45,640 bases of DNA from Ministeria vibrans ATCC 50519 (GCA_943704425.1 CALSCP010002524.1:1-45640), one strand, 5' to 3'; shown: positions 1 through 45,640, numbered from the stretch's first letter. Made by a program: numbers and translations. The notes: a model not told the origin generated them from the letters alone.

Positions 1-58
1 AGGGGGGAGGGGTGGTTAAGGAGGAGGGGGGAGGGGTGGTTATTTTTTGTTTACTTAC

Positions 59-653
59 TCGGTAGTGTTGCTTGTGGGCTTCGCGGTAGGTCTGGCGGAA
101 GGTGAAGAACTCGAGCTCGGACGCGGACATGGCGGTAAGACCCTGTTCGGTCAGACGGGCCACTTGTCGCTTGAGCACCGTTCGTGGTGCCACACTCACA
201 GGCTCCTTGGTGTGCTCGTCAAGCGGATCGCACAGCACCAGCGCCGTCTTGTTCTTCCAGCTGGCAATGCGCAGACTGCTGTAGTCCGGCTCAATGACAA
301 AGTCACCAAAGCCCTTTTCCCAATTGGCGTATTTGCATCCCTTTGACGGATTCATGTCCTACAGCACAACAGAAGGGGCGGGGAGGTGAGAGGCCTGTAC
401 GGACGCCATCCAGCCTACCATGTCGACGGCCAGCAGGTAGTTGCAGCAGGCGGTGCGCGGTGATTCCTTGAAAAACGACGCAGCCATCATTTTGCCACAC
501 AGACGCCCGTAGTGGTCCGTGAATGCAAGACACACAGTCTCCACGGACCCATCGTCAATCATGCGGTCTAGTTCCGCACGTGTAAGCATTCCTTTTGCTA
601 AAAGTAGAGTTTCAGCGAGTGTGAGTTCTTTCCCAATTCATACTCTGTGCCAT
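59..653 (-). CDS. Glutamine synthetase (GSI)-like protein, GlnA4/gamma-glutamyl-amine ligase type; 5' part only, continues off the left edge
   Basis: Exons 653-644, 597-419, 358-59 with GT-AG introns of 46 and 60 nt; next donor gtaagt at 58. Spliced: MAQTKGMLTRAELDRMIDDGSVETVCLAFTDHYGRLCGK...CCNYLLAVDMDMNPSKGCKYANWEKGFGDFVIEPD...APRTVLKRQVARL...SASELEFF. D-x-x-G-R-L-x-G-K, PRxxL and ELEF are GSI-family motifs. The 10-nt first exon is less certain. Confidence 0.88.
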
Positions 654-1238
654 TGTCAATTCAAGGAAGGGTCGAGAGACAGAACGATGGCGATACACAG
701 TTGCAATAAAAGAAACAAAGAATTCTGTCATGAGTGTCATCAGTCAATAGCCAATTCACAATTTCACGTTAAATATTTTCATGACTAATAAAATAAATAA
801 ATTAAAAACATAATACAATAAAATAATTATTATAATTATTGTTAGACAGCTGTTACAGCTTGTCAGAGCCCTAAGCCTCCTCTGGGGATATGGCGTACCA
901 TTGCGATTACCTCACTGGATAGCGATTGCACTTGTGCTTTTGTTGTAGATCTGGTGACTGTAATGAATAAATGGGTTGTATTCTTCTTCTTCTTCTAATT
1001 ATTATTGATACTGGTTTTGGGGTTTTTTGGTTTCATGTGATGAAAATTATGTGCTGCGCGACCGCGTTTGCGTGGTGAGGGCAACTGGCTCATGACGGGC
1101 TACTAAACTAGTATGATCGTGTACCCCTCGTAAATATGGTTTCAAAACTTTCTTTGTCTAGTTACACTATTTATTGGACTATGAAAGACCAACACACAAA
1201 CTCACTTTGACTTGGGACACAAAACAAGGAATGATTTC

Positions 1239-2988
1239 TCACCCGGCAAAGGCACTTGCAGCGGCACGAATGAGAGAGCCGTCAGGTCCACAAGTGGCGC
1301 CCACAAGCGACTCACCACCGAGAAAGACAAAACGGTAGTGCATATAAGCAGCAACAACGACACACACGTGGAAGATCTGGTGGCCCTGGCCCACCAGGTC
1401 ACAACGTCCGGGGAACCAGCGCTCAGGGACACGCGCAGCATAAATGGTCCCACCAATGAGATAGATGGCACAGCTGATGGCCACCCACTGCATGTTCAGC
1501 GAGTCGATGAGACGGTCAAAGCCATAAAGAATGCCCGAGTGGATGACGGGAAAGATGCCCGTCGCACCCAGTGCAATGAACACGAGCAGACGCGTCGTGC
1601 GAAACTTGGGCGTGTCAAACGCAGGAATCATCGTCACCACAATGGTTGTCGTGCCAAATAGCCCCAGAAGCGAAAAGTAGATAATCTTGAGCATTCTATG
1701 TACAAAATACAATCAAAAACCAAAAAAGAAAGGTGTGAAAACGGGGAGAAGAGGGTTGTCCTTCTTTCTCTTACGTTGCGCAGTAGAAACAGTAATCGAC
1801 AACGGGCACAATTGAGGCTGATATGAGCACTGCAATTCCCGCATAATCACATCGTGATGTCACCTAAAGTCACAAACGTATTTTAATCAGAATAAATTGG
1901 TTTTTAGGGAGGGGAGGGGGAGGAGGGGGAGGGGGAGGAGGGTTGCTACCTTCAGAACATTGAGAGAATGTGCGGAACAGGTGTGAAACATGGTTGACAT
2001 GTAGAGACAGAGCATAGCACCAAAGAGGAAGACGCCCATGCACGCCTTGATTTCGAGACTGGGCGCCACAAAGTAGTGGACGTATGTGCCAATGGTGATG
2101 CCAATGAATATTAGAAATCCCAGAAAATGCGTCCAGATATTGCCCGTTTCGGTGTGCACACGGAACATGCTGAGAGCACACGCTCGCAGTGAGTGAAGCG
2201 GGGGGCGGTAGTGATCGCGGATAAAGTCGTTGTCCTGCATCCAAATGGGCAGATCTTCAAACTTGACGAGGGGAAAGCGGAAGCCATGCTTCACAGGCTC
2301 GTCGTTTGCCGCCTTGGTCGTCTCGCCAATGGCCTTGGCGGACGACGAACCAGCGCCAAGTGCTGCATCGTTCTCCTAAGAGCCCGCACAAGAAAGGCGA
2401 AGGGTGAGCGCCAAACAGACGTCAACAGACGATGGACAGAGAGTTCTCGTGGCCACACCAGTGCGCACTTTGCACAAACGACCACAGCTTGAACAAGTAG
2501 TACACGGAAATGGGGGGAAATCAGGAGAGGACAGTGTGTACAAGCGTGGAGGGAGGTCGTGCTATTTTTTGATCATCCCGAAAAGAGAGAGAAAATAGCT
2601 TCTCCAAATAAAAAAACTGAAAATATCAGGCGGGCAAGTCCCCAACACGCGCGAGTATACTTTAACAATGGTCACAAGGAAGGAGCTGGACAGCATCCGG
2701 GAGCATAATAGTGCGGCAAAGGCGGTAAAGACGGGATGCCCCAATGTCCCAGCGAATGATTCGGTTCACGGGACAACTGAAGGGTGCGCGACAGGACGCC
2801 TGGTTCTTCAGGCAGGGTGCTTGAAGTGGCCCTTCAAGGGTGCTTACCGCAAGGAGAGGGGTGCACTCAAGCGAGTTTTTGCGTTTGGTCAAAGTCGCAA
2901 CTGGCGACACGGACGCTACTCCACTAGGCGTTGCCGCCGGCTCCTCAGAATCCGATTTCAGTCGCGTTGAGCGTCTAGTGGATCGCAT
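1239..2988 (-). CDS. PAQR / adiponectin-receptor (Hly-III, IZH-like) 7TM protein, about 370 aa
   Basis: Exons 2988-2848, 2375-1950, 1863-1775, 1695-1239, all GT-AG and phase-consistent. PAQR motifs: ETGNIWTH, STMFHT, DYAGIA, PERWFPGRCDLVGQGHQIFH (Zn-binding His positions). First exon inferred from a phase-0 match. Confidence 0.92.
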
Positions 2989-3240
2989 GCTAAAAAGGAG
3001 TCGAGGAGATAAAAAAAGTTTTGAACACTCATGATCAGACTCATCAGAGCGAGAGAGAGAAGAGATCGTCTTCCTCAGTGTCAGATCATCACTCAAATCA
3101 GAATTCAAAACTCACTTGAGTCAGTCAAAAGACAAAAAAACTCAGTCAGAACAATACTTAGTCTCTGAGAACTCTCACTCAACTACTCAGGTTTAATCAG
3201 TCTCATTGCGTGTCTGAAGCTCTTCGCTCTCGCCCCGAAC
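2989..3240. promoter_or_regulatory. Divergent promoter/5'UTR region between the PAQR gene and the Kelch-EGF gene
   Basis: About 250 bp between head-to-head starts, densely packed with ACTCA/TCAG(T) motifs. A minus-strand gtgagt donor near 3115 and a tag acceptor at 2990-2992 suggest a 5'UTR intron in the PAQR gene. Confidence 0.45.
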
Positions 3241-8202
<4,962 letters not shown>

Positions 8203-8615
8203 CTCTTGTGTAAAATGAATTATAATCATACATAAATAATAATAATAATAATTTATATTATTTTCTTTTATGTGCAAAGTATTTTCCCTCGTCATTTTAA
8301 AATAATTAATATTAGTGAGTTATTGTTGACTGATGTAAATAGTGATGTTGTCATGGTGTTGTTTAAACTGATCTTCTTAAAGTAATCGGAATTATATTAT
8401 TAATTTTTCGTACGCTCGCTGTGAGAGCGTATTTGTGGGTCTATGGGCGCCCCATCTTTTTGGAGTTAGTCCGTGGCGGAAGCATTGTATTACTCTCTTT
8501 TATATGTGTATTAATATTTCTCTCTCTCTCTCTCCTTTTTGAGTAAACTTTTCGACTTCATTTATTCCTATTATTAATTTTTTCACTTTTGTTCCTTTTT
8601 ATCAGTCGCCAAATC

Positions 8616-11499
8616 ATGTCGTCTTCGCCGGAACTATGTCCCGACGAAATACCGACGCTGGTCCTCATAAGTCCTGCTGGTGTAAGCAGAGTGAAGAATA
8701 AAAATAATCTTGATATCCTCTCGTTGGTCCGCGTCCCTATCACACGCACACACGCACACGCACACACGGCATGTGATCAGGACCATCCACCGTGCTGGAT
8801 GGGTTGCCATCACGGATCGGATTTGTCTATGTCAACGCAAAAGGGTCTTTCGTCCTCAACACGATTTCGTAGGGCGACGCAACGGAGGTGTACTCGTTCC
8901 CGCTCAATCCCGAGTTTGAGTATGATCCCTTTAACGATCTTCTTGACACTATACGGTACGACAGATGGCGTTGCTTCTTCTGTTTCGTCTCCTTTGCCTT
9001 CTTTTTTTTTTTTCGTTTTTTTCACATAATAATAAACCTGTCAATCATTCTAATATTTCTGTCTCACCGCTCACCCCTTCCTCTTCGTTGTAGATGGGTT
9101 GCGAAACAAGCCGCACACGTGCCAGCGTTGCACGCGTTGAAAGTGGATTCGGTGCGGCGTGACGACTATGAGGCGCTGTGCGACTTGTGCGATGCGTTCA
9201 ACCTGGCCATTCGCCAGCACACTGCGACGACGGGCGAGGCGCCGCTGGTTCCTGGACGCATCGTGGACGGGTTTAAGGACTCGGGGTTGATTGTGCACAT
9301 TATGACGCAGGTGTACAACCGTGGCGTAAAAAACCCCAAGCTGTTGAATGGGTATCAGGCGTTCTCAAACGAGGTGTACGGCGAGTTCAACACGAACATG
9401 ATCACGGATGTGGTGCGCTCGGCAAATATCACCGAAGAAGATACATTTGTCGACTTGGGCAGCGGTGTGGGCCATGTGGTGTTGCAGATGGCGCTGCAGG
9501 CGCGCTGCAAACTTTCCTATGGCATTGAGATTCGCGATGTGCCTGCCAAGTTTGCTACGAACCTTGCTGCCGATTTTGAGCGGCGTATTGCCTGGTGGGG
9601 CTGCTACCATTCTCCGGTACGTAATATTTATTCATCTTTTATTATTATTATTATAATTATTTTGTTTTATATTGCGTTGAACCGACAATGCATGAATGAA
9701 TGAATGAATGAATGAATAATTATTAATGAATTATTTTTGGTGTATTGTAGTTTGAACTTGATCACGGAGACTTCCTGGTGGAGCAATACGACACGCTGAT
9801 TGGCGAAGCGGATGTGCTGTTGGTAAACAACTACAGTTTTAGCCCGGCACTGAATCAGAAGCTGCGACGCAAGTTCGAGGTGTTGCGCGAGGGTGCTCGG
9901 ATTATTTCATCGCATCCGTTTGGCAAGGAGAATTTCCGCATCAACACACGCAACACAAATGATTTGGCGGCCATCCTGAAGCAGAAGAAGGTCACCTTTA
10001 CAGGACAGGGTGTGTCGTGGACCGACAAGCCTTTTGATTACTATGTCGCCGTGGTGGATCGCACTGACCTGGAGCGATTCTTCTTTGGCATCACATCGCC
10101 CGTGGCAGACGCGGGCAGGTTTGCGAGCGACACGACTGTGGGTGGTGGACGGGGCGGGCGTGGTGGTGGTGGTGGTGGTGGTAGTGGTGTAAAGCGAGGT
10201 GGTGGACGCGGCGGAAAACGTGGCGGGCGTGGTGGGGGTAGGGGACGTGGGGGGCGAAAGGCTATTGCGGTTGACCACAGCGAGGGTGTCGAGAGTGCGC
10301 GCGAGGATGGCGAGGCTGAAGCGCAGGAGGAGGATGATGATGAAGGGGACGACGACGAGAGCGACACATCATTGTTGTTGAGCGACGAAGATGAGAAAAT
10401 TGAGGTGGGAGGAGAGAGTGACAGTGCGGTTGCTGGGGCTGGGCGTAAAGGAAGAGCAGCAGGAGGAGGCGTGGCTGCGAAGGAGAAAGGGTCGACACTA
10501 CCCAAGACGAAGCGGGCCGCAACGCCCATTACGGTTGCTGGCAAGGCTGGGCCACGAGGCGGTCGTGGACGCGGAGGGGAGACGGCGACCTCGAGTACGC
10601 CTAAAGGGATCTCTGAGCCGACCAAGACGACTCGTGGTCGTGGACGTGGTGGGTCGACAGGATCACCGCGAGCCACTGCATCGTCCGCGTCCAAGGCGGC
10701 GCCTAATGCGACTTCACCTGCCCAACGCAAAGGGTCGGGAGCGACACACAAAGACGAGAAGGAGAAGGGAAAGGGGGGGCGGGGTAAGGGAGGTAGTGCA
10801 ACTGCCGCAGCGACGGCAGCAGCTCATGGGGAGGCGGCCGAAACCGAGGACAACAAGGCATTGGTGGTGCGAGTGGCAGAAGAACCAAAAAGTCAGTCGG
10901 TGGCTGCTGTAGAAGCAGTTGTTGCAAGACCGCTTGCACGACCCAAATCGCCAATCACCATGACGATTGAAGCGTACATGAGTGAGCAGCAAGAGCGTCT
11001 CTTGAACTTTTTCCGGTCGCGCAAGCAACTGACGAGCGGCACAGTAGCCGGGCGGCTGCTCACACGCGAGCTCAACCGACGCCGCGTGCTCGAATGCGAA
11101 CTTGAAGAGCTCAAAGCTGAAATCCAAAGTGTGTGGGACGATGACATTCAGTACGAGTCAAAAAGCAGCATTGTAATTATCCTAATGAGTTAACAATAAT
11201 ACGTCTTTCGTCTTGATAATTTGTCGTATAGTTTGCTGAAGGAGCGTCTGGAGGTGTTTGAGGATGGCATTGAGTGTATGCGTGCGCCCGTGGAGGTAAT
11301 TCGCGAGCACAACGAGGTGTTACAGCGCGAAGTGTCGGTGATGAAGGAGGAGGCGGTGCTGTTGCGTGCGCAGTATCGCCAATTGCGCGAAATGTGCTCT
11401 GCTATTTTGGAGTTTACCGACATCAAAGACTCCACCCCAAAGGATATCATGTCGTTGTCGTCCGAAGAGCTTGAGAAGCTGGTGGGTCTCATGAGTTGA
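8616..11499 (+). CDS. DOT1: Histone H3K79 methyltransferase DOT1/DOT1L, about 779 aa
   Basis: Exons 8616-8681, 8873-8955, 9094-9616, 9751-11150, 11232-11499 (2340 nt, in frame). Motifs LNGYQAFSNEVYGE, FVDLGSGVGHVV (SAM motif I), YGIE, GDFL, VNNYSF, VSWT; followed by an RGG/acidic low-complexity region and a C-terminal coiled coil. Confidence 0.95.
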
Positions 11500-11870
11500 G
11501 CAGAAGGAGAATGAAAGAGAGAGAGAGAGAGCGAAAAGTACAAAAGAATGTAAAAACGTAAAAGTATAATAATAATAATTTTTTATGATAAAATTATGTT
11601 GTATTGCGATGCTCTTTGTTTTGTATTTAGTCTTGTTTTGCTGAGAACAGCTCTAGTCTCTCGATTCTCTATGATTGAGTACAGCTCTCGATTCTCTATT
11701 AAATTTATTCTTATTTTTCGTATTGTAATAATATTATTAACATTTTGAGTCATCAGATTATTCAGATTTGCATTCATTTATTTTGTTGACCCTCTTTGTT
11801 GGTCTCCATCCATTGCGATACATTCGCAAGACATCACTGTACATTTGCGCGTGATATATTTGAGGAACAA

Positions 11871-13375
11871 ATGACAGACCGTTCTGCGATTGTAAGATTG
11901 TGTTGTATGGGCGTTGGAGAGCACAAGAAGTGACTGGGGTCCCGGTGCATGTGTATATGCATGTGTGCTTCCCCGCTCTCTGTTTTGGGTGCACCCCTCT
12001 TTGTCGTTGAGGAGTAATTTTGTACTGAGATGGAGTTGTTCGTTGACGCAGAACGCTGCGCTCTTTGGCGACGACAACGACAGCGACGAGGCTCCAATTG
12101 CGCCTCCAGCTGCGCCTTCTGCTGATGTTGGAGCTGGGGCTGACACTGAGTCCAAGGACAGGTATCGTAGAGTAGTGAGTTGAGCGAGAAATTCAATGAT
12201 GAACTCTTTTTTTTTTTTTTTTTTTTTTTGGTTTTGCAGCAACGCCGATTTTGACGTTTCTTCATCGGACAACGACAGTGACGCAGGCGGAGACGATGGA
12301 GAGGCTGGGGTTAATGGTGATCCGGTGTTGCGTGGGGCTGTCAGCGGCAAGAAAGCGGGCGCAATGGCCGAGATATTTGGCGATGACTCGGACGAGTCGG
12401 ACGACGACAAAACGGGTTCTGGCGGGCGCAATGGGAGTGGCGGCGTGGGCGCGAGCAGTGGGGTTGACGGGGAAACGACCAGGCCGGTAAGGCATGGAGA
12501 GAGAATCGATCTGGCTCATGGGATTCAGACGCGATTCATTATTATTATATAATAATATTATTATTTTTCTTACACAATTTGTCTTGACTGTTTGACTGTG
12601 TAGGTGAGTGTGGAGAGTGTGTCGAAGCATCGTCTTGCGCCGGGCGCCAAGGCACGCGTGTTGAAACTCCCGTCGTTTCTTCACGTGGACGGCCACCTGT
12701 TTACACCGGAGGCGTTTGATGAGATTGACGGACGGGATCCGGTGCGACAGCGGATGCGACTGGAGAATACGATTCGCAATCGAAGGGTACAGCTGGCGAC
12801 GGGAGAGACGCGTGTGGAGACCAACACACGGCTGTTCCGGTTTGAAGACGGGTCGTTGGTGCTGCAGGTGGGGCGGGAGCAATTTGATGTGGAGGAGCGG
12901 CCGGTGGAGCAAGTGAACAGCTTTGTAATGAGTGTGGGCAAGAAGAAGCCAAAGGGGCACGAGAGGGGAGGAGGAGGAGGGCGTACGCTGGTTGGGGAGT
13001 GTGCTGCGGAACGCAAGTGGGTGCTGAAGCCGCGGGTTGGGGGTGGGGAGACGCACCACCGGCTGACGGCATCATTGGCGGCGCACCAGAAGAAGAAGCA
13101 GGTGCAGATGATCAATCTGCTCGAAGATCCCATGATCGAGCGGGAACGACGTATCAAGGCAGAGGACGAACGCACGCGCGCGCAAACGCGACGCGATGCC
13201 AAGAAACGCACGCGCATTGAACAGTCACTTACCAGTGATTCTCTTACGCGCGATCAGTTGGAGTCGGATGACGATAGTATGAATATATGGCAGTAGTGTG
13301 ACCCCATGTGTGTGACTAATTTTATCACTTTGTTTCTTCTTTTTTTCTCCACTCTTTCCGTGTTTGTGGTGTGTG

Positions 13376-13462
<87 letters not shown>

Positions 13463-13887
13463 CTTAGGCGGTCCCGAAGAATCAGTTTCTCGCATTAAAG
13501 CTGATTTCAACCGGTATGACCAGAATTCCTAACTGTTTGGTTTTTATTCATTTTTTTTTTAAAAATAGTGCAAAAAAGGGGAAAGGAAAGAGCCAAAGCA
13601 CACACTACAAATCAAAGGACACTGTGTCAGACGATGACGAAGATGAAGACGACGACGATGATGATGATGACATGGATGGGTTTGTGAAGGGGAGCGATGA
13701 GAGTGAGTCGGGTGAGAGTGATCACAGTGACGAGGATCAATCGTCGCATAAGCGAAAGAAACCAACAAAAGGTGTGTTTTTTTCTCTCTCTCTTTGTGTG
13801 TGTGTGTGTGTGTCTGTGTGTGTTTATTTCGTTTCGGTGTTTGTTTGTTTAGGACCTGCAAAGTCGAAGAAGCAAAAGTACGACTAA
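11871..13887 (+). CDS. LEO1: PAF1 complex subunit LEO1, about 444 aa
   Basis: Exons 11871-11891, 12052-12161, 12240-12486, 12604-13276, 13468-13513, 13569-13771, 13853-13887 (1335 nt, in frame). Acidic N-terminus with LFGDD/IFGDD; Leo1 core KLPSFLHVD..FTPEAF..LENTIR..ETNTRLFRFEDGSLVLQVGREQFDV; DPMIERERRIKAEDER coiled coil. Confidence 0.88.
13369..13460. repeat. (GT)n microsatellite in a LEO1 intron
   Basis: Directly visible dinucleotide run immediately before the acceptor at 13466-13467. Confidence 0.97.
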
Positions 13888-14174
13888 AAGAGGGCGAGCA
13901 ATGTACAAAAGACTGAAAGCATAAAGAGACAAGGCCGTATTTTTTATTATTTTATTCGAGGACACACTCCTGTCAGCCAGCGGCACACATATATACACAC
14001 ACTGTCAGCTCCGTGTGAATCACAAAAAAAGGGACGGGGAGGGGGAGGGATTGTGAAATTGATAGGCACATGATCTCTGATATTAGGATAAGTTTTTTTT
14101 TTGAAGTCAATTTTTCTGTACTATTGACAAAAGGGGGAAAAGGTGAGAGAAAGGAACAAAGAGGGGGGTCGCAC

Positions 14175-14876
14175 TCAGGCGGTGAGCACACAGGCACCAC
14201 CGGCCTTCTTGATCTTCTCCTCGGCAATGCGGCTGAAGAAGCGCGCCTTGACAATGACAGGCTGTTGCGGGATCATGCCACGGCCGAGCACCTTGAAGTA
14301 GCCGGCGCGCACGCAGTCGATGACGGGTGCCACGTCAGTCTTGTCCTTGTAGTTAGCGCGCGTCTGCTCGCTGACCAGCGACCACAGCTTGTCGAGGTTG
14401 ACCGACGGGCAGTGGTACTTGTTGCGCGTGTAGTGGAAGTGGCGCATACCGACCTTGCCAAAGTATCCAGGATGGTACTTGTCCATCAGGATCCTGTGGT
14501 GGTGCTGGCCACCGGCGTTACCGCGACCCGAGGGATGCTTGCGGTGCTTGCCAACGCTGCACACACACACGGACGCAGACAGAGAGAAAGAAAGAAAGAG
14601 AGGAAGAAAAAAGAAGAGTGAGAAATGGAACGACGATTGTTCATATCTATCGAAACACTTACCGACCGTGACCGGCACTGACGTGACCCCTGTGCTTTCG
14701 TGTCTTGGTGTTACGAGTCGGCTGTGACGAGGGAGAGAGGAGAGAGGAGAGAGAAAGACACAAGATCAGCATTGGTAAGAGATGAGGGACGCTTTGAGGA
14801 GAGAGCGCCGGCTCTTCCCAGAGATCAACAATGGACAAGAGTGCTGCGTTAGAGGTGGAAATGCAAGCCATACCAT
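14175..14876 (-). CDS. RPL27A: 60S ribosomal protein L27a (uL15), 147 aa
   Basis: Coding exons 14876-14874 (ATG only), 14721-14663, 14556-14175. Spliced: [62 protein letters not shown]...[13 protein letters not shown]. Confidence 0.98.
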
Positions 14877-15485
14877 ATCAACCTAGAGATGAGAGAGAAA
14901 GAGAGAGAGAAAAAAAAATTAAAAAAAATCGTGGCATCGTTTAGAGAGCATGAGACGCAGCGGAAGCGGGTCGAGGGCACAGCGACGAATGATCCATAAA
15001 CGAGACATGGCAAGCGGGGGCGATAGGGCGCGCGGCAGAGGCGCACGCTCGCTCACAACGCAAATCAAAAAAGACCACGGCGACTCTGTAACGCTCGAAA
15101 AAAGACACTTGGCGGACCCTATTCCCACATTGAGGGCCATCACAGGATGCCACGCCAGTGCAACGCCACGTGAGCGCTGCAGAAAGCGGCAAACGACAAA
15201 CAACAAACGACCAGAACTTTTTTTTTTTTTTTTTTTTTCAAAGTGAGAGCCACTAAAGACACTTGCGGACAACAGAGATCCATGCGCGTCTCGGGCGTGG
15301 TGTCTCGGTTCAAGGCCAGGCTGCCTCCACGCAGGGCAGGGCGGCGCAACGGCGGGAAAGGGTCTCTTGAGAAAAGCACACGCGAAAAGACGCACAAGAC
15401 ATACGACAGCGTTTCGCAGTCAGGGGGAGGGGGAGGGGACAGCCGCGCGCGCCACGCTACAGCACCAACACGCTTGCGCACTTAC

Positions 15486-15511
15486 CAAGGGACAGAAAAA
15501 AAAAGGACGAG
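15486..15511 (-). promoter_or_regulatory. Probable non-coding first exon of RPL27A with a 5' terminal oligopyrimidine (TOP)-like tract
   Basis: Minus strand ctcgtcctttttttttctgtcccttg is followed by a consensus donor gtaagt at 15485; matching polypyrimidine/tag acceptor at 14883-14885. Confidence 0.6.
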
Positions 15512-15730
15512 ATCAAAAAATTCACAATCAAATTTTGCGATGGACCAAAAATCAAAGAGCGAAAAATATATCTTTGGATAAGCGACTGAAAAGAACACAA
15601 CCGCACAGCAGCAGCACCAGACCAATAACGCTATCACGGAGAGGCATTCTTTTTTTTGTGTTTCTTAAAGGGGATTCGCAGAATATGATAACATTGTGTT
15701 GTGTGTGTGTCTTTTCATTCATTCATTGTG

Positions 15731-18558
15731 TTAATGTCCTCCCGTGATGTTCTCTTCAAAGCGCCCCAAAAGAATCATTGCGGCAAAACCAAGAAGAATG
15801 CCACAGTTCTATACATAAAAAACAAATAAATATTAAAAATCGGGAGAGAAAGAGAGAGGGAGAGAGAGAGAGATCAATTAGTACCTGCACAACAAACATG
15901 CGCATGGATTCACGACGACCAAACTTCATAGAGGTGTGAGAGAGCTCTGGTAACTACAACAACAACAATACAAAGCAAGAATAAGAACAGAGAATATAAT
16001 TATATTGTGGTGAGTGGGTACGAGAGCGGCAAGGCCGAGATAGAGGAACATGCCAGCGGTAAAAGCGAGGATCCACTGCTGGGCGGCGAGGGTGGATGCA
16101 ACGGCAATGCCAATGAGGACGCCCACGACGGCCGTAAGGGCCGTGGCAAAGTTCCAGAAGGCGGCCTGGCGCCAGGTGAGGCCCGCGTCGAGGAGGATGG
16201 CGTAGTCACCGAGCTCGTGTGGCACTTCGTGGAGGAGCACAGCGATGCTGGTGCCAAAGCCGGTGCTGAGGGAAACGCCAAAGGCAGCGGCAATGGCCAT
16301 GCCGTCGACGACGTTGTGCAGCGCATCGCCTAGAATGACCATCCACGCAATCGCCTTGGTGTGGGCCCCTAGACCCATAAACGTGAATCCTTTGGACTCT
16401 GTATCACCCTGACTGTGACTGTGACTGTGACTGTGACTGTGACTGTGACTGTGACTGTGACTGTGCTTGCTTGTGTCGTGGTTGTCGTCGTCATGCACTC
16501 CGCTGTCGGTGGGTGAACGTTCGCTCATCTCGAGCATGTCTGCGTCCGTGAGACGCTCTGTCTCACGCTCGGTCGCTTGGATGTACGAGCCATGGCGGCG
16601 CAGACGGGGCGACGACGTACCCGACGCCTCGTTGTCGGCCTGCAGCTGGAGCACAATTTGTGAGCAGCCACAGTCACCGTTGTGACCGTCAGTGACGGCA
16701 AGGACGGCAGGACTGGGGTTGGGCAGGGCGGTGGAGGAGGCAGTGGTGTGGTGGGGAACAGGGGAGGACGACAAGTCGGCAGTGGTCTCGTGATGCGTGC
16801 ATGAGGAGACGGCAATGGCGTCGCCTTGGCAGGGAGGCCCGGGGTGGCTGCGGTTGCCGTGGTGGTGGTGGTGGTCGTGGCTCAGCTGGTCAAAGCTGTG
16901 TACGAGTGCCTCGATAAGCCAGAAGGAGTACCAGCCGGCAAAGGCAACGCACATGCGCCACAGGGGCTGGTATTCATCGGTAGATGTACTCTCGTCGTCG
17001 CTGTGCGAGTGAACGCCCAGCGCAGCGGGGATCAAGTGCAGGAGCGCATCGCCAATGAGTGTGCCCACTGCGAGCGACACGAAGAACTGAAACCAGGGAC
17101 GCTCACTGATGTTGGTGGTGCCGGTAAGCAGGGGCAGCGTGAGCACACCCAACAGCGACGTCACCGAAACCACTGCCACCATCAGCATGCTAAAGCCCCA
17201 TCGCTGGCCTGTCGTGGGCGCACTGCTAGCGGGCTCCACATCCGCTGCCACGACACACACGCCCGAGGCTGTCAGTTGTGCCAGCGCCGTGTTCAGCTGT
17301 GCCACCTGTGTTGTGTTCACTTCCAGCCCACGCGACAATCCAAAAATGTCAAAGAGTTGCTCAGGGCTGTAGCACACATGCGCTTCCTCATCGTGATCAT
17401 GGTCGTCGTCGGTGGAGCGTCGGGCATGGCCATGGCCCGCATGGCTGTCCGTCTCGGGGACCGCTGCCGCAGCCACCACCACTGCGTTGTACAGACGCGT
17501 GAAACCACTAAGGGTAAGCCCATGGGCGTCGCCAAACTCCTCGAGAATCTCTTCCATGAAGAAGGTGGGCTCGGGCAAGGCAACCGCGCCACAGACGCGC
17601 GCGTCCGCAAGATAGACGAGTGTCGACGCCACAAGTGGGAAGTCGTCGAGGGCAACGGGCGCTGTGGTCGACAGACCCACGTGAGCAAGCAGTCCCGCGC
17701 CACTCGTGCATTCTGCCGAGGCATTGCGGTCCGTGGGCGCCACAATACCAAAGGCTTCCATCAGTGTATCAAGCTCGTCGACACTCAGCGTAGTGTTGTC
17801 ACCGTCAACACCAAACCGCGTAAAGACAAGCGCTCCATACGCGGAGACAACCGTGTCAGGCTGTACCGACGCAAGCGTGCTCGACACGGTCGCATGGTGC
17901 TCGTCGTCGTGCTCGTCGTCGTGATCATCGTCGTGCTCGTCGTGATCATCGTCCTCGTCATGTTCGTCGCCCTCCTCGCACAGCTCGGATGTTTTCAGGT
18001 ATACTAACGCCACAGTGGCATTTTGTAGAGCATGCACATCGATTCCAAGCGTTGCATTGGCGCCCAACTGGGTCTCAAGCAGCTCAGGCGAGACACATGT
18101 TTCCTAATGTGACCCCCCCCCCAAAAAAAAGTCAGCCGACCACTCTGCCAAAGAAGATTTGCGCCTTACATTCGCCGAGAATGTTGCCAGGGAAGACGCC
18201 TCAGCATGCATCCCAATAGACTCGTAGAGAGCCTCAAGGTTTGGCGACGAGGGAACTGTCAAAGAGAGAACACATCCAAAATGGTCAGATGCGTGAGGAA
18301 ATGCCGCTTGTTCCGTGTACCGAGATTTGCCGTGACGCCATCGCCGTAGAGCTGATACTTGCGCATAAGAGAGATAGACGCCGCGGAGAGGGATTCTAGA
18401 GCGAGAGCGGGAAGGTGAATGCGGGGGAGGGAGGGGACGGCGGAAGGCGGAAGGCGGAAGGGGAAGGGGACGCCGAGACTCAACGCGTGGTCGCCGGTAC
18501 CTTGCCCAAAGGACATTCCTACTGTCGCCAAGGCTAGTAGCACCACAGCAAGGGTCAT
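15731..18558 (-). CDS. ZIP (SLC39) zinc transporter, LIV-1 subfamily, with signal peptide and large ectodomain, about 815 aa
   Basis: Exons 18558-18501, 18395-18321, 18255-18170, 18103-16022, 15953-15885, 15808-15731 (2448 nt, in frame). LAVGTLIGDALLHLIP, MVILGDALHNVVDG, LLHEVPHELGD (LIV-1 HEXPHEXGD), AFTAGMFLYLGL, QNCGILLGF; His-rich loops. Confidence 0.95.
16410..16465 (-). repeat. (CACAGT)n hexamer encoding a His-Ser repeat in the ZIP TM3-TM4 loop
   Basis: gactgt tandem on the plus strand; translates to HSHSHSHSHSHSHSHSHS. Confidence 0.95.
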
Positions 18559-19006
18559 TTTATCACACAGAGATCGAGAGGGAGCAAAATAACTGAGAAG
18601 ACTCGAACATTGACTGATCATTGACCGAAGAAGAGATTTTTCGAAATCTCGAATTTGCCAGAGTTTGGGAGATGTGACTATCCCATCTTAACACCGGGAC
18701 TACCGGCAACTTGACTCTCTGGCCCTTGGTTATTGCTGAGAATAATCGCTCTGGGGCCGTGCGGGTTCCGTGTGAGGGCAGGAGACACCCAAGTCAAACC
18801 CAAATCACTTAAAACAGAACGCGCTCTGCTCTGCTCCGCCTCCGTCCGCTTATACCTTACAATAATAAAATATTATACCTCTAACTTTTCGAGTCGTCAC
18901 CGCTTCTCTCACCCGCGTCGCACAGTTTTCTGCTTGCAATCGGACGTGCGGTGCTTCGTGGGGAATGCGGCGGGAGTGAGGGAGCGCGATCAGCCGTTTC
19001 ATTGAA

Positions 19007-19058
19007 CACTCAAATAGTCAAATGTTGTTGTTCACTCAAATAGTCAAATGTTGTTGTT
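19007..19058. repeat. Perfect 26-bp tandem duplication (cactcaaatagtcaaatgttgttgtt x2)
   Basis: Copies at 19007-19032 and 19033-19058 in the interval between the giant gene's stop and the ZIP start. Confidence 0.9.
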
Positions 19059-19247
19059 CTCTCTCCTCTCCTTCTTTTTATTTATTTTCTTTTTTTTCTC
19101 GTATAAATTTGAGTCTCCAACTCACTCCCTCTCAACTCTCTACAGATATCGAGTATCGTTTTTCTTTTCTTCTTCTTTTGTTTCTCTCTCTTTCTTTTTT
19201 GTTTTTTTTTTCGTGTCTCTCAGTCTCACACTCGACTTTTTCAATTC

Positions 19248-22200
19248 TCACAACGACGAAATCCCGTCAATAATCTCCTTGCAAATGTCCTCGAGACCAA
19301 GTCCCGAGCACACCTTGGCGCCAAGCTGGATCAAAAAGTTGGCCACCGTCTGCATGAAGTTGTCAAAATTGAGCGAGACGGAGAACTTGAGGGGCTGTCC
19401 GAAGACGACCGCGTCCAGCGCCGCACTAATCGATCCCTTGAGCTTGCCCGGGTGCAACTCGAGGTTGAGGTTGAGATTTTTCAACTGAAACGCCGCCATA
19501 AAGCTATCAATGAGCTGGTCAACCAGACCGAAGCCCAGGTTGCCCGCGCCGCGTGCGAGATCAGTAGCCGCGTCGCAGAGAAAGAACCGAGCATCGCGGT
19601 ACAATGCCATTTGAGTGCGCGGCACATACGGATGGTCTAGTGGATCCAAGACCTCCATCACCGTCGTCTCTTCTTCCACGCCGCGTCGTCGTTGCGTCGC
19701 TTCCTCCTTCTTGGCAGCGCCCAATGCACAATGACCGCTGGTGGCCTCAATGCTCTTCAGCCACACACACTCGTTCGAGGCACAGTCGCGATCTTGAAGG
19801 CATGCCACACCAGCAGGCACTTCACCCGCCGCCCACCAACACCGACCGTCGCTGGTTCGGTTGCGCGGATCCGCCGGAGACGCACACCAATAGTGCCATT
19901 GACCGTCCTTAAACAGCCACTTCTCAGGGTCATGCGCGTTGTACGCTGCCACAAGTGCCGCACTCTGGCCAAGGAGCACTTGTTCCGCCAAAAGACGGTC
20001 TTCTTCCTCGAATCGCGCAATTGTCTCGTCACGATACGAAAGGTTTGCATCGGTCGCTTCGATATCAACTCGTTGCGGCATAGCACTGCGACGAAGAGTT
20101 GCCGTCTTCCTCTTGAGCATGCTCCGGGCCCCAACAGAGGTAGGCTGCGTCCTCGTGACGTCGTCAATTGGAACGTCCACCGTCTGCCGAGCGCGCAGTT
20201 CCTGGTACCGCTGCTCGGCATCAGCCGCCTCGCGCAACCACTCTACGTCCTCCGCTGGCAACACGTTGCGTCGACGAGGCTGCTTCGCGGGCTGCACAGA
20301 GCGCGCCTGGTCGTCTTCCAAGAGCCACGCCGACCTTCCACGCACTCCGCCGCGTTCATCCGTAGGCTCACTTTCACCCGCAGGTTCACTTTCACCGGCG
20401 GGTTCACGTCCGCTCCCAGGCTCACTCCCGCCCTCAGGTTCACTTCCACCCTCAGGCTCACTTCCACCCGCAGGTTCACGTCCGCCTTCAGGCTCACTTC
20501 CACTCGCAGGTTCACGTCCGCCTTCAGGCTCACTTCCACCCGCAGGTTCACTTCCACCCACAGGCTCACTTCCACCCGCAGGTTCACGTCCGCCTTCAGG
20601 CTCACTTCCACCCGCAGGTTCACTTCCACCCTCAGGCTCACTTCCACCCGCAGGTTCACGTCCGCCTTCAGGCTCACTTCCACCCTCAGACTCGGACTCG
20701 GACTCAGACTCATGTTCAAAGCCAGGTCTAGTCATGGGCTGCGAACCAGATTCCGATTCAGACTCGGGGCTACTCGAGTAGCCAACTCCAGGTACAAAAT
20801 TGTATCCCAATGGTGGTGTGTCAAAGTTCGCAATGGATCGACTGAGCTCAAATGCTCCGTCGTGGCGGCTTGGGAACTCACTAGCGACACCAAACCCATT
20901 AGACTGCGCCTTGCCCGCATACAAGACAGGCATGTCACTTGGATCGGCTGTGGTCGCACCGTGCAGCATCACCGCACCACGAGCCGACCAGAACACAACC
21001 GTGATCAGCGGCTTTTCGTAATGGTATGCCAGCAACAACAGCCAAGGAGCGCTACACTGCAGTTGCACACGAGTGCCACTCACAACGCCTACTTCGACAC
21101 ATCGAATGAAGCCGGTGTCGGTCGCCGGGGCGGCACCGCCCAGTGACACAGCGAGCGAGTACCACTCCAAATCCTTCGTATCATCGACACCCATCCCATG
21201 CGAAACGGCGAGAACCGCCCCATTTAGCTGATCAGCCGCACAGTTGTCGCACGTGAGGAAAATCACACCGAGGTCATTTGGCTCGTGCGATAGCGGCAGG
21301 TAAAACTGGAAAAGCACAAAGTCCGACGAGGTCACTCGGAATACGCCGGGCAGGCGTTCCTTCACACGAATGCTGTACAGTGCCTTGTTGCCACCATACG
21401 GCGTGGGAGTCCACTGCGACGAAAATCCCGACTCGTAGGTGGTTCCAGACACACCCGTTTGTTGCCAGAGCGCGTACGGTGGCGGGGGCGCACAAACGGC
21501 AGAACGAATGTGAAGGGCACATCGCTGCACCAGTGTCTCGTCGGCACCACGACTGCCCTCAACACACTGGCCCCGTTTGGCACGGTTGCATCGTGAGCCA
21601 ATCGGAATGTCGCCATGGCCGCTGTAGGGGCATACTCCTTCGGCGTCGGGCACCATGAACGATTCGGAACAAGACAAACGGCACACATCGGCGACGCACT
21701 GGGCCTCACCACGCGTTGCACGTTGGCATTGACTCGAGGAACTGCATGGGCTGCCAACGGGAAAATCGTGCTGCCCCGTGAACCTGCAGGCGCCATTCGC
21801 AAGCAGTTTTACGCTCGGATGTGCGCACTTGCCTTGACACGTTCCCTGCACACACTCCGCCAGACCTCGCTCGCGCGGAGTGCACTGAGAATCTTTGGAG
21901 CACATTGATCCCATGGGGAAATCTCCTTGGCCACGACGCAGACACTTGCCCGTCTCTGGATCGCGTAAAATGTCACTAAATAAACACTTCTCCAGGCACT
22001 TGCCCGAGTCACATTCGAACCGATATCCTTCCAATATTGACTGACGGCAATTTCGCGTTTCCAAACACGCTCCCAGCGGCGGCACATCCCAGTCACCACT
22101 CACATCACAAATGCCAAGCTCATTCACAGACACACCCGGCATAAAGCAGAACTGCTCACACACTCCCGTCTTGTTGCACTTGGCCGAGCCACCTCCGCGC

Positions 22201-25200
22201 GGAAGGCATTCGGCATCATCTGTGCACGCATGACCCTCCGGTAAATCTCCCAGACCACTGTAGGCACACTTGGTCACACCCTTGTCGGTCACAATCGCAA
22301 TGCTTGACAGACGGCACTCAGCAACGCACTTTTCGCTGTCGCATCGCGCCACTCCATTGACAGCAGGCAGACACTGGCTCGCCGTGCGACACCAGAAGCC
22401 AGGAGGGAAGTCGTGATTCCCGCGGTACTTGCACGAGGCGTCCGTTCGATGCGGCACCTCCGGTCTGATGCACTTTTCGACGCACGTTCGATGGAGGCAC
22501 TGCGTCGACCGACAGTGATGCGCCTTGGTGCAGTACATTCCATTGAGCACGTCCTGTTGCCCCGTGTACGGACACGTTTCGGTGGCCAATGCTACAGTCA
22601 GCGAAAACGGACACACCATCTCGCACTTGTTGTTTGCACAGCGCGCCATGCCATTGGCCGATGGGTGCGGCTTGCAATTGGCGTGGCTCTCGCATGCGTG
22701 TCCGCTTGGGAGATCAAAGACGCCCGTGAACTCGCATTGGCCGGTCGACGCAAGCACCTGAATAGAGCTGAGGGCGCACCGTTGCACACACACTCCTGCA
22801 CTGGTGCACTCTGCAACTCCATTGGGCACCGGCAGGCACTGCGATGAGTCAGTACCTATTCTCCAATTAAAAACAAAAAAAAACAAAACATTTTAACAGG
22901 TCAATAAAAAAACACAATTATTGTTTGACATACATTGATTGCCAGGAGGAATGTCTGCCTTGCCAACATAGCTGCACTTTCCCGCTGAGTTCAGTGTCGC
23001 TTGGGCAAATTCGCACACAAGTTGGCACTTAGACGAGACGCAACGACCGACCGTTGTGTCGCCGTCCTGGCAGTTTAAGTCCGTGTCACAGCCACCACCG
23101 GCAGGAATATCCCCGTTGCCAGTGAAATGACACTGCCCCGTGAAAACCATGCTGTTAGCTGTACATTCCTTCGGCATAAACAGTGCGAGACGAGGGTCGC
23201 TCAGCGAGCCCACAACCTCGTAGCGGTATGGTCCGTTCGCAACGCACTTCTCAATACACCGGCTCACCGGGGCAGTATTACCAGCGCACGGCGCAAAAGG
23301 CTTGCATACACTACCGGGCTGACAGTCATTCGATGACACGCAGGGAAAGCCCCCGCGAACGTCGTATGTGCCCTGGAACAAACACTTTCCATTGACCTTG
23401 TGATTTTCGTACGCCGTCATGAAGCACTCCTCAATACATTGTCCACCCACACACTTGGCGCGGTTCTGGCTCTGACCACGACAAGGTTTCGATGACGAAC
23501 AGCCATACTCGCCATAGTTCAGCGCACACTTGCCAAACACCTTCTTGTCGGCCACATCACAATGTTGTGACAGACACTGCACGTCAAGCGAACAGCCATA
23601 TCCAACCGGCGCGTTCCCGCTTCCGTACTTGCAGTAGCCTGTTGCATCAGGCTTGTCCTGGCTGTTGGGGCACTCTTGCTCGCAAATACGCTCCTCGAGC
23701 AAATCGGTGCGACCAGTCCGCGCAAAGCCATATCCATTGCCGGTGCACTTGCTACCCTGCTGACAGTAGCGCACGGGCACATTGGCCGACACGCGACACA
23801 CGTCACCGATGTGCCCTCGCGATGACGGCACCGTCGTTGCCCGACTTGCAGCAACAATCTCCGGCGACAGCGGATGCGCATACATGACCGTATCACCACT
23901 CGTGTGCATCCGATGGGCATTCAGCGACTCCTTTGGCGTGGCCGAGTCTTCGTTAAACTCGTACACAACGCGGCCGGTCGAGACGCCGTCCACATAGAAA
24001 TCCACAAAAGCTTCTTCGGCGTGCACGACGACGGCTACATGTTGCCACTGCACCTTGCTGCTGTCAGTAGGTACTCGCAGCACAGCAGTGTGCGCACTGT
24101 ACAGCGTAATCAAGTGCTGTGAGCAGAATCGCTGTCGCACTTGAGCAAATATGCGTCCGTCACACATCACTCCAAGAGCCACAGCGCCCACGGCGGTCGC
24201 CCTCTTGTTGCAGTTGTCTGTCGTGCCCTTTTTCGACATTGGGGACTTGTCTGCCTCGAGTGTCGCCGCCGACTGCATCTCGTGCCACAAAGGTGAGGCC
24301 GCAAGAATCGTGCGAGACGTGCCGCTGAGCGGGCAATCCGCCTCGTTCGCCTTCAGACGAGTCCACGCCATTAACGTCGCACCACGGTCAAGGACATCGT
24401 GCGAGGCGCCATGACTCTTCAGCATCCGGTCATTGGGCGCGTGTGCCTTGGCGGCCACAGACAAATACTCATAGCCACCCTCAAGGAAACCGCTGTAGCC
24501 GCGCGAGGCGTCACCCGAGCGCAGCCGCAGGGAGATTTTGGGACTGGTGGCTGTGCCACTCTCGCGGTATTTTACAACAGTATGAGTGGCCTTCCTTGCG
24601 CCAACGTGACGCTTCCGCACTCGGTTAATCGGCGGGGTGTTGTTCATGTTGATGATGGGAGCCGTGTTGCCCCCCCCCGTCGTTGTCGCGCTGCCTCCAG
24701 GCTTGGAGTTTGGCATGGGGATGCCCACACGCAAAGTCAGGTAGCGTTTCTTTGCTTGAATCGCCTTAAGAACGACACTCGTCACGTTGCAAGAACCCTG
24801 TACCTGCCCGATACCACTTGCGGGAGGAGTAAATGTGCAAATGGCCGTGGGGAACTTGGGGCGTACGAGCGGTGCACCTGTAGTGCTCTCAAGACTTCGC
24901 CAATTCTCGTACGCGACTTCAGCGGGCGACTCGTATACCTCGAGCGGGTCCGACGAAGACTCTGTCGAAATAGAAAAAAAAGCGCCCGCAAGATGATCAG
25001 CTTGCAGTACGGTCGCCTGCAGGTCAAACAAGAAGTAGCTCATTTCTTGCCAGTCTCGCAAGACACCGTTGCTCTTCAAACCCTCCCAGTCTGCGCTGTA
25101 ACCCAGTACAGCCTGACCATCGGCAATCGGAAATGCCGCGGAGACCTTGTAACCGTTTATTTCGCGCTGGCTCCAGAAAAAATCGTCCACTTCATCCTCG

Positions 25201-28200
25201 GACGCCTCCGCCGAGAGCATCGTTGTCCAGGAGCACGTCCAATCATTCTGTCCCTCCACTGAAAAGCTGAGCGGACGTTGCGCGCTACTAAACAGGCGCA
25301 GGCCAGTCACTCGAGTGGTCTTTGTAAAATGAATGGTCAGCGACGCAAATGTACACGTGGTGGTAGGCAACGCGTCTGTCAGAGCCGTCTTGCAATCGCT
25401 CGAAACACCGTTCGTCATCATTTGCTGGCCGGTCACGCTATGGATTGTTGCGCCCGTCGCGACTGCGTCACCCAGCAAAAATTGTATCTCTGACAGCTGC
25501 GCCACACCCTCGTCGATGCTTGTAAGTGTGTTGCCCACTTGCGACCGGAAGACGGTGATTCGAATCGCATCGACGTGGTTCAGCGAGGGATGCTGAGGCG
25601 CGCGCAACGGAAGCACCGGAGCCTCGTTGAGCTCGGGCTCGGTCACGCCAAGCGGCACGCGATTCGCCAGAATATCGTGGTCGTCGTGAAGCACGTGCCA
25701 GCGAGGGCGCACACTGCAGGCCGACTTGGCACGGCCAAGCAGCTTCCAACGTGCATTCGGCGCGGACGACAAGACAGCAAAGGCGCGCACTTCAAGGGCC
25801 TGTTGCAGACTCACTCGCACCGCATTCGTGTAGCCAATGGCGGGATAGGGTACAAAAGTGTTGGGGCTCACGTCAAAGCGCCATGTAATTTGTACCTTTG
25901 CGTTGGGGTTGGCGCCACTCCCATACACGGGAACAGAAAAGGAGTGTGACAACCCCGAAGTGGGCGCAAGCGTCACGGTCGAATAGCCATACATGTAGCC
26001 CTGACCTGTCTGTGTTTGATGAGTTGCGCACGTGGTGCCAGTGCCCTCGCACTCCCACACCTCTATGGCCAGTATCGCACCCGGTGAGACACTCGTCTTT
26101 ACGTGCTGCTCGTTCCATACGGGCGTGCTCTGCGCCACCTGTGTTGTCGACAAAAATATCTCTGTGTCGTCAATGAGCACACGAATGTAGGTGTCTGCCG
26201 TGGCCGGCAAACCCGTGCCCGAGTCAATAGTCAGCATGAGCGTCCCTTGTCCATGACCACTCGGCGTCCACGTACTTCCGCTGTTCTTGTCGCCAACAAA
26301 TGCGTGTGAAAAGCTCATACCAGCAGTACTGTACGCATCTCCATCGACATCCTTGTAGAGGTACACCTCGCTGAGGGGCGCATTGTTCAGAGCGACAATC
26401 ATTAGCTCGTCGTACTCGAGGGCCGAAAGACACGCCTCCCACTCGAGAACCACGCCCGTCTGCTTCATCACGCTCGTCGCACACCATTCAAATCCACGCC
26501 CAAGAGTAGTGCATCCTGTAAAGGGAGTCGCCTCAAACACAAACGGTATACATGCGCGCCCCGATATCGTCACTCGGTTGGGAACGTGCTCGCGTTCTCG
26601 GGCGTCGGCAAATTGGGCACGGACTTGGCGAGCCGAATGATCCGTGTAGGCGCCAAGCGACATGTCCAAACGGATGAGTGTTCGATAGTAGGAGATCCGT
26701 TGCAGAAGCATCATATGTGCCGGGACCTGCTTTCCACTACCCAAGGCGCTCATATCAACATATATCGTACTGTTCAGAAGTTTGTCCAGGTACGAAACGG
26801 CCGTCTCGGTCATGGCATTCTCGCATACAGCACGTTCACCTGCCTCGACATTATCGCAGTCAAGATGCTGGCGGGCAAGCTTTTGCAGAGCTTCGCCGAT
26901 GAGACCCCATCGGCAGTTGCGCAGGTGGGCCACCTGCTCGGGGAACGGATCAGCCGTGTGCAGCACTTCTGCAATTTTGTCGACAGCAACTGCATCCGCG
27001 TCTTCGACAACCATGGACGTCGCGTCATCACCAGCGGACTGACCGCGGCGGCGTCGTCGTCGTCGTCTTTCATTTGGACCATTATTCATCACATTATGAA
27101 TATGACTGGCGATCACGGCAATTATCTTTCCTTTTTCGCGCTTGAAATCGTCGATGTGAACTTGCGCCGAGATGAGCACACTCTCAGCTTCGTCAAGCTT
27201 TTTGATTTGACATGAATGATCGCACGAGGAGGATCCCCCAGCGTTTACCACGGCAGCAATGAGCGTCTTTCCTGAAGCAATGTCATTTCGGTACCGCGTC
27301 GAAAACTCCTCCAGTGAGGCCACGCGTTTTTCCACATCGAGGCGAAAATCTTCCAGCCGCGAGCGCATCACAGAGTTGCGAGCCCTGCAGATATCCATGT
27401 ATGAAAAACAGTTGGCCCCAAAGGCCTTAAACACGGACGTGATGGCGGCATTCGCAGCTTTACCAATCGCACTGCCCAGCTTGCTAAAGTCACCCGTCGC
27501 AATAAAATCATTCAAGCCTTTCACTGTCTCTGTGACCACCGCCTGAAAGCCCTGTAAGAGATGCATGCCGAATTGCACGATATTTTGCTCCAAGACCTTG
27601 AGACCGTTCTCAAAGGCGCTCGCAATGTCCTTGCCAAACTGGACGAGTGCTTTGGCGCCGTTGGCAAAAGCCTCGCCAACGTCATCAAAAAACTTATTAC
27701 AGTCCCTATTAGCCTGGTCCATCGCCTGGTTGAAGATATCTCCAGCCTGCCCCAGACGTAAGCGGATCTGCGAGAGGATTTTTTCCAGTTGCGAAGAGTT
27801 CACCGTCACGTCCACCGCAAAACTAGACTCTCTGATGGAGCCATACGCCGCCTCAACGCGCACAAAGGCCGACAGCACGTACAGGAAGGGAAGATTGTTA
27901 ATCTCGATCAGCGTGCGTTTCATATCCATCGACACAATCATCTCGGTGCACATGCCAAAAAGCTTGCCTGCCGCACTCGCATTCACCGACATCTCCTGAA
28001 TGGGGTTTTTCCCCTCCATCAGCGTCGCCATGGAAAAAACAAGGTTCGCAAAAAAGTAGGGCCCATTCTGGTCATCGGCACACGAGCGTTGCAAAGCAAG
28101 GACACCGCCCAGTTTAAAGGCATCCTTGAGCCAGATGTTCGCCTTGAATACGGCAGGGTCCGTTGGCGGTGGCATAATCACCACGTCGGCGCCTGCCTCA

Positions 28201-31200
28201 ATGTCCAGGATCTTAAGGTGTCCATAGAACTGGAATCCAAAAGGAATAAACTGTCCGCTCGGCGTTGTGTGGCCCGACGGGTTCGTCGTGAAGCTCAGGC
28301 GCGGGTTGCCTTGATCTTCGCCGGCCGAAGGACGTGGAAAGCCCGATGTGAGCAGGTCCTTGGGCACAAAATCGGCAATGTCATCAAACACATCGGCGGG
28401 AAGGAGCGTGCTGAAAATCTCTTCCATTGTCATGCCAAAGAGCGCGCCATAGAAGTAATTTTCGAGTGGATTGTTCGTATCCACCTGAACTTGGAGGCTA
28501 CCGCCAATGCAGCCGAGCTTTTCAACCAGCTGCATGGTATCCCCGACCTTCTCGGCGCACCCGACGCGTCCATAGCGTACCTCCGCACCAAGACCAAACG
28601 CCGAGACGGCTGCGGGACCCGACGAGGGCGCAACGGAGAGGGACAGTCGCGCGTTACCAAAGTAGAAGTTGGGGAGAAAGAATGCGTCAGGCCAAATGCC
28701 AATCATGGCAGCCTCAATTGTGAGCTGTCCTGTCGCCGTGATCGAAATGGTCGTCGTGAAGAGCAGCTTGTTGCCGGGACGGCACGTCGGTCCAGGTGGA
28801 ACGTCCTTGCCTAGGATACGTCCCATGTCGACCGCGAGCGCTGCGTGGAAGCCAAACTCCACTTTGGGCACAGATAACACGGCAAAGAACCCAATTTCAT
28901 CGAGACTGATCAAAGGACATTTGTCGGCGTCGCGAATCAACACGACACCTCCCAAGGACGCGCCAAACTCCATTGACGGCAACTCTCCCTCGAGGGGATT
29001 ACCAGGGTCGATGCTTGCGTACAGGAGGATGTAAATGTCGCCAAGGTTCTCGTTGATAAACTGGCACACTTCGTCACAGTCAGGGCTCGACAGTGGCGGC
29101 AGCGAGATGCTGAGAAACAGAGAGAAGCCTTGGGGGATGCGCGACGCGTGTGCATACGTCTTGAATGGGGGTCGCAGGTCGGGTGATGCCCGCAGGTCCT
29201 TGGCCTCCGCCGAGTAGGTAAACGCAACACGCACATCAACGCCCTTGGGCACAAACATGGCAAAAATCTTGCTAATCTCTTCGCCTGGAATCGCCGATGT
29301 CACCAAGTTGATCAGCTTGCCAATTTGCTTGAGGCTCACCTCGAGCGTGACCGCCATTGACTTGAACAGCTCGAGTGCACTGGAGCCCAGGCCGCGGCGA
29401 CGGTTTGTCTTCGTTGTTGCAGGTGGTGTCGCTGGCACAGAGACGCTGTTTTTAGGGTTGCGTTGGGACATGGTGAGGGCCAGGGGACAGGTGAATCCAA
29501 GGAATTCAATGGTCACCGATATCTTCAGAAATGCCTTTGACTTGCCCATTGGCGGATAAAACTTGATTGAGGGTGAGATGAACGTGATTGAACCAAGGAT
29601 ACGAAACAGACTATTGGCAACGTCATCTTCTGCCCAGCGGCCCTTTGCGTGTCCGCGGAAGGGGTCGAGACAATAATTGGGCAATATACCTGCCGTGCCG
29701 ACACTGACACTCTTCAAAGGCACGCACCAGCCATTGTCGAGCTTTTCAAGGCTCGTACATTCACGGCACAGTCCGTCGCGCGTCAGAAACTGGCCGATTG
29801 GACAGAATTCGCACTGGTCACCGTTGGAAGCGGAGCCGGGTGGACATCTGATGCAGTTGAATATTGGGTCGGTACGCACATCAAAGCGTCGACAGTGACC
29901 CTTTTCAACACAAGAACACTTGCCAGCAATCTCGTCGTCAGTCAAAATATTAGGATCAGTCATAGGGGACGAAGGGGTCGACGGCGTGACAACCGCTGAA
30001 TTTGGCACGCACGCCGTCTTGTCTGCGTTCGGTTTTTCGCCTGTTGGGCACGCCTTGCAGAAGCGACCCGAAAGCACCGAGCCTTTGGGACAAAGCTCAG
30101 CTGCATCCTTGAAGCATTTAGCAGGGAACTTCGTGTTCCCCAACCCCAACCCCTGCGGCATCGACCGTGGACAGTCAAGCAACTGCTTGGTGTCAGCCTT
30201 ACAGTAATAGTGTTTGGGGAGAACGTCAGTGGATTCGCATGTGCAGCCCACACCAGTGGCGTGCACTTTACTTGTCGGGGAAACCGTGGTACACGTAAAG
30301 TCGAAACAGCCATCGCGGTACGAGTTCAGCGCCTTGTCCTTGCATGAAATGCATTCTCGTGCCGTGGGCGACAAGAAGGAGCTCTTGTCACACCGCGACG
30401 AAGTAAAGCAACGGTCGCCATTGAAAGAAATGACAGATGGTTTCTTGCACTCGACACATGCAGTCCGCTCGAGATTCACTGCTTTCCCTTCCTCGCAGGG
30501 AGAACACGCCTTGTTGCCTTGCGTGAGGACCGCACCGGGCACACACACTTCGCAAATGTGCCCACTCGGCGCGCATCGCGCACATTGAGGAATATTGCAC
30601 TTGCTTGGCGGGTCGATGCACGCGCGCTTATCTTTCGACGGGACGAGACCGGATCCACATACTGTGCATGCGGTTCCCGCGTCGTCCACGGCTTCGTTCG
30701 TGCCCGTGCACTGAACACACGCTTCGGCGCTGAAGTCACGGTAGGCGCCATTCTGACACCGGTCACAACCAGTGTGGTCGGCGAGAGGGAAAAGCGGGCT
30801 CGGACACGCCACGCACTTGTCTCCCGTCGCACTCACAACCAGGTCACCCAAGCACTGCACGCATTCACCATCGACAAGAGCTTCATCAGCCCGGCTACAC
30901 GACTGACGCACACAGCGTCCGCCATCTGACGAGGCAATTAGATTTGCGGGGCACGTCTGACAACTCTTGCCGTCAACACTGACGACCGTGTTGCCAACGC
31001 ACTCCGAGCACTTGCCATTGGCGAGCGCATAGCCATAATGGCAACGAGTGCACTCCACGGGGGTCTTTTGTGTATCCACCTCGACACATCCAGGGAGGTT
31101 TGAATTGGCAGCTACGTCTGATACGCAGCTGTACTTCACCAAGGTCGTCTGAGAGGGGCATGCCACGCAGCCAGTGCCCTGCGAATTCACTGCTTGGCCT

Positions 31201-34200
31201 GATGGGCAATCCTTGCACTCGCCCTGGTCAAAATAATACCCAATACCACATCGCATGCAAATACTCCCGTCGGCGGCTCGCTTGAACGGTGCAGAACACG
31301 TCTCGCAGGCATTTCCTTGCCAATCAACAGCCTGCGTGCTGGAGCAAGCCTCGCACTGGGTCCCGGCCGAGTTGAGGAACTCGGGGCGCACGCACGTTTC
31401 GCAGCCACGCCCGTGGCGGTCGCGGACCGCTGGAGGCGTACACGAAATACACGACAGTCCGTCTGCGGCGGGAGTCTTGGGTGCGGGGCACTCGATACAG
31501 CCATTCTGAGCCGGGTCCAGGTAGAACCCATCCTTGCATAAGTATTTGGACGTGAGCTCCTCTTGCTCCTTCTTCACCTGCTTGGGATGCTCAAAAGTAC
31601 AAGTGCAACCCACAAGTCCGCCACACCGCGCATCACGATCAGCAAACTCATCGCGGTGTGAAACCGCCGCAATAAACTGTCGAATGCTGAGAGAGGGTAA
31701 TTCAACATAGGCCAACCAACGCATTTCACCCTGCACAGCAAACTTGGACCTCGCGGGGTCAGGGATGCAAGCACTGCCGTCCTGCGCCATCAATTCCCCG
31801 TCGGGACACACCTCATCAGCGGCAGCGGAACACGCATTGGCATTTGAAAGCATGCGCATCGTCCCAGGTGGACTGCACGCAACGCAAACATTGTCTGCAA
31901 CCATCTCGTTTGGCTTGCACACTGTGCCGGCCGACTCGCACGTCACGGTGCCCGCGTCGCGCACCTTGGCAACCAGCTGTGCATTACACGCAAACTCACA
32001 CGTATTAGCTGTGGAAGAGCGCTTCTGGCCCACGGGACAGGGCATGCACACACCGTTCTGCACTATCTTATTGGCATCACACACCTGACAGACAAAGCCA
32101 GACTTGTACTCGCCTTTGCTCTCGTCACAGGATTCACAGCCTGTACCGCTCTTGTTGGGGACCTTTGTGCTCGCGCATGCGACACACTGACCATTTGATT
32201 CATATTTGTTACCGATGCACTTCACACAGCGCGTTCCGCCCACGACGTTTTTATCGACTGGGCAGATCTTGCACGTTTTTCCGTCGTCATCTGTGTACTG
32301 CGACTTGGGACAAAAAGAGCAGGAGGTCAGACCTTCGGACAGGGCGGCCTTGCCTGGCGCACAGGGAATACAGTCCGTCAGACCAACTGCCGACGCGTAC
32401 GTGCCCTTCTTGCACTTTTTGCAGCCCACGGCACCTGATAAATCGTTGTACTGGCCCGCGGGACAGTTGATACAGCCGTTCCCAAGTGAATACTTTCCAG
32501 TCGGGCAATCGGTACATGATGCTGCGCGATGCTGACGATACTTTCCATCCGGACACTTCTCGCACTTGCCAGACTCCACGTTGCTTGCTACCTGGTTCTC
32601 TGGACACTCTATGCAAGATTTTCCACCCGGCGGTACAATTGAATGACTCCCACAGGAACTGCAGCGCACCGTACCACTCACCGACTCGTCGGGCATGGGC
32701 TTGTCGATCGGACAGGCTCGACATGCTGTGCCGTCGAGAGTGGAGTATTCGCCAGCGGTGCACGTTCGACATTGGCTGGCGCCGTCTGCGTCGGCGTACG
32801 TTCCAAATTCACAAGGAACACACGCAGACTCGCTTGTGGAGGCAGTTGCCGCAACGGCCTTGCCGGCAGAACAACGCTTGCACTGACTCGCTCCTTTTTC
32901 GTCTTGGTACTCACCAAATGCACACTGAGAACAAGAGACGCGCCCTACCGTGTTTGCAAACATGCCGGAGTTGCAAGGCTGGCACTCGGTAACGCCTCCC
33001 ATATTAGAGAAACGGCCAAGATCACACGTTTCACACGCACTGGCGCCCTCCTTCGCACCATACTGCCCCTTGGGACACGCGACGCAACTCGATGGGGATG
33101 TCGCTCCCACTTGTGTTGAAAACTTACCCTTGGCACACTCACTCACGCACTCGGTGGCGCCCACAGTGTCGCTGTAGCGACCTGCCTGACACGGCGTGCA
33201 ACTCTTGGCGCCACTGGATCCATCGTTAAACCTTCCAGCCACGCATGGTTTGCAGCTGCTTGCGCCGCTAAGAGAATATTTACCATTTGCGCACTTGACA
33301 CACTGCGCCTGGGCTGTACCGCCTGTTGTATCCAGGTAGGTACCTGCGTTGCAGGCACTGCACGTAGCGGTACCTGTCGAAGCGGCAAAGCGGCCCACAG
33401 CGCACATTTTGCAGGAGCTTGAGCCGGCAATGGGCGCGTACGTGCCAGGTGAGCATGCAACGCATGCGACATGGTCGGCAGTGCTTGTCTGTCCGATAGG
33501 GCAACTCTGGCACGTTCCTTCATTTTCATCAGGATTAAACTTGCCGTCGGCACACGGGACACATGACGCGCCACTCGGCTGCTCGCCCTTATTGCATCCT
33601 GTCTTGGTGGCACGTCGACTTCGCGCCTTTTCCCATTGTGCAATCGCCTCATCTTCAAGTGTGTTGTCGTCAACGTCGTAGAGAGCGGTGCCGTCGCTCA
33701 CCCCCTCTGTTGACGCCTTCTCAACTCCCACCTCGAGCTCTTCATAGGCACCAGTGTCCATTCGGCGGCGCATCTGTCCTGTAAGCATTCGATGTCGCTG
33801 CTCTTCGTCGTCGAGGAGCTGGTGCGAAAGAAGACGCGCTGATTCGGGAGTACCGTCGAAGCAGGTGATAAATGGGTTTTTGGAGTCACACACAGTCTGC
33901 TGCATGACCAAGAATGTGTCTCTGTCCACCGAGGTAACATAATCACGCGTGAAGCGCACTTCGTGGCCGTACAGTGGATGAAATGCCGCTGCGTCGTCTC
34001 GACGACGGTGACCCATACTTCCCTTTTTCGCCTGCAGCGTTTGCCACTCGCACTGGTCCATGCCGGCCGCATTAGAAACAAACTCTCGACCAACTCCGAG
34101 CGTGAATTGCAAGCCAACAAATTGAAAGCCGATTGAAACTTGGAGCGTAAAGTGAAAGGGCGTTGCGGCAGCCACCTCGTACTTCATCGTGGGTCGCTGT

Positions 34201-37200
34201 GACAGAGTGCACAAGTCGCGCCCTGGCGCAGCGGAATTAAGAATGTTGTTCCAGCCAACCGCAATTGTACATCCAGTGTATCCATGATATGCAACGGCAA
34301 GGACTCCATCAGGATCATCATAAAAGAGGTCGTTTCGCGTGGCAAATGTAAACTTCAAGTCAAACGTGAGGGTACTAGGTTTGAAAAATGTCGTGACAAA
34401 ATTCCGCACCGCCACTTTGGCCGTCGGCGGACCGGGAGTGGCTGGATCGCGACGGGAAAGACTGCCACGAGGCGTTGCATCAAGCAGCGGTGAGTTGTCG
34501 GAACGAATGGACAGCGCAAGCGCTCTGTGTTCTACATGATCACACAGCTCGCCGGTCCACAAGTGCGAGGAGCACCCACACTCAAAGCCAGTCGGCGAGC
34601 TTTCCGAATATCGACACTGACCTCCGTTGGCGCACGGCGACGAACGGCATGTGTCGGCCTCTGCATCACAAGTTGAGCCAGTGAAGGCGGCCGGACATGT
34701 ACAAAGAGGACCGGACTCGACCGAGTCACAGGTGCCGCCATGGGCGCAGGGTGACGAAAGACAGTAGTCGTGGGACGAGGCGCATGTTGAGCCGTAAAAG
34801 CCAGGTGCACACTCACATTCGTATGCACCTTCATCCGAGTCGTGCAAATGACACGTGCCATTGTTGCGGCACGGATTGACACGGCCACATAGTTGAGCGT
34901 GCTCAAGCGCAAGCTTTGCGCGCTCGTCAATCAACCACTCCATGAAGAATTGGCCGCGCAGAGACGCCAGGCGTGGTTCCATATCGTGAACATCGTCGTT
35001 GCTCCGCATTTGGTAGTACTCGTGTTCCAGTCGATAAATGTCTTCGGTAAGGCGCCGACGACGACCAACACTGAACGATTGGCCTCCGCCAATCGGCAGG
35101 AGTGTTGTGCGCCCATTGTTGATGTTGAAGGACAACGACTTGAAGCCCATGGTGATGAGGGGAATAGGCACAAAGTTCTCAACGCCGTCAATTGCATTGT
35201 TCGTCGCGTACTGGATGAGCGATGCGACCGACCAGGGGCACTTATTCATTGCTGATGCCTTTCGCGCGATAGTGAACTTTCCCAACAAACTCACATACCA
35301 GGTGAGTCCCGCACAGACAGACGCATCAGCTGGAGTGGTGCCGGCGAAGCTCAAATCCAAAACATTGTTGATATGGAAATACTGGACTGGCTGTGAGGGT
35401 GCTATCAGAGACATAGATTTCTCCAGGTCCGGATTGGACACGTCGACACCCATGGCCGCCCAGTCAATAGAGTTCTTAGCGTACGCGCCACGTCGACGGC
35501 CACCAGTCGTGGTTGCGGCGTCGGCAGTGTAGACAAAAGCAAAAGCGGACGGGCCCGGCTCGATGCCGGCGAGAAATTTGTCCAGGGATGGGAAGATGGG
35601 AAGGTCGGGGAAAGGCATGAAAGTGAGCAGGGGAAATCCAAGCAGATCGACGGCAAACTTGATCAAGGCCTTTCCCGTCAGCTTGGACTGAGCAAAAATC
35701 ACCACGGCATTCGGAACGGTTGTGGTCACTGCTGAAAACGATATGTCATTTGGATCGATTCCCTTGTACGTAGTTTCCAGCAGGTCGTTAAGGAACGCAA
35801 CCAGTTGACTTCGTGCGGCGGGCGCTTCGACAACCTGATCGACACCATCGAGTGCAGCGACACCCTTGCCAAGAACCATGTACAGCTGAGGATCAATGAC
35901 ACCTTGGCAGCGATCGTAGGCATCGGTGTCGCGCACAGCCTCGCTACACTTTTGAGTGTTGAGACATGGACCACTACCACAGGCACGCGTTTCACCGTCG
36001 ACTGTGTTGCACACGGCACTGTTGCTACCAGCAAGCAAAGTACGTTGGCGATCCTGAGTGCCACCACCGCAAGAAGCGGTACAGGCGCTCCACGAACCCC
36101 ACTGCTGCCAAGAGCACGATAGTTGAGCGCACGTCATGGTATTGCACGCCTGGGATTCCTGTCGCAAGGCAGTCATCGAGCATAGCGCACCTCCAAACGC
36201 TGCCGAGGGAAACTCGGTACGATAGCGACTCTGGATTCCGCCGTCGCACACTTCGGAGCAGGTCGACCAGGCGGACCAGGTCGAGAGCTTACAGTCGACA
36301 GGGCAGGGTGTGCCCACGCACGCTTTCGTCTCGCTGTTGACACCCGCACAGGGTGCTCCTCCGGGTTGAGCTGCGGTCGCCACGGAGCGAGTGCGAGTTG
36401 CGATACCACCCTGCCCGCATGCTGCGCTACATTGCCAATCGCTCCACTGCGACCAGGCACAGTCACCCGATCCCGGACAGGGAGGTCCGTTGCACAAGCG
36501 TGATTCAGATACACTGCCCGAGCATGGACGGCCGCCATGTTGAGCTGCTGTTGCATGACCGCGTGAACGGGTTTGCGTGCCGCCCGTGGCTGTACACACC
36601 TGTGTTGTGCACGCCGAAAAAGCCGACCAAGAGCCCCAGACGCAGTCAATAGGGCAAGGCATGCGATTACACGGTGCACTCTCGTGCGTTGGACCCACGC
36701 AGGGTTTCCCACCATACATATGTGCAGATTGTGGTCCACGCGTTCGCTCCATCGTACCCAACAAACCGCAGGAGGCGGTACACGGGCTCCAGGGCGTCCA
36801 GTCCGAGAGAACACAGTCGACAGGACACGCGATGGTATTGCACGGACGTGTTTCGCTGGATGCGCCCGAGCAGGGTTGGTTCGAATGGCGACCGTAAACG
36901 AGCACATGACGATGACGCATGTGCACGCCACCGCCGCATTCTACGGTGCACGCAGTGGACCAGCTAGACCAATCACTCCAGAGACATTTGCTCGGCGTAC
37001 ACGAGTGGGTGTTGCATGCTTGCGCTTCCGTTGTAGGAGATCCCAATGGACACGGAGTCGTTGAGGTGGTGAGAAACTGGCGCGTTCGCAGTGACGTGCC
37101 CGTTCCACATGACTTGGAGCACGCACTCCAGGCGCTCCAGGTAGTGAGCTGACAGTCGGGAGCAGAGCATAAGGGGGCCGAGAAGCAAGGTTCCATTTGA

Positions 37201-40200
37201 GTGGGTATCAAGCACGAAATAAGGTCCGTCTCGGGCGAGAGAGGGGCTCGCGGAACGGGCCAGCGGCGTTTTTTTGAATGATTATCACACAACTGACACG
37301 CAGTCGTGTCCCAGGCGGACCAGGTGCACGCGGACCAGGGACATACAAGTTGGTCTTTAAGATGCACCTCATATTGTAAGATGGGGCGGAGAAAGTGCCA
37401 TTGGGCGCGCTGGTTATAGATGTCGACAGAAGGCGGGTCGTGAGCAGTTGCGGCGAGTCGCACAATGAGCGGAGTGCTAATGGAGTAGAACAATGGCGAA
37501 GAGCACGCCATGCGTCCACGTGTGTACTTCATACGACACGCAATGGTTCTACCCTGAAGCACCTCCACCGTTGGTGGTTCGGTGTCCCAAGATGACTGGC
37601 CGTGAAGCACGAGTGTTACGGTGGTTTCTCCGCCAGAAGGCAGTTCTGTGCCGTGAAAGGCGAACGCGATGAACGCGCTCTGTGTCGGAGAAAGACGCAC
37701 CGTTGGCACAGGACCACTTTGCAATGCTCCAGTAATTCTCCCGATCGCTGTCACACACGGTGTTGTACAGGCGGCACCAGCGTATCCGGCTGGACACCCA
37801 CAAGTTGTTCCGGTGTGTGTGATGGGGCATTCACACGAGAATGAGGCAACCCCGTCGTGACACGTTCCCCCATTGACACATGGCGACGAGGCACACTCGT
37901 CAATGTTGACCTGACACATTGTGCCAGTAAAGCCCGCGTCGCACTCACACGGTCCGACCTCCGGAGATTCAACGTTAAGAACCAAGCACATACCGTTTGC
38001 ATAGAGGCAGCGTCCGAGCCCGTCGGGTGTGCGTTCACACGTGGCATCTTGTGTTCGACAGGGCGAGGGGACACAGGGATTGGGAATTTCGCAAACAGGC
38101 CCGTAGTGACTTGGGGGGCATCGGCACGTGAACGAATTGATACCATCGGTACAGGTGGCACCAGACATGCAGGGCGAGGATGCACATTCGTCAATGTTGA
38201 TATCGCATGTGATGCCCGTGTAACCATCGTAACAGGCGCAATGAAAGCCATTTACTCGGTCGTGACACAGTCCACTCAAGGTGTTGCAAGGGCTCGAGGC
38301 GCAATCGTCGATGTCGATGGAGCAGTGAGCGCCAGTGTAGCCTGGGTGGCACGCACACGAGAGTTCGGCTCCATCACTGGCACTCACTTTGCAGGTGCCT
38401 TTGGGAAAGTTACATAGAGCCTCGTTGGTGCCGTCAACGCAGTCAACACCGTTAAAACACGGATTGGGCTCGCAGTCGTTGACACGGCTGCAGTCGGCAC
38501 CTGAGAAGCCAAATGCACAGAAGCAGAAGACCGAGTTGATGCCGTCAACGCAAGTGCCATTGCCAGAACAAGAAGATGGGCTACAGTCGTTGATGTTCAC
38601 CTCGCAGTGCGAGCCTGTAAAACCCGTCTCACAAACGCACGTGTATGAATTGAGGCCATCGAGACAGGTACCACCGTTGTTGCAGGGTTTGTCGGCGCAG
38701 TCGTCAACATTGACACTGCAACTTGCGCCGCTATAGCCATGATCGCAGGTAAAGCGATCGACAACGACACGTACGTTGTCAATGCCCCAAAAGAGATCCT
38801 GACGGCCATTGACGACGCCCCAGCGCACGATAATGTGAGATGGAGCGAATGCTAGGTAGTCAGTGGAGACGGAGAAGCTCAAAGGCAACTGAAGTTTGCT
38901 TGACGAGAGCGTAAGGGCGCGTGTAAAGGTAATGCCGCCGTCAAATGACGTGTCGACGATACCATTCTGATAGGGGTCGGTCGTGTGGAAATGCGAGTCA
39001 AATGAGACGTGGACTAGAGCCGTGTAAGGGGGAAGCGCAATTTTTTCGGTGCGCAAGTAGGCGTTAAAGCTAACACTGCCTGTGAATGGGTTTTGCGAGA
39101 AGGCGTCGCGCAGAAGGTTCGGGTCAGCCACGGCAACAACATTGTTACTGGCGGCACTACTGGATGAGATGAGGTCGTCGTGGTGCATACTGGGCTTCTT
39201 TGAGTGCCACCAGTCGAGCGTCATAAAAGTCCAGCCGGAAAATTCCTTGCCGCCAAGTGATGAGTCGAGCTGGGGATCATACGTGTGCTTGTTGCTGAAC
39301 CCTAGTGGCGAAGTAGACGTCCAAACATTGTTGGAAGAGGTGGAAGCGGACAGGGGTGGCTGCAGCATGCTCGCGAGCGAATCGAAGTCTTGCTCGAACA
39401 CGAGCGTCGAGTAGCGCGTTCCGTGAGCAACATCGCACACTTTGGTGGGAAGCGGGTCGAAGGAATCACAGGCGTCGGAGGACTGAGCTGGAGTCGCGCA
39501 TGGGATGAACGCACACGTGTCCTTGGCAGTGGTACAGTCGGTGCCGGTGCGCCCGGACGGACATCGACACTGATGCCCGTACGAGTTGCTCTGACACGGC
39601 TCGTCCGATGCGCCACAAGCCGAGTGGCACTGGTCAATGCACTTCTCGGCGTCCGCTTTACCTTGGGTGTAGCGCCCCGCGGGACAGACGGTGCACACGC
39701 CGTTCTATGGAAGACAACAAGAGAGTCAACGACCGACGGTCTTTAACTCTTCTCGTTTTTCTTTGCTGTACCTGTGGAATTTTGTCGAGACCACATCCAT
39801 CGCAGCCGGTGGACTTCATTGCTTTGCCTGGCGGACACGAGGAGCACGCCGATAACGACGTGGAACCACTGGGCGAGTACTTGTCAATTGGACAAGAAAG
39901 GCACATATGAGCGCCACTGGACGGGCTGTATTTCGCTGAAGGACAAGGGCTACACTCGGTCGCGCCTGAACTACTCGCATAATGACCGGGCAAACAACTG
40001 CAGCGGAAGCGAAGAAAAGAGTAAAGGGGCAAAAGGGCGTAAATTGGAATAGTTATGAAATATCAATAATAATAATAATAATAATTATTATTATTATTAT
40101 TATTATTTTTTGGGTATTGATCAGGGGGGGAAAAGCATGTGTTCAGCATGTGTACCTTTGACAACTGGCAGAGCCTTTCTCGCCGGCGTAGGACCCCTTA

Positions 40201-41119
40201 GCTGCAAAAAGAATGCGCTTCATTACTTTTGTTCGTACGTCGTGTGTTGATAGTCATTCACTTACGACATGCAGAACACTTTGAGAAACCACCGAAGGCA
40301 AAGGTGCCAGCGGCGCACTTGTGAGGTTGGCCAAAGCCGGCTGGACACTCGTGCCCACTTGGGCACGGCAAGCACCCCGTGATGGTTGAAAAACTTCCAG
40401 CGGAGCACAGCAGACGTGTTGGGCGGTGAAGCGGACCTGAAGGAACGTCTCCACCGGCCCGCTCCCGCTCGCAACGGGCGCCGTCAAACATGGGCGGGCA
40501 GCGGCAGACGGGGTTGCCATCAACGACGACACACATGCCGTTGTTGAGGCACGGCTTGCGGATGCATTCATTCTTCTCAAAGCATGAGGGAGAGCTAACA
40601 GTCATTGCGACATTGCTCAACGAGAAGGCTACAGCAACAGAGAAAGGAAAAAAAAAGGTTTTTGGTGATTTGCGTTTGTGTGACACGGAAAGCCGTATCA
40701 AGGGCATGAGCACATGCACTGTGAATGAGACACAAGCCTCCCATGTCAATCGCGGGGGCGATCATACCTTCTGTGTGCCAGAGGTCGAAGGTGAGAGAAG
40801 TGGCGTTTGTGGGCAGCTGAACGACCAGTTGACGATGATGCAGGGCAGCGGCGGGGCCGTCAGCGCTAGTGTCGCTCGTGCCAGGGAGTACAAACAGAAA
40901 GACGCCAGATGGAGTCGCAATCGAGAGCGCGAAAGAGACGTCCGTCGCGTCGGATGAAAACGTTAGGGTGATAGTCCCCTCTTCCGGAACGCGCGACGAG
41001 ACAGAGTACTGGGGGAACTCCTCCGCGGAGCCCCCCGGGTGTTCATGGACTGTATCCCCGTCAGTTCCCGCGGAAGCGAACCCACCCAACAGACGCAGAG
41101 AGCTGGGGCGGGTGCGAAG
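19248..41119 (-). CDS. Giant (>=7,121 aa) probably secreted mosaic protein: EGF, GCC2/GCC3-type Cys-rich repeats, jelly-roll module, TSP1 x8, beta-rich scaffold, amphipathic helices, FN2, C2, discoidin-like, LamG, tandem 6-Cys repeat, EP-rich linker; 5' end unresolved
   Basis: Exons 41119-40768, 40628-40266, 40201-40156, 39997-39772, 39704-22934, 22855-19248 join in frame through GT-AG introns (21,366 nt), e.g. GNQ-C-TDSSQC across intron 22933-22856 and KIPQ-NGVCTVC across 39771-39705. No convincing start codon/signal peptide or C-terminal TM found. Confidence 0.85.
20364..20690 (-). repeat. 18-bp coding tandem repeat encoding GG(S/R)EP(E/A)
   Basis: Plus-strand units such as caggttcacttccaccct / caggttcacgtccgcctt; translation [26 protein letters not shown]... 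Confidence 0.95.
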
Positions 41120-41201
41120 CTGACAAACACATTTGGAAAACATTCCACAAAAAAAAAAAAAAAAAAAAAAACAAAAAAACAACAACAACAACAACAATCA
41201 A

Positions 41202-43466
41202 TCAAAGATGAACATGGAAAAAGCATGTAGTCATCGTACTCGGTGTGCTGGCAGCGGGTGAACTGTGGCGGTGTTCGGGTGGAGTAAAGCTACTTGAGCT
41301 GCTGCGTCGTGGCAAGTCAACGGTCATACGGCGCGTCTCAGGGGGTAGCGTCGTGGTCGTTGTCGTCACGTCCGGCTGAGGGAGCGTTGCCTTTCCACGA
41401 CGACTCGAACGAGCAACCGCAACACGCCGTGAAAAAGTTCGAGCCATTCGTGCCACATAGGCAGACATGGCGGCGTCGGTGTCGACCTCTTCGAGCAAGA
41501 GAACGCCCAGGTCGTTAGCAGTGGACGCATCGGAGGAGGAGGCGGCGCCTTGAGCGGAGGAAACGGTGCGCAGAAGCCGACCGGGAGCCAAGGCAACCGC
41601 CTTGGCCGCAGATGTGAGCAGACGCCAGGGAGCAGAGAGAGATGAGCGCGGAGCGGACGGGCCATTGGATGCTGCGTACATGGTGTCGACGAGTGTCGGG
41701 TCAAGAAAGTCGCGTAGTTCGGGTGTGCGCACAGCCTCAGGATGAGATAGAAGCTCGAGGAGATAGCGATCAAGCTGTTCGCGTCGATCGTTCAGGTAGG
41801 AGCCTGTCATGCGAAGCAGACCGGCCGCGACAACCCAACGACGAGGGAATCGTGGCGTGGCAATACCGCGGGCACGCAGAGCACCGTTGAGCGCGTCAAA
41901 TTCGCGAAACCGTCGAGGCACGAGCCAGCCACAGACCACTTCGGAGGTGGCGGGGTCCACCGTGTTAACACGCACGGCAAACACAGCGTAGTCTTTGTCG
42001 GTGCCATGCTCGTAGTAGGGCACCGACACACGATAGGCACTGCCGGCTACAAGCAGCGCTGTCGACGGTCGCTGTGGCCCGTCATCGTCGTCGTCCAACG
42101 GCGGCGTGTGTGTGCTGTCCCCTCGCCAGATGGGCCGTATCGGCACGGAAGTGGTGCGCAATGTGCCGACGCTGAAGAGCGAGTCAGTCTCGCTAGCGTC
42201 GAATGTTGTCTCGTTGCCCGCGTCGCCCTCGTCGGCGGCCACATCAAAATCGGACTTGCCTAGCGTCTCAAGCTGTGCCCGGCCTTCGGGTGTGGTTGGA
42301 CGCAGCACGTCGCGCACAATGCGGTACATCTTGTCAGGGGCACTATTTTTGTTTTTTTTTTGGTTTTGTGATTTGTTTTAATTCGTGTTGTTTTTTGCAA
42401 GTGTTGTAAAGCAATATTGTAATGGGGGGGTGTCGTTAAATAAATTGGATGATGATCAAAGTTGAATCAAGGTTGAATCGAGGGATGGATGGGTCAATAT
42501 TGGATGAATAGGTGGACGTATCAAGATTGAGATTGGATGGATTGGTCTAAATTGAATTGACGGATGGATGTATGGATTTTTTTGAGTGAATTGATAGACC
42601 CTCCTCCTCCCCAACAACTCCCACTACTACTAATAATAAAACAACAATATTGATTATTTTTTGTACCTGAGGAGCGCGACGAGCGGCATGAGAGCGTTCT
42701 TGGCGAGCACCTCAGCGAGCAGACGACGTCCAGGAACGCACTGACGCTCGGCGGGTGGCAAGGCCAACGTCAAGAGCAAGTCAATGGCCTCTTTAAGATA
42801 CCGATGTTCGTGCTCAATCGACTCCAGTGCCCGATGAAGGCCCTTTCCAGTCGAGAGACACACATAAACACAAAAAAAGTTATTATTATTATTATTATTG
42901 TGTTTCTCGTCTGTTACCTCGCCTCGCCCTAACGAGTCAAAGGAACCCACGGTGGGACTTAGGACGGTCGACGAAGTCTGTGCATCGCGGCGTGCGACGT
43001 CGGCGTTGGATGCGGAGCGTCTCTTGAGCTGTCGGTCTCGTCGGTGCAATTGTTCGACGCTGCTCGCCCTCCGATAGCGCCGCACAAACGCCGCATACTC
43101 GTGAATCACATGCGCCACCAGCACCTGCACGCTCTGCTCGCGGCTGCGCTCAATCAGCACCTCCAGCAGGCGCGTCAGGACCCGCTCAACACCGCGCGGG
43201 AACGACGCGTCGGTCGACAGATCGCGATGCCACGCGTACACAAACCGCTCGACGATCAGACCAAGCACCCGCTTGATCGCACGCTCTGCAGGGCTTCCCT
43301 GTGCCCGCATCGCCTGCTCAAAATCCTCCGCCGCTATTCGTTTGACAAGTTCTTCACGCTCCCATCGTAATCGCACCACCAGGCGTCCGTGCGCCGCAAC
43401 CAGCGATAGCACCGCCACAACAAGCACGATCGCCACAAGGAGCGTCGCTATGAGGGGGAAGTTCAT
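41202..43466 (-). CDS. Sorting nexin of the SNX13/14/19/25 (Mdm1) type: N-terminal TM, PXA and PX domains; about 621 aa as read, 3' end uncertain
   Basis: Exons 43466-42918, 42842-42667, 42342-41202. TM LIATLLVAIVLVVAVLSLVAA; PXA IVERFVYAWHRDLSTDASFP...LHRALESIEHEHRYL...LLAEVLAKNALMPLVALLSAPD; PX VPRRFREFDAL...RREQLDRYLLELL...LRDFLDP. Confidence 0.85.
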
Positions 43467-43575
43467 AATAATTATGAAACTTCAAACTTGAGAATTGAGA
43501 TTATAAGAAAAATAATAAATGAATAGTTTTTTTATTTATCGACTTCTCTTGGTTGAGATTGTATCACCACGCATC

Positions 43576-44807
43576 ATGCCATCCAGTTTGGGTCTCAATG
43601 CTAAAACCAAGCGCGAGAAATATCGCGTAGGATTGCAAATTTATATATAGAAAACCTGATTTTGAACTTTCTTCGCTGTCTCTCGCTCTGCCGCTCCCTC
43701 CAGTTTGCCACTCTTGCCGAGATGGAACGACGGTTAGAACTGATCGTTTGGGACGATCCAGAGGAGCGGAAGGTTGCTGAGAGGCTCATCCAGGTCACAA
43801 ACTTCTCTTTTGTGTCTCATGTCGTTTTTTTGTTGACTTTTGTTCTGTTCTGTTTAGGCTCACAAAGACCAGACGTACCACGGCGTCTATTGCATCCGCG
43901 AATTTAAGCCCTACTATCACATGTCCTTTCTTGGCGATGCCTTTTTTTTCTTTCAGTGGTAAGTAAGAAATGAAAATTTTACATCATTATAATATTTTTA
44001 TTATCATTATATTTTTTGTTATAATAATTATTATGAATTGCCTTGTCAGCTCACTCGTTTCTTGAATGCCCTAACTCTGGGTTGTATTCTTCTTCTAATA
44101 ATAATATAATTATATGAATTGTCTTTGCAAACTCGCTCGTTTTTTTTGTGCAATCCTACCAACATAAAAAGTATTTCTTCCACACATTCTCCTATTTATT
44201 TTTTGTTTTGCATATAACTCTTTTTCCTTTTCATGCTGTTCATCAATTTGTATTTTGTATCACACGTTCCAGTCAGTGTTATATGTCTCACACTGGTTCT
44301 TGCAAAATTGCACTTTTCTCATTACAAATAAAATTTAATGTTTTTAGGGCCCGCGTTCACTACAACGGAGGCTTTCGTTACAGCCTGTCGCGATGGGGTG
44401 ACCGAGGTCGCTGCTGTGCAAAAACCTTCTATGTGCTCTCGTGTCTTGCCTGCGTCGAACAACTCGGCTACTTGTTTCTCTTTATGCTCTCCTTCATCAT
44501 GATCCTCTCGGCAGCCTTCATGGAACCCATCATCATGCTCTGTGGCATCCTTTGCTGCTGTGGCATACGTCGAAAGAAACAAGGACACACCTGGGACACG
44601 GTCACAACCATTCGCTGGACCAACCTGACCGACTCTGATCTGCGCGTCTACGGCAAAGCAGACCCCATCAAGTACACCAAGGCGAACAGTCGCGCCGAGT
44701 GTCTCTCCTTCAATATCCCCCCAATGATGCAATTCCTCGCTGGCATGAAAGACGAACGCGACTACATCTACGACATTGCCGACGACGAAGAGAAGCAGAA
44801 TTTGTAA
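43576..44807 (+). CDS. Uncharacterised membrane protein, about 233 aa
   Basis: Exons 43576-43626, 43704-43793, 43858-43958, 44348-44807 (702 nt, in frame, GT-AG). Hydrophobic segment LGYLFLFMLSFIMILSAAFMEPIIMLCGILCCCG followed by RRKK. Confidence 0.72.
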
Positions 44808-45374
44808 TAACAAAGTAATAAGAAAATAAATAGAGAATCGAGAGCTGTACTCAATGTCAAAACAAAACGATACACAAAACCAAGAGACGTAATAAATAAT
44901 ATTAACTTCATTTTAACCAATTTTGTCATAATTCGAGTTGGAAAAACTGAGCAACATTCAGCGCCCATCGACCCCCGTGATCACTCATATGTGCCATGGA
45001 TGTCCTCGCATGCGCGCCCGGTCCGGTCGTGGGCGCATCATTTTTATGCTACGGCGTCAAGTAAACCTTTATTCTTTACAGTTAAACAGTTTGTTTTAAA
45101 CAGTTTACGCACTTTTTTCTGCTTTCTTTTGGGTATTCCTATGAGGCGTGGGGCGGCTAAGGCTCCAGATTACTATGCAAAGCGGTTTGACAAGGGTAGT
45201 AATAATAAAAGAGTAAATCAGCGCCCGCAAGTCCACTGTGTAAAAAGAAATGCATAATTATTAAATTTTTACTTTATCCACTAATTTATTTACATAGTAA
45301 ATGTCAATGTTTTCCCTTTCGTTTGGTGATAGCAGTTATAACTGATTTCGTGTCTCAAAAACAAAGTTGATTTT

Positions 45375-45640
<266 letters not shown>

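Follow-up and report, generated by a model that had tools for sequence, protein, structure and literature searches.

The window analysed here is a stretch of 45,640 nucleotides from the marine protist Ministeria vibrans ATCC 50519, and its minus strand carries one giant gene (Table 1). The predicted product is at least 6,792 residues long, with the 5' end of the gene not fully placed. Every peptide and motif quoted in an initial annotation of this DNA is encoded on the minus strand where that annotation had put it, and the five cysteine-poor segments that it described (S1 to S5) likewise lie at the positions it gave, all within a single gene. Contigs from a polyA RNA-seq run extend across the exons. 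A contig of run X1 omits 78 nucleotides (22853-22930, with a 3-nucleotide ambiguity of placement) and retains the reading frame, and the same 78-nucleotide intron is present in DNA run X6. These data show that the giant gene is expressed and spliced and that frames A and B form one transcript. A chimeric gene model or a pseudogene, with a terminal motif that belongs to another gene, might be suspected from the stop codon between the two frames and the unsettled 5' end, but this can be dismissed with near certainty given that the transcript contig excises exactly the intron, in frame, that the paralogue C2679 is a single 6,505-codon frame running uninterrupted through the position of the window gene's intron, and that the terminal motif ends five paralogues.

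Table 1. Features of the giant gene, listed in the direction of transcription (window coordinates)
Feature	Coordinates	Strand	Description
Giant gene	19248..41130	-	Two large exons and several small 5' exons; basis: open frames, translations, collinear paralogues, RNA contigs
Small 5' exons	39705-41130	-	
Open frame A	22896-39704	-	
S1	35064..35951	-	296-residue Cys-poor segment; ends at conserved RRRR site
Three EGF modules	34539..34892	-	Between S1 and S2; Pfam EGF; alignment
S2 and S2b	33570..34430	-	Cys-poor; conserved motifs ..WNN.LNS.A.GRD.C.. and GLQF.LG.GREF
Cassette 1	31752..33569	-	Ephrin-receptor-like Cys-rich repeats; Pfam Ephrin_rec_like
S3	31605..31751	-	Conserved Cys-free island between two Cys-repeat cassettes
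Cassette 2	29631..31604	-	More Cys-rich repeats; repeat hits of S2b profile
S4N	29232..29630	-	Pre-core strands and one helix; conserved polybasic site NRRRG
Conserved beta core	27807..29231	-	Residues 3492-3966 of frame A; 427 profile positions; ~430 residues
Ascending helical region	26565..27806	-	Follows core; 414 residues; Cys in MDQA..DC, nt 27702-27704
Cassettes between hairpin halves	19599..26564	-	R8 site, fn2-like module, discoidin/C2-like region, LamG-like domain, about twenty 6-Cys repeats, acidic SEPEGG repeats
Intron joining frames A and B	22856..22933	-	78 nt, GT..AG, in frame; ..PPGNQC/TDSSQCLP..
Open frame B	19251-22892	-	
S5	19266..19598	-	Descending helix and three-strand terminal motif, extreme C-terminus; conserved Cys in ..FFLCDAA..

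There are six paralogues of the beta core within the M. vibrans genome, and the paralogues C2679 and C1352 are collinear with the giant gene at 45-48% identity. An exhaustive HMMER search of 1.84 billion representatives yielded 70 relatives at E <= 1e-3, among them proteins from the sponge Oscarella, the choanoflagellate Didymoeca, the fungus Hyaloraphidium and uncultured eukaryotes in metagenomes. The window core aligns to profile positions 2-426. Signatures of the family core are IW.DAF (IW..AFG), GN, NYFYG, SGFP, IP.GF, GPY and AAYG (A.YG), and the terminal FQLKNLNL...VVFGQ...LNF motif is a conserved signature as well. The initial annotation had likened both the run of core motifs and the terminal motif to an uncharacterised family in which these parts are contiguous; the profile search bears this out, since core, helical region and terminal motif adjoin in the relatives.

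No Pfam family was found for the module, none of the 70 relatives carrying one, and no description of it was found in the literature searched. A PDB sequence search with the family profile returned coiled-coil matches to the helical region only, and the look-alikes of the relative P0039 and of S1 in the ESM Atlas were only unnamed bacterial clusters, below 0.9. We conclude that the extracellular module is real and undescribed, and that it carries nested insertions. It is a conserved extracellular domain that neither Pfam nor the solved structures searched contain, and it spans opisthokont lineages that bear on how animal cell adhesion arose, namely an early fungus, a choanoflagellate, a sponge and a protist related to animals. 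The compact relatives, at 800-1,800 residues, are tractable for expression and structure work.

In this family a helical region directly follows the core and leads to the three-strand terminal motif, an order kept in the window even though the terminal motif lies ~2,720 residues off. The corresponding gap measures 87-621 residues in 14 compact relatives, 2,476 in C2679 and up to more than 3,500 in the giant copies of this genome. In the window it is made up of the 414-residue ascending region and the hairpin cassettes, and the cassettes are common to the collinear paralogues C2679 and C1352. A profile of S5 matches the window, C2679, C957, C1993 and C263, as well as the compact relatives P0039, P0064, P0025, P0022, P0004, P0007, P0001 and P0083 and Oscarella proteins. 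The cysteine of the ascending region is conserved in all six paralogues, and the cysteines of the ascending and descending helices together are conserved in every paralogue with data. Conserved polybasic sites lie within or adjoining the scaffold segments.

Signal peptides are predicted in relatives and in C2679, with no membrane helix; a signal peptide of the window gene itself was looked for and not found. In relatives the module is accompanied by extracellular binding domains (F5/8 type C, HYR, PAN, EGF). N-terminal regions differ greatly between relatives, and in sponge and fungal members the extension at this end contains internal repeats. The closest relatives (P0001, P0002 and P0004) are short metagenomic contigs that end in introns, with no further upstream sequence.

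The 819-residue relative P0039 is predicted by AlphaFold2 (pLDDT 79, core above 90) to form a long antiparallel all-beta meander of long amphipathic strands and short helices, with a helical hairpin at residues 652-740 and terminal strands at 742-789, the latter at a pLDDT of only 50-74. The part of this model equivalent to S4N falls inside the stretches (from residue 56 or 82 to 410-550) over which single beta-barrels align, and it therefore appears to share one sheet with the core. S4N itself aligns with the relative L027 (BLAST 8e-8, together with the start of the core) and, by eye, with P0004, C1993 and C263. A complex prediction of the window core with S5 (ESMFold2, without alignments) gave an uninformative ipSAE of 0.02.

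Upstream of S4N, S2 matches residues 1979-2061 of L027, a single metagenomic contig (HMM i-E 9e-5, one target), with a Smith-Waterman score of 60 against 36.9 +/- 4.4 in shuffles, none of 1000 shuffles scoring as high. The S2-like site in L027 is located ~140 residues ahead of the pre-core segment in the same open frame, compared with ~1,490 residues in the window gene, and cassette 1 is absent in L027 between S2 and the core. EGF modules likewise separate a weak S1-like stretch from the S2-like stretch in L027, the S1 match being at the expected place with p about 0.05. Within the genome S1 is confined to three giant paralogues. The piece that had been noticed amid the Cys-rich repeats, S3, is a genuine conserved Cys-free island, with 64/56% identity to the paralogues versus 30-54% in its flanks. 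An S3-like motif adjoins the pre-core segment in L027, C263 and C957, with no test significant, and S3 could be a part of the module left isolated between the cassettes. The order S2-S3-S4 is maintained in relatives.

In profile comparisons neither the core nor the N-terminal repeats of compact relatives resembled S1, S2 or S3, and hhalign of these segments against the contiguous N-terminus of the paralogue C1993 gave nothing. The beta-amphipathic moments of S1 and S2b are not above those of ordinary domains of the same protein. When the natural stretch from S1 through the three EGF modules to S2 and S2b was predicted by AlphaFold2 from three sequences, S1 looked mixed alpha/beta in a model of low confidence (pLDDT 36). 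The proposal of one scaffold split by inserted cassettes thus stands in part: it holds for S2, S4 and S5, because these parts adjoin in relatives, with S2 close to the core in L027, and it is at most tentative for S1 and S3. The short amphipathic helix that was thought to recur in these segments is found at chance frequency, its pattern h-[STN]-h-xx-hh-xx-h occurring 7 times versus 6.7 +/- 2.7 in shuffles.

Our preferred reading, to which we assign a probability of roughly 0.6, is that of a secreted mosaic protein of the adhesion type, at least 6,792 residues in length and organised around one conserved undescribed module that is split by cassettes. On this reading the module is made up of the pre-core strands, the beta core, the helical hairpin and the three beta strands at the C-terminus. 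In the window gene, as in two close paralogues, the ascending arm of the hairpin is separated from the descending arm by ~2,300 residues of binding-type domains. A second interruption, extending from S2 to the pre-core strands, is formed by ~1,300 residues of Cys-rich repeats.

The strongest competitor is an ordinary mosaic with one nested insertion, wherein the module comprises only core, hairpin and terminal motif, and S1, S2/S2b and S3 are small, lineage-specific domains or linkers that are independent of it. Several observations fit this arrangement, including the lack of profile similarity of the three segments to the core and to the repeats of compact relatives, the chance frequency of the helix pattern, the mixed appearance of S1 in its low-confidence model and the high variability of the relatives' N-terminal regions. 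However, S2 is significantly similar to a stretch of L027 that lies directly ahead of the pre-core strands, the N-terminal strands of the P0039 model appear to be in the same sheet as the core, and the conservation of S3 exceeds that of its flanks. We therefore regard the ordinary mosaic as rather improbable, while still the first of the alternatives.

The initial annotation had favoured a repeating-beta-groove or membrane-attack scaffold. Its beta scaffold is borne out by the modelled all-beta meander with short helices, but no specific resemblance to VPS13, ATG2, AsmA or TamB, to vitellogenin and other LLTP proteins or to pore-forming toxins was found with Pfam, Foldseek or VIA when the P0039 model and the family were searched. 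Foldseek gave no match at E <= 0.001; its ApoB100 rows had probabilities of 0.89 and 0.75 (E 0.013-0.016, TM-scores 0.17-0.20) and its teneurin/Tc rows 0.04-0.10. As judged from the predicted model, the fold of the module appears to match no characterised family.

If S1 to S5 together formed one continuous VPS13/AsmA-type groove, or enclosed lipid in a cavity like that of vitellogenin, the protein could serve in extracellular lipid extraction or channelling. RBG proteins (VPS13, ATG2, AsmA/TamB/YhdP) share with the model an amphipathic beta sheet of great length that may consist of repeats, and vitellogenin, ApoB and MTP are likewise secreted and have large amphipathic sheets. The weak ApoB100 rows, the long amphipathic strands and short helices of the model, the repetitive N-terminal extension of sponge and fungal members and the preserved S2-S3-S4 order all agree with such a scaffold. 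Nevertheless, Chorein_N, AsmA, DUF490 and Vitellogenin are absent from the 20 members scanned with Pfam at E <= 10, as is any open-beta-sheet family match, and the first 50 rows of each VIA list include no RBG or vitellogenin-type chain. The strand and helix order of P0039 lacks the five-strand-plus-loop periodicity of RBG proteins, which are intracellular or periplasmic whereas the context of the module is extracellular. In addition, the beta-amphipathic moment of S1 is low, and no relative has S1 contiguous to the core. We consider a continuous lipid groove improbable, and because no VPS13/AsmA, vitellogenin or pore-toxin fold was found, a lipid conduit or membrane attack is still speculation.

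A different proposal is that the module inserts into membranes or forms pores: once the polybasic sites are cleaved, its barrel-like lobes would enter a target membrane, and the cassettes would aim it at prey. The structural neighbours of the P0039 model give this some appeal, since all of them are transmembrane beta-barrels (porins DcaP/OprB, VDAC/Tom40, BamA/Sam50 and TonB-dependent receptors), which top both VIA lists at a moderate Z of 9-11.4, a range that VIA itself calls common for unmatched models, with an rmsd of 6-9 A over 215-315 residues. Twelve-strand porins align to residues 547-791, a stretch that reaches from the last strands of the core through the terminal ones, and NanC/KdgM are neighbours of the last lobe. 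Like these barrels, the model has long antiparallel up-and-down strands that curve as in a barrel and in which hydrophobic and polar residues alternate; the polybasic sites in or beside the scaffold segments and the secretion of the proteins without a membrane helix would also suit a pore. Unlike them, the module shows no sequence similarity to barrels and contains a helical hairpin and short intervening helices, and the family is eukaryotic, with signal peptides that direct it to the secretory pathway. There are no matches to MACPF/CDC, aerolysin or Tc in Pfam and none in the VIA lists, the strand faces carry many charges, and the family is present in sponges and a saprotrophic fungus, in which prey attack is unexpected. 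We consider a pore very improbable, and a location of the module in the membrane unlikely.

Returning to the secreted mosaic with one split module, the P0039 model suggests how such a protein might work. The sheets would be large, strongly curved and antiparallel, with amphipathic strands of 10-14 residues. The C-terminal strands would complete the last lobe, and the end of the chain would therefore be back at the hub. The conserved cysteine pair probably acts as a disulphide staple at the base of the hairpin excursion. The module could then be a rigid hub and the hairpin a stalk, such that two long arms of adhesion domains are displayed. Perhaps the hydrophobic sheet face of the hub binds a hydrophobic partner such as a lipid, a membrane or a second copy of the protein; if it binds lipid or membrane, the module would represent a new structural class of extracellular lipid-binding proteins. 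In a bolder version, which we think unlikely but somewhat less so than the continuous groove, the module would found a class of its own, an amphipathic beta-barrel or beta-taco that eukaryotes secrete, that is conserved in fungi, choanoflagellates and sponges and that attaches to or enters lipid membranes. Segments thousands of residues apart would make up its fold, with strand completion and the disulphide staple holding the protein together after convertase cleavage at the conserved polybasic sites.

A host module that tolerates inserts of ~1,300 and ~2,300-3,500 residues is an extreme nested architecture, and it lends itself to the study of how giant adhesion mosaics are put together in nature. 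The arrangement resembles the L4 domains within LE modules of laminin and perlecan and the integrin alpha-I domain within its propeller, wherein whole domains sit in a loop of a host domain whose segments are far apart. In contrast to those examples, the host here is an unnamed module, the larger insert contains dozens of domains and is placed in a helical hairpin, and a second insert is located upstream.

There are 70 matches to the beta core of the giant protein among 1.84 billion representatives (exhaustive HMMER search with residues 3342-4102 of frame A as the query, E <= 1e-3), and the best of these has an E-value of 9e-30. The named members come from the sponges Oscarella lobularis and O. 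pearsei, the choanoflagellate Didymoeca costata and the fungus Hyaloraphidium curvatum, all annotated as uncharacterised or hypothetical, and the remaining relatives are metagenomic. No Pfam family covers the core in the relatives, even at E <= 10, and PDB sequences searched with the profile yielded coiled-coil matches only. Through iteration of the profiles the core was delimited to 427 positions (residues 3492-3966 of frame A), and its profile bears exactly the motifs that the initial annotation ascribed to an uncharacterised invertebrate and protist family. Because the relatives are indeed uncharacterised and the core carries these motifs, that attribution was correct; the peptides and motifs quoted were each found at their assigned positions. 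The family, and the split architecture of the module to which the core belongs (pre-core strands, core, helical hairpin and three-strand terminal motif), are real and undescribed.

All segments of the giant protein lie within a single minus-strand gene. A 9.6-kb contig of sequencing run X1 connects window position 22931 with 22852, with a placement ambiguity of 3 nucleotides, and thereby joins the two large open frames; the intervening intron is retained in DNA run X6. Contigs from the polyA RNA-seq run X5 cover the exons, and the two big exons, once spliced, encode 6,792 residues in which there is no membrane helix. Pfam recognizes EGF, seven TSP1 and ephrin-receptor-like repeats, together with weak fn2 and LamG signals, and has zero matches within the Cys-poor segments. 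Long AAT/ATT microsatellites and poly-T tracts occupy introns and upstream sequence of the gene (40060-40130 and 41140-41200). The end of a PX-domain gene lies immediately upstream, at about 41205.

Features of the giant gene in the window
Feature	Coordinates	Strand	Remarks
Small 5' exons	39705-41130	minus	encode Cys repeats and an EGF
Frame A	22896-39704	minus	5,603 codons; stop between frames A and B
Intron between frames A and B	22856-22933	minus	78 nt, GT..AG; removed in frame in X1 contig
Frame B	19251-22892	minus	open frame
S1	35064-35951	minus	Cys-poor segment
S2 and S2b	33570-34430	minus	Cys-poor segments
S3	31605-31751	minus	Cys-poor segment
S4, pre-core	29232-29630	minus	Cys-poor segment
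S4, core	27807-29231	minus	Cys-poor segment
S5	19266-19598	minus	Cys-poor segment
Polybasic RRR/RRRR/R8 convertase-type sites	35301-35309, 34863-34874, 33810-33818, 29391-29399, 27042-27065		inside or at the ends of Cys-poor segments

The core is present in six copies or more in this 29.7-Mb genome. The window gene is collinear, through the cassettes as well, with the copies on contigs C2679 (a single frame of 6,505 codons) and C1352 (45-48% identity), and S1 and S2 are found in this genome only in these three giant copies. The S2 segment of C1352 holds an assembly gap (a run of N at G000:C1352:22950-23220, L015), and its contig stops short of the terminal motif. Paralogues C263 and C957 are rich in introns, which are filled with simple repeats similar to those of the window. 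C1993 is a divergent paralogue whose long Cys-poor region continues unbroken into the core. This copy (G000:C1993:15877-32013, L017-L019, minus strand) has an apple/PAN-like N-terminus and two EGFs, followed by about 900 Cys-poor residues that lead straight to the core.

The proposal that one module is split by inserted cassettes is borne out between S4 and S5. A profile of the terminal motif matches all five paralogues having data, as well as the compact relatives P0039, P0064, P0025, P0022, P0004, P0007, P0001 and P0083 and the Oscarella proteins. The core and this motif are separated by 87-621 helical residues in 14 compact relatives, whereas the gap amounts to 2,476 (C2679), about 2,720 (window gene) and more than 3,500 (C1993) residues in the giant copies. 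A cysteine of the ascending helix (MDQA..DC; window 27702-27704) is kept in six of six paralogues and one of the descending helix (..CDAAVG; window 19575-19577) in all five with data. Because both map to similar heights on the modelled hairpin of P0039, an 819-residue relative, a disulphide staple is suggested, which would clamp the excursion between the hairpin arms at its base. The hairpin tip of the Oscarella proteins holds a small Cys-rich knot (CPGWNGCCW..CPGWNSCC; P0084 residues 1065-1115, P0087 residues 1050-1100), whereas thousands of residues occupy the same place in the protist copies.

The split also holds upstream of the core for S2, where a metagenomic relative is informative. Locus L027, a 16-kb contig of 61% GC, carries P0007 (1,217 residues) and a preceding EGF-rich frame of 2,454 codons. 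These are called as two genes (L027:335-11654), but the core spans the 300-nt gap between them, so that together they make up a single giant gene of this family, interrupted by an intron. Its EGF arrays are followed by a weak S1-like stretch, further EGFs, an S2-like stretch (1979-2061) and, after only some 140 residues, the pre-core strands with the beginning of the core (2199-2405; BLAST 8e-8). The match of S2 to residues 1979-2061 is significant (HMM i-E 9e-5, single target), with a Smith-Waterman score of 60 that 0 of 1,000 shuffles reach (36.9 +/- 4.4). In the window these two points lie some 1,490 residues apart, and ephrin-like Cys repeats and S3 fill the interval.

The conservation of S3 as a Cys-free island is genuine: its identities to the paralogues are 64 and 56%, versus 30-54% in its flanks. 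In L027, C263 and C957, a similar motif (a hydrophobic run and L/F-P-x-L/M-S/T-I/F-R/K) stands immediately ahead of the pre-core segment. Although S3 is the sole match in frame A to a profile built from these three, all scores are at or below noise, and thus its assignment as a stranded piece of the module is plausible but unproven. The match of S1 to L027 is weak (p about 0.05), and an AlphaFold2 model of S1, three EGFs, S2 and S2b has a pLDDT of 36. The beta-amphipathic moment does not distinguish S1 or S2b from ordinary domains, and the short amphipathic helix said to recur among the segments occurs at chance level (h-[STN]-h-xx-hh-xx-h, 7 matches versus 6.7 +/- 2.7 in shuffles).

The AlphaFold2 model of P0039, based on an alignment of 58 sequences, has an overall pLDDT of 79, rising above 90 in the core. 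It predicts some 45 antiparallel strands, each 10-14 residues long, and a few short helices, and places a helical hairpin at residues 652-740 and the three terminal strands at 742-789 (pLDDT 50-74). Foldseek gave no PDB match at E <= 0.001; its weak rows include TonB-dependent receptors, LptD, ApoB100 and teneurin/Tc shells. VIA-align, in a wide search and a second look, listed only membrane beta-barrels. These are the best structural neighbours among the matches listed, yet their Z of 9-11.4 falls in the range that the tool calls common and their rmsd is 6-9 A. Twelve-strand porins align to residues 547-791, the last core strands plus the terminal strands, which fits a predicted module of two barrel-like lobes, the second completed by the chain end.

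The lipid-conduit or attack mechanism offered in the initial annotation is supported by none of the tests run, and VPS13, ATG2, TamB, vitellogenin and pore-toxin chains are absent from the top rows of the Foldseek and VIA-align lists. Its observation is partly confirmed and its interpretation partly supported. The giant protein would be a secreted adhesion-type mosaic with the new module as its hub and the cassettes nested in two hub loops. We infer that this hub most likely binds a hydrophobic partner.

Signal peptides are present in relatives and in C2679, where a small upstream exon (G000:C2679:68400-68500, L013, minus strand) encodes a classical one, MASSSVGPASLFLGLALLLSLLGSGVA; a search for the first exon of the window gene itself did not identify it. 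Partner domains in the relatives are F5/8 type C, HYR, PAN and EGF. The sponge and fungal members carry an internally repetitive N-terminal extension of 600 residues (unit-to-unit hhalign probabilities of 95-99%), with no likeness to the N-terminal regions of C1993, P0033 and P0055 or to S1-S3 of the window. The window's polybasic sites are invariant across the three giant paralogues, and one located about 55 residues upstream of the core recurs in L027 (protein 2251-2254), C1993, P0004 and P0001. In the Oscarella members P0084 and P0087, a GRRRR site follows the terminal motif, and some 360 further residues extend the C-terminus.
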